DNA of 64,000 nt from an uncultured delta proteobacterium (GTDB taxonomy: Bacteria; Myxococcota_A; Polyangia; Fen-1088): the NCBI GenBank assembly GCA_963737265.1, contig CAVTRY010000018.1, positions 160,001-224,000 of the forward strand, given 5' to 3'. The notes under the pieces were generated by a model. The model saw nothing but the letters and a program-made list of their open reading frames with translations, did not search any database and was not told the DNA's origin. Numbering within the stretch: position 1 is the stretch's first letter; each line of letters opens with the position of its first letter. A program made the translations under genes and the position numbers. Shown here in pieces: positions 1 through 64,000 of this stretch.

Positions 1-38
1 AGGGGAAGAAGGCCGCATTCCCCAAGTAAGGAGATCAC

Positions 39-1637
39 ATGAATCGTGCATTTCGTTGCTTCTCAGGTTTCTTGGCAGGCGTCGCGTTCGTCGGCTGCGC
101 AGTCATTCTTGCTGTCGGATGCGCCAGCAACCCAAGCAGCGGCACGGGAAGCGGGGGCGCAACGGGAAGCGGCGGTAGCGTTGGGGCGGGCGGGAGCATC
201 GCCAGCGGTGGCGCGATTGGCAAAGGCGGCGCGCCTGGTAGCGGTGGCGCGCCTGGTAGCGGTGGCGCGCCTGGTAGCGGTGGCGCGATTGGAAGCGGCG
301 GCGCCACGGCCGGGAGCGCTGGCAGCGGCGGTGTGCCGGGAACTGGCGGTAGTGTCGGAACGGGTGGAAGCGTCGCCAGCGGCGGAGCCGCGGGAGTCAC
401 CGGCACGGGCGGGAACGTCGCCAGCGGCGGCGCCACCAGTAACGGCGGCGCCGCCACCGCCACCGGTGGGAGCACGAGCACGGATAATATGACCACGCTG
501 ATGCACTCCGGCATCAACCTCTCGGGCGCGGAGCGCGGATTCGGCTCCGAGATTGAGGAGAGCTGGGGAGCGGCCATCCCTGGCGTCGAAGGTTCGACCT
601 ACTTCTGGCCCAATCCGGACACGAATACAAACGTGGCGGCGGTCGACAAGACGCTTCTCCCTGGCGGGATGAATACGATTCGTTTGCCCTTCCAGTGGGA
701 GCGACTGCAGCCCGCTTTGAATGCCGACTTCGATCCGGGCTATCTGGCCAAGATGAAGGCGACGGCGGCGGCATTACGCTCGCGCGGCGCCAACGTGCTG
801 CTCGACGTTCACAACTACGCCTACTACAAGGTCGACGGGCGAGGCACGCCCGCGAAAGGGCAGCTCATCGGTTCATCCGAGGTTCCTGTCACCGCGTTCG
901 CCGATTTCTGGCGGCGCATGGCCGTGGAGTTCGGCTCGCAGAGCCAGTCGAGCCCCTACATCTTCGGCTTGATGAACGAGCCGCACGACATCAACACCAC
1001 GGTCTGGATAAGTGCGGCGCAGGCAGCGGTGAACGCCATCCGCACGCAGGGAGCGAAGAACCTGATTTTCGTGCCAGGCTCGAGCTGGACGACGGCGGCT
1101 GACTTCAGCTGGGACGACAACGCGACCCTGCTGCAGAACGTGACGGACCCGCTTAACAATTTCGCCGTCGAAGTGCACCAGTACTACGACGGCCCGTGCA
1201 CGACCACCGGCTACGTCGATCTGCTGGCGGTCTTCGAGAATTGGGCCCGCACCAACCATCGCGTCGCCTTCCTGGGCGAGATGGGCCTGTCAGTATCCGG
1301 CGGTGCGACCTGCCTGCAGGCGTTCGCCAATCTTGTGGACCATCTGCAGGCCACGGCGGCTGGAACGGCGAATGGGGTTTGGGTGGGCTACACCTTCTGG
1401 CTAATCGACTCATCGTCGACCACGTCGGGCGCCGATTTCGTCAGCGGTGGTGGTTGGTCTACCATCCAACCCCGCCTGCCATCGACTTGCGCGAGCGGCG
1501 CGAAAGACGGTAACGAAACCGACGTCGATTGCGGGGGCACTTGCCGGCGCTGCGGCGATGCTAAATCGTGCACGAAGGACTACGACTGCCAAAGCGGATT
1601 CTGCGTCGGCAACAAGTGTGGCACAACCGCGCCGTAG
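39..1637 (+). CDS. GH5 family glycoside hydrolase (cellulase-like) lipoprotein with Gly-rich linker and C-terminal Cys-rich module
   Basis: SD AAGGAG. Lipobox LAVG-C, then ~120 aa G/S/T/A linker. GH5 motifs GINLSGAE, RLPFQWERLQP, LLDVHNY, GLMNEP, EVHQY, FLGEMG. C-terminal CxxGxKDGNETDVDCGGxC motif. Confidence 0.9.
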   Translation: MNRAFRCFSGFLAGVAFVGCAVILAVGCASNPSSGTGSGGATGSGGSVGAGGSIASGGAIGKGGAPGSGGAPGSGGAPGSGGAIGSGGATAGSAGSGGVPGTGGSVGTGGSVASGGAAGVTGTGGNVASGGATSNGGAATATGGSTSTDNMTTLMHSGINLSGAERGFGSEIEESWGAAIPGVEGSTYFWPNPDTNTNVAAVDKTLLPGGMNTIRLPFQWERLQPALNADFDPGYLAKMKATAAALRSRGANVLLDVHNYAYYKVDGRGTPAKGQLIGSSEVPVTAFADFWRRMAVEFGSQSQSSPYIFGLMNEPHDINTTVWISAAQAAVNAIRTQGAKNLIFVPGSSWTTAADFSWDDNATLLQNVTDPLNNFAVEVHQYYDGPCTTTGYVDLLAVFENWARTNHRVAFLGEMGLSVSGGATCLQAFANLVDHLQATAAGTANGVWVGYTFWLIDSSSTTSGADFVSGGGWSTIQPRLPSTCASGAKDGNETDVDCGGTCRRCGDAKSCTKDYDCQSGFCVGNKCGTTAP

Positions 1638-1664
1638 CTGTCCTTCCAGCGCCTGCGCGCCTCA

Positions 1665-1692
1665 ATAGAAGCTTTGGGCGATTCGCCGACAT
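1665..1692 (+). promoter_or_regulatory. Conserved bipartite upstream motif, copy 1 (ATAGAAGCT-N15-ACAT)
   Basis: GAAGCT 1668-1673 and ACAT 1689-1692. Same spacing in three other copies. Confidence 0.6.
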
Positions 1693-1753
1693 GTGTGCGT
1701 GGATGGTGTGTGTCCACGCTCGCCATCCATGGCTCCCAACTAGCGAGGTTTCC

Positions 1754-3040
1754 ATGCCCAGTCCATTCCGCGGTCGCTCGATATTCTTACCCGGTGCTGC
1801 GTTGGTCGTGTCTGCACTTCTTGCGCCAAGCTGCACATCGAGCACCGGCGGCCCCGCCAGTAGCTCTGGTGGCGCCACCGGCTCTGGCGGCGTGACTGGG
1901 CGCGGTGGGACAACTGGAAGCGGTGGTGCTGTGGGAATTGTCACAGGCGGCGCAAGCGGAGCGGTAGGCACGGGCGGCGCCGTACGCTCGGGTGGGGCAG
2001 TCGGCACGGGTGGCGCCGCCTCAGGCGGGGCCATAGGCACGGGTGGGGCGGTGGTAGGCACGGGCGGCGCCGGATCTGGCGGGGCGGTGGGCACGGGCGG
2101 CGCCGGATTTGGCGGGGCCGTAGGCACGGGCGGTGCAGTAGGCACTGGTGGCGCCGGATCTGGCGGGGCGGTGGCCGTAGGCACGGGCGGTGCTGGGGGC
2201 GCTCCTGACCCAGCCCTCGAAACGATTGTGGTGCCAGGAGGCACAGGAGTCGGAGTCTCCAACGCCTCGCTCGACAATGGCGAGCTCTTCTTGCTGCGAG
2301 CCAGCGGCACCGTCGATTTCGGCGGGACGACGATAGACGCGGAGTTCGGCGGCTTTGCCACCGGCAAGGACGGCACGGATTCCGTCGGGAACGTCGACGT
2401 AGGCGTTGATTTCGGGCTCCAGACCGTTCGCACGGCAGTGAACCCCCCTGCTGTCCCACGCATGAAGTGGTTCGGCGCCTATCGCAGCGACCACGTCTAC
2501 TACATCATCGTGAACGGAGTAGGCAAACCGCTTTCCCTCAAGCTGCTCCAGCCTTCGGCTACGGCCGGGACGGGCAGCATCACAGTTTCGCTCTATCGGC
2601 TTTCACCCACGTTTCAGACTGTTGGAAAGTTGGTCGACACGGTTATGGCCCCGGTGACCCAGACGTCGGTCAAGAGCGCCGTCGCAACGATCCAAAACAC
2701 GGTCTATCTTCTACAATGCAACGGCCAAGCAACAGTCGGGGGCAATGGGCTAGGAATGGGCGATGCCGATTGGATGGACTACGACGTCAATGGGGGAGGG
2801 AAGGTCGACATCGGCGATGCCAACACCGACTACGGACTTGGAGTGGACGAGCCTTTCGTGGGTAACCCGAACAGTAATTCTCCGCGCAAGCGCTGGTGGG
2901 GCCAGTGGCGTAAGGATCACATTTACTACATGCTCTTCGCCGGGACGGGCAATACCATCGAATTTGACTACTACGACGTGGGCTACGGCGACAACTCGGC
3001 CACGGTGAAGTTAGCCGTGGGAGTTAGAGAGCTGCACTAA
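1754..3040 (+). CDS. Lipoprotein with Gly-rich linker and two tandem beta-rich domains (LecA/PA-IL-like by inspection), paralogue 1
   Basis: SD GAGGT before ATG 1754. Lipobox LAPS-C, TGGAVG repeats. Internal repeat KWFGAYRSDHVYY / RWWGQWRKDHIYY and C-terminal YDVGYGDNS motif. Confidence 0.75.
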   Translation: MPSPFRGRSIFLPGAALVVSALLAPSCTSSTGGPASSSGGATGSGGVTGRGGTTGSGGAVGIVTGGASGAVGTGGAVRSGGAVGTGGAASGGAIGTGGAVVGTGGAGSGGAVGTGGAGFGGAVGTGGAVGTGGAGSGGAVAVGTGGAGGAPDPALETIVVPGGTGVGVSNASLDNGELFLLRASGTVDFGGTTIDAEFGGFATGKDGTDSVGNVDVGVDFGLQTVRTAVNPPAVPRMKWFGAYRSDHVYYIIVNGVGKPLSLKLLQPSATAGTGSITVSLYRLSPTFQTVGKLVDTVMAPVTQTSVKSAVATIQNTVYLLQCNGQATVGGNGLGMGDADWMDYDVNGGGKVDIGDANTDYGLGVDEPFVGNPNSNSPRKRWWGQWRKDHIYYMLFAGTGNTIEFDYYDVGYGDNSATVKLAVGVRELH

Positions 3041-3069
3041 CAGCCAGCGCGTCCCAAGCGCGGGGTCAG

Positions 3070-3200
3070 CCGGCGGTACCACCTGCTTTGCAGGCCTTAG
3101 CCAATCTCCCGGACCATTTGCAGGTCACGGTTTCTGCGTCGGCAATAAACGCGGCATGATCGACCCGCGGCTGCCACTTTCTACGCCTGAGCAGCCCCGA
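3070..3200 (+). pseudogene. Decayed, internally deleted copy of the 3' end of the GH5 gene (duplication scar)
   Basis: 3070-3130 aligns to 1297-1356 and 3131-3200 aligns to about 1598-1665. Confidence 0.8.
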
Positions 3201-3227
3201 TAGAAGCTTTGGGCGATTCGCCTACAT
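3200..3227 (+). promoter_or_regulatory. Conserved bipartite upstream motif, copy 2
   Basis: GAAGCT 3203-3208, N15, ACAT 3224-3227. Confidence 0.6.
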
Positions 3228-3291
3228 CTTTTTATGGATGGAGTATGTTCGAGCTGCCGTTCATTGCCCCCCAAACCAGCGAGGTGTTCCC

Positions 3292-4650
3292 ATGACGAGT
3301 CCATTCTGCGGTCGCTCGATCTTCCTGTCCGTCGCGGCGTTGTTCCTGTCCGCATTTTTTGCGTCCAGCTGCACATCGGGCGCCGGCAGCAGCCCCGGCA
3401 GTAGCTCTGGTGGCGCCACCAGCTCTGGCGGCATCGCCCGGAGCGGCGGGACAACTGCGAGCGGCGGTGCCGGCGGAATTGCCACAGCTGGCGCAGGCGT
3501 CGTCGCAGGCACGGGCGGAGCCGTGGGCACGGGCGGAGCCGTTGTCACGGGCGGAGCCGTTGTCACGGGCGGAGCCGTCGTAAGCGCGGGGGGCGCCGCA
3601 GGAGGCACGGGCGGCGCCGCAAGCACAGGCGGAGCTATGGGCACGGGCGGCGGCACAAGCACAGGCGGAGCTATGGGCACGGGCGGCGGCACAAGCACAG
3701 GCGGGGCGGTGGGCACGGGCGGCGGCACAAGCACAGGCGGAGCGGTAGGCACGGGCGGGGGCGGGGGCGCGAACGACGCGGGGACTGGCGGCGCGGCAGG
3801 AGGCGGGGGCGCTCCTGACCCGGCCCTCGAAACGATTGTGGTGCCAGGAGGCACAGGAGTCGGCGTCTCCAACACCTCGCTCGACAATGGCGAGCTATTC
3901 TTGCTGCGAGCGAGCGGCACCGTCGATTTCGGCGGGACGACGATAGACGCGGAGTTCGGCGGCTTTGCCACCGGCAAGGACGGCACGGATTCCGTCGGGA
4001 ACGTCGACGTAGGCGTTGATTTCGGGCTCCAGACCGTTCGCACGGCAGTGAACCCCCCTGCCGTCCCACGCATGAAGTGGTTCGGCGCCTATCGCAGCGA
4101 CCACGTCTACTACATCATCGTGAACGGAGCAGGCAAACCGCTTTCCCTCAAGCTGCTCCAGCCTTCGGCTGCGGCCGGGACGGGCAGCATCACGGTTTCG
4201 CTCTATCGGCTTTCACCCACATTCCAGACTGTCGGAAAGTTGGTTGACACGGTGTCCGTGCCCGTAGTCAAGGTCTCGGTAAAGAGCACCGTCGCGACGA
4301 GCGCGGGTACGACCTATCTTCTGCAGTCGGCTGGCCAGGCGCCGTGCGGGAGTGGAGGGACGGGTAACGGCGATTCTGACTACATGGACTATGCCGCTGA
4401 CGGAACAGGACAGGTCGACATCGGGGACGCCAACACCGACTACGGAACCGGAGTAGACGAGCCCTTCGTGGGTAACGCGAACAGCAACACTCCGCGCAAG
4501 CGATGGTGGGGCCTGTGGCGGAAGGACCACATCTATTATATGCTCTACGCTGGGACAGGCAGTCAAATCGAGTTTGACTATTACGATTCAAACTACGGCG
4601 ACAACTCAACAACGGTCAAATTGACCGTGGGGGTTAGAGAGCTGCATTGA
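3292..4650 (+). CDS. Lipoprotein with Gly-rich linker and two tandem LecA-like domains, paralogue 2
   Basis: Homologous to 1754-3040 along its length. SD GAGGT, lipobox FASS-C, 36-bp linker repeats (TGGGTSTGGAMG). Confidence 0.75.
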   Translation: MTSPFCGRSIFLSVAALFLSAFFASSCTSGAGSSPGSSSGGATSSGGIARSGGTTASGGAGGIATAGAGVVAGTGGAVGTGGAVVTGGAVVTGGAVVSAGGAAGGTGGAASTGGAMGTGGGTSTGGAMGTGGGTSTGGAVGTGGGTSTGGAVGTGGGGGANDAGTGGAAGGGGAPDPALETIVVPGGTGVGVSNTSLDNGELFLLRASGTVDFGGTTIDAEFGGFATGKDGTDSVGNVDVGVDFGLQTVRTAVNPPAVPRMKWFGAYRSDHVYYIIVNGAGKPLSLKLLQPSAAAGTGSITVSLYRLSPTFQTVGKLVDTVSVPVVKVSVKSTVATSAGTTYLLQSAGQAPCGSGGTGNGDSDYMDYAADGTGQVDIGDANTDYGTGVDEPFVGNANSNTPRKRWWGLWRKDHIYYMLYAGTGSQIEFDYYDSNYGDNSTTVKLTVGVRELH

Positions 4651-4699
4651 CAGCCGAGGAGGTGGCAAGTGCGGGTCAGCTGACTCTACGTCTGTCTGG

Positions 4700-4830
4700 C
4701 GAGCGGTGTACCGGCGTGTGCCACCCAGGAGACAGGCAGTGTAGCAAGCAGGGTTGGCGTGCTCCAGACCTTGCAATACCAGCAGACAATGGCAGAGCCA
4801 ACCAGCCACTTGTTTGTCAGGGCACGTTTG
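4700..4830 (+). pseudogene. Frameshifted fragment of a myxobacterial Cys-rich repeat protein
   Basis: Reads CTGVCHPGDRQCS, then across frame changes VLQT-CNTSRQWQS..C, resembling CxPGxxQC..QTC..GQW repeats. Confidence 0.4.
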
Positions 4831-4902
4831 CTCAGCCCCTCTGACTCCTCGGTGGCAGGTCCCCAGGAGAAGACTCGACGTGCTCAACCCGCGCGCCAAT
4901 CG

Positions 4903-4930
4903 ATAGAAGCTCCTGGCGGCGGCCTCACGT
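4903..4930 (+). promoter_or_regulatory. Conserved bipartite upstream motif, copy 3 (probable leaderless transcript)
   Basis: GAAGCT 4906-4911, N15, ACGT 4927-4930. ATG follows after 8 nt and there is no SD. Confidence 0.55.
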
Positions 4931-4938
4931 TGTTCTGA

Positions 4939-6975
4939 ATGAGAATCACCCTTTTCGCAGTTGTCGTTCTCGGTCTTGCGGCAGCCGACGCCTCGTGCTC
5001 GAGCAATCCCGGCAGGTCCAGCGGGTCGGGCGGTGGAGGGGTCGGCGGAGCGACGAGCCGTGGCGGAGGCCAGGGCGCGGGCGGTGCAACCTCGGGGACC
5101 GGCGGGGCGACCAGAACAGGCGGAGCGACGGGCACCGGCGGAGCGACGGGCACCGGCGGAGCGACGGGCGCAGGTGGAGCCACGGGCGCAGGCGGGGGCA
5201 CGGGCGCAGGCGGGACAGGCGGGGCCACGGCTTCTGGAGGTGTGCCGACAGGCGGATCGGGCGGCAGCGCGGGCTCTTCCGGATCCGGGGCTGGTGGCGG
5301 CGGCTCGGGCAATGCTGGTGGCACTCGCGGGTCGGGTGGTAGCGCGGGCTCTTCCAGCGCGTCGGGAAGTGTCGACGGCGGTGTGGCTGGAAATGCCGCT
5401 GGCACTGGGGGAGCCACCGGAGCCGGTGGAACCAGCGGCCCCTGGCAATACACGAACCCCATCATCCGGGGCGACTGGAGCGATCCCGGCTTGGTGCGAG
5501 TAGGCGAGGACTACTACTCCGTTCGCTCGACCTTCGGTTGGCAGCCCGGATTGGCCGTGGCGCATTCCAAGGATCTCGTCCACTGGGAATACATCGGCAA
5601 CGGCTTCTTGTCCATGCCATCCATTGCAACGGGCGAGGTTTCCAACGGAATCTGGGGGTCGAAGATCGTCTACAACACCAACACCAACATGTTCATGATC
5701 TACGCCACATACAACGGCATATCGGTCTTCGAGTCCGCCAAGCCCGAAGGGCCGTATGCCGCCGTCGGCACGCTCAACGCGCCCGGTTACGATCCAGGCG
5801 TATTCATTGATGACGACGGAACTCCTTATCTGGTCACAAGCTCGGGCAATATCGTCCAGCTCAGCAAGGACGGAAAATCGGTCGTCAATCCGAAAGTCTC
5901 TTCCTACACTGGTTGGAACGAGGGACCGAACCTATTTAAGCGCGCGCCCTATTACTATGTGGACTGGTCCAGCGGCGGAACGCAGGTAGGGGCGAACGGA
6001 ACTATCGTTTCGGCACGTTCGAAGAGCCTCGCCGGTCCGTGGGAGCAAGATCCCACCAATCCCGTTCTGCAAAATCTGAACAACGGCACCGATCCCGCAC
6101 ATCCCTTCGAATGTCCCCAGCATTCGCACCCCATCCAGACGCAAAACGGCGAATGGTGGGTCACGTTTCATACCTGGGAATACCACTACGGCACCTTGGC
6201 CCGGACCATGTGCCTCGAACCCGTCATCTGGACCAGCGATGGGTGGTGGCGACCCAAGAACGGCCAGAAGCCCAGCCTTGGGAACACAGGACCCAATCTG
6301 CCCTACACGCCCTACGCCATCCAGCGCAGCGATGATTTTGCGTCGACGACCCTCGGGCCGCAGTGGTTCTTCCACACCACGCCCGATTGGTCGGGAAAGA
6401 GCTGGTCGCTTTCCGACCACCCGGGTTTCTTGCGACTCAAGACCCAAAGTGGTGACGTCAACGGTTCCGCTGCTTACAACAGCATGGTCCTGCAGCGCAT
6501 CGACCTCAAGACCTTCGATGCGGAGACGGTCGTGTCCTTCGACGCCGAGAGCGGCGCGGAAGCAGCCGGGCTCATACTGCACTCCACGATGGCCTTCAAC
6601 GTCATGTTCTCGATGACCCGCACCAGCGTCGGCAAGGCCATCGAGCTGGCGTATTTCACCAGCGGAACGAGTCGGACGGACGGTTCCAAGGCGACTCGCA
6701 AGTCGGCAGCCGTCGTCCCCTTCACCGGCACCTCCGTCCATCTCAAGGTCAGTTTCGACGGCAAGGAAAACGCCACCTTCTCCTTCAGTTCCGACGGTGT
6801 CACGTGGCAGGCGGTGGGCAACCCGATTGCCGTGGGTCTCAACGGCGAAGCGGATCTCAGTTGGCGCCTCAACGCCTGGACCGGAGCCACGATTGGCCTT
6901 TTCGCCGTCAAGAACGGCGCGACGGCCGACAACTACGCGGACTTTGACTCGTTTGCCGTGACAGAGAAGAATTAG
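4939..6975 (+). CDS. GH43 family glycoside hydrolase (beta-xylosidase/arabinofuranosidase-like) with Gly-rich linker and C-terminal beta-sandwich
   Basis: YTNPIIRGDWSDPGLVRVGEDYY, HSKDLVHWEY, YDPGVFIDDDG, EGPNLFKR, RSDDF...LGPQWFF, WTGATIGLFA. Confidence 0.92.
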   Translation: MRITLFAVVVLGLAAADASCSSNPGRSSGSGGGGVGGATSRGGGQGAGGATSGTGGATRTGGATGTGGATGTGGATGAGGATGAGGGTGAGGTGGATASGGVPTGGSGGSAGSSGSGAGGGGSGNAGGTRGSGGSAGSSSASGSVDGGVAGNAAGTGGATGAGGTSGPWQYTNPIIRGDWSDPGLVRVGEDYYSVRSTFGWQPGLAVAHSKDLVHWEYIGNGFLSMPSIATGEVSNGIWGSKIVYNTNTNMFMIYATYNGISVFESAKPEGPYAAVGTLNAPGYDPGVFIDDDGTPYLVTSSGNIVQLSKDGKSVVNPKVSSYTGWNEGPNLFKRAPYYYVDWSSGGTQVGANGTIVSARSKSLAGPWEQDPTNPVLQNLNNGTDPAHPFECPQHSHPIQTQNGEWWVTFHTWEYHYGTLARTMCLEPVIWTSDGWWRPKNGQKPSLGNTGPNLPYTPYAIQRSDDFASTTLGPQWFFHTTPDWSGKSWSLSDHPGFLRLKTQSGDVNGSAAYNSMVLQRIDLKTFDAETVVSFDAESGAEAAGLILHSTMAFNVMFSMTRTSVGKAIELAYFTSGTSRTDGSKATRKSAAVVPFTGTSVHLKVSFDGKENATFSFSSDGVTWQAVGNPIAVGLNGEADLSWRLNAWTGATIGLFAVKNGATADNYADFDSFAVTEKN

Positions 6976-7119
6976 TCACCACGGCCTCGGCCTTATGCGC
7001 CACTGGCCGCGCGCGAAGACGCCTGCGCCGTGCGGAAGTCGCGCGAAAAAGAAGGCAAAGCCTATCCGATTTCGACCACCCACTAGATGTGTAGCGAGAA
7101 AATCGAGGAACAGGAAACT

Positions 7120-9429
7120 ATGCGCGTATTTAGTGCCTTCGCACGAAAGACACACGACAACAAAGCATCGCTGGCGACGATTCTACTAGGGTCGGCCGCC
7201 CTGCTGTTCGGTTGCAGATCATCGTCGGGAACGGCCGTTTCGAGCGACGCTGGAATCGGGGGCGGGGCGGGCGCCGGCGGCGCTGTGGCGGGCGCCGGTG
7301 CCGGAGGCTCACCGAGCGCGGGCAGTGGTGGCAGCATCGTCGGCGGCTACGGCGGCAACGCCGTCGGCGGCGGGGGCAGTGGCGGCAGCACCATCATCGG
7401 CGACGGTGGCGGCACCACAAGTCTGGCCGGCGGGAGCACCGTCAACGGCAATGGCGGCGCCACGGCTTCAGGCGGTGGCGCATCGGCCGGCGGCGGCACC
7501 ACGAGCAGCGGCGGCGTGCCATCAGCAGGTGGCAGCGCCGTTGTTTCGGGCAAAGCCACTTGGTTGCTCACGGATCCGAGTCAGCAGAGCGGCCTGCCAG
7601 GCGATTATGGAGGTACCGGTGGCTCGCCCGCGAGTAACTGCCCGCTTGCCGTGAATCCGGCGGCCACCAACCTTCCGGGCGCGGTCACGCCGGGGGGGCC
7701 GCCGTCACGGCGAGCGACAACGGCGGCACCGTGACCCTGTCGAACGGGATCGTGACCTTGGTGATCACCAAGGCCAGCGGAGAAGTCGACGCCATCACCT
7801 GGAACGGGATCGACATGCTCCAGGGCGGCACTGAGGGCGGAAAGCTGTACTGGGAGCTGCAAAACGGCAACGGTACCTACACGCTGACCGCCGATCCCAA
7901 GACCAACGGCGGGGACTATGCGGAGGTGCGCCTGCACACGACGGGCGCAAGCTTGGATGTGGATATCGACTATGCGCTTCTTCGCGGCGGCAACGGGTTC
8001 TATGCCACCGGCATCCTCTCGCACCCCGCCGCCTATCCAACGCTTAACGGAGGCGAATGGCGCTCGAACATCTATATCGGGACCAACTTCGACTGGCTCA
8101 GCGTCGATGCCTTGCGCAACAGACCGATGGTGTCCATCGCCGAGTGGGGCGCGGCCATCGCAGTCGCGGGAGCGCCGAAGGAGGTCGAGCAATTGACCTC
8201 GGGTCCCTTCAAGGGAAAATACGAGTGCAAGTACAGCTACAGCGCGGACTTCGGTCAGGAAGATGCCTGGGGATTCAGTTCGACCACGCAGAATATCGGA
8301 TTCTGGGTGACCAAGCCGAGCGGTGAATACTACAACGGCGGACCCAAGAAGCGGGAGCTCACGTCCCAAGCTGGCAATGCGCTGTTGAACATGCTGGGTG
8401 GCGCGCATTACTTGCAGAACGAATCGGTCGAAACTATCGCCGCGGGCACCGACCTAACCAAGATCTACGGGCCGTTCTTCTATTACTTCAATAGGGTAAA
8501 AGCGGGAACCGCATGCGCCCCGACCACACTGTTCGCCGATGCAATTGCCCAGGCGAAGGCCGAGCAGTCGGCGTGGCCGTATACCTGGTTCAAGAACACC
8601 GCCGTGGGAAACTACGCGCAGGAGAGCGGACGCGGCACTGTGACTGGTACCTTCGCCATCACCGATCCGGGTGCGCCCAGCGCATCGCCCGCCGGAATGT
8701 GGATAGGCCTTGCGCCCGACACCGGCGATTTCCAAGGACAGTTCTTCACCTACCAGTTCTGGGTGCGCACCGGAGCCGGCGGAGCGTTCAGGATTCCCCA
8801 CGTGTTGCCCGGCACCTATGCCCTCTACGCGTTCGGGCCTGGTGGCGCCGGCACCTTCAAGCAGACCAACGTCACGGTCACGGCGGGGCAGGCTCTGAAT
8901 CTGGGGACGGTATCGTGGACGCCGCCGCGGACAGCGGCCACGGTATGGGAGATCGGTATTCCCGACCGCGACTCGCATGAGTTCCTCAAACGGCGCATTC
9001 AACTACAGCCAATGGCAGACCGCGGAAATCGACTTCCCGACCCAGTTCGGCAAAGGCGCCACCTACACCGTGGGCACGGACGACTATTCCAAGGTCTGGG
9101 ACAACGAACTGCTTGGGGTTGGCACCTGGACGGTGAACTTCACCATGGCCGCCGCCCCGACCGGAGCCCAGGGGCGTTTTTATCTGGCCTTGGCTTCGAG
9201 CGACGGGACCAATCTGAAGGTGAGCATTAACGGGACGCCCATTGGGACCATTGCGCCCGGAAACACGTCCGACGCGGTGGTGCGCCTGGGCAGCCACGGC
9301 GCGTTCTGGGACAGGTCGCTCACGTTTAGCGCCAGCGTACTGAAAGCCGGCGCCAATACTCTCACCATCGACCAGACCAACGCCGGAGCCACGCTGGAAT
9401 GGGACTACCTGCGCCTGGAGGCTAACTGA
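7120..9429 (+). CDS. PL4 rhamnogalacturonan lyase lipoprotein, split into three ORFs by two 1-bp frameshifts
   Basis: Lipobox LFG-C and Gly linker. VTLSNGIV, GKYECKYSYS, EYYNGGPKKREL, YQFWVRT...F.IPHVLPGTYALYA, WEIGIPDR, terminal WDYLRLE. Shifts at the G7 run (~7692-7698) and the AAA run (~8988-8990). Confidence 0.85.
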
Positions 9430-9478
9430 CCGATCCGTTGTGGATCCCTCGGTTCGAGATGGGAAGCGCCGGATTCGA

Positions 9479-9874
9479 CTATCGGGCCGATGACTTGTTC
9501 AGGGCTACGGCGGCGCGCACGAGCGTCTTGAAGGCATCCGCGTCGATTGCATCGCCCTCATGGAAATCGATTGCGCGCCTGGTGTTGCCTTCAAGGCTAG
9601 AGTTGAAGAGTCCTGCAGGGTCGGTGAGCGATGCCCCCTTGGCGAAAGTCACCTTCACGGCGCCCTTGTAGGTCTCGCCGGTGCAAAGCATTCCATCGTG
9701 ATACCAAACCGGGACGCCTCTCCACTTCCACTCCTCGACCGCCTCCGGGTCAGCCTGCTTGATGAGAGCGCGGACGCGGGAGAGCGTCGTGCCCCTCCAG
9801 TCGTCGAGCTCCTTGATCCTCGCGTCGATTAGCCGAGAAGGGGACACGCCCTTGGTCGTTGCGCCCTTTGTCAT
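9479..9874 (-). CDS. DUF1801 (YdhG-like) protein
   Basis: DWRG.TL.RVR.LI..ADP...EEWKW, ETYK..VK.TFAKGASL.DP..LFNSSLEGNTRRAID. Confidence 0.85.
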   Translation of the reverse strand: MTKGATTKGVSPSRLIDARIKELDDWRGTTLSRVRALIKQADPEAVEEWKWRGVPVWYHDGMLCTGETYKGAVKVTFAKGASLTDPAGLFNSSLEGNTRRAIDFHEGDAIDADAFKTLVRAAVALNKSSAR

Positions 9875-9890
9875 ATCGCCTGTACTGGCA

Positions 9891-11012
9891 TCACTTCACC
9901 GTGAGGAGTTGGTCGACCGTCGGTGCGGGATCCACGAACACGTCCTTGTACTGCACCTCCTCATTTGTCCCGTTGTGGATCTGTAAACCGATAGGTCCGG
10001 CCTTGATCGACGAGAGCTTGGCCTCTTGGTAGGTCTTGGCGGCGGTTCCGTTGAGGGCGATCCTGCAGAATCCCTTCGCAAGGAAGCACAGGATTTCGAG
10101 GGTGTTCCAGGTGGCGTTGTAGGTTGGGTTGCCGGTGACTGTCGTGCTATTCAGGGCAGCGTTCAGCGAGTAGTCCCAGTCGTAAAGGTTGTTGCCCACG
10201 GCGCCGCCGCCCGGTGGAATGATGAGTTTGCAGTTGTTGTATTGGCCGATCGGTGTTCGTCCTCCCCAAAAGCAGATGCCAAGGTGACCCGAGCCGCCGG
10301 TGGCGACCATGTTAGAGCTGACGATGACTCGGAAGTCGCCGTAGTCGGCTTGGGTCATCAGAAGCGCGCCACCAGTCGTACCCTTGCCATCGATCACGCC
10401 GTTCACGACCGAAAACAGCGCCGGGGTCCCTTGCTCCCAGCCGTTCAACGTCTTTCCGTCGAAGATCGACACGGTACCGTCAACCGGGCCTGCTGTCCCG
10501 GCGCCGCCATCGATCGAGCTGCCACCGACCCCTGTGGCGCCACCGCTGGCGGGCACCCCGCCCGTTCCCTTGACCACGATACCCCCTGTGCCCGCGCCGG
10601 CAGCACCGCCAGTGACAATCGCGCCGCCTCCCCCGGACGCGCCGCCCGTGGCCCCACCGCCGCCCTTGCCACCGCTGCCGAGGGACCCGCCCGTTCCCGT
10701 GACCACGGAACCCCCGGTACCCGAACCGGCAGCGCCACCGTTGGACGTCGCACCGCCAGTGCCAATCGCGCCGCCAGTGCCGACCGCGCCCGCGCCGCCA
10801 GTGCCAGCCGCGCCGCCTGAGCCCTTCACTCCACCCGTGCCGCCGGTCGCTCCGCCCAAGCTTGCGGCGCCGCCGCTGCCCACGCTGCCGCCCGTGCCGC
10901 CGGAGCCTGCAGCGCCACCGTTGCTCGATTGGCAGCCAGGTGCAGAGAATCCGGATGCGATCAGAGCAGCGCCGACCAACAACCTCGTACGGGAATGGAA
11001 TTTGCTCACCAT
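9891..11012 (-). CDS. Lipoprotein with Gly-rich linker and DUF1080 (3-keto-glycoside hydrolase-like) domain
   Basis: Lipobox SAPG-C. SIFDGKTLNGW, YGDF, WNTLEI, GPIGLQIH...VQYKDV. SD GAGGT. Confidence 0.85.
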   Translation of the reverse strand: MVSKFHSRTRLLVGAALIASGFSAPGCQSSNGGAAGSGGTGGSVGSGGAASLGGATGGTGGVKGSGGAAGTGGAGAVGTGGAIGTGGATSNGGAAGSGTGGSVVTGTGGSLGSGGKGGGGATGGASGGGGAIVTGGAAGAGTGGIVVKGTGGVPASGGATGVGGSSIDGGAGTAGPVDGTVSIFDGKTLNGWEQGTPALFSVVNGVIDGKGTTGGALLMTQADYGDFRVIVSSNMVATGGSGHLGICFWGGRTPIGQYNNCKLIIPPGGGAVGNNLYDWDYSLNAALNSTTVTGNPTYNATWNTLEILCFLAKGFCRIALNGTAAKTYQEAKLSSIKAGPIGLQIHNGTNEEVQYKDVFVDPAPTVDQLLTVK

Positions 11013-11077
11013 GACAACCTCGCAGGTAGAGGACCGATTCAATAAAATGCGGGAACGATCCAGCCGTCGGTCGGGAA

Positions 11078-11105
11078 ATGTGGACAAGCAGCCCAGAGCT
11101 TCAAT
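11078..11105 (-). promoter_or_regulatory. Conserved bipartite upstream motif, copy 4 (ATTGAAGCT-N15-ACAT)
   Basis: Minus strand GAAGCT 11102-11097, N15, ACAT 11081-11078. Confidence 0.6.
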
Positions 11106-11159
11106 CGTGGCCACGCGGGCACCGCAGAAGAATGCGCAGACCAGCTACACCTCTGACGC

Positions 11160-12005
11160 TTGCCAACGTCCTATAGCAGTGCGGTGGGGGCCATCGCGGC
11201 TATCGGGCTGTCGGCCCGCCGCACGCGCGCTTGGGTCGTGGGCGGGCTGTTCTTCCTCGTCGCCCTCACCCCGACCATGGGGTTCGTTCGGTACACTTCG
11301 TCCCTCACCGCCAACAGATCCATGTACCTTCCCATGCTGGGATTGCTTCTGCCCCTTGCATGGCTCTTGCAGCGTGTTTGGAGCGCGAATGCCCAAGTGG
11401 TGAAGGCATCATCTGGCGCGCGCGCGATTGTGGTGGTCGTGACGGCAACCCTGGCGATGGGAAGCGTCGTCGCGACCCGCGATTACGAGTCGCACTGGCG
11501 CGACAGCCTGACCTTGCTGCGGTACTACCTGACACAGGCGCCGACGGATTTGAAACTGCTTACCCGGCTTGGAAATGAATGGATTCAGCGCGGAAACTAC
11601 CCCTCGGCTATCGACGCGTTCGGCGAGGCCGTGCGCCTCCATCCGAATTGGACCGAGAATCATCTTAATCTAGGCCGCGCCTTGTTCGCCGTGGGCGAGT
11701 TTCAGAAAGCGAAACTGTCTTTCGCAGCGGCCCTGGAACAGACGCCCAATGACTGGCGCGCGCACATGTTGATGGGGTCGACGCTGGCGCGACAGAACCA
11801 ACTGGAAGGGGCGCTAAAGGAATTCCGAACCGCCGCCCAATTATCGCCCACCAAGGCGGCGGCTCATTTCAGCATCGCGGAGGTCCTGGCTCAGTTGGGG
11901 CTGGCGGATGAATCCGTCATGGAGTACCAGCAGACCTTGCGTCTCGACCCGCAGTTCGGGCCAGCCCAACGGGCGCTCAATGCTATCAGCCGAGAAAGGC
12001 GCTGA
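11160..12005 (+). pseudogene. 5'-truncated TMTC-like membrane protein with C-terminal TPR repeats
   Basis: Begins in mid-transmembrane region. ANRSMYLP resembles the ADRYxYLP motif, followed by WRDSxTL and about 4 TPRs. No good start codon or SD. Confidence 0.6.
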
Positions 12006-12014
12006 TTTTTCGCG

Positions 12015-12998
12015 TCACCAGAGCTGGTGAACCAGCGGGCGCAGCTTGCGCTCGTAGACGCGCGCGACCGCGGCCATGGTCTCGACCGGCAACGCGGCCA
12101 GATCCGCTGCGGTGACGTTTTCCTCGACTTGCGATGGCCGCTTGGCGCCGGGAATGGCGCAGGTCACGGCGTCGGCCATCAGGATCCAGCGCAGCGCGAA
12201 CGACGCCATCGCCATGCCGGGCGGCATCAGGGGGCGCAGCTCCTCGACCGCCGCGAGCCCGGTCGGAAAGTCGATGCCCGAGAAGGTCTCCCCGCGATCG
12301 AATGCCTCGCCTTTTCGGTTGAAGCTGCGGTGGTCGTCGGCCGCGAATTTGCTTGCCTGGCTCATCTTGCCCGCCAGCATGCCCGAGGAGAGTGGTAATC
12401 GCGCCAGGATGCCGACCTGCCGGCGCTTGGCCTCGCCGAAGAACAGCTCGGCCGGGCGCTGACGGAAGATGTTGTAGATGATCTGCACGCTCTGCACGTT
12501 GGGGTACTCGATGGCCTTGAGCGCTTCCTCCACGCGCTCGACACTGACACCGTAGTGGCGCAGCTTGCCCGCGCGACACAGATCGTCCATGACCCCGAAG
12601 ACCTCGGGTCGGTAGTACACGTCGGTCGGCGGGCAATGCAGCTGGACCAGATCGAGGGTCTCGACCGCCAGGTTCTTGAGGCTGCGCTCGACGAAGCTAG
12701 TCAGGTTCTTGCGGTTGTAGCCGTCGGCGACGTGCGGGTCGAGCCGGCGTCCTGCTTTGGTCGCGATGACGATGGGTTCGCGGCGTTCGCGGCGCAGGCG
12801 CGCCAGCAGGCGTTCGCTGTGACCATCGCCGTAGACGTCGGCGGTATCGAAAAAGTTCACCCCCAGATCCACGGCACGATGGAGGGCCGCAAGCGAATCC
12901 GCGTCGTCGGTCGGGCCCCAGGTGCCGCCGATGGCCCAGGCGCCGAAGCTGATCGTGGAGACATTCCATCCGGTTCTGCCGAGTGGCCGATATTCCAT
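12015..12998 (-). CDS. Aldo/keto reductase
   Basis: MEYRPLGRTG.VS.ISFGAWAIGG, NFFDTADVYGDG.SE, IATK, LDLVQLH, IPGAK. Confidence 0.92.
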   Translation of the reverse strand: MEYRPLGRTGWNVSTISFGAWAIGGTWGPTDDADSLAALHRAVDLGVNFFDTADVYGDGHSERLLARLRRERREPIVIATKAGRRLDPHVADGYNRKNLTSFVERSLKNLAVETLDLVQLHCPPTDVYYRPEVFGVMDDLCRAGKLRHYGVSVERVEEALKAIEYPNVQSVQIIYNIFRQRPAELFFGEAKRRQVGILARLPLSSGMLAGKMSQASKFAADDHRSFNRKGEAFDRGETFSGIDFPTGLAAVEELRPLMPPGMAMASFALRWILMADAVTCAIPGAKRPSQVEENVTAADLAALPVETMAAVARVYERKLRPLVHQLW

Positions 12999-13182
12999 GG
13001 CCGCGATCATGCCAACCCGCCGGCCTCGATTCAAGAGCTCGTCGAGGCTATGCTGGCGATTTCGCTCAACAGGTCGTCCAGCTCGCATTGCGTCATGGGT
13101 TATGGCTTGAGAGGCGGATCCAAGGGCGAAGACCCTGGCGATCATCCGCGGGGTGGGATTACCATCCGTGAGGCAATCAATC

Positions 13183-14070
13183 ATGAGGGTGCTCAATTTT
13201 GGCTCATTGAATTTTGACCACATTTACGAGGTCGAGCATCTTGTCCGGCCGGGTGAAACCATTACGTCGGACAAATATCGCCTGGCTTGCGGAGGAAAGG
13301 GGCTGAACCAATCCATTGCTCTGGCGAACGCCGGGGCGAATGTGTTCCACGTCGGAAGGATTGGCCGCGACGGAGAAGCACTGATTACTTGTTTACGAAC
13401 CGCCGGAGTAGACACCACCTATGTGGAAGTGGCAGAAAGCGGACCGTCAGGCCATGCCATTATTCAGGTGGACAAAGATGGGCAGAATTCCATCATCCTT
13501 CACTCCGGGACAAATCGGGAAATCGAAGAGGAAGACATCAAGCGAGTGCTCGATCGCTCCAATCCGGGCGACTACCTTTTGCTACAGAATGAAATAAGTT
13601 CCACTGCCGAGATCATTGACCAAGCCAAAGAACGAGGCCTGGCGATTTTCTTCAACCCGGCGCCAATGGACAGCGGCGTATTGGGTTGTTCTCTGGACAA
13701 AGTGGATTACTTCATTATCAATGAAATCGAAGGCAGAGAACTAATTGGGGAGGCGGCACCCGAAGCGATTATCGAGGCCATGCTCAAACGGTTTCCCCGA
13801 TCTGCAACGATACTCACGCTTGGCGAGAATGGCGCGATATACGCTGACCGGCAAACCAGAATCTCGATGCCTGCGGAAAGCGTCAGCGCGGTCGACACGA
13901 CCGCGGCCGGTGATACCTTCATCGGATATTTTGTCGCTCGAAAGATAGAGGGACACCCGGTCGAAACCTGCTTAGAGGTGGCGTCCCGCGCTGCCGCCAT
14001 CTGCGTCACCAGACGTGGCGCAGCCGATTCTATTCCGCTCAAACGGGAGGTGGTCCATGACGAATCCTAA
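13183..14070 (+). CDS. rbsK: Ribokinase (PfkB family)
   Basis: NFGSLNFD, GGKGLNQSIALA, LLQNEI, NEIE, VDTTAAGDTF. Lower GC than neighbouring genes. Confidence 0.85.
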   Translation: MRVLNFGSLNFDHIYEVEHLVRPGETITSDKYRLACGGKGLNQSIALANAGANVFHVGRIGRDGEALITCLRTAGVDTTYVEVAESGPSGHAIIQVDKDGQNSIILHSGTNREIEEEDIKRVLDRSNPGDYLLLQNEISSTAEIIDQAKERGLAIFFNPAPMDSGVLGCSLDKVDYFIINEIEGRELIGEAAPEAIIEAMLKRFPRSATILTLGENGAIYADRQTRISMPAESVSAVDTTAAGDTFIGYFVARKIEGHPVETCLEVASRAAAICVTRRGAADSIPLKREVVHDES

Positions 14071-14167
14071 TTGCGCGATTTCCGTCAAACCTGCTCGCAC
14101 GTCTCAAGACGTGTCTATCAATGGCGGACCTTGGCGGCCGAAACATGGCCGCTCTTCTGGCGGGCTG

Positions 14168-14422
14168 CTAGGCTTGCGTCCGCGTATCGCTGGCGGGCGG
14201 CAGACTCAAGGAGGCGCCGGCTTCTGCGCTAGAAAGGTCGGACGAAGAATGCGACGCGAGTCCTATCCCAGACCCTGGCATTCGCTTGACCTCATCGCGC
14301 GCGATACGCCACACTGCCTGAATAATCCAAGACACGGATCTGTCTTGGCGTATAGCTTCCTTCTGAGTCTCCGCAAGCATGGCGGAGTTGAAGTACAGCG
14401 TTACTTTGCGTTTCTGAGACAC
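14168..14422 (-). CDS. Small myxobacterial TIGR04563-type protein
   Basis: KRKVTLYF...ML.E.QKEA.RQDRSVSWIIQ.VWRIAR. GTG start inferred. Confidence 0.7.
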   Translation of the reverse strand: MSQKRKVTLYFNSAMLAETQKEAIRQDRSVSWIIQAVWRIARDEVKRMPGSGIGLASHSSSDLSSAEAGASLSLPPASDTRTQA

Positions 14423-14460
14423 GTCGGTAATCCGATGGGAAGGGCGGCGGACTTCAGCGG

Positions 14461-15303
14461 CTAGCGATTGATCTTGGCCTTGAACGGGGCAAAAAACTGG
14501 AGGTTGAGGCCAAAGACATAGTTGCTCGTCCATTCCAGGTCGTACGAGTCGGTAACTCCGTCGCCGTTGACGTCCCGGCCAGAGGCGTTATTCTTATAGA
14601 TGAGGTCGCGAATTTCCAGGTCGAGCGCCATGTAACTGTTGAGATAGGCGTGAACGCCGACTCCCGCGTTCCCAGCGAACTCGGTTGCTGTGTATGCCTG
14701 ACAGAGGGTCCGCTGCGGTGTGGGCGGGGTGGTATTGGGGTTGGCTGCTCCGATGCAGGAACCAGGCTGAGCGGTGGAATTTGCAAGATTCACCACGCCA
14801 GCGCCGCCGAAGACATAGAAATCGAAATAGGAGAAGACAGCGCTAAACAGCGCGATCTTCCCCGACAGAGGCAAGAACTCGACCTGGCCAAGTGCCATGT
14901 ATCCGATATGGTTCATAGTCGCGGTCGCATCGGCGGCCGTGGGTGTCTTGACGGTTTGGTTTGCGCCCGAAAGTGTGTTGTATAGGTCGTTATTGAACGA
15001 GCTCTTCCAACCCGGGGTTACGTTGTAGCCGCCGACGACGCCAAGGGCAATCCAGTCCGTAATGTGATACGCCAGACGCGGCGTGATCAGCAGGGCGTTG
15101 TAGAAATCTTGACCAATCGAAACGCCGGCGCCGATGCCGAACTCGAAACGGTTGTCCCGTAGCTCTAGACGCTTGCGAATGGCTGGAGCATCCGTCAGCG
15201 GGCTCTTGCGCTCCTTCTCGGCGCGAGCCACCGCAGGCAAACAGGCGATGCCGCCTAGGAAAAGTGCGATAACCTTCCGCATGGCATGTGTCCTTTTCGT
15301 CAT
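14461..15303 (-). CDS. Myxobacterial outer-membrane beta-barrel protein (TIGR04565-type; GltA/B/H-like)
   Basis: Signal peptide, RFE motif, alternating beta strands, PLSGKIALF, C-terminal FFAP. Confidence 0.7.
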   Translation of the reverse strand: MTKRTHAMRKVIALFLGGIACLPAVARAEKERKSPLTDAPAIRKRLELRDNRFEFGIGAGVSIGQDFYNALLITPRLAYHITDWIALGVVGGYNVTPGWKSSFNNDLYNTLSGANQTVKTPTAADATATMNHIGYMALGQVEFLPLSGKIALFSAVFSYFDFYVFGGAGVVNLANSTAQPGSCIGAANPNTTPPTPQRTLCQAYTATEFAGNAGVGVHAYLNSYMALDLEIRDLIYKNNASGRDVNGDGVTDSYDLEWTSNYVFGLNLQFFAPFKAKINR

Positions 15304-15315
15304 GGCATCAACTCG

Positions 15316-16218
15316 CTAGCGGGGCGTCCGGTAGGTAAAGGAGGGTGGAAGGTAGAACCCGACCGAGAAGAACATCATGATGTTCTGTACCAATTGGGTT
15401 TGGGAATTTCTCGAAGCGCTCTCGACCTGCGACAGTGGCTCCCTCGGAGTCCGGTTCTGAATTTCGAACGTATCGATGTACGCGTAGTCTCGGAACGTCA
15501 CGCTCAGCGTTAGCCAGTCGAGAACGAACAGGCGAGCGCCCACGCCAACGTGCGGAGCGATGTTTCTGTTGGTGAACGACGGGTCGCCGAAATTGCGGGG
15601 AATGATTTCCGTCCACATCATTCCGATACCGAGTGCGACGGTCAGATCCCAGTGGACGATATATTTGTTGAACAGACCGAACTTTCCATAGCCCGGCACG
15701 TATCCCATCGCGACAGCGCCGTGATACTTCAGCTTGTTCAGCGTCGGCACCAGGTAGTACTGCAATCCCACGAGAGACTCGCGCTCTGACAACTCCTTGA
15801 TGAAGTATTGGCCTTCGAGACCAACCGAGAGCACGTCCGTAATGTAGTAGTTGAGGTCCGCACCAAGGGAGTAGTGGCGGATCAACGGATCGTTCAGCGT
15901 GATTCCCGCGAATGGCGCGAGCTCAAGACGCGACTTCTTGAGAAACGCCTTGCGTGGCACCACCACGATGTCCTCCCACGACCTGCGTGGCGCACCCGCC
16001 GCCTCCGTCGGCTTCTTGACTTCCGCGGTTCCGAGGTCCGTAGTCGACAGATCCGTGAGGTCCAAATCCGGGGAAATAGCCGGTCCAGTATCCGCTGGAG
16101 GGGTTTGGTCGCCGCCAGCCGTATCAGATGCCGGTGCCGCTGGCTCTTGGGCCAGGGACACTTTGGAGGCACTGAGGTTGGCAAGAACTACGAAGAGGCC
16201 AAGGGCAAGTCGTTTCAT
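15316..16218 (-). CDS. Myxobacterial outer-membrane beta-barrel protein (TIGR04565-type)
   Basis: Signal peptide, IVVVPRKAFLKKSRLELAP..TLNDP, YGKFGLFNKYIVHWD, C-terminal GFYLPPSF. Confidence 0.75.
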   Translation of the reverse strand: MKRLALGLFVVLANLSASKVSLAQEPAAPASDTAGGDQTPPADTGPAISPDLDLTDLSTTDLGTAEVKKPTEAAGAPRRSWEDIVVVPRKAFLKKSRLELAPFAGITLNDPLIRHYSLGADLNYYITDVLSVGLEGQYFIKELSERESLVGLQYYLVPTLNKLKYHGAVAMGYVPGYGKFGLFNKYIVHWDLTVALGIGMMWTEIIPRNFGDPSFTNRNIAPHVGVGARLFVLDWLTLSVTFRDYAYIDTFEIQNRTPREPLSQVESASRNSQTQLVQNIMMFFSVGFYLPPSFTYRTPR

Positions 16219-16376
16219 GCGTTTCCTTGCTTGGGGCCCGCCTTCACCCCATGACAAAAATCGCTTTGATTTCAGAGGCTTGGCTATGAAGGCAGAGGTG
16301 GGAGCAATGTAGCACGGGGAATTTCTGCAAATCAACAAATTTTCAGTCCGTATCAAATGTTTCGACTCCGATGGGG

Positions 16377-17771
16377 TCAGCAAGCTACCTCCGACGCCGT
16401 CTCGGCGTTGTCAAAAAGGGCCTCGACGAATTCCTCGGCGTCGAATTCGCGCAGATCCTCCACGCGCTCTCCGACGCCGATGTAGCGCACGGGAATGCCA
16501 AGCTGGTCGGTAATACCCAAGATAACGCCGCCCTTGGCGGTGCCATCCAACTTGGTCAGGACGATTCCTGTGACCGACATGGCTTGGGCGAAAATCTGGG
16601 CCTGCGCGATGGCATTCTGGCCGCTGGTCGCGTCGATAACGAGCCAGGTTTCGTGTGGCGCACCGTCGAGCGCCTTGGCGGCGACCCGGCGTACTTTCTG
16701 AAGTTCCTCCATCAGATCGGACTTGGTGTGCAAGCGACCCGCAGTGTCGGCAATCACCACGTCGATGTGCTCGCTGCCAGCTCGCTTGATGCCTTCGAAC
16801 ACCACCGACGAGGGGTCGCTGCCTTCCTTGCCGCGCACGACTGGGGCGCCGACCCGGTTGCCCCAGATCTCAAGCTGCTCGGTCGCCGCCGCTCGGAAAG
16901 TGTCCCCCGCTGCAAGCAGTACGGTCTTGCCCTCGGCCCTAAGCTTGGCGGCCAACTTTCCAATCGTGGTGGTCTTGCCGCTGCCATTCACACCTATAGT
17001 AAGAAGGACGAAGGGCTTGGATCGAGAGAAGTCGACGGGCGGAGCATCCACGCGAAGAAAATCCGCACTCCGTTTCCGCAGATAGCTCCACACTGCGCTC
17101 GGTTCTGCCAGCTCTCTCCTGCCGAGCGAGGAACGGAGCTCTTCCAGCAGCTTCTGGCTCGTGCGAACCCCGATGTCCGCGGTCAACAGAACCTTCTCGA
17201 TTTCCTCGACCAGGGCGGGATCAATTTCCCGTTTTCCGGCGAAGAGCTGGCCGAGGCGAGAAACCCAGCCCGCGCGGGTCCGCGCAAGTCCCGGGGCGAG
17301 GGCAGCCGCATCGCGCGCCTTGGGGCGCGTCTGGACTTCAGCCGTGCGTGGTTTGTCGACCGGGATGGCAATGTCGTGTGCTGCCGACGCCGCCGGTCGA
17401 CGTTCAGGGACAGCCGCCGCAGCTCCGCGTTCGGATGCGTTAGGAAGCGCCGCGATCGGTGGCCGTGTGTCCGGCCGACCTTCAGCGCTTGGCGCTGCGG
17501 CTGGGGTTGGAGCCTCGGCCTCCGCCTTTTGGCGTACTTCCAGCTCCGGCGGGGGCGATTTCTCCTCCCCTGGAACAACATCCTCCGGCCTGAGCGCAGC
17601 CTTCGTCGGCTTGGCAGGAAAAGTCGAGCTACCATCGCCAACTCGTTCAATCTGCCGCTGTCTGGATTTTCGCGCGCGGCGAATGGCGTAAAATGCCAGG
17701 AGCGTCGCCGCGATAAAACATGCGGCAATAACTGCGGCGGTGATGATGTCGGTATTTGCGCCCCCTTCCAT
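16377..17771 (-). CDS. ftsY: Signal recognition particle receptor FtsY with N-terminal TM helix
   Basis: [39 protein letters not shown]. Confidence 0.97.
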
Positions 17772-17956
17772 CGGCCGCGAACCTTAACAGGCTCGCGACG
17801 AAACTTGCGATCTTTTTGACGTTTTCAGGAAAGGTGTCAGAAAGTCAGGGCATCGGGCGACAAAGCCTTTACAGACCGGACGGCCAGATGGTACCTATCT
17901 GGTGTCACGAAGTGGCTCGTATGGTCATGTAACGTCATGCCATTAGGTGGTGCTTG

Positions 17957-20900
17957 ATGAGGATAAAGCGGCTCGAAATCTGTGGCTTCAAGTCGTTCGT
18001 CGACCGAACAGTATTGACTTTCGATGACCCGATCACGGGCGTGGTCGGTCCCAACGGCTGTGGCAAGTCCAATATCGTGGACGCAATTCGTTGGGTCATG
18101 GGCGAGCAGTCAGCCAAACATCTGCGCGGCCGGGCGATGGAGGACGTTATTTTCAACGGCTCCGAGTCGCGCGGCCCCGCGGGGATGGCGGAAGTCTCCA
18201 TCACCTTTGATGCGGGATCGCTGGCAAGTGATGCTGCGCCCGGTGGGGTTCCGTGGGGAGCCGCGGGTCCGGCCGATGTCGTGGTGACGCGCCGGCTGTA
18301 TCGCGGCGGAGAGAGCGACTACCTGCTGGGTGGCGTCCCATGCCGCTTGCGGGACATCGTGGAGTTCTTTCTCGGAACGGGTGTTGGCTCGAAGGCTTAC
18401 GCCATCATCGAGCAGGGGCGCATCGGTTTCATCGTTTCATCCCGACCCGAGGACCGTCGTACCCTCATCGACGAGGCAGCGGGCATCACCAAGTACAAGG
18501 CGAAGAAGAAAATCGCCGAACGCCGGATGGACGCCACCCGCCAGCACCTGCTACGCGTGACGGACATCATTGGCGAGATCGAAACTCGACTACGTTCATT
18601 GAAGCTCCAGGCGCAGAAAGCCGAGCGCTACAAGCGCTACAAGGGAGAGCTCAAAGACCTTGAGTTGTGCGTTGCCGCGCAGAAGCACCTTGGCTTGATT
18701 GCCGAGCAGAAGTACCTGGTGGACGCGCATGCCGACCTTGAGGCGCGCCATTCGGATGCCACGAGCGCGCTGCGCATCGAAGAGACGACGGTCGAAGCCG
18801 AACGGCTGACGCTTTCGCAGGATTTGGCCGAGCTGTCCGCGGCCAAAGACGCCTTGTTCGCCCTCGACAACAGGGCCCAGCTGTCGGCCCAACGTGCCGA
18901 ACACTACCAGGACGAGTCTTCCATGCTCGTCACCCGTGCCGAGCACGCTCGGCGCGAGAGCGAGGCGCTGGCTCGGCGGGCGGCGCAAGATGCGGAGTCC
19001 CTGGCGTCGGTCGAGAGCCAGGTTACGATGCTCGACGAAGAGGCCGACGCTCGTGCCGGCGCCCTCGAGGAGATGGAACGGACGTGCGCCGAATCCCGGA
19101 CCGAATTGGCGTTTGCGCGCCGGAACCTCGAACAATCCACGGCAGGCGTGGCGTCGGCGCAAACGCGCATCGCGCGGCTCGAATCCGACATCGAATCCGC
19201 TCGCGTGCGGGCGCAGGATCTCGCGCACCGTTTGGAGGATGTGTCGCATGACGATGCCACCTCGCTTGAGCAGCTGGAGCGCATGACGGCTGAATCCGCG
19301 CAAGTCGAGGAGTACGTGGCCGAGCTGCAGACACGAGCCATCCAGCTCGTGGAGCAGAAGGCACAAGCCGAAGACTCGGTCGTCCGCCTGCGCGGCGAGG
19401 TCGCCCGCGGCGAAATCGAGCTCGAGACTTTGCGGGAAGAGGCCCACCGCCGGCGCTCCCGTTTGCAGTCGCTGGCTGAGATCCAGGACCGCTACGAGAG
19501 TTTCCAGCGCGGCGTACGCGCGATCATGCAGAAAGTGCGTGAATCGAATGCGCTGGGCGCCAACGGGATAGGCGAGAACGGGGCTTGGACGACCCACGGG
19601 GTGCGCGGCCTGGTCGCGGACATCGTCCAGCCACCACCCGAGCTCGAGACGGCGCTTGAAGCGGTGCTGGGAGAGCGGCTTGGCAATATCATCGTCGAAT
19701 CCCACGAAGTTGGGGTCGAAGCCATCGACTTCCTCAAGCAGCGCAGCGAGGGCCGTTCGAGCTTCATCCCGATCTCGTTGCGTTCCGGGAGTCGCGCGAG
19801 TGGCGCGAGTGGATCGACCGAAGGTACGGTCGTCTACGACGCCATGGGCGGAGTCTCGGTCGATGCCGACGCAGCGTTCGTTCCGGTGGCGGCGGATTGG
19901 CCACGGGGCGAGGGCGTGCGCGGGCCGATGCTGGAGCTCATCGGTTTCGACCGACACTACGATCGTGTCGCGGCCTATCTGCTTGGCGACGTCATCGTCG
20001 TCGAGGATCTGCGCAAGGCCCTGGAGTTGTGGCGGCAGACCAAGACCGAGAAGACGCTGGTCACCCTGGATGGCGAGGTCATCGATCCCCATGGCGTCGT
20101 GACCGGCGGCTCACGCGAATCCGCGGTCGCCGGTGTGCTGTCGCAAAAGCGCGAAATGCGCGAGCTCGAAGAGGTCGTGGCCCGACTTGAGCTGGACTAC
20201 CAGGCGGCGCTAGGGCGGCACGTCAGCAACAAGCAGGCGCTGGCGGAGGTATCGGGCACATTGGATGAGACCGTCGCCGGCATCCGCCGCGACGAGCTGG
20301 ATCTTGCAGCGCAGAAGAAGGACGCCGATCGGCTGGCGCGCGAGCGCGCGCAGGGGGAGGCGCGACGGGCGCAACTTGGCGGCACGCTCGAGAACTTGCA
20401 CAGCGCTACTAGCCAGAACCAAGCTCGCCTAGCAGAAGCGACATCGCAGCTGGTCACCGAGCAAGAGTTAGCCATCAACCACGAGGCGACCGCCGAAGGG
20501 CTGCGGACTCAAGTTGTGACGCTGGCGGAAAAGGTGGACGCCCTTCTCGGCGAGCTATCGACCGTGAAGGTGTCGGCGGCACAGGCCAGTGACCGAAAAC
20601 GGACCGCGCGTGAGATCATGGAGAGGCTGCGCCGCGAGATTGGCGAACACGCTGAGAGGCGTACCCAGCTCGACCAGGACGCGACCACCGATCTCACGCG
20701 TGCGGAGACTCTGCGCGCGGAGGCCGAACAACTTCGTCAAGAGGCTTCGCTGCTGCAGACCGAGCTGTCGGAGCGAACGCGCGCCTACACCGAGCGCCAG
20801 GGCACCGTGGAAGAGCGAAGCGGTGCGCTCGCTCGGCGCGATGCCGACCTCAAGACCACCAGGGCGGGCGTTGCCCGCCTGGCGCAGGATCTGGCCGCGC

Positions 20901-21754
20901 TCGACCTGCGCTGCCAGCAGGTTGCCATGCGACTCGAAGCGCTCGACGAACAGTTGCGCGAACGCTATTCGGACATCGGCAAGGTCGCGAATGTTTTGCC
21001 GGACTTCCATCTTCGCCTGCTCGCGGGCGAGGCCGAAGAGGGTCGCATCCGCGAGTTGCGCGGCATCGTCGAACGCATGGGCGACATCAATCTCACCGCC
21101 ATAGAGGAATCCGCGGAGCTCCAGCAACGCTACGATTTCCTCACGGCGCAGAAGGCGGATCTCGAATCGGCCATGAGCCGCCTCGAAACCGCCATCGACA
21201 AGATCAACCGTGCTTCGCGCAAGCGATTCCGCGAGGTCTTCGACACCGTGAATACGAAATTCCAGGAGGTGTTTCCGCATCTGTTCGGCGGCGGCAAAGC
21301 GCACCTCGCCCTGACCGACGAGAGCGACATGCTCGAGACCGGTGTCGAGATCGTGGCCAACCCGCCCGGCAAGAAGATGTTGCAGAACATCGAGCTGCTC
21401 TCGGGCGGAGAGAAGGCGCTGACGGCTGTGTCGCTTCTGTTTGCGATTTTCTTGGTCAAGCCGTCGCCCTTCTGCGTCCTCGACGAAGTCGATGCGCCGC
21501 TCGACGAAGCGAACGTCGGTCGTTTCAACCACGCTGTGCGCGAAATGACCGCGCATTCGCAGTTCATCATTGTCACGCACAACCAGCGCACGATGGAGAT
21601 TGCCGACCGGTTGTGCGGCATCACCATGGAAGAATCTGGCGTTTCCAAGCTTGTCGCCGTGAACCTGCGCGGCAGGAGTCGATCGCGCGCGCCGGAAGAA
21701 CCGCCGCAATCGATTCTTGCGTCCGGTGGCTTTGGACAGCCGGCATTAGCCTGA
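17957..21754 (+). CDS. smc: Chromosome segregation protein SMC
   Basis: GFKSF, GPNGCGKSN, coiled coils, hinge, LSGGEK, LDEVDAPLD. Confidence 0.97.
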   Translation: MRIKRLEICGFKSFVDRTVLTFDDPITGVVGPNGCGKSNIVDAIRWVMGEQSAKHLRGRAMEDVIFNGSESRGPAGMAEVSITFDAGSLASDAAPGGVPWGAAGPADVVVTRRLYRGGESDYLLGGVPCRLRDIVEFFLGTGVGSKAYAIIEQGRIGFIVSSRPEDRRTLIDEAAGITKYKAKKKIAERRMDATRQHLLRVTDIIGEIETRLRSLKLQAQKAERYKRYKGELKDLELCVAAQKHLGLIAEQKYLVDAHADLEARHSDATSALRIEETTVEAERLTLSQDLAELSAAKDALFALDNRAQLSAQRAEHYQDESSMLVTRAEHARRESEALARRAAQDAESLASVESQVTMLDEEADARAGALEEMERTCAESRTELAFARRNLEQSTAGVASAQTRIARLESDIESARVRAQDLAHRLEDVSHDDATSLEQLERMTAESAQVEEYVAELQTRAIQLVEQKAQAEDSVVRLRGEVARGEIELETLREEAHRRRSRLQSLAEIQDRYESFQRGVRAIMQKVRESNALGANGIGENGAWTTHGVRGLVADIVQPPPELETALEAVLGERLGNIIVESHEVGVEAIDFLKQRSEGRSSFIPISLRSGSRASGASGSTEGTVVYDAMGGVSVDADAAFVPVAADWPRGEGVRGPMLELIGFDRHYDRVAAYLLGDVIVVEDLRKALELWRQTKTEKTLVTLDGEVIDPHGVVTGGSRESAVAGVLSQKREMRELEEVVARLELDYQAALGRHVSNKQALAEVSGTLDETVAGIRRDELDLAAQKKDADRLARERAQGEARRAQLGGTLENLHSATSQNQARLAEATSQLVTEQELAINHEATAEGLRTQVVTLAEKVDALLGELSTVKVSAAQASDRKRTAREIMERLRREIGEHAERRTQLDQDATTDLTRAETLRAEAEQLRQEASLLQTELSERTRAYTERQGTVEERSGALARRDADLKTTRAGVARLAQDLAALDLRCQQVAMRLEALDEQLRERYSDIGKVANVLPDFHLRLLAGEAEEGRIRELRGIVERMGDINLTAIEESAELQQRYDFLTAQKADLESAMSRLETAIDKINRASRKRFREVFDTVNTKFQEVFPHLFGGGKAHLALTDESDMLETGVEIVANPPGKKMLQNIELLSGGEKALTAVSLLFAIFLVKPSPFCVLDEVDAPLDEANVGRFNHAVREMTAHSQFIIVTHNQRTMEIADRLCGITMEESGVSKLVAVNLRGRSRSRAPEEPPQSILASGGFGQPALA

Positions 21755-21795
21755 CCCAGGCGTGCTCGTGTTAGGTTCCGACAGATTCGTGTCGG

Positions 21796-23010
21796 TCACG
21801 GAATCAGAATCGTCGGAATCGCAACCTGGCAGTTGCCGAGCACGGTGAGCCACTTGAGGGTGTTGACCCAGAAAAGCTGCACTTGGTAGTCGGGATGGCT
21901 GGTCCACTCGCTGTTATAGGTAATCCATTCGTCGCCCCAAACGTCCACATGGCCCTTCCCCACTTGCATGGCCTCGCCAACCCGGAAGCTTTCTGCCGGG
22001 TCCGCGGCAGCGGAGCCCATCGCGTACACCGTGAAATTGGATCCCGCGGCTGGACTGGCGGGTCCGCTGACCTCGTAACCGTTGTCGAAGCCCACCGCGG
22101 TGACTCCTGCGGTGATGGGGTGGGTCGCGAACTGCGTAATCGGGACCGAGGTGGCGGCGCCGTTTCTATTTAGTATCTGCGTCTCGCCATAGCTCATTCC
22201 GAAAGGGGCCAGAAGAGCGTTCACATTTACGTTGTCTACCGGAGGATTGGCATAACCCGTCAGGGTCATTAGACCGCCACCGTTGTTTACCCATTCGGAC
22301 AGCACCTGCACCTCTGCTGCGGAGTAGGCCCGGCCCCCTCCGTTCTGATAGACGTCCTGCACCACGATGATGTTGAAAGGATCGATGAGGGTGTGCGTGA
22401 GCACCTGGCTTCCGAGACTCGTTGCGCCGTTGGGGGTTCGCGCAGCGAGCCAGGCACCGAAGACATTACCCTGGCCCCACGTTCCGGGGACGCCCAAGGT
22501 CGCAATGTTGATGCAGTCGCAGATTCCGTCGTTGTTGGCATCGACGTCGTCGACGATGCCGTTGCAATCGTTGTCCTTGCCGTCGCAAACCTCGGGCGTG
22601 GGCGTGCACTGGCAAACGTTGCTGCTCTGCCCGCTCATCGAGCCGCAGGTCCAACCGCTGATGCAGTCCGAATCCCCCGAGCACGGCGTGGAGCACACGC
22701 TCGCGCCGTTGCTTAGCGGGACGCAGATCCCGCCCGGACAACCCGATCCGTCCGAGCATGCGTTGGCCATGGTGCCGCCGCCGCTCGAGCTGGAGCTCGG
22801 CGATCCGCCGGCGGCGCCACCCGCCGGAGGGATGGTGATGGTCACGGCCCCGCCCGAACCGCCGGCGCCGGAAACCACGTTGCTTCCGCCGCCACTGGGA
22901 CCGGAGGCAGCAACCGTGACCGATGCGCTGCTGCAAGCCAGAACCAGAAAGCCTGGCGCGACCAAGAGTGCCAACATCCGATAGTCCAACGCCTTGCGAG
23001 AACAGCCCAT
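21796..23010 (-). CDS. Lipoprotein with Cys-rich repeats, putative metal-binding motif and C-terminal alpha/beta domain
   Basis: Lipobox VLA-C, Gly/Ser linker, CxxDxxC repeats, PEVCDGKDNDCNGIVDD, WVNNGGGLM, HPITAGV. Confidence 0.7.
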   Translation of the reverse strand: MGCSRKALDYRMLALLVAPGFLVLACSSASVTVAASGPSGGGSNVVSGAGGSGGAVTITIPPAGGAAGGSPSSSSSGGGTMANACSDGSGCPGGICVPLSNGASVCSTPCSGDSDCISGWTCGSMSGQSSNVCQCTPTPEVCDGKDNDCNGIVDDVDANNDGICDCINIATLGVPGTWGQGNVFGAWLAARTPNGATSLGSQVLTHTLIDPFNIIVVQDVYQNGGGRAYSAAEVQVLSEWVNNGGGLMTLTGYANPPVDNVNVNALLAPFGMSYGETQILNRNGAATSVPITQFATHPITAGVTAVGFDNGYEVSGPASPAAGSNFTVYAMGSAAADPAESFRVGEAMQVGKGHVDVWGDEWITYNSEWTSHPDYQVQLFWVNTLKWLTVLGNCQVAIPTILIP

Positions 23011-23143
23011 GGTACATCCTTTTTCGTGTCAACTGCCTTGTTCGGCGCGATTCGGCGAATGCCAAAGATCCAAGAGGTCAACGCAACGCCAAACGTCCAG
23101 CCAACCAGTCTATCATGGTTAATCGGGCGTCGTCATGGCGCCC

Positions 23144-23152
23144 GGGCACTCC
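23144..23152 (+). repeat. Left 9-bp target-site duplication GGGCACTCC
   Basis: Identical to 23717-23725. Both copies abut the terminal inverted repeats. Confidence 0.85.
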
Positions 23153-23716
23153 GGGTGCTTCCCTGAAATGGGGGCTGGGGCTTCACCTCGCTGGGATCGG
23201 AAGGAAAGACAGCGAGGAACGGAGGATCCGAGGGATCAAGGGTTGGGTTCACGAGGCGGCGGAGACCCTCGCGAAGTACGGGGACGTGGAAACGAGCAGG
23301 CCAACCGGCAGTCGTAGGAGCTTGAGATAGGTAATGACCTGTGCCAAGTGGACAGGAAGCAACCGTTCTACCGCCTTGACTTCGACCACCAAACGGCCTT
23401 CCACCACGAGGTCGAGGCGATAGCCGCAGTCAAGGTCAAGTCCTTTGTACTGCAGAGGAATCGCGACCTGGTGTTGAGTGCGAAATCCACGCAGGCCTAG
23501 CTCGCGCGCCAGGCAGTGCTCGTAGGCCGACTCAAGCAGCCCCGGACCGAGGTGACGGTGGACTTCGATGCAGGCGGCGATAATTTGCCCAGTAAAGTTA
23601 TGCTGTCTCTGATTCTCCGTTCCTCCCTGTTCCATATCTGCGTTTTCGGCGGCACTCCGCCAGAAGTTGCTACCTCACCGAGCCGCCGGCTGGGCCCCCG
23701 TTTCAGGGATGCACCC
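23153..23716. mobile_element. 564-bp non-autonomous TIR element carrying a GxxExxY gene
   Basis: TIRs 23153-23175 and 23694-23716 match 21/23. Flanked by a 9-bp direct repeat. Inner IRs 23209-23232 and 23607-23630 match 21/24. No DDE transposase. Confidence 0.8.
23249..23635 (-). CDS. GxxExxY protein (PD-(D/E)XK nuclease superfamily), frameshifted near the C-terminus
   Basis: EVHRHLGPGLLESAY, RLDLVVE..VVEVKA, HLAQVITYLK. The family-like tail FHVPVLREGLRRLV lies in another frame after ~23291. Confidence 0.9.
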   Translation of the reverse strand: MEQGGTENQRQHNFTGQIIAACIEVHRHLGPGLLESAYEHCLARELGLRGFRTQHQVAIPLQYKGLDLDCGYRLDLVVEGRLVVEVKAVERLLPVHLAQVITYLKLLRLPVGLLVSTSPYFARVSAAS

Positions 23717-23725
23717 GGGCACTCC
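23717..23725 (+). repeat. Right 9-bp target-site duplication GGGCACTCC
   Basis: Identical to 23144-23152. Confidence 0.85.
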
Positions 23726-23908
23726 GATGATGGCGATCCATAATCCCGCGCTAAGCGCAGCGATGCCACGAGTCAATCGTTTGAGCTCCGCGCCCTCGAT
23801 GAATTTCCGTGCGGCATGCCGCATGGGTTGGTAAAGGAATCTGCGGTGGTGTCACGGGTTGCGCTGCGACGGATCCCTGCCAGGCGTGGCCCGCCAAGAA
23901 GGAGCGAG

Positions 23909-24397
23909 ATGAGGAAGACGATCGCGCTAGTGGGATGGATTCTCTTCTGCGTCAGCGGCTGTCGGTGCCATGCGACCTTTGCCGACAAATTCCAACCTGC
24001 CCAGCCCATCGCGACGGTGATAGTCGAAAAGGAACGAGCTGGCTTGAGACACGCTCGCATCTTGATTGAAGGCGAGAAGATCGCGAGCGTGCATCTTCAC
24101 GGCTGGCGATATCTCGCTGCGCTAAGGAAGCTTGACACCAGCCTCTGTCCGGAAAAGTTTCGGCTCGCCTGGTCTAATTATATCTCGGCTTGGGATCAGA
24201 AACTAAAGCAGGAACATGCAACTGAGGAGACCCTCGATGCCGTGTCCATGTGGAAAGGCACCTTTGACGATCTGCCGGCAACTTCGCGGCGGATTGAGCC
24301 CTACGACACAGATGGAGCCTGGCAACAATGTGAACGCGTCGCCTTGGAATACGGGATCGATCCTTCGAAATTGAGCATCTCGCCAGACCGACGTTGA
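23909..24397 (+). CDS. Hypothetical exported protein or lipoprotein
   Basis: SD AAGGAG. Signal-like MRKTIALVGWILFCVSG-C. Confidence 0.6.
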   Translation: MRKTIALVGWILFCVSGCRCHATFADKFQPAQPIATVIVEKERAGLRHARILIEGEKIASVHLHGWRYLAALRKLDTSLCPEKFRLAWSNYISAWDQKLKQEHATEETLDAVSMWKGTFDDLPATSRRIEPYDTDGAWQQCERVALEYGIDPSKLSISPDRR

Positions 24398-24477
24398 TGG
24401 AGCGAAGCTGAGCCGCTCGCCCCGCCTCGGCGCGGGGAGAGTCGTGAGGCAACCCATCTGCAAATGGTCGCGCGGGG

Positions 24478-24506
24478 TTGACGGCTTCGCACTCTATCAA
24501 TACACT
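24478..24506 (+). promoter_or_regulatory. Sigma70-type promoter for the ferredoxin gene
   Basis: TTGACG-N17-TACACT. Confidence 0.65.
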
Positions 24507-24565
24507 CACGAATTCTCGGACGGGCTCCGCGTTCGCGGTCACACCGTCCCCTTGAAAGGAGCATC

Positions 24566-24871
24566 ATGGCTACCCACATCACCGACGAATGCATCAACTG
24601 CGGCGCTTGCGAGCCCGAGTGCCCGAACGACGCTATCAGCGAGGGCGATAGCAAGTACGTGATCGACGCGGCCCGCTGCAGCGAGTGCGTAGGATTCTTT
24701 GACCACGAGGCTTGCCAATCGGTTTGCCCGGTCGAGTGCTGCGTTCCCGATCCTAGCAACAAGGAAACCGAGGAAGTTCTTCTCGGACGTGCCAAGCAGC
24801 TTCACGCGGACAAGAACCTGCCGGACTTGGCCGCCTTGCCTGCAAATCTCTCCCGCTTCCGCAAGGCATAG
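24566..24871 (+). CDS. YfhL-family 2[4Fe-4S] ferredoxin
   Basis: CINCGACEPECP, CSECVG...CQSVCPVECC. SD AAAGGAG. Confidence 0.93.
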   Translation: MATHITDECINCGACEPECPNDAISEGDSKYVIDAARCSECVGFFDHEACQSVCPVECCVPDPSNKETEEVLLGRAKQLHADKNLPDLAALPANLSRFRKA

Positions 24872-24899
24872 TTTCTAAGAAGTTGCGACCCAAGAGCTT

Positions 24900-25011
24900 T
24901 GAAGAACTGTCCAAAAATTGGATAGTTCTTCAGCAGCCGAGCCAAGGGCGCGGCCGCAGGTGGGGTGAAGTCCGCGAATTTACTTCGCGGACGAGGGGAG
25001 GGCCGCCGCCC
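24900..25011. repeat. Cluster of hairpins between convergent genes (terminator or REP/MITE-like)
   Basis: 15-bp stem 24900-24914/24918-24932. 9-bp stem 24970-24978/24984-24992 nested in a GC stem 24946-24955/25001-25011. Confidence 0.55.
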
Positions 25012-25044
25012 ACCCTTTAACAATCTTGAGTCGCCACGAGCGGT

Positions 25045-25944
25045 TCAGGGGCTTTGGTCGTTTCCGGTGAGCAAGTCGAAATGCACCTCCACTTTGTGAA
25101 GGCTGGCAAGCGCCGTCGAGAAATCAAGGAAACGCTGCTTGCGCCAATATTCGAAGTACCCCGCGCGCAAGCCATCGCGAGCCTGTTCGAAGCTGACGTT
25201 CTCGGGCGGGCGTTCCGAGATATAGCGGGCGACGAAGAAACCATCCTCGTCCGCGATCATCGAAGTCGTGTCGCCGGGGGCACGCAGTTTCGCGACTTGG
25301 CCGCCGACAGCTTTTGACAGCGGGCGGTCCAGTCCTTGAAGGAAGCGCGCGAAGACAACCTGCCGCGATGACCATCTGCCGTCGCTGGCGACGGTGGCGA
25401 ACTCGTCCAAGGTCTTGGGTGGGTGTTCCGCCAGAAAGGCGGCGAGATCCCGCGCGGTGTCGGTGCGCGCCTTACGCGGCGACTCCTTCATGAGGGCGCC
25501 GGTGTAGATGGCAAGAACACCGATCTCAACCAGCCTGGAATGAACAAATCTGTCCCGAGACTTGGCGTAAATGGGACGAAGGACGGAGTCTGGCATGGCC
25601 TCGGGACGCAGGGTAGGTTCCAGTTCCTTTTCCAGTAGACGCTGGACGAGGGTGCTTGCGACGTCGGCGTCGGAGCTATCCGCTGGCTTGAGTCCGGAGC
25701 CCCGAGCGCGCTCGGCGAGGAGGTTGAATTCGACCAAATCTCCCAAGGCGTTCCGCGCTGATTTGTCCGTCCGCTTCGCCACCGCCAGCACCTGCTTCGC
25801 GAAGATCGGGACGCCGCCAACCCTGGCCACGACCGCGCCGAGATCCGAAGCCGGCGAGGGCAGCCAACTCGTCGCGGTAGGCTGCCGCGGCGAGGAACAG
25901 CTCCCAAGCCAGAGCATCAGGAAGACTGGGCTGCAATACCTCAC
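25045..25944 (-). CDS. Parvulin/SurA-PrsA-like peptidyl-prolyl isomerase lipoprotein
   Basis: Lipobox LGS-C, VVARVGGVPI, LV..NLLAERAR..GL, SFEQARDGL. Confidence 0.65.
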   Translation of the reverse strand: MRYCSPVFLMLWLGSCSSPRQPTATSWLPSPASDLGAVVARVGGVPIFAKQVLAVAKRTDKSARNALGDLVEFNLLAERARGSGLKPADSSDADVASTLVQRLLEKELEPTLRPEAMPDSVLRPIYAKSRDRFVHSRLVEIGVLAIYTGALMKESPRKARTDTARDLAAFLAEHPPKTLDEFATVASDGRWSSRQVVFARFLQGLDRPLSKAVGGQVAKLRAPGDTTSMIADEDGFFVARYISERPPENVSFEQARDGLRAGYFEYWRKQRFLDFSTALASLHKVEVHFDLLTGNDQSP

Positions 25945-26038
25945 GCTGCGATGGTATCAGAAGGACAATCTCGACGGCGAGAGGCGTAGCGATGAAGCGT
26001 GGAAATAGGGGGTGCAGGCTGATAGGTTCGTGGTCTGA

Positions 26039-26719
26039 ATGACACCTTCCAAAACCTTTGTCGTTGCCATCGACGGTCCGGCCGGCGCCGGCAAGTCGAC
26101 CGTTGCGCGTGCCCTCGCCAACCGACTCGGCTACACCTTCTTGGACACCGGCGCCCTGTATCGAACGGTCGCGCTGGTAGCAAGCGAGAAGGAGATTTCC
26201 TGGGATGACAGTGTCCGGCTGGGCGATCTTACCCGCGGGCTGGAAATCGTGTTGGTCAGCGAGGGGCAGCGAACCAGGGTTCTGGCTAATGGGAAGGAAG
26301 TGACGGACGAGATCCGTGCGTCGGAAATATCCGACGGCGCCTCCCGGGTGTCGGCTCTTCCCGAGGTGAGGTCCGGGCTCCTCGACTTACAGCGGCGGGT
26401 GGCGAGCCAGGCCAGCGTGGTGGCGGAAGGGCGGGACGTCGGTACGGTGGTCTTCCCCGCTGCGCAGGCGAAGTTCTTCCTCAGCGCCGACGCCGAGACA
26501 CGCGCCCAACGCAGAACGTTGGAGCTGCTGGCCGCCGGCCGCCCCGCGGTGCTCGGAGCGGTCCTGGCTGAAATGCTCCAGCGCGACGCCCGCGATAGCA
26601 GTCGTGCTGCGGCCCCTTTGCGCCGCGCCGAAGACGCGGTCGAGATAGATTCGTCGGGACTGACGCCGGAAGAAGTTGTCGGCCGCATGATTGCAATTGT
26701 CCGGGCTCGTGGTGGCTAG
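26039..26719 (+). CDS. cmk: Cytidylate kinase
   Basis: VAIDGPAGAGKST, LDTGALYR, EGRDVGTVVFP. Confidence 0.96.
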   Translation: MTPSKTFVVAIDGPAGAGKSTVARALANRLGYTFLDTGALYRTVALVASEKEISWDDSVRLGDLTRGLEIVLVSEGQRTRVLANGKEVTDEIRASEISDGASRVSALPEVRSGLLDLQRRVASQASVVAEGRDVGTVVFPAAQAKFFLSADAETRAQRRTLELLAAGRPAVLGAVLAEMLQRDARDSSRAAAPLRRAEDAVEIDSSGLTPEEVVGRMIAIVRARGG

Positions 26720-26769
26720 CTCCAACGCGCCGTCCATGCAAGACTTGAAAGTTGCCCGTGTCGCATCCG

Positions 26770-26798
26770 TTGACATGGACATTCCACAGAGGTAGCTT
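26770..26798 (+). promoter_or_regulatory. Sigma70-type promoter upstream of rpsA
   Basis: TTGACA-N17-TAGCTT. Confidence 0.6.
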
Positions 26799-26933
26799 TC
26801 GCCGCCCTTCGCTCATCCTGATGGTCAGGATTGGCGACATTGAAAAACACGTGCCGGGCTGCGCTTAGGGCGTTGCTGCAATCCGGACCAGCCGGCTGTC
26901 AAAGCCGCGTTGCTAGAGCTACAAAGGATCCTC

Positions 26934-28658
<1,725 letters not shown>

Positions 28659-28702
28659 ATTCTGGCGCACTGGAAGACACGGCCTGGTCGGGCTTGGCTC
28701 GG

Positions 28703-29569
28703 CTAGGCCGTTGTCGGTTGGAGTCTGCTGTCGTTCAGCCAATGGGCGATGTCGGCCAAGACCACGTCCGCTTCGGGCTCAAGAAAAAGCTCGTGGAAAA
28801 GGCCGTCGTAGGTGCGACTGGTCACGATGTCCCCGGCGCTTTGGGCAAAAGCTTGCGTGGTTTCGTTGGATACGATGCGGTCTTCACCGGCGAGGAGCAG
28901 CAAGGTCGGGACTTTCAGATCCGGTGCGTGCTCGCGGATGCGAGCCTGGGCGCGCAACATGGCCATGAACCACCCGGCGGACGCCACGTGGTGAACCATG
29001 GGATCGTTGTTGAACCCCGCCTGGACGCGCGGATCGCGGGAAATGTTTTCGCCCTTGAGGCCGTTCGGCCCGGTGATGGTGGGCAGCACGCGAGCCACGA
29101 CATTGGCCGCCATTCGCTTGGGAGCCGACACCTCCATCTTCAGCCGCAACCAAGGCGCAGCGAGAACCAGGCGGCCGGGTAGGTTGGCGGCGTCGGCCTC
29201 CAGCGCAAAGGCCGCGGCGATGGCACCGCCCATGCTATGGCCAAGCAGGGCCCAGGGAAGAGTCGCGTTCCGCGCGCGCGCCCAATCGACGACCGAGGTT
29301 AGATCGTCGAGGTAATCCGCGAAGCTATCGACGTGTCCGCGGCGTCCGCCCGATCGGCCGTGGCCGCGACAGTCGAACTGAGTCACGGCGAATCCAGCGG
29401 CCGCCAAGGCCGCGCCCACGTGACGGTAGAGTCCGCAATGGGCGGAGAATCCGTGGATGGTGACCAAGGCCAGGCGCTCCATGCCTTTGGCTCGGAAGTG
29501 CTCGACGTGAAGGTCGAGACCAGGCCGCTTCAGCCTGGTCTCGATATCCGGGAGCGTTGGGGGCTGCAT
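28703..29569 (-). CDS. Alpha/beta hydrolase (lysophospholipase / monoacylglycerol lipase family)
   Basis: HGFSAH..Y, DCRGHGRS, GHSMGG, HELFLE. Confidence 0.9.
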   Translation of the reverse strand: MQPPTLPDIETRLKRPGLDLHVEHFRAKGMERLALVTIHGFSAHCGLYRHVGAALAAAGFAVTQFDCRGHGRSGGRRGHVDSFADYLDDLTSVVDWARARNATLPWALLGHSMGGAIAAAFALEADAANLPGRLVLAAPWLRLKMEVSAPKRMAANVVARVLPTITGPNGLKGENISRDPRVQAGFNNDPMVHHVASAGWFMAMLRAQARIREHAPDLKVPTLLLLAGEDRIVSNETTQAFAQSAGDIVTSRTYDGLFHELFLEPEADVVLADIAHWLNDSRLQPTTA

Positions 29570-29627
29570 GGCGTGGAAATACCATGGACTCCGCGCCTGG
29601 CGCGAATCATAGTCCGCCGCGGAAGCG

Positions 29628-30263
29628 ATGCGGATTTCAGAAATCTACGCCAGCATTCAGGGCGAGTCCCAGCTCGCGGGTTTGCCTTGTATCCTGGTGC
29701 GCACGACAGGCTGCGATCTGCGCTGCACGTACTGCGACACGGCCCATGCCTTTACTGGCGGCCAGGACATGACGGTCGACCAAATCGTCGCGGAGGTGAG
29801 GCGTCTGGGCCTTCCCTACGTGCTCTTGACCGGCGGCGAGCCGATGCTGCAAGCGGAAATGGCGTTGCTCGCGCGTCGTTTGCTGGCGGAGGGCAACAAG
29901 GTCTCCATCGAGACTTCGGGAGCGCACCTGCTCGGCGAATTGCCCGCGGAGGTCGTGCGCATTGTCGATGTGAAGACGCCGTCGTCCGGCGAGGTTCAGC
30001 GGATGAAGTGGCAAGTGCTAGAGGCGTTGCGGCCCTGCGATGCCGTCAAGTTCGTGCTCTCGGATGAGCACGACTACCGCTGGTCCGTCGAGCACCTCGT
30101 TCGGCTCGATCTTGCCAAACGCAGCGAGGTTCTCTTTTCGCCGGTCCACGGCCGACTCGATCCAAAAGATCTCGTGGCCTGGATCGTTCGCGATCGGCTT
30201 CCGGTTCGACTTAATCTTCAGCTTCACAAGTACATCTGGGGTTCTGATGCGAGAGGGGTGTAA
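29628..30263 (+). CDS. queE: 7-carboxy-7-deazaguanine synthase (radical SAM)
   Basis: EIYASIQGE, CDLRCTYCDT, TGGEP, ETSG, LQLHKYIW. Confidence 0.9.
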   Translation: MRISEIYASIQGESQLAGLPCILVRTTGCDLRCTYCDTAHAFTGGQDMTVDQIVAEVRRLGLPYVLLTGGEPMLQAEMALLARRLLAEGNKVSIETSGAHLLGELPAEVVRIVDVKTPSSGEVQRMKWQVLEALRPCDAVKFVLSDEHDYRWSVEHLVRLDLAKRSEVLFSPVHGRLDPKDLVAWIVRDRLPVRLNLQLHKYIWGSDARGV

Positions 30264-30440
30264 CATTGCTTCCGTCAGGCTCGGCGCGGCGCACGGGATC
30301 GCCCATCGTCCCAATAGTTCTCGATTCAACCAGAATACTTTCGGATTGACTTCGCAACGTCGATCCTGCTAGCGTCCGACCGCGTCTGGTGGGGCTAACC
30401 TATCGAGACTCCTCGGAAAAGACGAAGAAACCATAGCGGC

Positions 30441-31280
30441 TTGAAAGGAATCCTACTCACAATGGGTACCTGCATCGCGGTGCTATCGGCTCCCGGGTGC
30501 GCTACGCGTGCCAAGCGGGATTCCGATCAGTCGCAGGTGCGCTACCAGCTCGCCGTCGGATACTTTCAGAACCACCGCGAGGAAGCCGCTGTCGAAGAGT
30601 TGCAGAAAGCCATCGAATCGGATCCGCAGAGCTCCGACGCGTACAACTTGCTCGGGCTCCTTGCCTTGAAGCAGGCTTACGACTACGGCGCTCAAGCGGA
30701 GACCTTTTCTTGCCTCAAGGGCAAGGACGAACAATTGGTTCGCGCTGCCGAGACCCAGAAGCTCAAGGAAGCCGAGTCCGACTTCCGTAAGGCGGTCGAG
30801 CTTCGTCCGAATTTCCCACAGGCATGGAACAGCTTGTCCGCGGTTTCGCTCCTGCTGAGGGCGTGGGATCAGGCGATCGATGCGGCGCAAAATGCCTTGA
30901 AGGATCCCACGTACGATGCGCCCGTGTTCGCACGCGCCAACATGGGCTGGGCCTACTTTCACAAGAAGGATCTGCAGAGCGCGTGGAAGGAACTGTACGA
31001 GTCCGTTTCGCGCGCGCCTGCCTTCTGCGTGGGACGTTACCGGTTGGCCAAGGTGTACTTGGAACGCGGCGATTTGGAGCAAGCGATCGACGCCATCGAT
31101 CCGGTGGTTGCCGATGGCAAGCGGTGTCCTATTCAGGAAGCATTTCTCCTCGCGGGGCTGTTGCATGAGCGCCGCAAGGACCAAGAGAAGGCTCGCGAAC
31201 TGCTTCGTACCTGTGCAGATATGTCTCCCCGAAGTTGCGTGGCGGAAGAATGCAAGCGCTACGCACAGATGATCCAGTGA
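30441..31280 (+). CDS. tgl: TPR lipoprotein, Tgl/PilF-like type IV pilus pilotin
   Basis: Lipobox APG-C, TPRs, DPTY.AP..A.ANMGWA, Cys-rich C-terminus. Lies upstream of a RodZ-like HTH gene. Confidence 0.7.
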   Translation: MKGILLTMGTCIAVLSAPGCATRAKRDSDQSQVRYQLAVGYFQNHREEAAVEELQKAIESDPQSSDAYNLLGLLALKQAYDYGAQAETFSCLKGKDEQLVRAAETQKLKEAESDFRKAVELRPNFPQAWNSLSAVSLLLRAWDQAIDAAQNALKDPTYDAPVFARANMGWAYFHKKDLQSAWKELYESVSRAPAFCVGRYRLAKVYLERGDLEQAIDAIDPVVADGKRCPIQEAFLLAGLLHERRKDQEKARELLRTCADMSPRSCVAEECKRYAQMIQ

Positions 31281-31295
31281 AGAGGGTTCTGGCGA

Positions 31296-31847
31296 ATGGA
31301 CACAGCAAACTTTGGCACATTCCTACGGGAAGAACGCGAGCGGCGGCAGGTTTCATTGTCGGAGATCTCCCAGTCGACCAAGGTATCGGTTTCGTCGCTA
31401 AAGCTAATCGAAGCGGGAAACCTCGACGATCTGCCGCCTGACGTCTTTGTTCGCGGCTTCATTCGTTCCTACGCCAAAAGCCTTGGAATCCCCAGCAGCG
31501 AGCCGCTCGGCCTACTCGACCAGGTATTGTCCGAGCGCCGTCGCTCCGCCGAAATTCCCGCGGCGGGCATGCGAGCGACGCGGATGTCCGGGGCGATGAT
31601 GGGCATGGCGAATTGGAACCCGGCCGTGAAAACCACGCCTTCCTCGGAGCCGCCGGTCGAGGACGATCCGCCGCAGCGGCGGGGCATCGGGCTTGCCGTG
31701 TTCGTGATCATCGTGCTGCTCATCGCCACGATTACGCTTTCGCTATTCCTTCGCCAGCAGCCACAGTCGGGCGAGGGGCTTAGTTTGAAGGATGGCGATG
31801 CGGCCGGCGAAGCAGCGTCGTCGCTTCCAAGCCACCTGCGTTCCTGA
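31296..31847 (+). CDS. RodZ-like XRE helix-turn-helix membrane protein
   Basis: FGTFLREERE..SL.EIS..TK, LPPDVFVRGFIRSYAK.LG, single TM helix. Confidence 0.85.
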   Translation: MDTANFGTFLREERERRQVSLSEISQSTKVSVSSLKLIEAGNLDDLPPDVFVRGFIRSYAKSLGIPSSEPLGLLDQVLSERRRSAEIPAAGMRATRMSGAMMGMANWNPAVKTTPSSEPPVEDDPPQRRGIGLAVFVIIVLLIATITLSLFLRQQPQSGEGLSLKDGDAAGEAASSLPSHLRS

Positions 31848-31871
31848 CGCGATCGGCTGCAAGTGCCTCGC

Positions 31872-32642
31872 ATGCTGAGGCCGTCCATCGCCACTCCGGC
31901 CATCGTTCTTCGCCGGACGGCCTATGGCGAAGCCGATCTGGTGGTGACCTTGCTTGGACTGCAAACTGGGCGCGTGTCCGCGCTCGCGCGCGGGGCGCGC
32001 AAGAGCTCGCGGCGATTTACGGGCGGGCTCGGCATGGGCCTGGGCGGCAATGCGACGCTGCGGGATCGCCCAGGGGCAGAGCTGATGTCGCTGGAAGGGT
32101 TCGATGCCTCTGGAGATCGTCAGGGCCTGTCCTTGGATATCGCCAAGACGGCGCACACAGCCTACGCGGTCGAGCTTTGTGACAGGCTGTGCCCACCACG
32201 ACAGCCGGACAAGGCAGTCTTTGCCTGGCTCGACGAGTTCCTAGCACGGCTGGCGGTGGGAACGGCGACCGCGGATCGTTTGCGCGTCTTTGAGTTGGGA
32301 CTGCTCCGCCAGCTTGGCATCGGCCCGTCGCTGGATAGGTGCACGGTCTGTGGCCGCGAAGACCTGGCAGATGAAGACGTTCGCTGGTACCCGGCGCGTG
32401 GGGGCGTGGTTTGCCTGCGGTGTGGCCGAAGCGGTGACCCGATGGGCGGCAGCACGCGTCAGGCTCTGGGACGGCTGGGGAATGCCAGCATGTCCGACGC
32501 CGACAGCATCCAGCTTGACCGCGAAGTCAGCTCTGGCTGTCGCAGAGCAATGCTCGCCCTACTGCGTGAACATGTTCACGGACCGCTGCGCTCACTCGAC
32601 TTTATCGAGAAGATGGGGAGTGGCATGTCGGGTTCCCGTTGA
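31872..32642 (+). CDS. recO: DNA repair protein RecO
   Basis: AIVLR...[18 protein letters not shown], CxxC...CxxC. Confidence 0.92.
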
Positions 32643-32677
32643 CTGCCGACGCCATCTCGCTAGATTGCCGCCTCACC

Positions 32678-34309
32678 ATGCCAGCGTCTTCACTCGACAC
32701 GATCGTTAGCCTTTGCAAACGCCGCGGGTTCGTTTTCCCGTCCTCGTCGGTGTACGGCGGGCTCGGCAGCACCTGGGACTACGGCCCGCTCGGGGTCGAG
32801 CTCAAGAACAACGTGAAGCGCGCGTGGTGGCGCTCGGTCGTGCATGAGCGGGACGACATGGAAGGCCTGGATGCGGCCATCCTGATGAACCGCTTGGTGT
32901 GGAAGTACTCGGGCCACGAAGCGACCTTTTCGGATCCGATGACGGATTGTCGGGCCTGCAAGACGCGGCCGCGCGCCGATCACCTATTTGCCGCGCAAAA
33001 AGGCCACGATCCGAAGGGTCTTGCAGAGATCAACGCCGCCATCGAGGTCAAGGAGATTGCTTGTCCCAAGTGTGGCTCGAAAGATCTCACGCCTGCCCGG
33101 CCATTCAACCTCATGTTCAAGACCAGCGTCGGGCCGGTTGATTCTGGCGACGATTCGGGATTGGTCTACCTGCGGCCCGAAACCGCCCAGGGTATCTTCG
33201 TGAATTTCGGTAACGTGCTCGATACCATGCGGCGGAAGCTGCCGTTTGGAATCGCCCAGATTGGCAAGGCGTTCCGCAACGAAATCACGCCGGGAAATTT
33301 CACTTTCCGTACGCGCGAATTCGAACAAATGGAAATCGAGTATTTCGTGCGTCCCGGCGAGGACGAGGCGGCGCACGAGATGTGGATCGCCGAGCGCAGG
33401 AATTGGTACCTCAAGCTCGGGATGCGCCCCGAAAATCTGCGCATGCGCGAGCAGGAGAAGCACGAGCTGGCACACTATGCGAAGCGCTGCGTGGATCTCG
33501 AGTATCTTTTCCCCATGGGCTGGAGCGAGCTTGAGGGCATCGCCAATCGCACCGACTTCGATCTGAAGTCGCATAGTCGCTCGCCCGAGAATCCCGACGC
33601 CGTCGGCGAGCTGAAATACTTCGATCAGGAGCAGAAGAAACACCTCGTCCCGTACGTTATCGAGCCATCGGCGGGCGCGGACAGAGCGACCTTGGCCTTC
33701 TTGTGTGATGCCTATGAGGACGCGCTGGTCAAGGAGCCGCCGGCGGAGGAAGTCGCCAAGCTGCGAGACTTGGTCGAAAGTTTCGCGCGTTCGGTCGGCC
33801 GGCGCGAGGGCATCGCCGCCGACGTCAAACAGCGTCTGGTCGCGACTGCCGAGGCGATCGCCACGGGCTTGCCGGCCACGCTGCCGCGGCTTATCGGGTT
33901 GATGGAAGATTCCGAAGCGGCGACCATCGAAGTCATGAAGAAGGTGCGTGGGGTAGGGGAGAAGATCGCCGAAGAGCACACGCGCACCGTGCTGCATCTC
34001 CACCCGCGGCTTGCTCCGCTCACCGTCGCGGTCTTTCCCTTGAAGCGCAACGATCCACGCCTGGTCGAGATGGCGCGCGGGCTCAAGCGCGATCTGCAGC
34101 GCGCCGGCCTGCGCACGGTCTACGACGACACCGGCGCCATCGGAAAGCTTTACCGGCGGCAGGACGAAATCGGAACTCCATGGTGCATTACCGTGGATTT
34201 CCAGAGTCTCGAGGACCAAACCGTCACGGTGCGCGACCGGGACAGCATGCAGCAGGAGCGCACGAAGGCCGCCGACCTGGCTTCTGCGCTGGCGGCGCGA
34301 CTGATCTGA
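32678..34309 (+). CDS. glyQS: Glycine--tRNA ligase (alpha2 type) with extra insertion
   Basis: [61 protein letters not shown]. Confidence 0.95.
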
Positions 34310-34392
34310 CCTTTCGCCACGTGAGTTTTGCACATCAATTGAGCGTCGACAGGCTTTCAATCGTCGGCGCTCCCTGATAGAAACCCCCACCG

Positions 34393-37212
34393 ATGCCAAC
34401 CAAGAGGAAGACTGGAAGCAATGCCATGAAACCGACCAAAGCGCGTGCCTCGAAGGTAGTTAAGGCCAAAGCCAAGCCGCAATCAGCCGGAAAACGCGTG
34501 AAACGCGTGTATTTTTTCGGCGGCGGCAAGGCCGAGGGAAACAAGGAAATGAAGAACCTGCTCGGCGGCAAGGGTGCCAACCTCGCCGAGATGACCAACA
34601 TCGGCGTGCCGGTGCCTCCTGGGTTCACCATCACCACCGAGGTTTGCACCGAGTTCAACCAGGCCGGCGGCAAGCTGCCGAAGGATCTCGATGCAGAAGT
34701 CAAGACTGCCGTCGCCAAGATGGAGAAGCTGCTTGGCAAGACGTTCGGCGACCCGGCGAACCCTCTGCTGGTTTCCGTCCGTTCTGGCGCGCGGGCGTCC
34801 ATGCCGGGCATGATGGACACGATTTTGAACCTCGGCCTCAACGACGAGACCGCCGCTGGTTTGGCCGCCGCCTCTCAGAACGAGCGCTTCGCCTACGATT
34901 CGTACCGCCGCTTCGTCGCGATGTACGGCGACGTCGTGCTGGAAATGAAGCCCGAGCGCAAGGAGGATCATGACCCGTTCGAGGTCATTCTCACCGCCAA
35001 GAAGAAGGCCCTCGGCGTGAAGGTCGACTCGGAATTGCCGGCCTCGGCGCTCAAAGAACTCGTGGGCGAGTTCAAAGCCGCCATCAAGCAGCACAAGGGC
35101 GTGGACTTCCCAATCAACCCGCTCGACCAGCTCGCCGGCGCCATCAAGGCCGTGTTCCGCAGCTGGGAAAACGACCGCGCGAAGGTCTACCGCAAGCTGA
35201 ACAACATTCCCTCGGACTGGGGAACCGCAGTCAACGTGCAGGCCATGGTCTTCGGCAACAAGGGCGAAGATTCGGCCACGGGCGTGTGCTTCACGCGCAA
35301 CCCGTCCACGGGCGAAAACCTCTTCTACGGCGAGTTCTTGGTCAACGCCCAGGGCGAAGACGTGGTCGCCGGCATTCGTACGCCGCAGAAGATCGCCGAC
35401 CTCGAAAAGGATTTCCCGGTTGCCTACAAGCAGCTGTACGAAATCCGCAAGAAGCTCGAGAAGCACTACAAGGACATGCAGGACATCGAGTTCACCGTCG
35501 AGAACAAGAAGCTGTTCATGCTTCAGTGCCGCAACGGCAAGCGCACCGGCTTCGCCGGCGTGCGCATCGCGGTCGAGATGGTGAATGAGAAGCTCATCGG
35601 CAAGGACGAGGCGCTCCGCCGCGTCGAGCCTGAAGCGCTCAATCAACTGCTGCGACCCGTGTTCGGCACCGCGGCCAAGGCAGCCTCGATCAAAGAGGGC
35701 CGCCTGCTGGCCAAGGGCTTACCGGCCGGTCCCGGCGCCGCGACTGGACAGATCGTGTTCTTCGCCGACGACGCCGAGACCTGGGCTGCGCAGGGTAAGA
35801 CCGTCATCCTGTGCCGTCACGAGACCTCGCCCGAGGACATCCGTGGCATGAACGCGTCGCTCGGGTTCATCACCGCGTTTGGCGGCATGACCTCGCACGC
35901 CGCGCTCGTCGCCCGTCAGATGGGCAAGGTGTGCATCGTCGGTTGCGATGTCATCTCGTTCAACTACCACGCCCGCACCATGACCGTGAACACGGCCAAG
36001 GGCGCGGTCACGCTCAAGGAAGGCGACTGGGTGTCGCTCGACGGATTCACCGGCGAGTTCATCAACGGCCGCATCGACACCACGCCGTCGGAGGTCATCC
36101 GGGTGCTCATCGAGAAGAACCTGGATCCCAAGAACGCGCCGGTGTACCAGCAGTACGCCAAGCTGATGACCTGGGCGGACGCTGTACGCAAGCTGCGCGT
36201 GCGCGCCAACGCCGATCAGCCCGATCAGGCTGAAGCTGCCGTGTCGTTCGGCGCCGAGGGCATCGGCCTTTGCCGTACCGAGCACATGTTCTTCGGTGAA
36301 GGCAAGATCGGCCCCATGCGCGAGATGATCGTCGCCGAAAACGAGACCGAGCGTCGCGCCGCCTTGGCCAAGCTGTTGCCACTGCAACGTGAGGACTTCG
36401 CCGGAATCTTCCGCGCGATGGGTAGCCGTCCCGTGACCATCCGGACCCTGGATCCTCCGCTACACGAGTTCTTGCCACACGATGAGGCGGGTCAGCGCGA
36501 GCTGGCGGACGCCACGGGCAAGACCTACGAAGTGATCAAGCAGCGCATCGCGGATCTGCACGAGTCGAACCCGATGCTCGGCCACCGCGGTTGCCGTCTC
36601 GGCGTGACCTACCCGGAAATCACCGAGATGCAGGCGCGCGCCATCTTCGAGGCCGCGGTCATCGTGAACAAGGAAGGAATCAAGACCGAGCCCGAGGTCA
36701 TGATTCCGTTCATTGGCACCAAGAAGGAACTCGATCTGCAGACCGCGGTGGTCAGAGCCGCCGCTGCTGCCGTCATCGCGGAGACCAAGACCAAGTTCAA
36801 GTATCTGGTCGGCACGATGATCGAAATCCCGCGTGCCGCCATTACGGCGGACAAGATCGCCGAGACCGCGGAGTTCTTCTCCTTCGGTACCAACGACCTG
36901 ACCCAGACCACCTTCGGTTTGAGCCGCGACGACGTACCCAAGGTGCTCGCCTCGTACCTCGACAAAGAGGTTTACACGGTCGATCCCTTCGTCTCCATCG
37001 ACCGCGAAGGCGTCGGTTACCTCATGAAGCACGCCGTAGCGGCTGGCCGCAGCGTTCGCAAGGATCTGAAGTGCGGCATCTGCGGTGAGCACGGTGGCGA
37101 CCCATCTTCGGTCGATTTCTGTCACTCGATCGGACTCAACTACGTATCGTGCTCGCCTTACCGACTGCCCATCGCACGTTTGGCGGCGGCCCAGGCCGTG
37201 TTGAAGAAGTAG
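34393..37212 (+). CDS. ppdK: Pyruvate, phosphate dikinase
   Basis: LLGGKGANLAEM, SVRSGA, GGMTSHAA, GLCRTEHM, FGTNDL, GICGEHGG. Alternative start at 34426. Confidence 0.97.
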   Translation: MPTKRKTGSNAMKPTKARASKVVKAKAKPQSAGKRVKRVYFFGGGKAEGNKEMKNLLGGKGANLAEMTNIGVPVPPGFTITTEVCTEFNQAGGKLPKDLDAEVKTAVAKMEKLLGKTFGDPANPLLVSVRSGARASMPGMMDTILNLGLNDETAAGLAAASQNERFAYDSYRRFVAMYGDVVLEMKPERKEDHDPFEVILTAKKKALGVKVDSELPASALKELVGEFKAAIKQHKGVDFPINPLDQLAGAIKAVFRSWENDRAKVYRKLNNIPSDWGTAVNVQAMVFGNKGEDSATGVCFTRNPSTGENLFYGEFLVNAQGEDVVAGIRTPQKIADLEKDFPVAYKQLYEIRKKLEKHYKDMQDIEFTVENKKLFMLQCRNGKRTGFAGVRIAVEMVNEKLIGKDEALRRVEPEALNQLLRPVFGTAAKAASIKEGRLLAKGLPAGPGAATGQIVFFADDAETWAAQGKTVILCRHETSPEDIRGMNASLGFITAFGGMTSHAALVARQMGKVCIVGCDVISFNYHARTMTVNTAKGAVTLKEGDWVSLDGFTGEFINGRIDTTPSEVIRVLIEKNLDPKNAPVYQQYAKLMTWADAVRKLRVRANADQPDQAEAAVSFGAEGIGLCRTEHMFFGEGKIGPMREMIVAENETERRAALAKLLPLQREDFAGIFRAMGSRPVTIRTLDPPLHEFLPHDEAGQRELADATGKTYEVIKQRIADLHESNPMLGHRGCRLGVTYPEITEMQARAIFEAAVIVNKEGIKTEPEVMIPFIGTKKELDLQTAVVRAAAAAVIAETKTKFKYLVGTMIEIPRAAITADKIAETAEFFSFGTNDLTQTTFGLSRDDVPKVLASYLDKEVYTVDPFVSIDREGVGYLMKHAVAAGRSVRKDLKCGICGEHGGDPSSVDFCHSIGLNYVSCSPYRLPIARLAAAQAVLKK

Positions 37213-37276
37213 TGCCCGGCAGCTCACCACAGGGCGCGCGAAGCCAGCGGAAGCAAGCATTGCAAAGGGAGTCCTC

Positions 37277-38896
37277 ATGACGAGATCTCCCGCCGTGTTT
37301 TCTTCCGCGGCACTTCTACTCTCCGTGGTGAGCGTTCCTGTCGCTGGATGCAGCTTTGGCGAGAACGGGATCGATCCGCCCATCAATCGCATCTTCCTGC
37401 CCGCGGGAATCGTCGCGGATCCGGTCTATCCCTTTCTCTACGTCGTCAACTCGAACTCCGATTTGCGATTCAACGCTGGGACCGTCGTGGCGGTCGATTT
37501 AGCAAGAGCGGCGAAGACGTTGACCGACGCCAGGGCGAGTCACGACACGAATCCGGCGATACCGACGTGCTCAAAGACCCGCTTTTCTCGAACCGAGCCG
37601 GTGGCCGACGACTACTGCTGTCGCGACCTGGTCGACAGCAACATCCTCAATTGCAACGAGCCGCAATTCGTCCGATCCGAGGCGACCGTCAGCATCGGAA
37701 GTTTCGGCGGCGCGGTCGAATTGCAGCAAGCCCCCCGCCCAGACGACACGACGATACGACGGCTGTTCATGGCGGTCCGCGCCGAGCCTTCGATTACCTA
37801 TGCTGATGTCAAGATAGTGGCCAATTTCAGCGGAAGCGATGACGGCGGAGCGAGTGCTGACGGCGGCGCGACCTCTTACGCGGTGTCGATGCGTTGTACG
37901 GGCGCTCGCGGAGATACTTCGGCCCAACCGGCGAACGCGTACTGCGATGACAACTGGCGCATTCGCCGGCCAGGTGGCGCCACACCAGGCGAGTTGGTGC
38001 TGCCTGAGGAGCCGCATGTATTGTGGCTGGATCCTGCCTTGCCAGGAATTCTCTATGTTGGACACCTCACGGTAACCGCGAATGCACAAATTCAAGGTGG
38101 TGGGGTCTCGACCTTGGATATCTGCGATCCAACGAGTCCAAACTGGGTGCGTTTTGCGGGACTTGCTCAGACCGCTTTCCTTCCCGTGACCGCGTCGCAA
38201 GCTGTTGCGGCGCTGTCCAAGGGCGATCCTGCCCCTCCAAACCTGTTCGTGACGGATCCGCTCGTGTATGCGACCGCCCGCTATTCCGCCCAAGTCACCG
38301 GGATGGTTCTGCGTACCCCGGTGTCACCATCCCAATTGACGTGCCCCCATCCCACCACGGCTCCTCTCGATCTTACTCTCGTGCCGGGCGAAAATTTCCT
38401 CTCGCCCGCATTTTTGCCTAACGGCTCCGACGTCCGCGGAATTCTCTTTTTTACCGATCCCACCGGTCATCCCGAAGCCTTTGTGCTTCACCGCAACGAC
38501 TCGGATACCATCGCCAATCCGCCCGCACTCGTGGTTTTGGACAGGCAAGCGCTTCCCGACGGCACACCGGCGAATTCCGTCATGGGTATTCTCGATGTCT
38601 GCAACGGTCCCACGGCCATGCAGATGCACAACGCGGGCCTGACTGATCGCATCTACGTAACTTGCTACGACGACGGAGAAATCTATGTGATCGATCCCGT
38701 CGCACTCGTCGTCACCGCGATCATCGACGTCGGGACAGGTCCCACGAGCCTGGTGTTCTCGCCTCTCGACCCCGGAATCGCCTATGTCGCGAGCTTTGCC
38801 AATAGCCATCTTTCGGTGATCGATATCGCGCCGGGCAGCCCCACGGAAAACCACGTGGTACAGCGAGTCGGATTGCCACACGGGTATGGTGAATGA
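37277..38896 (+). CDS. Lipoprotein with YncE-like beta-propeller
   Basis: Lipobox VAG-C, LYVVNSNSDLRFN, IYVTCY, IDVGTGP, AYVASF. Confidence 0.7.
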   Translation: MTRSPAVFSSAALLLSVVSVPVAGCSFGENGIDPPINRIFLPAGIVADPVYPFLYVVNSNSDLRFNAGTVVAVDLARAAKTLTDARASHDTNPAIPTCSKTRFSRTEPVADDYCCRDLVDSNILNCNEPQFVRSEATVSIGSFGGAVELQQAPRPDDTTIRRLFMAVRAEPSITYADVKIVANFSGSDDGGASADGGATSYAVSMRCTGARGDTSAQPANAYCDDNWRIRRPGGATPGELVLPEEPHVLWLDPALPGILYVGHLTVTANAQIQGGGVSTLDICDPTSPNWVRFAGLAQTAFLPVTASQAVAALSKGDPAPPNLFVTDPLVYATARYSAQVTGMVLRTPVSPSQLTCPHPTTAPLDLTLVPGENFLSPAFLPNGSDVRGILFFTDPTGHPEAFVLHRNDSDTIANPPALVVLDRQALPDGTPANSVMGILDVCNGPTAMQMHNAGLTDRIYVTCYDDGEIYVIDPVALVVTAIIDVGTGPTSLVFSPLDPGIAYVASFANSHLSVIDIAPGSPTENHVVQRVGLPHGYGE

Positions 38897-41800
38897 GACG
38901 TCTTAGACTTGTATTGCTGTCCGCCTTCCTGGTTGCGAGTTGTTCAGCAGCCCCTCCGGTTATTCCGACCAGGAACCTGCAAGATCCGATCGACATGACC
39001 TTCGTTTGTCTATCGGTTCCAACCGGAAGCCAGACGCTTTCGGGCCAGTCCATGGACGCTTGCCACGCGCGCACCTTGCCCGACCCGTTGGTGTCTCTCG
39101 GCGGCCCCAGAAATCTTGGCACGTTTGGTTTTGTCGCCAACTCCAGCCTGAATGAATTGGCCGTGGCGGACATGGACCGCGGGCTCATGGTCGACCTGTC
39201 TCCCGAAACCGCCGGCTATGGAATGCTCCCGGTCGGGGGAAATCCTGAAGCCCTCGCTGCGAGCCATGACGGCTGCTGGGTTGTCACCGCGAATAGGTCA
39301 AGCTGCGACTTCACCCTGGTGGATCCATCTCGCTTGCTCGTCAGTACTTTCTCAACCTCGACTGCCCAGGTGTCGTCCGCGACTGGTCCAGGAGACGTCG
39401 CTCACCGTCTAGTCGTCCAAACCGGATCGGGCAGGGCGCTTCACACGTCGACCGGCGAAATCGCGTTTCTTCCATCCCCGTCGCCACTGTCTCCTCCATC
39501 CGCAAAGACAGGGACGTGCCAGGATAACCCCATGCCTCGGGCGGTCGCAACCTTTCCAAGCTGCGACTTGGTGGCGCTGCTCGACTTCTCGTTCGAAAAT
39601 GGGACAGCGACCATTGTAAGCTCGTACTACGTTCGGGGTGGTTTCCAGGCAGCAGGAACGGAACCGGTGTGCCCAAGCGATTGCGCCCCGGCCGCGACGA
39701 GTGCCGATAGCGGTGTCGCCCCCGACGGTGGGGGCGCCGGGACGGCTGCGCTCGACGGCGGGACGGCGCCCCTCGACAGTGGGACGGCTCCACTCGACAG
39801 TGGCACGGCTGCGCAGGCTTCGCCGACGTTGTACTTGCAGCCGCTGGCACTGGTACCGGATGGCACGCGTGTCTACGTAGCGAGCATGATGGACACGGCG
39901 GTGACGTCCCTCGACATCAGCGATGCCGGGCTCGCCAATCCATTGCGCCTTGAGCTGGCCGAGAATCCCGGGGGCGTCACTCGTCTGCGTTTGGCGGTCG
40001 ATTCGTATGCCGCGCAGTTCGTTGTCGGTCCGGACGGCAGCAACGTCCCGGTGCAGGGACAGTTTCTTAACAATCGAGGGAAGTTCCTTTATGCCTTCAC
40101 GCGCGACGACTCGGTTCGCGTCGTGGAAGTGGAGGACAACGCGCCACCGCAGGAATGCGACGTCAACATCATTCTCCAGCGTAACGAACAAGACCCGACC
40201 ACGTCCCAGCTTGCTCCCAATTGTTTTCCCGTCGGATCGGCGCCGAGACGACCGCTGGCACAGGGGCCGGGGATTCGGATTCCGACGTTTTCCAACCCGG
40301 ACAGTCCACCGCCCGCACCCCGCGATCTGGCATTCGCGGATCTCGAACCAATTGCGACCGACGCCAACGTGCATTCACTCAGCGGCCAGTACGGATTCCT
40401 GCTCGGCTCCAACGGCCTTGTCTACGCAATCAACCTGGCTCCGGGCAATGGGGTTAATTCAGTTCCCAACAACGAAAACCCGATCTCTCAACCCGATCTC
40501 GCCTGCACGGGTTGTTCCTCGACTTTCAAATCCTCCGCGTCATCTTCGTGCAATAATACTTGTGAGCCTCCAACCTGTCCGTCGACGGTGACGGCAACAA
40601 ACTCTTTCCGCGATCTTCGGACGGTCGACTGCAACATCGAGACCCCCATTGCGATCAGTATTGCCCCGCAGCGTACGGCGGTCCTTTCCAACCAATCTTT
40701 CGCGACCACAGCGAGTTTCTCGGCACTCGATGGCCCGCTGATCAAGTCGTTTTCCTACGGCAGCGACGTGACGCCCAATTGGCTGGACTTCCCAGATCTC
40801 AATACGATCGTTTCTCGTTCGTGGGACGTCACTTGGGAAGGCGTGTTGCCTGGGACTGATCGTCGGAGCGGGATAGTTCAAGGCGCGCCCACGACGGCCT
40901 CGGCAGGAGTGGTGACCGACGCGGGCGGCGAGTTCTGCACCAAGGGCGTTCAGGCCGGTGACATCGTGATGTTCCCTGGCTGCACCCAGAACTCGGATTG
41001 CCAGCCGGACGATCAATTCTCGTGTCAAGCGACGGTGTCAGGCGCCAACAGCATGTGTCTGCCGATTGACGGATCGGCTAGCGCCGCGCTCGTCAATGAT
41101 CCCAAATGCTCGCGATTGATGGGAAGTCGCATGCGCTACGAAGTCACAAGCTCTTCCTCGACCTCGCTGGTTCTTGGCCTAAAGCTCGACGAGGTTCCCA
41201 AGACCAAGCTCAACCCTTGCACGCAAGATTCCGACTGTCGACCTGATGTCGAGCACGGCCAGATTCAGGGAGCAAGAAACGACGGCGGCGTAGGCAACGG
41301 ATTCGAATGCCTGTCTCTCAACCCGCAGGATACTCTCAATCCTGATCTCCGTTGTGTCGAGCGCTGCTCGGACGACAGTCAGTGCCGACCCGGCCACGTA
41401 TGCGGCCAAGTTCCCGGCGCATATCCCTCCTTGTGCGTCGAAGCGCCACCCATCGATCCGACATGTTTTCCCCAGCCCATGACCCGTTACCAAGTGCAAG
41501 CCGGCAAGAGCTACATGGTCTACGGGTCTTCCATGCCGAGCCTGCACACCGGCAGGGTTCTCAACCCGGGGACAGCTGCGGAAACTTGCGCGGTGGACAC
41601 CAGTGGCGACGTGTCTCTGGTGAACAGAATCCCGCTTTCTGCCCCGGAGTGCCCCAAAGACAACAACTTTCTGGCCCAAGCTTCGGTCGGTTCCACCACA
41701 TTCGTCCAGCAGCTGACGGCTCTGCCTGGTAGCAATCCCTGCCTTTACTCGGGTCCGTATCACGACGGCGACGCGACTGAATCCCCCGACGCTGGAGTCA

Positions 41801-42201
41801 ATGACAGCAGCCACATTCGCGCCTTCTTCCAAAATCCGCAGATCCGTTTCGTTCTCGCCAATCTTGATGAATACGCCGGCGACCTGCTCTCGATCCATTT
41901 CGAGCTGCAGTACGGCTTTATTCCATTGACGGTGCAAATCCCAAGCTACGAGGTCCTGGTCACGCTGGGAACGCGGATTCTTACCGGGCCAACCAAGACG
42001 CCCGAGAGTCCAATTCGGCTGCAGAATCCGCCGACCAGCTTCGTTTCCTATCCCTACCTCTACGTCGTCGATCAAGGACGCTCGGCGCTCACTCCCGCCA
42101 GCCGGGGCCAGGTCTTGCGCATCAACCCACGCGCTGGCAGCAACGAAATTGCCACCTTCGACACGACCATTTCAGGAAGCACTCCCTTTCAACTCCAGTA
42201 G
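38893..42201 (+). CDS. Large Cys-rich lipoprotein with beta-propeller-like segments
   Basis: ATGA overlap with the previous gene. Lipobox VAS-C, many CxxDxDC motifs, YLYVVDQG. Confidence 0.75.
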   Translation: MRRLRLVLLSAFLVASCSAAPPVIPTRNLQDPIDMTFVCLSVPTGSQTLSGQSMDACHARTLPDPLVSLGGPRNLGTFGFVANSSLNELAVADMDRGLMVDLSPETAGYGMLPVGGNPEALAASHDGCWVVTANRSSCDFTLVDPSRLLVSTFSTSTAQVSSATGPGDVAHRLVVQTGSGRALHTSTGEIAFLPSPSPLSPPSAKTGTCQDNPMPRAVATFPSCDLVALLDFSFENGTATIVSSYYVRGGFQAAGTEPVCPSDCAPAATSADSGVAPDGGGAGTAALDGGTAPLDSGTAPLDSGTAAQASPTLYLQPLALVPDGTRVYVASMMDTAVTSLDISDAGLANPLRLELAENPGGVTRLRLAVDSYAAQFVVGPDGSNVPVQGQFLNNRGKFLYAFTRDDSVRVVEVEDNAPPQECDVNIILQRNEQDPTTSQLAPNCFPVGSAPRRPLAQGPGIRIPTFSNPDSPPPAPRDLAFADLEPIATDANVHSLSGQYGFLLGSNGLVYAINLAPGNGVNSVPNNENPISQPDLACTGCSSTFKSSASSSCNNTCEPPTCPSTVTATNSFRDLRTVDCNIETPIAISIAPQRTAVLSNQSFATTASFSALDGPLIKSFSYGSDVTPNWLDFPDLNTIVSRSWDVTWEGVLPGTDRRSGIVQGAPTTASAGVVTDAGGEFCTKGVQAGDIVMFPGCTQNSDCQPDDQFSCQATVSGANSMCLPIDGSASAALVNDPKCSRLMGSRMRYEVTSSSSTSLVLGLKLDEVPKTKLNPCTQDSDCRPDVEHGQIQGARNDGGVGNGFECLSLNPQDTLNPDLRCVERCSDDSQCRPGHVCGQVPGAYPSLCVEAPPIDPTCFPQPMTRYQVQAGKSYMVYGSSMPSLHTGRVLNPGTAAETCAVDTSGDVSLVNRIPLSAPECPKDNNFLAQASVGSTTFVQQLTALPGSNPCLYSGPYHDGDATESPDAGVNDSSHIRAFFQNPQIRFVLANLDEYAGDLLSIHFELQYGFIPLTVQIPSYEVLVTLGTRILTGPTKTPESPIRLQNPPTSFVSYPYLYVVDQGRSALTPASRGQVLRINPRAGSNEIATFDTTISGSTPFQLQ
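39739..39814 (+). repeat. About 3.5 copies of an in-frame 21-bp repeat (GTAPLDS)
   Basis: gggacggctgcgctcgacggc / gggacggcgcccctcgacagt / gggacggctccactcgacagt / ggcacggctgcgc. Confidence 0.8.
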
Positions 42202-42240
42202 CTCGGTTTCCAAGGCGGAAACCTCGGAAACCCGACGAAG

Positions 42241-42270
42241 TTGACAAGCAGTGGGGTATTCACCTACATT
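42241..42270 (+). promoter_or_regulatory. Sigma70-type promoter, probably leaderless transcript
   Basis: TTGACA-N18-TACATT, with ATG at 42279 and no SD. Confidence 0.6.
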
Positions 42271-42278
42271 GTAGACAA

Positions 42279-42599
42279 ATGAGCGACAGCGTCCGCATGG
42301 TTGTCCAAGAGATCCTCTGCCGAGCGGTCGGGGAGGCTCAGGCGGATGGATTGCTGGCTCAAGTTCCCCTCCAGATCCCTCAGAAGGTGCACGGCGACCG
42401 CATCCTGCCGCAGCAACGCCAGCGCGTGGGCGACTGGCATGCGACGCGGGACTGGCGCAAAGCTGCGGCTTGCCTCGCTTGGACCGCTGCCATTCGCCAA
42501 GTTCTGGAAGTAGCGTTGTCTTTGCTCGGCGTTTCGGCCCCACAAGAGATGAAGCGCGCGGACGCGGCCGAAGATCGTGCCGCGCTGGACGAACCCTAG
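42279..42599 (+). pseudogene. argS: Internally deleted arginine--tRNA ligase remnant (N-terminus fused to end of DALR domain)
   Basis: C-terminal LAWTAAIRQVLEVALSLLGVSAPQEM matches the ArgRS terminus. No HIGH motif. Lies directly upstream of a SPOR gene. Confidence 0.7.
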
Positions 42600-42638
42600 T
42601 TTCTCAATTCATTGACCGATTTCGCCGAGGAGCAAGCC

Positions 42639-43508
42639 ATGGGATACACTTCAGGAGCTGCGATGGAAGATCGAGGCCTGCGTGACATCGAACGTTGGCG
42701 CGACAAGATCGAGGTTCGCCTCGACAATCGTCAGGTCTTTTTTCTGTTTTTCGGTAGTGCGCTCGTGGCGTGCATGCTGTTCGTTCTCGGCGTGATCGTG
42801 GGCAAGCGCCTGGAATCGCGCGGGCGCGCCATCTCGCCGGACATCGAGGATCCCCTGGCCCTGCTCGACAAGGTCGCTACCAGTCCGCGCCCCGCGCCGT
42901 CGGGCGTGACGTTTCCACAGGCTCTATTGGGGACCCCCAGCAAGGCATCGGCCGCGGATAGGCACGTAAAGAAGGAGACGCTGCCTCTTCACCCCGCCGC
43001 CAACGATCGCGCCACGGCAGTGAAGCCAATTGCGTTGGCCGAACCCGTTGCGCTCCCGGCCGAGGTGAGTAGCGGAAAGGGAGCCGCCGCTCGAACGACA
43101 GCGACGGAAGGCAAATCTCCGCCCGTCGCGAAGGCTGAAAACAGATCCGGTGAGACGTCTGCATCAGACAAGGCAGGCGACTCCAAACCAAGCCCCCCAC
43201 AGGCAAGGCTTGCCACGACCAAGGAAGCCAAGCCCGCCTCGATTCCGACTATCGCGGCCGGCGTCGACAGCAAGAACAAGGGCCGCTTTACCCTGCAGCT
43301 AAGCTCGTTCCAGGACAAGACCGAGGCTGAGGCCTTCGCCCAGAAGTTCGACGGCGAACGCCCCTACATGGTCGTCTCGGAAATTCCCGGCAAGGGCACC
43401 TGGTACCGGGTTCGCGTGGGCGACTACCCATCAGCCAAGGATGCCGCAGCGGCCAAGCAATCCTTCGAAAAGAAACACAGCGTGATCGCCTACGTGGCGC
43501 AGAAGTAG
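42639..43508 (+). CDS. SPOR-domain membrane protein (FtsN/DedD-like)
   Basis: SD GAGGAG, single TM, low-complexity linker, FTLQLSSF, WYRVRVG. Confidence 0.88.
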   Translation: MGYTSGAAMEDRGLRDIERWRDKIEVRLDNRQVFFLFFGSALVACMLFVLGVIVGKRLESRGRAISPDIEDPLALLDKVATSPRPAPSGVTFPQALLGTPSKASAADRHVKKETLPLHPAANDRATAVKPIALAEPVALPAEVSSGKGAAARTTATEGKSPPVAKAENRSGETSASDKAGDSKPSPPQARLATTKEAKPASIPTIAAGVDSKNKGRFTLQLSSFQDKTEAEAFAQKFDGERPYMVVSEIPGKGTWYRVRVGDYPSAKDAAAAKQSFEKKHSVIAYVAQK

Positions 43509-43525
43509 GCGGGGGCTTTGCCTCG

Positions 43526-43945
43526 TTACGAGGTAAGGTGATCCGCCTGCAGCGAGATGACGTCTAGGTCTTTGAGCAGCCCGACCAGCTTGTCGCGTGC
43601 GATGGGCTTGACCAGGTAGCCATCGCAGAGCTCCCGATAGGCTGCCGTCACGTTTTCGATATCGCGCAAGGCTGTCGTCATGACGATTTTGGCGGCTCGG
43701 CTCGGCGGACACGCCGCTGCCTCTTCCTGCGCGCGGATCGCCTTGAGGGCGGCCTGTCCGTCCATCTCCGGCATCATGATGTCCATGCACACGAGTGCAT
43801 AGGTCTCGCCGCTCGCCTGCGCAAGCCGGCAAGCTTCGACCGCCTCTTTCCCGTTGACGGCGACGTCGCACGAACCGAAGGCCTCCAGCATCTTCTTGAG
43901 AAGCAGACGGCTGGTCAGGTCATCTTCCACAATGAGTATTCGCAT
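43526..43945 (-). CDS. Single-domain response regulator
   Basis: ILIVEDD, MDIMMPEMDG, MTTA, YLVKPI. Confidence 0.92.
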   Translation of the reverse strand: MRILIVEDDLTSRLLLKKMLEAFGSCDVAVNGKEAVEACRLAQASGETYALVCMDIMMPEMDGQAALKAIRAQEEAAACPPSRAAKIVMTTALRDIENVTAAYRELCDGYLVKPIARDKLVGLLKDLDVISLQADHLTS

Positions 43946-44044
43946 GCCAATTTCTCCGAAGACGCCCAGGCATGGATCTTTCCTTCGGCCCCGGTGCAAG
44001 CTGGATCATCGGCAGAAGTGGGCGGAAATGAAGCTCGGGATGTT

Positions 44045-47000
44045 CTAGAACATGAGTCCAACGTTGAAGTGCACCCTCCAGGTATCGTCACCGGGCTGGC
44101 GATTCAGGGGAACGGCGAACGAGAGGCTGACGTCTCCAACCGGCAGCTTGATGACGACGGGAGAGAAACCCGCGCCGTGGCGAAAGTCCGATGTCGCGAT
44201 ATCGTTCAGCCCATAGCCAACCACGCCGCTGTCCAAGAACACCGAGCCATAGAGCGGCGGCGCGATGGGAAATTGGAGCTCGATGTTTTGCAGGATGCGC
44301 AGGTTGCCGCCGAGCGGGCGATACTGCACGTACGTCAGGCCGGTTGGCCCTTGCACGCGCACGGTCTCGGTCAACGCATAGTCAAGCTGATATCCGCGAA
44401 TCGTGGTGTCTCCACCTGCGGGAAAGCGCTCCACCTTGGGAAGGAGGGCGGCGCCGCCGAGCGGAATCCCCTGATCGTACCGGAAGGTGTAGTGCAAGCT
44501 CAGCCATGGAAGGATGGGGACGACGGAGAAGCCGCGACCAAACACCTTCACGAAGGAGTCCTGTCCCACGTCGAAGAAAAACGCCGGCAATGCCACCTCC
44601 ACGCCAGCAGAGACCTTAAATCCCCGTGACGGGATGAGCGGATGGTCGAGCCGCTGCCAGTCGACGCCCGCGCTCAGGCTGCTAATGAAGGTTCCGATTC
44701 GTACCGTGGTTTCGTCTTGAAACGCAGCGCTCTGCGCGTCCCGAACCAGCATTTCGGTGCGCGACGTGTTGCGCAGGTTGTAGCGAAGGTTGGCGTCGAC
44801 GCCCGGATACATCTCGCGCGAAAATCCGATGGAGCCGGTCCCCGAATGAACATCGCCCAGGCGGACCGTCGCCTGGCGCAGGTAGCCGACATTGGCTTCG
44901 AGCCGAAACAGCGAGCCGAAGAACCGTGGGTTCTGGAAAGTGGCGGTTACGCTGGTCAGCGAAGATCCGGTCGCTCCCACGGCCGTGAGCGTCCAGCCAT
45001 GGCCGAACAGATTGCGGTGCTCGTAGCCGAGCGTTCCATAAAGGCCGAGTGCGGGAAACGAGGCGCCGGGCGGCGCTTGGTCGGTCGATCCTCCTCCGCC
45101 GACTCTGAGCACGCCGTAGTGATCGTGGCGCTCCTCCACTTCGACGAGCATCGGCACGATGGCGTCGCTGGTGCCGGCGTTGGGAAAACTGATCGGGTTC
45201 GGGTTGTTGAACAGTTGGATGAGCGCCAGATTGCGCTGCGCACGCTCGAAACCGTGGACGGTCAAGACGTCGCCGGTGCGGAACTCGGCCCAGGTCAAGA
45301 TGGTGCTGTCGGTGGTGAGAAAATTGCCGCGCAGGAAGATGGGACCTACGCGGACCTGCGGGCCCAGCTTGATTTGCCAGGTGATGTCCATCTGCTCGCC
45401 GTGCCGCGTGCTCTTGGCTTCGACCTGGGCGTAACGGTAGCCCTCGTCGCCAAGGGCACGTTTGATGCGACTTTCGTCGCGCCGGACCAGCGCCGGCTGG
45501 TACGCGCCACCGGCAGTAGTCCGCAAGGAATTGAGAAAGAAGTCGTCGTCGCGGGGAAGTTTTTCGCCAGCCACCACGCACTCGAACTGCATCCCGGCCA
45601 CCCACACGAGTGGGGATTCTTCGATAACAAAGCGGACGTAGAGGCTGTCGGCCGCGCGCCATAACGACTCCTCGTCGCCCTCGATGGTCGCGGTAAGCGG
45701 GCGCCATCGCCCGGGTCGTGGTGCGATCTCCGCGCGCACCTTGGTTTCGGGATAGCCGACGGCCGCGTAGTGATCGGTCAGGCTCTGCAGGTCGAGCTCA
45801 AGCTGGCGCAAGCTCGCATAACCACCCTTGCCGAGGCCGAGAATGCCGAGCGCAGGGTATTCCCGCGTGCGAATGACATCAGCCAACCCATCGGATGAGA
45901 TCGCGCGGTTACCCACGAACGAGATGCCGCGGACCTTGAGCTCCGGTCCCTCGTCGATAACGAATACGATACGATCGGAATCCTCCGAAAGACGCTCGCG
46001 GCGCCACTTCACCTTGACCAACATGTGGCCGCGCTCGTGATAGGCCTGCTCAAGCGCGGCGGCGCTCGCGGTCGCTTCGACGTCATCGTAGGCGCCGTGG
46101 GACAGCAGGGTCAGCGACTCGAGCAAGGCCCCCGAGGATTGCGAGCGATTGCCCTCGAAGGCGACCTCGATGTGCCGCCGTTCGCGGATGTCGATTCCCA
46201 GGCGGATGTTCTTCGCGCTGTGGTCGACGCTGGTGTTGGGGTCGAAATCCTCCTGGATGCGCACGCCGGGAAAGCCGATCTTGCGGTATCTGCTGACCAA
46301 GGCGGCTATGTCCTGGTGAAGGTCTGCACGCCGAAATGGCTTGGGCAGCATCCACCCCCAATGCCAATCCCCATGCCGAAAGCCGTCCTCGATACTTTCG
46401 GTCGGGACGGCGGTAGCTCCCGTCACCTTGAGGGGACCGAGCGGGTACGCCGGTCCCAGCTCGAACGCGAATCACCAGATTGATCTCGGCGGGGACTTTG
46501 CCGTTGTCGTGCAATTCGAGGCGGACCCTCGCTTCCCAGTAGCCTTGCGCACGAAGAAAGTCTCGGACGTGGTCAGCCTCGCTGGCGATGAACGTGTCGC
46601 GTGCCAAACCGGACGGTGGCAGTCTTTGTCCGGGGCGAATACTGAGTTTGCCGATGAGATCCTGCTGGCGAGGGCCGGTAATAAAGGGGAAGGGCTCGTT
46701 GCCCGACACGTAAACCTGCCGCACGCGATCGAAGGCACGAAGGTGAATTCCGAGCCTGACGCCGTCGCCTTCGCGAGCGACAGCAACATCTGCGGAGTAG
46801 CCGATAGACTCAAGAACGCGTTTGAGGCGAGCCACCGTGCCGATAGGTACGCCGACCCGATCAGCGTCGCCCGAGGCAACCAGGGGTGCGCCCCGACCTG
46901 CGACGGTGTCCAGGAGAGCCTCCACGCGGCCGGGCGGATCGATACTGCCCTCGACCACGATTGCGCGGATCGGCGGCGCGGCGGCGCTGTCCTCGCCGCG

Positions 47001-47096
47001 CGCGCGGCTGCTAACCGTCAGGAGCAAGATTCCCGCGGCAAAGGTGGCAAGGATGGATGGCCGGAACACCCAGACTTTCAGTCGGTTTCGGATCAT
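44045..47096 (-). CDS. Omp85 family (BamA/TamA-like) outer-membrane protein, 1-bp frameshift near 46465
   Basis: Multiple POTRA domains, GGDTTIRGY, C-terminal FNVGLMF. ORFs 46083-47231 and 44045-46426 join if one T is removed. Confidence 0.85.
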
Positions 47097-50000
47097 GGGA
47101 ACGGGTTGCGCAGTGGGTATTCGACGGTCAGTTCTAGGCGAAGACTGTTGGTCTGGATGGGGATTCCCTGCTGTAGAGAGTAGGTCAGACGATCGCCAAT
47201 CACTCGACCGGTCAGGTAGTCGCAGACCCAAGCCAGCAGCAGCGCGCGGTAGCGTTCCTGGTTCTGAAAGCCGCGCCGATAGGACAATTCGAGATCAAAC
47301 TCGCGCGTGACGCGCGCGATTGCTGTGACCTCGACCCCGTCGGCGCCCACGGTTGGCCGGAGATCCAACTTTCGTCCGGTGAGAACCTGTAGCGTATCGT
47401 CGATAAAGGGTTCGACTAAGCTCGAACACGGCATCGCGTGAAACCTGGCCGAGCATGTCGAGCCCGCTCTGCCGATTCATGCCAAAAATCTGCCCGTTGT
47501 TGCCGCTGAGGTCGTCCGTCGTCCGTCCGGCCAGTAGGAGCAACATGGTCTGGTTGCGATCCATCCCGTCGGTGGTTGACAGGTCGATGGTCGCCTGGTT
47601 GATAGGACCGCTGATGCGCATCTGGACGATGTGTTCATTGCCCGAGCCATCGACAACGGTGTTCTGGGCTTCCAAGTTCAATTCGGGCGTATCGCCCGTG
47701 GCGATCGACTTGGTGGAGACGAAGGTTATGTGGTTGACGTTGGGAGAAAGCTCGAAATTGCCCTGCAGGCCGATGATGTGAAAGCGGCCGTCGGTGGGAC
47801 GAATCTCGCCCGACAGGGTGGGTTGGGCGAGCGTTCCGCCGACACCGAGATCGACGACGACGTAGATTTCCGGTGCCAGATTGTTGTGGATGACGAAACC
47901 GTCGCCTTCGGTGCGAACGCGAAGATTGAGGGCGAGATTTTCGAGCAGCGGCTCGCCTCGCCAGAACGGCCGCGAGGCCGATTCGTTGATGCGCGCCGAG
48001 AGCACCAGATTGCGCACGTCGAAATCCTGTAGGTAGCGACCGGAGATGAGACGAACCTCCCCAGCCAGGGAAAGCCCGTCGCTGGGATTGCCCGTGAGCT
48101 CCATCACCAGCGAGAGATCGTCCACCTCGACGCCTGCATCGCGGTAGCCTAAGCGGTTTCCTTGCAGGGGCAGGTCGACGGAATCCCACTTGAATTCGGG
48201 ACGCAAGCTTCGTATGCGCACCCGGCCTGGGCGCACGCCCGCCGCACCGATTAACAGCTCGCCCTCGTCGTTTAGGTGGACCCTCACGTCGCGTAGGAGT
48301 AGCTCATGCTGGGACAGCTCGACGATGCCGCTTTTGATCGCGACCTGGCCGCTGATTCCACGCAGGCGCATCTGAATTTCGCCCAGGTTGATACGGGCCG
48401 CGACGATCGGATCGTCGAGGGTCCCCGCTACGCTGGCCGAAATCGCCGCCTTGCCGCTCACGTCTGAGACCGCGCTCGGCGCGATGGATTCAAGCAGGCT
48501 CGCACTGACATCTCCGTCGGCCTTGAGGGCGACGATGGTGGGAACAAAACCCGGACCGAGGGTCACCTTGCCTCCGAGCTTCAGCGTGGCATCCGCGATA
48601 GTCACCGCCAGGTCGCTTAGCTCCACCGCCGAAGACGTCAGGCGCAGCGTGCCAGAGGGAATCGAGACCGCGTGATCGAAGGCGCGCGCTTCCACCCGCA
48701 CCGGACGAAGGATGCCGATCTGCCCCGTCAGGTCGGGTTGCTTAACCGAACCGTCGACATGCACCTCCAAACCGATTCCGCCGCGTAGGGATTTGAACTG
48801 ACCGGCGAGAAATGGTTGCAGGAGCTCCAGATCCAGCCGGCCGCCGATGTCGGCCTTCACCGCCCGGTCTATCACGTCGCCTTTCGCATTCTTGAGCGGG
48901 CTTACCCGGGCGGACAGGGTGAATTCTCCTCCCTCTGCGACCAGGCGAACCGGATCCAGCACGACCTTTTCCGTGTCCGTAACAACGTGAAGGGTGTTGG
49001 CATTCTTCAACCAAACCTTTTCGTTTCCGGTGCTGCCATCGTCGTGCTCGACCGCGCGTGTGATCGACGCATCCAATTCAGAAAGCTCGACCTCGATGAC
49101 GGGTAGGCGCCCCGGCTGAAGGTCGAGACCCACCCGGCCCGAGAGCGCGGCTCTGATCCCTTGCTTGCTAAGCTCGGGGACGAGCTCCTCGACGAGAACG
49201 TGGGTGAATGAAAGCTGGGCCTTGGCACGGACGCCAGTCGCGCCGTAGCCCGCGGTTGCGTCGAGCTTGAGCCGGTCGAACAACATCCCGTCGACAGCCA
49301 CGCCACCGTCGTCGGTTGGCTTTAGCGCGAGCGTCGCGCTGCCCAGGCGCACGCCGAATGCGTTCACCTTGGACAGAACGATGTTCCCTTCGACCTTGGG
49401 CGCGCGGAGAGCGCCTGTCACGTGCAGGTCGACGGACAGACTTCCCGTGACCGGCGTATCCAACTTTGCGGCGGCCAAGATGGCGGCAACGGGTAGATCG
49501 AGAATTTTGATGTGCCAGTCCAGCGGCAGCGTGTTTTTTGCAAGACCGATGCGCCCCTCAATCTGAATTTCGCCGCCGCCGTTGCCGGCTAGATGGCAGA
49601 GGCGGACCACGAGCCCATCCTTGTCAGCCTCGACATCGATGCCTTCAAGCAGCCACTCCTGGCCAAGAACCGCGACCTTGGTGCCAGCGGGCACCCGAAA
49701 ATGCACCTTCGGCTTCTTGACCGTACCGGTGGCCTCGAGCGTGAACGAAACTTGTCCGGTGGCAATACCCGACGCAATCAGGTCGTGCAGGGAAAGCTGT
49801 TTGCCATCGAGATGGAAATCGAGCACGGGTGACGAGAGCAATCGCGCCATGTGCTTTTCAAAGAGCTGGGCTGTTCCGCCGCCATCGAGCGCGCCACCGG
49901 CGATTCCGGCGTGCAGAGAATCGACAGTCAGGGTTCCGTCGCGCAGGTGAAAGTCCGTTTGCAGCTTGCCGATGCCGGGAATCCCCGTGGTGCCACCACC

Positions 50001-51644
50001 GATGCCGTTCACTTCGATGCGACCGTTGGCACTCGGCTGCTCCAGGCTGCCGGCAACGTCGATCGAGACAGCCGCGCTCTTCGCCAGCGGGCCGACCTTC
50101 ATGGTCGATAGCAGCAGGGGGAGGTCCGACGTGCTTACGCGCAAACCAAGGTCGACCAGGTGCTTGGCCAGCGCAACCTTTCCGCGAACATCGGCGGCGG
50201 CGCCGGGAACGGCGATGCGCAGGTCGGAGGTGCTGATGGCTTCCTGCGATGCCTGCGCTTGACCGGTGATCTGCACGGAGCGCGGAATACCGTCGCCGCC
50301 AGAGGATCGGTCGAAGCGAAGGTCGAGGCCGCTCAGACGAGCCGATTTTTTGGCGCCGATATTGGCGACGACGGTCATGTGTCCGTGCAGCTTTCCGGCC
50401 GCAAGTTTCTTGAGGGATTTGGGCAAATAGGCGTCGCTGGCGAAGTGGTCGAAGTCGAGCTTGGCCTTGATGTCGTCACCGGCCATGGTCATCTCGGTCG
50501 AAAACTTGCCGCCCGACGGCGACAGGAACGACAACTCGTCGAGGGTCACGGTCATGGTGGGATCGGTGGCGGCGAAGACGATGCCCGCCCGCACCGCCAA
50601 CTGGCGCGCTTCATAGCTTTCATAGGCAGCATCCAGGTGACTGATGGCTGCCTTGATTTTCAGCGTGTCGTAGGGATCCCACAGATCGCCGACCACCTTG
50701 GCGTCGTCACCCGACAGGCGCAAACCGGCGATGTTGTGTGGCTTGGCAACCGCGGTGAGGGCGTCCGCCGCATGCTCGAACTCGGCGTGAATCTTGATTC
50801 CGGACACCGAGCTCGCCCCGTAAATTCCGGTGAAGAATCCCTTGCCGCGCAGGTTCGTCCGTCCGGTCTTGGCCGCCGGCAGGTCGAGAAAGATGTCGTC
50901 GGGCCATTCCCGCGTGGTGGCCACCCGGTCGACGAGCACGCTGTCGAAGGGCAAAACCTCGGTCAATATCTTGAGGTAGCCGCCCTGGCGCGCCTCAAGC
51001 TTGGTGACGTCCCAGCCCACAAAGCCTTCGCCATCGACGAGCACGGAAGCAGGGGAGTGGATGTCGCGCAAATCTAGCCCCCACGCGCCTGGAAAATCGA
51101 AGATGGCGCGGAATCCGCTGAGCTCGGCGTTGACGATTTGAAAGACGAAGCCTTTCGCTTTCTTGGCACCTGGCGGTGGCGGCGGCGGAGGTGGTGTCGG
51201 GTTCTTGGGATCGAATGCCGAAAGAAAGCCGATTCCGGGGTGCTTGTTCATCTTCGCGAAACGCCACAGCGAATTGGGGCCAACCCTAAGGTCGGAAAGG
51301 ACAATCCCGCCGCCGGTGATGAGCGCTCCGAGTCGCACGCTGACCTCCAGGTGCGGAACATCGAGCACCGTCGTGCCCTCCGGATCCGTGATGGTCAAAC
51401 CGTCGACGACCATCGGAGTGGCCCGGTCAGCCACCAGGTCGAAGAGCAGGCGAGCCTTCCAGTAAATCGCTCCGAAGTGCATCTTTCCGCTTTGCTCGGG
51501 CAGAACGCCGTTGACGATCTTGGCCAGACGTTCGCCCTGGACCAGCAGGACCGCGCCCAGCACCACAACCCCCACAAGGGCCACCAGGCTGGCCAGAGCG
51601 TACGCAATGACCTTGGCTATTTTTCGTCGAAACGGCGACGTCAC
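47093..51644 (-). CDS. tamB: TamB/AsmA-like translocation and assembly module protein, 1-bp frameshift near 47425
   Basis: N-terminal TM anchor, long beta-rich body, IHNNLA..GTLAQP.LSG. The shifted tail ends at 47093 with an ATGA overlap onto the Omp85 start. Confidence 0.8.
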
Positions 51645-51752
51645 TCTGCCGCGAGAGTACCCCGGCGCCGCGCGACTCGCCAAGCAGCATGAGCCTGGCA
51701 GTGCGGTTCTCGTGGGGCGCAACTTCTGCTCGTCGCTGGCCGACAACGTGGT

Positions 51753-52457
51753 GTGGTCTTCAACCGAATCCTTCCCATCCTGTGGCCGGCACGTTGCGGA
51801 TCTTGCGAGGTCTTCCTTCCCGAAGGCGCGGCCTTCTGCCAGCGATGCGATCTCTCGGTGATTCCTCTCGGACAGTGCTGCCTGGGTTGCGCCATGCCGG
51901 TGGACACGAGCGAATGCTGTCCGGGCTGCCTTCGCCGGCCCTTTCCCTTTGCCCGAGCCTTTGCGGCCTTGGCGTACGGAGGTTCGCTGACGCAAGCCCT
52001 TTTGCGCTTCAAGCATGGAGGGCACCGGCATCTGGCGCGACCGCTCGGCAGGTACCTAGTTCCAGTTCTGAGCGCGGTGGCGGCGGAGGGCATGGCAGTC
52101 GCATGTCCCGTTCCCCTGCACCCGCATCGTTTGCGACGGCGCGGATTCAATCAGGCGCTTGAGCTGTTGCGGGCTGGATCAGGTGGCTTGCCGCGAAACA
52201 AGCGCCCAGCCATGGTTTGCGACGCGATGTCACGGATCATCGACACGCCCACGCTCGGGCACGAAAAACCCGCGCTGCGCCGCAAACTGGTCGAGGGTGC
52301 GTTTGTCGTTTCCCGGCCCAAGGCAGTGGCTGGCAAGCGCATTTTGGTCGTGGATGATGTCATGACGACCGGGGCGACCTTGGCGGAGTGCGCCCGCACT
52401 CTCCTGGCGGCAGGCGCCAACGAAGTGTGGGTCGCCGCTCTGGCGCGTGCGCTTTGA
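51753..52457 (+). CDS. comF: ComF family phosphoribosyltransferase-like protein
   Basis: Zn-ribbon CxxC motifs, PVPLH..RLRRRGFNQA, LVVDDVMTTGATL. Confidence 0.9.
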   Translation: MVFNRILPILWPARCGSCEVFLPEGAAFCQRCDLSVIPLGQCCLGCAMPVDTSECCPGCLRRPFPFARAFAALAYGGSLTQALLRFKHGGHRHLARPLGRYLVPVLSAVAAEGMAVACPVPLHPHRLRRRGFNQALELLRAGSGGLPRNKRPAMVCDAMSRIIDTPTLGHEKPALRRKLVEGAFVVSRPKAVAGKRILVVDDVMTTGATLAECARTLLAAGANEVWVAALARAL

Positions 52458-52468
52458 CGATTCCTTCC

Positions 52469-52496
52469 TTGACACTGGATTTTGGATCGCTAAGGT
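52469..52496 (+). promoter_or_regulatory. Sigma70-type promoter of tRNA-Val
   Basis: TTGACA-N16-TAAGGT. Confidence 0.6.
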
Positions 52497-52522
52497 AGCC
52501 GCCCTGGACCGGACGAACGCAC

Positions 52523-52597
<75 letters not shown>

Positions 52598-52814
52598 GGA
52601 CTCGAAGAAAGAACCCTGGGAGGGTCCTTTCAATCTTCCGCGTGGAGTGCCGCCCGGCAAAGCCCGCCGTTTGGGAAATCCGAGCAATCCGGACTCCGGG
52701 ATGCTATCGTGCGCAGTCGTTGACCGAACCATCGCTCTTCCTCTTGCAGTTTGCGCCCAGTGCCGCGGGGCGGAGTGCTGTTACTCGCTGTTCGCGGTCG
52801 GGAGAAACTGAATC

Positions 52815-54608
52815 GTGAGTGAGCGCCCGGTCCTTCGTCCCCGCGACAAAGGGGATGTTCCAGACGATCCCTTGTCGAAGTTGCGCCACTCGGCGTCGCA
52901 CGTGATGGCCGATGCGGTCCGTCGCCTCCGACCTAGCGCAAAAGTCACCATCGGTCCGGCGATCGAGAGTGGCTTCTACTACGACTTCGACACCGAACCA
53001 TTCGAGCCGGGAGACATCGAGCGCATCGAGGTCGAGATGGCCAAGATCGTCGCCCAGGATCTGCCCTTCGTTCGCAAGGTCGTCTCGCGCGAGGACGCGC
53101 TGAAGCTATTCGGCGATCTAGGCGAGAGCTACAAGGTTGAAATCATCCAATCCATTCCCGAGGGCGAGGAGATTTCGCTCTACCAGCACGGCGAGTTCGT
53201 GGATCTGTGCGCAGGTCCCCACGTCGAGAGCACGGGCCAGATCAAGGCGTTCAAGGTTCTTTCCTTCGCCGGTGCTTACTGGCGCGGCGACGAAAAGAAC
53301 CAGCAGCTTCAGCGTGTCTACGGAACGGCCTTCGGTTCCAAAGACGATCTGAAAGCCCACCTCGAACGCTTGGAAGAAGCCAAGCGCCGCGACCACCGCG
53401 TGCTTGGCAAGCAACTCGATCTGTTTTCCGTCGACGAATTGGTCGGCCCGGGCTTCGTGCTGTGGCACCCCAAGGGCGCAATCCTGCGTTCCGTGCTGGA
53501 GGACATGATTCGCAAGGAAGTCGTGAAGCGCGGCTATCAGGCCGTGTACACCCCGCACGTTGCACGCGAGCAGCTGCTGGAAAAGTCGGGGCACCTTGCC
53601 CACTACAAGGACAATCTCTTCGGCGGCATGGAGCTTGAGGGGCAACGCTACCTCGTCAAGCCGATGAACTGTCCATTCCACGTGGCTATCTACCGCTCGC
53701 AGCTACGTTCCTACCGCGAGCTGCCGATTCGCTACTCCGAGCTGGGCACGGTTTATCGCTACGAGCGTTCGGGCGTGCTGCACGGCCTTTTGCGTGTGCG
53801 CGGTTTTACCCAGGACGACGCACATTTGTTCATCACCGAGGACCAGATCGAGGCCGAGCTGGCTGCCTGCGTCCGCTTCGGCATGGATGTCCTGCGTCTG
53901 TTCGGATTCGAGGATGTGAAGTTTTTCATGTCCACGCGACCCAAAGACTTCATGGGTGAGATCGATGCGTGGGATCGGGCCGAGGCCGCGATCCGCCGCG
54001 CGCTCGAATCCAACGGCCAGCCATTCGAGATTGACGAAGGGGGCGGCGCGTTCTACGGCCCCAAGATCGATCTGAAGATTCGCGATGCCATCGGCCGTGA
54101 GTGGCAGTGCACGACCTTCCAGCTCGACTATCAGATGCCCGAGCGATTCAGCTTAGAATACGTGGCTTCTGACGGTTCCCGCAAGCGCCCGATCATGATC
54201 CACCGGGCCTTGCTGGGCTCTATCGAACGGTTCATTGCCGTGCTGATCGAGCACTTCGCGGGCGCCTTTCCGATGTGGCTGGCACCGGTGCAGGCGCGCG
54301 TGATCACGGTCAGCGAAAAGGCCGAAGCATACGGGCGCGAGGTCGAGGCCGCGCTCCTCGCAACCGGACTGCGTGTCGACGCCGATCTGAGCGCCGACAA
54401 GCTCAACGCCAAGATTCGCCGCGCCCAACTCGAAAAAATTCCCTACATGCTGGTGGTGGGCGAGCGGGACATGGCCGCGCGTGTGGTTTCGCCACGAACC
54501 CGCGATGGCAAGCAGCTGTCAGCGACCCCACTCGATGAATTGGCGAAAATGTTGGTTGCCGAGGCGGTCGTTCCGCCCCTCGGCGACGCGAGTTCCAAGC
54601 AGGCGTAG
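52815..54608 (+). CDS. thrS: Threonine--tRNA ligase (lacks N-terminal TGS domain)
   Basis: RHSASH, DLCAGPH, RDHRVLG, KPMNCP, RVRGFTQDDAH, IHRALLGS.ER. Confidence 0.97.
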   Translation: MSERPVLRPRDKGDVPDDPLSKLRHSASHVMADAVRRLRPSAKVTIGPAIESGFYYDFDTEPFEPGDIERIEVEMAKIVAQDLPFVRKVVSREDALKLFGDLGESYKVEIIQSIPEGEEISLYQHGEFVDLCAGPHVESTGQIKAFKVLSFAGAYWRGDEKNQQLQRVYGTAFGSKDDLKAHLERLEEAKRRDHRVLGKQLDLFSVDELVGPGFVLWHPKGAILRSVLEDMIRKEVVKRGYQAVYTPHVAREQLLEKSGHLAHYKDNLFGGMELEGQRYLVKPMNCPFHVAIYRSQLRSYRELPIRYSELGTVYRYERSGVLHGLLRVRGFTQDDAHLFITEDQIEAELAACVRFGMDVLRLFGFEDVKFFMSTRPKDFMGEIDAWDRAEAAIRRALESNGQPFEIDEGGGAFYGPKIDLKIRDAIGREWQCTTFQLDYQMPERFSLEYVASDGSRKRPIMIHRALLGSIERFIAVLIEHFAGAFPMWLAPVQARVITVSEKAEAYGREVEAALLATGLRVDADLSADKLNAKIRRAQLEKIPYMLVVGERDMAARVVSPRTRDGKQLSATPLDELAKMLVAEAVVPPLGDASSKQA

Positions 54609-54637
54609 AACGCGGCAATCGAGCAGGAGGAAAGAGC

Positions 54638-55348
54638 ATCCCAAGGCCAGGTGGATATCAAGGAGCGCGTGGCTCCAGTGGAAGTGCAGCAGACAACTAT
54701 CGCGTCGGGCGCCGCATTCGCGTGCCCGAGGTACGCGTGATCGGGGGCGACGGCAGTCAAGTCGGCATCCTCCAGACGCACGAAGCCTTGCGCATGGCGG
54801 AAGAGGCGGGGCTCGATCTGGTCGAGGTCAGTCCGCGCGCCGTACCGCCGGTGTGCCGAATCATGGACTTCGGTCGCTTCAAGTACCAAGAATCCAAGAA
54901 GGAAAAGGCATCGCGCAAGCACCAGTCGACGGTCATCATCAAAGAAATCAAGTTTCGGCCCAAGACCGACACCCACGACCTGGACTTCAAGCTCAAGCAC
55001 ATCCGTCGCTTCCTTGGCGAGGGCAACAAGGTGCGCCTCATGATCGTGTTCCGCGGTCGCGAAATCGTGCACCCCGAGACCGGCCAAGCCATGCTGGACA
55101 CGGTGTTCAGGAACGTGTCCGATATCGCCGCCATCGAGCAGAAGCCGTCCATGGAAGGCCGCCGCATGGTGATGGTGCTGGGCACCCGCGCTGGGGTTAT
55201 CCGGCCGGCAACCATTTCTCAGCCGACGGGCACAGCTCCGGTATCGGCTGGGTCTTCGGGTCCGGCATCCCCGGTTTTGCGCCCCACGACTCAGATTGGT
55301 GGCGGTTCCGAGCCACAAGCGCCGGGTTCGGTGGAATCCAAGGCGTAA
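54638..55348 (+). CDS. infC: Translation initiation factor IF-3 (ATC start)
   Basis: AGGAGG-N7-ATC in frame. IRVPEVRVI, LDLVEV, KEIKFRP. Confidence 0.93.
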   Translation: MPRPGGYQGARGSSGSAADNYRVGRRIRVPEVRVIGGDGSQVGILQTHEALRMAEEAGLDLVEVSPRAVPPVCRIMDFGRFKYQESKKEKASRKHQSTVIIKEIKFRPKTDTHDLDFKLKHIRRFLGEGNKVRLMIVFRGREIVHPETGQAMLDTVFRNVSDIAAIEQKPSMEGRRMVMVLGTRAGVIRPATISQPTGTAPVSAGSSGPASPVLRPTTQIGGGSEPQAPGSVESKA

Positions 55349-55401
55349 CTCGCTCTAATTGCTTGCGTGAGGCATCGCCCTGTATATACTGCGCGCCTCT
55401 C

Positions 55402-55608
55402 ATGCCCAAGCTGAAGATGAAGACGAACAGCTCTGTCAAGAAGCGATTTAAGCTGACAGCCAGCGGTAGGATCAAGCGCAAGCACGCCTTCCAGAGGCAC
55501 ATCCTCACCAACAAAAAGCCAGGCAACAAGCGCAAGCTGCGCAAAGGCGCCTACATCGCCAAGAGCCAGGAACATCAGATCAAGGCGATGATCCCTTACG
55601 GTCTTTGA
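55402..55608 (+). CDS. rpmI: 50S ribosomal protein L35
   Basis: MPKLKMKT..KKRFK.TASG, RHILT.K. Confidence 0.95.
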   Translation: MPKLKMKTNSSVKKRFKLTASGRIKRKHAFQRHILTNKKPGNKRKLRKGAYIAKSQEHQIKAMIPYGL

Positions 55609-55633
55609 TTCGGGAATCCTCAGGAGTTGACCC

Positions 55634-55984
55634 ATGCCCCGCGCTAAAGGTGGTTATAAAACAAGTCGTCGCCGCAACCGCATCCGCAAGGCCGCCAAGG
55701 GCTTTCGCGGCGGTCGCTCCAAGCTGTGGAAGGCAGCGGTAGAAGCGGTCCATCGCAAGTGGCGCTTCGCCTTCTTCCACCGTCGCAAGCGGAAGGGCGA
55801 CTTCCGCGGACTGTGGATCGCGCGTATCAACGCCGCTGCTCGCGAAATCGGCGTGTCGTACTCGCGCCTGATTGCCGGGCTGACGAAGTCGAACATCGCC
55901 ATTGATCGCAAGATTCTAGCGGATTTGGCGATTAGCGATCCCAACGCCTTCAAGAAGATCGTCGAAGCCGCCACGGCGGCCTAA
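55634..55984 (+). CDS. rplT: 50S ribosomal protein L20
   Basis: [33 protein letters not shown]. Confidence 0.97.
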
Positions 55985-56001
55985 CCCCGGCGCGCGCCGC
56001 C

Positions 56002-57072
56002 ATGGCTAGCGAGGGTTTAGGGGCAGCCCAAGACCTCGTTCGTTCGTTCGAGAGTCTGACGGCTGATTTTTCGGCCGAGATCGGCAGTCTGCGCACGGAG
56101 CAGGACATCCGGCTCGCGCAGGCGCGCTACCTCGGCAAGAAGGGCAGGGCGACCGAGCTAATGAAACAGCTCGGCCGCATCCCGGCGGCCGACCGTCCCG
56201 CCGTCGGCGAAGCCGCCAACCGATCGCGCGCGGCCATCGAACAGTCCGTCGAAGTGCGTCTGGCTGCCTTGGCCGAGGCTGCCTTGGCGAGCGAGCTCGC
56301 GCGCGGCGTGGACGTCACCTTGCCGGGGCGCGGTCGGCGCGCGGGCAGCCTGCATCCGCTCACCCGCGTGCGCATGGAAATCGAGCAGATCTTTCACGCC
56401 ATGGGTTTCGAAGTGCGCACCGGTCCGCTCATCGAGACCGAGTGGAACAATTTCGATGCGCTCAACACCCCGGCCGATCACCCGGCGCGCGACATGCAGG
56501 ACACCTTCTTCGTCGAGGGTGGGCGCATTCTGCGTTCGCACACCTCGCCGGTGCAGATACGGACCATGTTGGCCGGCCCACCGCCGGTGAAGATCATCGC
56601 GCCCGGCAACGTGTTTCGTCGCGACGACGACGCGACCCACACGCCGATGTTTCCGCAATGCGAGGGTCTGCATGTCGACAAGAACGTCAGCTTCGAGGAT
56701 TTGAAGGCCACGCTCATCGTCTTCGTCCAGCGCTTCTTCGGGCCGCAAACCGAGATTCGCCTGCGCCCGAGCTTCTTTCCCTTTACTGAACCCTCGGCGG
56801 AAGTCGACGCCTCGTGTTTTCTGTGCGAAGGCAAGTCGCCCGCGCGTGCGTCCTGTCGTTTGTGCAAGGGAACGGGCTGGCTCGAAATCGGCGGCTCGGG
56901 CATGGTCCATCCCAACGTCCTGGCGGCGGTGGGTTACGACAAGTACGACGTCACCGGCTTCGCCTTCGGCATGGGCCTGTCGCGCATGGCGATGCTGAAG
57001 TATGGGGTTACGGATCTGCGCCTATTCTACGAAAACGACCTGCGTTTTCTTCAGCAATTTCCAGCAGGATAG
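56002..57072 (+). CDS. pheS: Phenylalanine--tRNA ligase alpha subunit
   Basis: HPARDMQDTF, HTSPVQ, FPFTEPS, GFAFGMG. Confidence 0.97.
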   Translation: MASEGLGAAQDLVRSFESLTADFSAEIGSLRTEQDIRLAQARYLGKKGRATELMKQLGRIPAADRPAVGEAANRSRAAIEQSVEVRLAALAEAALASELARGVDVTLPGRGRRAGSLHPLTRVRMEIEQIFHAMGFEVRTGPLIETEWNNFDALNTPADHPARDMQDTFFVEGGRILRSHTSPVQIRTMLAGPPPVKIIAPGNVFRRDDDATHTPMFPQCEGLHVDKNVSFEDLKATLIVFVQRFFGPQTEIRLRPSFFPFTEPSAEVDASCFLCEGKSPARASCRLCKGTGWLEIGGSGMVHPNVLAAVGYDKYDVTGFAFGMGLSRMAMLKYGVTDLRLFYENDLRFLQQFPAG

Positions 57073-57081
57073 GGACTTTTG

Positions 57082-59487
57082 ATGAAGATCTCGTTGAACT
57101 GGTTGCGCGAGCTAGTCGAGCTTCCACGCGGCATCGATGCCGAACGCGTCGCTGGCATTCTGACCAGTCAAGGTCTGGAGGTGGAAAGCATCGAGCCAAA
57201 GGGACGCGAGCTGTCCGGCGTCGTCGTGGCCGAGGTGCTGGCCACCCGGCCCCATCCCAACGCCGACAAGCTTCGCATCGTGCGCGTGCGCGCCGGCGCT
57301 CGCGAGGAAGACGTCGTGTGCGGCGCGCCGAATGTCCCGCCGTCCGGGCAGCGGGTTTGCTGGGCTCAGCCGGGCGCGCGGCTGCCTGGCGGCAAGACCC
57401 TGGAGGCGCGCGAGGTGCGCGGCGTGATGTCGCCCGGCATGCTGTGCAGCGAACCCGAAATGGGCTTAGGAGAACAAGGTGACGGAATCTTGATTCTGTC
57501 AACTAGCGCCACGCCGGGGGACGACGTCGCGACCTTCGCCAGTGCGTCCGACGACGTACTGGAAGTCAACGTCACGCCCAATCGGCCTGATGCGCTTTCC
57601 CACCTTGGAGTCGCGCGCGAACTGGCCGCGCACTTCGGCATTCGCCTGCGGCTGCCCGCTATCGACCAGGTGCCGGAGGTGGACAACGGACCAACCATGG
57701 ACGTCGAAATCGCCCATGCCCAGGGCTGCCCTCGCTACCTCGCGCGCTTCCTCACGGGCCTCACCGTGGCGCCGAGCCCGATTCAGATGCGGCTGCGCCT
57801 TGGTTATTGCGGGATGCGCGCCATTTCGAATTTGGTCGACGTCACCAACTACGTTTTGCTCGAAACCGGGCATCCCTTGCATGCCTTCGATTTCGACAAG
57901 TTGCAGGGCCGCATCGTCGTGCGCCGGGCTGGGCAGGGCGAAACCATGGTGACGCTCGACGGCCAGAAGCGGGAGCTCGCACCTGAAGACCTTCTGATTG
58001 CCGACGAAGGCGGGGCGGTCGCCATCGCCGGGGTGATGGGAGGTTCCACCAGCGAAGTCTCCGCGTCGACACGGAACGTGCTGCTGGAAACCGCCACCTT
58101 CGATTCGCGCAGCATCCGCCGGACCGCCAAGCGACTGGGAATTACGTCGGAGGCCTCATATCGCTTCGAGCGCGGCGTCGATGCCTATGGCACTCCCTTC
58201 GCATCCGCGCGCGCAGTTTCGCTGCTGGCCAAGCTGGGAGGCGGCAGCTTGGTGCGTACCCAAGTCGATCGTTTTCCGCGACCTCCAGCGGTCGTGAAGG
58301 TGACGCTGGCGCTATCCAAACTGCGCCGCGTGACCGGCACCGACTACTCGCTCGCCTTCGCTTCGCAGCAGATCACGCGCCTGGGCATGACGTGCGAAAC
58401 CGCGGCGGACAGCATTCGCGTGACGGTGCCGTCCTATCGCCCGGACGTCACCATCGCCGAGGATCTCGTCGAAGAGGTGCTGCGCATGGGCGAGCTAGGC
58501 AAAGCCGCGGACAAGAAGCGGGTCGCCAGCAACGCTATCGAGCGCGCCAATCCCGAGGGACCGGCCGATCGCGCGCGCTTGCTTCTGGCCGGGGCTGGGC
58601 TAGCGGAAATCGTGACCTGGGCCTTTATTCCGAAGGCGCTTCTCGCCGCCATCAGCGGCGACGGGTCGGACGAACGGTTGGCCCGCGGAGTTGTCCTTCG
58701 CAACCCAATTTCGGCGGACTACGAAGTGATGCGCACCTCGCTGCTTCCAGGTCTCGCCGAAACCCTCAAGCGCAATCGTTCGCGAGGTGTGACGGATCCT
58801 TGGTTGTTCGAGGTCGGACCGGTGATCCAGCGGGGCGCGGACGACAACGCCGCCCCCGTCGAATCCTCCTACGCCGCGGGAATCATCGCCGGCAACAGCG
58901 CGGGCTGGCTCAAACCCGGCGAGCCGCTCGACTTCTTCGATCTCAAGCGCGTGGTCGAGGATCTTTTGCGCGGTTTCGGTCTAGCGGAAAGCCGTTTCGA
59001 AGCGCCAGCGACCGTGCCTTTCCTGCATCCTGGCGTCTCGGCGCGGCTGCTCGCGCGAGACGGAACACAGCTCGGCTGCTTGGGCGAATTACATCCGTCC
59101 GTCGCGCGCAAACTGGGCGTTGAGATCACGGCATTCTACTTCGAAGTGGCGATTGCAGAGCTCGCGGTGGCGGCGGGCCCCTTGCGCACGTCCGCGCCGC
59201 CGCGCTTTCCTGCGGTTGCCCGAGACGTCTCGTTCTGGATCGACGCTGCCACACCGGCGGATGCGCAGCGCGCGGCTTTCCAGTCGGCGGCCGAGCCGCT
59301 CTTGCGCGATCTTGCGGTGCTGGAAGATTTTCGCGACCCGAAATACGCCCCACCAGGCAAGAAGGGCATGTTGTGGTCGATGACCTATCGCGCGGCCGAT
59401 CGCACACTCACCGACGCGGAAGGCGATGGTGCGCACGCGCGCGTCGTCAAGGCGCTTGCATCGGCCTTCGCCATCCAAGTACGCTAG
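57082..59487 (+). CDS. pheT: Phenylalanine--tRNA ligase beta subunit
   Basis: HPNADKL, VCGAPN, TPNRPD, SYRFERGVD, MRTSLLPGL. Confidence 0.97.
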   Translation: MKISLNWLRELVELPRGIDAERVAGILTSQGLEVESIEPKGRELSGVVVAEVLATRPHPNADKLRIVRVRAGAREEDVVCGAPNVPPSGQRVCWAQPGARLPGGKTLEAREVRGVMSPGMLCSEPEMGLGEQGDGILILSTSATPGDDVATFASASDDVLEVNVTPNRPDALSHLGVARELAAHFGIRLRLPAIDQVPEVDNGPTMDVEIAHAQGCPRYLARFLTGLTVAPSPIQMRLRLGYCGMRAISNLVDVTNYVLLETGHPLHAFDFDKLQGRIVVRRAGQGETMVTLDGQKRELAPEDLLIADEGGAVAIAGVMGGSTSEVSASTRNVLLETATFDSRSIRRTAKRLGITSEASYRFERGVDAYGTPFASARAVSLLAKLGGGSLVRTQVDRFPRPPAVVKVTLALSKLRRVTGTDYSLAFASQQITRLGMTCETAADSIRVTVPSYRPDVTIAEDLVEEVLRMGELGKAADKKRVASNAIERANPEGPADRARLLLAGAGLAEIVTWAFIPKALLAAISGDGSDERLARGVVLRNPISADYEVMRTSLLPGLAETLKRNRSRGVTDPWLFEVGPVIQRGADDNAAPVESSYAAGIIAGNSAGWLKPGEPLDFFDLKRVVEDLLRGFGLAESRFEAPATVPFLHPGVSARLLARDGTQLGCLGELHPSVARKLGVEITAFYFEVAIAELAVAAGPLRTSAPPRFPAVARDVSFWIDAATPADAQRAAFQSAAEPLLRDLAVLEDFRDPKYAPPGKKGMLWSMTYRAADRTLTDAEGDGAHARVVKALASAFAIQVR

Positions 59488-59558
59488 TTCTCGGCGCGCA
59501 GGTCAACCCGCGCGGGTCAACCCTTTGACAACACTGGCGTTTGTGGGAACATAGCGCC

Positions 59559-59846
59559 ATGACTAAGGCCGACATCGTCGAGACTGTCTACGAGAAAGTC
59601 GGTGGCTTTTCGAAGAAAGAGGCGGCCGAGATCGTCGAGACCGTCTTTGACACGATAAAGGCCACCTTAGAGCGAGGCGAAAAGATCAAGATTTCCGGCT
59701 TCGGCAATTTCGTCGTGCGGGACAAGAACTCGCGTACCGGCCGCAATCCGCAGACCGGCCAGGAAATCACCATCACCGCCCGTCGCGTGCTCACCTTCAA
59801 GCCCAGCCAGGTGCTGAAGAACTCGCTCAACGACGAGCGAACCTAG
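59559..59846 (+). CDS. ihfA: Integration host factor alpha
   Basis: [29 protein letters not shown]. Follows pheT. Confidence 0.93.
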
Positions 59847-59860
59847 GTTCGAGGCAACTG

Positions 59861-60244
59861 TTGGCAAGACGCGCGTCCGCGCCGGTTGATCCGAACGCGA
59901 TTCCGGACAAGCCCTTCTTCAAGATCGGCGAGGCCGCACGCCTGTGCGCGCTCAAGCCATACGTTTTACGCTACTGGGAGACGGAGTTCCATTCCATCAA
60001 GCCGCAGAAAACGCGGTCGCGCCAGCGGCTCTACCGCCGGCAGGACGTCGAGCTGCTGCTGCGCATCCGCAATCTTCTTTACGATCAGCGCTTCACCATC
60101 GAGGGCGCCCGCTCGCGTTTGCGCGAGCTCGGTCACGACGAGGCGGCGCCACCGGCGCTTCCCCCGCCGGAGGTCGATCGCGAAACCATGAGGAAGATCA
60201 AGCAGGCGGTGTTGGATCTGATTGGGCTTGTGGAAGAGCCCTAG
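59861..60244 (+). CDS. MerR family transcriptional regulator
   Basis: [33 protein letters not shown]. Confidence 0.92.
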
Positions 60245-60281
60245 GTCCACTACATTTCGCATCCTCTTTCACAACATATAT

Positions 60282-60358
<77 letters not shown>

Positions 60359-60368
60359 AGCATTGTCG

Positions 60369-61136
60369 GTGAAGCCACTTATTCTTCTTAGCAACGACGA
60401 CGGCGTCCGGGCGCCTGGAATCCGGGCGCTGGCCGATGCTTTGGCGGGTGTGGCCGACCTGTTGGTCGCAGCGCCCGACCGCGAACGTAGTGCCGCCGCG
60501 CACTCCATCAGTCTCGATCATCCGCTGCGCGCGGAAGAGGTCGAGCCAAGCGTCTACGCCATCGACGGCACCCCGGTGGATTGCGTCTACCTCGCGCTTC
60601 ATCACCTAGTGCCGCGCAAACCCGATCTGTGCTTGTCGGGCATCAACAACGGCTTCAACCTCGGGTCGGATGTCTTCTATTCCGGCACGGTGGGCGCTGC
60701 ACTGGAAGGCGCCTTGCGCGGCATTCCGTCCATCGCGCTGTCGCTCGAAAGGCGCAAGCCCCAGGATTTCAGCCATGCCGCCGCCTTTGCCCGCGATTTC
60801 GTCAGCGATCTCCTGGCGCGCGGAGCAGAAGCGCTGGAACCGGGAATCTTGCTCAACGTGAACTTTCCGGCCGGCCCGGTGCTAGGGCTGCGCGCCACGT
60901 GCATGGGGCGGCGAATCTATCGCGACCAGGTTTCGGTTCGCCAGGACCTGCGCGGGCGTTCCTACTACTGGATCGGCGGCCCCGAGGAAAAGGGCGATGA
61001 TGTGCCCGGCTCGGATTGCACCGCGATCCAGCAGGGCCACGTTTCCGTGACCCCCATCGGTCTCGACCTGACCCACCGGCCGACACTCGCCAAGCTCTCG
61101 TCCTGGTGGCCGGACGCTCGCATCAAGAGCCAGTAG
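60369..61136 (+). CDS. surE: 5'/3'-nucleotidase SurE
   Basis: ILLSNDDG, DGTPVDCV, SGIN.G.NLG.DV.YSGTV. Confidence 0.96.
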   Translation: MKPLILLSNDDGVRAPGIRALADALAGVADLLVAAPDRERSAAAHSISLDHPLRAEEVEPSVYAIDGTPVDCVYLALHHLVPRKPDLCLSGINNGFNLGSDVFYSGTVGAALEGALRGIPSIALSLERRKPQDFSHAAAFARDFVSDLLARGAEALEPGILLNVNFPAGPVLGLRATCMGRRIYRDQVSVRQDLRGRSYYWIGGPEEKGDDVPGSDCTAIQQGHVSVTPIGLDLTHRPTLAKLSSWWPDARIKSQ

Positions 61137-61168
61137 ACGCCAGCGGCGGGACAGGGTAGGGGAAGAGA

Positions 61169-61882
61169 ATGGTCACCGGGCGACGACTCGCAGTCACCCT
61201 GCTTTGCTTGCTGGCAAAGCTCGGCTGCGCGACCGGAGGCGCGGACAAGCCTCTCCACGCGGACAATCTCCCTGGCACCTGGCACACCGTCGAGCCCGGC
61301 GAGACATCGGCGACGATCGCCAAGCAGGCCGGCATCCCCGTCGAGGATTTCCTGGAAATCAATGGGCTGCGCAAAAACGATGTCCTGACACCAGGACAAC
61401 CGGTATTCGTGCTCGGCAAGCCGGCCGAGCAGTCCGGCGCGAGTCCTGGATTCACACCCTCGTTCGCGCGGGCCACGACATCGCCCGCGACGAGCTCGTC
61501 GGCGCCCTTGCGCTGGCCCGTCGCCGTGCCCCGGCTGTCGTCTCCCTTTGGCAAGCGTTGGGGCAAGGAGCATGAAGGCATCGACATGGCCGCGCCCATC
61601 GGCACGCCGGTGTACGCAGCATCGGCGGGCGATGTGATTTACGCCGGCGATCAAGTGCGCGGCTACGGCAACATGGTCGTGATCAGGCACCGCGGGGATC
61701 TGGTCACCGTGTATGCCCACAACTCGCTCCTCCTCGTTCACATTGGGGACCAGGTATCGGTGGGGCAGGAAATTGCGCGCGTCGGCGACACCGGGCGGGC
61801 TACCGCGCCGCACCTGCACTTCGAAGTCCGCCGCAACGAGATTCCGCAAGACCCCATGCTGTTTTTGCCCGCTTTGAAGTAG
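61169..61882 (+). CDS. LysM / M23 peptidase lipoprotein (NlpD-like)
   Basis: HTVEPGET LysM domain, HEGID, YAHN, HLHFEVR. Confidence 0.9.
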   Translation: MVTGRRLAVTLLCLLAKLGCATGGADKPLHADNLPGTWHTVEPGETSATIAKQAGIPVEDFLEINGLRKNDVLTPGQPVFVLGKPAEQSGASPGFTPSFARATTSPATSSSAPLRWPVAVPRLSSPFGKRWGKEHEGIDMAAPIGTPVYAASAGDVIYAGDQVRGYGNMVVIRHRGDLVTVYAHNSLLLVHIGDQVSVGQEIARVGDTGRATAPHLHFEVRRNEIPQDPMLFLPALK

Positions 61883-61891
61883 AAATAGGCC

Positions 61892-62431
61892 ATGTCACCT
61901 AGCGATGCTCCCGAGGTCGATCTGCGCTCTTTCATCCGCGACATCCCCGATTTTCCCAAACCGGGGATTCTATTTCGCGATGTCACCCCGTTGCTCGGCA
62001 ACGGACCGGCCTTTCGCACGTGCATCCGGCAGCTGTGCGAGCGACTCGTGCCCCTGAAACCACACGCGATCGCCGGAATCGAATCGCGCGGATTTATTTT
62101 CGGTGCCAGCATCGCGGCCGAGATAGGCGTCGGCTTCATCCCTATTCGCAAACCCGGCAAGCTGCCGTGGAAGACCCGCCAGGAAAGCTACGCCCTCGAA
62201 TATGGTACCGACGCCATCGAAGTCCACGAGGATGCAGTGGCGGGCGTCACGCGCGTGGCGCTTGTCGACGATCTTCTGGCCACCGGCGGGACTGCGGGCG
62301 CCGCCATCAAGCTGCTGCAAGGGCTCGGCGGCCAAGTGGTGGTCGCCGCGTTCGTCATCGAGCTTGCCTTCCTGCACGGGCGAGAACGTCTGGCAGGGAT
62401 TCCTGCCCAGGTAATGATCACGTACACTTAA
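61892..62431 (+). CDS. apt: Adenine phosphoribosyltransferase
   Basis: IPDFPKPGILFRD, RKPGKLP, VDDLLATGGT. Confidence 0.96.
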   Translation: MSPSDAPEVDLRSFIRDIPDFPKPGILFRDVTPLLGNGPAFRTCIRQLCERLVPLKPHAIAGIESRGFIFGASIAAEIGVGFIPIRKPGKLPWKTRQESYALEYGTDAIEVHEDAVAGVTRVALVDDLLATGGTAGAAIKLLQGLGGQVVVAAFVIELAFLHGRERLAGIPAQVMITYT

Positions 62432-62489
62432 GGACACGTTCGGGGCGCGACGCCGCTTGATGACAAGACAGCCCACACAGGGCCGAACG

Positions 62490-63315
62490 TTAGAAACCGC
62501 CTTCCACGCGAATTACGATTTTGCCCCGGGTTGCGCTCTTGCCGAAATCGGCGATGGCTGCCGCAACCTCGCGAATCGGAACCACCTTGGCGATGGGTAT
62601 TTGCATGCCCTCGCGCATTCCTTCCGCCAACCATTGCAAATCGGGGCGCCGCGGTTTCACCATCACCAACTTGCACCTTCTCCGCAGCAAGGGCGAGAGC
62701 AGCAGTCCGCCCACAAAGGCGGCGCTGGGTAGGGTCGTGACGTAAGTCCCGCGCGGCGCAATCAACTTGCGAAATGCCACTACGCCGAAGCCCGCCGCAG
62801 CGTCGAGGATCACGGCATAGCGTTCTTTCACTTCTTTCTGCCAACCCGCGTTCCCGCGGTCGAATACCGTGCGCGCGCCCAGCCCGCGCACGAACGCCAT
62901 CCCCGATGCCGAGCTGACCGCGTCCACCACGCCGCCCAACCTGCTCGCGACGCCGATTGCAACCGAACCCACGCCGCCCTTCGCACCCGTCACCAGCACG
63001 GATTGCCCCGCGCGCATCCGCCCGCAGTCCCGCAGCGCCTGCAAGGCAGTAATTCCCGCCGTGGCGGAAGCAGCGGCGGTCTCGTGGCTAAGCGATTCGG
63101 GCTTGGGTGCCAGGAACGACGCGGGCACTACGGTGAATTCCGCCAAGGCGCCGGACTTGGTGATGCGCGAATAGGCGTGAAAGCCAAATACCTCTTGCCC
63201 AACCTGAAGGCTAGATACGTTAGCCCCCATCTTGTCCACGACGCCCGACACATCCCAACCGACCACCAGCGGGAAGACCTTGGCGTGCAGGATAGTCACC
63301 TTGCCAAGCAGGGTC
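62490..63315 (-). pseudogene. NAD(P)-dependent medium-chain oxidoreductase, 5' end cut by the IS3 element
   Basis: PLVVGWDVSG, GAKGGVG, GKIVI. The frame stays open up to the IS end at 63316 and the N-terminal ~45 aa are missing. Confidence 0.8.
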
Positions 63316-63383
63316 TGAAGTGGACCCCAAAAATGGGACCAGGAGCTAAGGTGTAGTCCGCCTCAACAACGAGGCAGGACACG

Positions 63384-63677
63384 ATGAAAACGAACCGCCA
63401 AAAGCACACAGCACTCTTCAAGGCGCAGGTAGCTCTCGAAGCCATGCGGGAGCAGGCAACGGTTGTGGAGATCGGGCGCCGATACAAGATCAACCCGAAC
63501 CTGGTTCACAAGTGGAAGAAGGAAGCCGTCACACGGCTGGCCATGGTTTTCGAACCAGGCCATGCAAATGCAGAGGAATCGGCGAACGCCGAACGCGAAT
63601 CGGAATTGCTGCGCAAGGTGGGGCAGCTGACGCTGGAGAATGATTTTTTAGCACGCGGGCTCGCGCGCATTCGCTGA
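63384..63677 (+). CDS. IS3 transposase OrfA
   Basis: FKAQVALEA, HTH, WKK, KVGQLTLENDFL. Confidence 0.9.
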   Translation: MKTNRQKHTALFKAQVALEAMREQATVVEIGRRYKINPNLVHKWKKEAVTRLAMVFEPGHANAEESANAERESELLRKVGQLTLENDFLARGLARIR

Positions 63678-64000
63678 CGGAGAAGCGCGCCATGATCGAG
63701 TCCCACAACGACCTATCTGTCCGTCGGCAGTGCGAGCTGCTGAATCTTGCGAGATCGGGCATCTACTGGGAGCCGATGCCGATGGCAGAGGAAGATCTGG
63801 CCATCTGCAAGGAGCTGGACAAGCTGCATCTTGAATTGCCAGCATTCGGCAGCCGGAAGCTGTCACGGTTGCTAAAGGCACAGGGGCAGACGGTGAATCG
63901 CAAACGGGTGCAGAGACTGATGCGAATCATGGGCATCGAAGCGCTGGCGCCCAAACCACGGACGACCGTGCCCGCGCCGGAACATACGAAATTCCCGTAC
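63644..64000 (+). CDS. IS3 transposase OrfB (partial, -1 frame from the slippery TTTTTTA at 63644-63650)
   Basis: LSVRRQCELL..RS..Y, FGSRKL, VNRKRVQRLMR.MGI. Confidence 0.88.

Follow-up and report, generated by a model that had tools for sequence, protein, structure and literature searches.

A transposase-free mobile insertion cassette with ISKra4-type ends and a GxxExxY passenger gene in an uncultured delta proteobacterium

Genes of the GxxExxY (PDDEXK_3) family are widespread in bacteria, and their function is given as 'Unknown' in a table of PMC3424549. A stretch of 64,000 nucleotides from an uncultured delta proteobacterium (the window, G000:C18:160001-224000) raises the question of how such a gene comes to lie between the ends of a transposon that has no transposase, and of what would move it. 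The host genome, G000, is an assembly of 6.55 Mb in 25 contigs with an estimated contamination of 7.6%. On inspection of the sequence, a unit of 564 bp (23153-23716) was found with 23-bp ends that are complementary at 21 of 23 positions (GGGTGCTTCCCTGAAATGGGGGC versus GCCCCCGTTTCAGGGATGCACCC) and with GGGCACTCC on both sides, which is an exact 9-bp duplication. Here, the end downstream of the open reading frame (ORF) is called the T-end (23153-23175) and the end upstream of it the C-end (23694-23716). A degenerate form of the end 23-mer has 2 matches in the window and 0 in 100 dinucleotide shuffles. The only long ORF of the unit (23249-23635, minus strand, 128 aa) scores 127.2 bits against PF13366 PDDEXK_3 (cut-off 22) and 128.8 bits against TIGR04256 GxxExxY (cut-off 35). 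The original prediction, made from the letters of this stretch, had described just this combination of a 564-bp unit, terminal inverted repeats, exact duplication and a single GxxExxY ORF, and both the sequence and the two family scores bear it out. The unit is a transposase-free mobile insertion cassette (MIC) of ISKra4 or prokaryotic-Mutator type, and not a new system. More specifically, it is probably a decayed non-autonomous cassette of ~579 bp with ISKra4-type (DDE) ends and a GxxExxY passenger, moved in trans by an ISKra4-family transposase.

It is worth noting that two features of the window copy had been overlooked earlier, an inner inverted repeat and damage. The inner repeat (23209-23232 and 23607-23630) is 24 nt long and 88% complementary. 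Relative to the other copies in the genome, the window copy has lost 10 nt after position 23191, 4 nt after position 23291 and 1 nt after position 23691, and the 4-nt deletion leads to a frameshift after about residue 113. The copy is one of a five-member subfamily with A at position 7 of the C-end. The features are collected in Table 1.

Table 1. Features of the cassette and its immediate surroundings, in positions of the window.
Feature	Position	Strand	Remarks
Left copy of the 9-bp target-site duplication, GGGCACTCC	23144..23152		Identical to 23717-23725; 9-mers differ at other copies
T-end 23-bp terminal inverted repeat, GGGTGCTTCCCTGAAATGGGGGC	23153..23175	+	Genome: 73 matches at <=3 mismatches, 0 for reversed control pattern
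Outer T-end spacer, part of the cassette shell	23176..23199		Absent from end-less homologues in other species; 10-nt deletion in window copy
Inner inverted-repeat arm, plus-strand purine-rich (...ACAGCGAGGAACGGAGGATCCGAG...)	23200..23245		Overlaps 3' extension of the ORF; motif conserved in other genera
GxxExxY / PDDEXK_3 ORF, 128 aa	23249..23635	-	Frameshifted after ~residue 113 in window copy; intact core is 131 aa
Inner inverted-repeat arm	23602..23630		Overlaps start codon and N-terminal codons (MEQGGTENQ)
ORF leader with short palindrome GGCGGCACTCCGCC, then outer C-end spacer	23636..23693		Up to ...GAAGTTGCT the leader is also present in G005 and G009, in homologues lacking the ends
C-end 23-bp terminal inverted repeat (GGGTGCATCCCTGAAACGGGGGC read inward), A-type subfamily	23694..23716	-	Sequence inspection and end-pattern search
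Right copy of the 9-bp target-site duplication	23717..23725		Sequence inspection
Promoter-like site by the T-end: ATGACG (23136-23131), 18-nt spacer, TAGACT (23112-23107)	23107..23136	-	Weak match

The 73 end-pattern matches in the host genome consist of 35 inverted pairs, which are complete copies, and 3 single ends. The usual cassette length is 577-580 bp, with a reference unit of ~579 bp. All 73 matches belong to GxxExxY units and adjoin PF13366 matches, so that the other cargos held possible in the original prediction did not turn up. The genome has 43 PF13366 matches, some of them pieces of a single copy. Further copies with different duplications had been expected and were observed: identical 9-mers flank 31 of the 35 copies, with 30 different 9-mers among these. 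In the remaining four copies there is one 10-bp duplication, two pairs of flanks that match at 7 of 9 positions, and one copy without a duplication. The cassette copies are young; pairwise identity among 31 of them has a median of 99.1% and a minimum of 94.7%.

Empty sites had also been predicted, in related strains. None was found there, whereas two paralogous empty sites, each with a single 9-mer, are present in the host genome itself. The one for the C13 copy is at C11:1328506-1328983 (...CAGCGC GAGAAACAT CGGCACC...) and the one for the C14 copy at C7:311660-311994 (...GCGG CCGGGACTG GGACGAC...). These sites bear directly on a different reading, in which the unit would be an immobile dispersed repeat, spread by duplication or recombination, with the 9-mer as a part of the repeat. 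The multicopy state is the one observation that suits such a repeat. It is refuted by the 30 different flanking 9-mers and by the two empty paralogous sites with their single 9-mers, and the similarity between copies stops at the tips of the inverted repeats; we consider this reading extremely improbable. At the window site no empty allele was found in other species, where the flanks are not syntenic and only the right-hand ferredoxin gene is conserved. Soil-metagenome contigs from four runs of one study, the best of which may be the source sample, contained no joint across the element; the depth was ~60 on the element versus ~3.8 on the flanks. Among the public runs listed for the site there was no RNA run. 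PLSDB plasmids searched by DNA gave no match, and Rfam gave none at E <= 1.

For a cassette that moves without a transposase of its own, the choice of donor is the next matter. In the donor search the host genome was scanned for the 23-mer with up to 8 mismatches, which gave 894 matches. Only one non-cassette inverted pair had no more than 6 mismatches per end, and it forms the ends of an insertion sequence (IS) of 2120 bp, called ISX here (G000:C20:66979-69098), with a 9-bp duplication GGAAAGCGG. ISX has two ORFs, one of 466 aa and one of 144 aa; the latter belongs to no known family. The 466-aa ORF scores 256.9 bits against NF033572, ISKra4 family transposase (cut-off 205), over model positions 24-422 of 422, and it matches PF06782 too. 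Relatives of this transposase on plasmids are at most 34% identical, and 7 of 8 among the matches listed are annotated as ISKra4 family transposase. The left end of ISX is identical to the cassette C-end at 19 of 23 bases. ISX is single-copy in the host genome, and its contig also bears two cassettes. The original prediction of an autonomous IS with the same ends therefore held in part: an IS with related ends exists, but the ends are not identical. A second ISKra4-like IS, called ISY here (1783 bp), is present in 10 full copies and 1 partial copy that are 99.6-99.7% identical, and the transposases of ISX and ISY are 31-33% identical. GGGTG tips and 9-bp duplications are common to the cassette, ISX and ISY, and 13 columns are invariant across all six of their ends. 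The possibility raised earlier that Mutator-like elements are the source of the 9-bp duplication agrees well with an ISKra4 or prokaryotic-Mutator assignment.

Two further leads were dropped. Two copies of 2 kb looked like autonomous forms, but they are cassettes hit by a 1.44-kb IS4-like element, once near each end. This element is bounded by ends of its own (CATAGGCATTAACCC), with a duplication of ~11 bp, and its score against NF033592 is 97.7 bits, below the cut-off of 115. A subterminal motif common to the cassette C-end (TTCTGGCGGAGTGCCGCC) and ISX (TCTCGGCGGCGGACCGCC) was rejected as a sign of descent because it is also present in the end-less homologues of G005 and G009.

These homologues help to define where the cassette occurs. 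In a search of 60 relatives, matches begin no further out than ~44-66 of the 579-bp unit; the GxxExxY units of G005 (91% identity) and G009 (~82%) align from ~57-66 to ~533-539, and are therefore without the outer ends. A search of 45 other genomes of the family gave no close ISX homologue, the sole matches for the query used being in G017 and G214 at 30-32% identity. Outside the host, the exact 23-mer was found in one record among 185,579 species genomes, and there as a single end. Since relatives are without outer ends, no close ISX homologue was seen and the 23-mer is nearly unique, the cassette ends and the candidate donor thus appear to occur together in the lineage of G000 only.

The surroundings of the copies add a further signature. 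In the target analysis, flanks were aligned outward from each end, and a match to TTGACA was counted at >=4 of 6 positions. At a distance of exactly 16 nt, 14 of the 35 copies have the start of such a hexamer beside the T-end (TTG in 9) and 6 of the 35 beside the C-end (TTG in 7), against a background of ~1.2 in 35 at the other 44 positions (binomial P for the T-end 3.8e-12). The total is 20 ends, in 19 of the 35 copies. TANNNT at a spacing of 16-19 nt accompanies 8 of the 20 hexamer ends, versus 5 of the 50 ends without the hexamer. ISX has TCGACA at 16 nt from its end, and ISY has a TTG- or TGGACA-type hexamer at 16 nt in ~9 of 11 copies. The promoter-like site of the window copy also starts exactly 16 nt outside the T-end repeat, but it matches TTGACA at 4 of 6 positions only; it faces the gene at 21796-23010 (minus strand); a scan with strict promoter and terminator consensus gave 0 sites at this copy. 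The same spacing is found at an unusual locus, C17:62354-63520, where two cassettes of different subfamilies lie in tandem with one shared 9-mer present three times, and with TTGACC 16 nt away. A second insertion that was positioned from the same promoter, and so reused the same 9 bp, would account for the shared 9-mer.

This behaviour has a published counterpart. Passages of Guerillot et al. 2014 (PMC3942029) put the repeats of prokaryotic Mutator-like elements at 18-39 bp and their duplications at 8-9 bp, and describe insertion of TnGBS and related ISs 15-17 nt upstream of the -35 box, with a peak of the insertion distance at 16 bp for the ISLre2/TnGBS family (p-MULT 3). According to the same passages, nearly perfect repeats lead to insertion in both orientations. 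The cassette, with repeats that are 91% complementary, behaves just like these promoter-targeting p-MULT elements.

Taken as a mechanism, an ISKra4-family transposase supplied in trans would bind both 23-bp ends, and the cassette would be inserted at a 9-bp staggered cut, preferably at a place where a sigma-70-type promoter has its -35 box 16 nt downstream of an element end. The single 2120-bp ISX would be the best donor candidate, and we infer its enzyme to be the acting transposase. The nuclease-fold protein would be cargo, selected as a protein and dispensable in cis for movement. That a DDE enzyme acting in trans moves a cassette which has no transposase was already the main reading of the original prediction, and the copies, the duplications, the empty sites and an IS with related ends argue for it. 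Against this explanation it has to be said that the ISX ends share only 19 of 23 bases with the cassette ends, that ISX is single-copy, and that the hexamer is found in only ~19 of the 35 copies, with a weak match at the window copy itself.

The 4 differing positions and the single copy of ISX leave room for a variant of the same mechanism, in which the acting transposase would belong to ISY or to a lost or unassembled IS with exact ends. ISY is abundant and, at 99.6-99.7% identity, recently active. With 25 contigs the assembly is incomplete, and given this number and the 7.6% estimated contamination, an autonomous element with exact ends could be among the sequence that was not assembled. However, the ISY ends resemble the cassette ends little beyond GGGTG, no other end-like inverted pair was found in the assembly at <=6 mismatches, and the exact 23-mer in the large set of species genomes is limited to the one single end. 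As a sub-case of the preferred explanation, this variant is somewhat unlikely.

The preferred explanation treats the GxxExxY gene as a passenger, and the state of the ORF is informative here. The 131-aa core is intact in 17 of the 35 copies; another 13 are broken, and the start codon is missing from the remaining 5. One frameshift, at residue 97, recurs in seven of the broken copies, each with a different duplication and site, and an eighth copy, in which the start codon is also lost, shares it. A broken lineage has therefore kept transposing, and the ORF is not required in cis for movement. Purifying selection nevertheless acts on the protein across species: dN/dS is 0.13 versus G009 and 0.36 versus G005, and subfamilies compared with each other give 0.33, with the counts for the latter two values being small. 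In 21 sequences no variation is seen at the catalytic-type residues D66 and E76 or at G23 and Y29 of the GxxExxY motif, and K78 among the former and E26 among the latter are nearly invariant. An AlphaFold model has a pLDDT of 95.4. Its weak Foldseek neighbours are all PD-(D/E)XK nucleases (Cas4, lambda exonuclease, Hjc as the best, and splicing endonucleases), with none at E <= 0.001, and a PDB search by sequence gave no match. Together, the family scores, the PD-(D/E)XK core residues and the predicted fold place the protein in the GxxExxY / PDDEXK_3 family.

A protein of this kind could be imagined as more than cargo. The GxxExxY nuclease might act in trans on every copy, either as the mobility enzyme itself or as an obligatory partner of it, such as a second-strand cutter like TnsA. 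The fact that every occurrence of the cassette ends in the host genome (73 of 73 matches) accompanies a GxxExxY gene speaks against a mere passenger, and the purifying selection, the conserved catalytic-type residues, the confident model with its PD-(D/E)XK neighbours, and the GxxExxY genes elsewhere that are flanked by inverted repeats of their own would all suit an enzyme with such a role. To our knowledge, no PD-(D/E)XK protein of ~130 aa makes staggered-cut insertions alone. Also, ISX and ISY, which carry no GxxExxY gene, likewise have GGGTG tips, a 9-bp duplication and the 16-nt promoter spacing, frameshifted lineages have spread, and the features of the cassette fit the DDE-family properties given in passages of PMC3942029. 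That the nuclease is the mobility enzyme or its obligatory partner is thus very unlikely, and protein-driven movement, offered as a speculative alternative in the original prediction, is not supported. A lesser contribution is conceivable, since the 17 intact genes could complement the broken copies in trans, and intact copies may supply a helper role in this way. Such help would not be required, as ISX and ISY insert with the same chemistry and have no GxxExxY gene, and we infer that the cargo takes no part in the reaction. No publication linking GxxExxY or PF13366 to mobile elements was found in the matched passages of the few papers that name the family, and among the literature matches listed for PDDEXK with terminal inverted repeats or passenger genes none was found that names PDDEXK.

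Returning to the passenger, only ~45-48 nt at each end of the cassette are specific to the host. The ~470-bp inner module is common to other species and consists of the ORF with purine-rich and pyrimidine-rich inverted arms over its first and last codons. Arms of this kind are general. Among 18 GxxExxY loci with enough flank from elsewhere in the phylum, 13 have an inverted repeat beside them at z > 8, while control windows shifted by 950 bp gave 0 of 36 (maximum z 4.2). Each arm is built from short units in tandem, which vary by genome; examples are CACGGAGGGC, CGCAGAGC, CACGAAA and GCAAAGG.

As an example of a module without the outer ends, the other GxxExxY gene of the host genome (C22:198374-198724) has arms of ~50 nt and lies next to recA, with a gene on its other side that we take to be comM-like. 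Among 13 genomes of the genus, 7 have the module at this locus, 3 are without it and 2 have partial remnants; G009, also one of the 13, has no match to either flank. This pattern of presence, absence and remnants suggests an old resident that decays. Here the arms co-vary in an RNAalifold alignment, in which columns 25-47 pair with 508-530 and 6 pairs are kept through two-sided changes. The co-variation fits an RNA stem and a constraint at the DNA level alike.

In other cases the module has a different setting. G003 and G004 have elements of ~430 bp in which the ORF is mostly lost and which have different ends of ~35 bp (GGGAACCCT...CCCTTTCAAGGTGTT). In G069 the module is found within a repeated unit, behind a truncated transposase-like ORF; this adjoining remnant of 109 aa has no NCBIfam match, and presumably its look is IS630-like. 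One can therefore ask if the ~470-bp module is itself an unrecognised selfish unit, in which the first and last codons of a nuclease gene sit in co-varying inverted arrays of 7-10-nt tandem repeats. The nuclease might insert it into palindromic DNA (the centres of MITEs, intergenic hairpins), or the arms might form a processed RNA stem. We regard this as an unlikely, speculative reading. If true, it would explain why the module is found in unrelated vehicles, that is with ISKra4-type ends in G000, with ~35-bp ends in two species of the same genus, and, in another family, in a repeated unit that has a transposase-like remnant. The sporadic, multicopy occurrence of GxxExxY genes across bacteria would then be explained too.

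Coming back to the cassette moved in trans, it offers a concrete route to the multicopy state of a widespread family whose function is unassigned. The host genome with its 43 PF13366 matches stands against 1-9 matches in the other 19 positive genomes out of 151 sampled; the cassette accounts for nearly all of the 43, and the high copy number is explained by hitch-hiking on a transposon. The published promoter targeting of ISKra4/ISLre2-type elements is extended to a non-autonomous derivative in an uncultured soil lineage. With ~35 insertions next to likely promoters, many genes may be affected in their expression by the element. A separate lead on the function of the family comes from the co-varying inner repeats around GxxExxY genes.

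The original prediction held the architecture to be undescribed. This was too strong a claim, as mobile insertion cassettes are a named class (passages of PMC6199540; reference list of PMC2266710). The features that place the unit in this class are terminal inverted repeats akin to the ends of an autonomous IS (ISX, 19 of 23), a sole conserved ORF (PF13366) with no transposase inside, and a 9-bp duplication at independent sites that has the same length as in ISX and ISY. A miniature inverted-repeat element (MITE) was considered and rejected; MITEs are small, non-coding and bounded by terminal inverted repeats, whereas the cassette has a conserved ORF. The known element that is closest in architecture is MIC231 of Bacillus cereus, attributed to Chen et al. 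(1999), which reportedly has IS231-type (IS4 family) ends and a passenger gene, lacks a transposase and is presumed to be mobilised in trans. Both elements combine IS-type terminal inverted repeats and a duplication of the parental length with a passenger gene, no transposase and presumed mobilisation in trans. Unlike MIC231, the cassette has ends of ISKra4 or prokaryotic-Mutator type, is present at ~35 copies in one genome with insertion targeted to promoters, and carries as cargo a GxxExxY nuclease-fold gene with inner inverted repeats of its own.

For the inner module only, there is a likeness to the intervening sequence (IVS) of the Coxiella 23S rRNA, which has an internal ORF and is described as a selfish element in the abstract of PMC4990558. 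In both, a small ORF lies within inverted repeats able to form a long stem. The GxxExxY module has a different protein family and lies outside rRNA; the two resemble each other without belonging together.

For the cassette as a whole, the nearest relatives are the ISKra4 group (p-MULT 4) and ISLre2/TnGBS (p-MULT 3), with which it shares the range of repeat lengths, the 9-bp duplication and a position ~16 nt upstream of the -35 box as given in passages of PMC3942029. Its 23-bp repeats and 9-bp duplication lie within the ranges published there (18-39 bp and 8-9 bp), and a TTGACA-like hexamer at 16 nt from an end, present in 19 of the 35 copies, agrees with the insertion distance of 15-17 nt upstream of a sigma-A -35 box that part of the group shows. 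Some ISKra4 members have extra genes of unknown function according to the same passages. A literature search at the level of titles and the start of abstracts found no description of an ISKra4-derived MIC or MITE. The gene for a p-MULT DDE transposase, which defines the ISKra4 group, is absent from the 579-bp unit, and for this reason the cassette is filed as an ISKra4 derivative and not as an IS of the family. Rather than the best candidate for a new system that it had been taken for, it is a derivative of ISKra4 / p-MULT elements with the architecture of a mobile insertion cassette.

In the genus, the GxxExxY module, i.e. the inner unit of ∼470 bp that consists of the ORF and its inverted arms, is found directly in front of recA, and the gene ahead of it is one that we take to be comM-like. 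Among the recA upstream regions of 13 genomes of the genus (L145-L156), the module is present in seven, absent from three and reduced to a partial remnant in two; in the remaining genome, G009, neither flank of the locus was matched. The arms of the module at this locus co-vary, with six compensatory pairs in an outer helix of 23 bp. In other genomes of the phylum, and in the genome of the window itself (G000), GxxExxY genes lie between inverted arrays built from 7-10-nt tandem units. The units vary from genome to genome, and the arrays overlap the gene's first and last codons. A flanking inverted repeat with z > 8 was found at 13 of 18 GxxExxY loci, versus none of 36 shifted control windows.

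The module is also associated with other repeated elements. G003 and G004 contain many elements of ∼430 bp (L133-L142) in which little more than the two module ends is left, the ORF being mostly deleted. Their outer inverted repeats differ from those of the cassette and are ∼35 bp long, GGGAACCCT..GAGGGCA.CCCTTTCAAGGTGTT, and no clear target duplication was seen. In G069, which has six copies of a repeated unit (L120-L125) ending in ...CTGTACTAG, the module lies immediately 3' of a transposase-like ORF that is truncated. This ORF terminates in ...FRWTYTGRALQA* and has what we consider an IS630-like look; it had no match in NCBIfam.

Within G000, intact cassette ORFs (e.g. in the copy at G000:C18:54312-54890) have no stop codon inside the element, and the frame is 165 codons long, crossing the inner arm and then the repeat of the T-end (the cassette end downstream of the ORF) to reach the flank. 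In the commoner orientation of the cassette, the intact ORF points in the same direction as the adjacent putative promoter. A tandem pair of cassettes from different subfamilies at G000:C17:62345-63529 has one common 9-mer, CCGTGGCGC, occurring three times, and TTGACC adjoins the pair at 16 nt; we read this as a promoter-defined target that was hit twice. In the window copy, a 9-mer of the element's leader (window 23651-23659, GGCACTCCG) resembles the target duplication GGGCACTCC, offset by one, which is probably due to chance.

Two IS elements also occur in this genome. ISY, a 1783-bp ISKra4-like element whose copies are 99.6-99.7% identical, has the ends GGGTGGGTTGCACGGGTCCGGG and makes 9-bp duplications, and in about nine of 11 copies a -35-like hexamer lies at 16 nt from one end. 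The second is an IS4-like element of 1.44 kb with an open frame of 441 codons (429 aa counted from the first Met), a YGLRWQIE..K motif, the ends CATAGGCATTAACCC and a duplication of ∼11 bp. It has hit two cassettes ∼12 nt within the 23-bp end, each end type once.

Coordinates of GxxExxY arrays and repeated elements
Feature	Location	Genome or remark
GxxExxY arrays	L074, L092, L076, L077, L093, L078, L080	other genomes in phylum
GxxExxY arrays, continued	L081, L083, L084, L094, L095, L073	other genomes in phylum
GxxExxY arrays, own genome	C22:198320-198790	G000
ISY	C16:221131-222912	G000; 9 further full copies
ISY, partial copy	C18:154050-154989	5 kb ahead of window
Cassettes with nested IS4-like element	C20:14118-16133; C23:162554-164571	G000
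Multicopy repeat	C7:311200-312200; C11:1328300-1329300; C14:364300-367400	G000

In a different genus of the same family, G018 has a perfect 23-bp T-end in a single copy (L072; L101 1501-1523, MAG record JADGRC010000275.1). Neither a GxxExxY gene nor a clear partner end was found around it; possible readings are a remnant and a short, degenerate MITE. In G000, two cassettes sit within another multicopy repeat, the ORF of which has a cysteine-rich motif, CKTCH..Y..WSCKGRGFCPSC, that may resemble the N-termini of IS91-type transposases.
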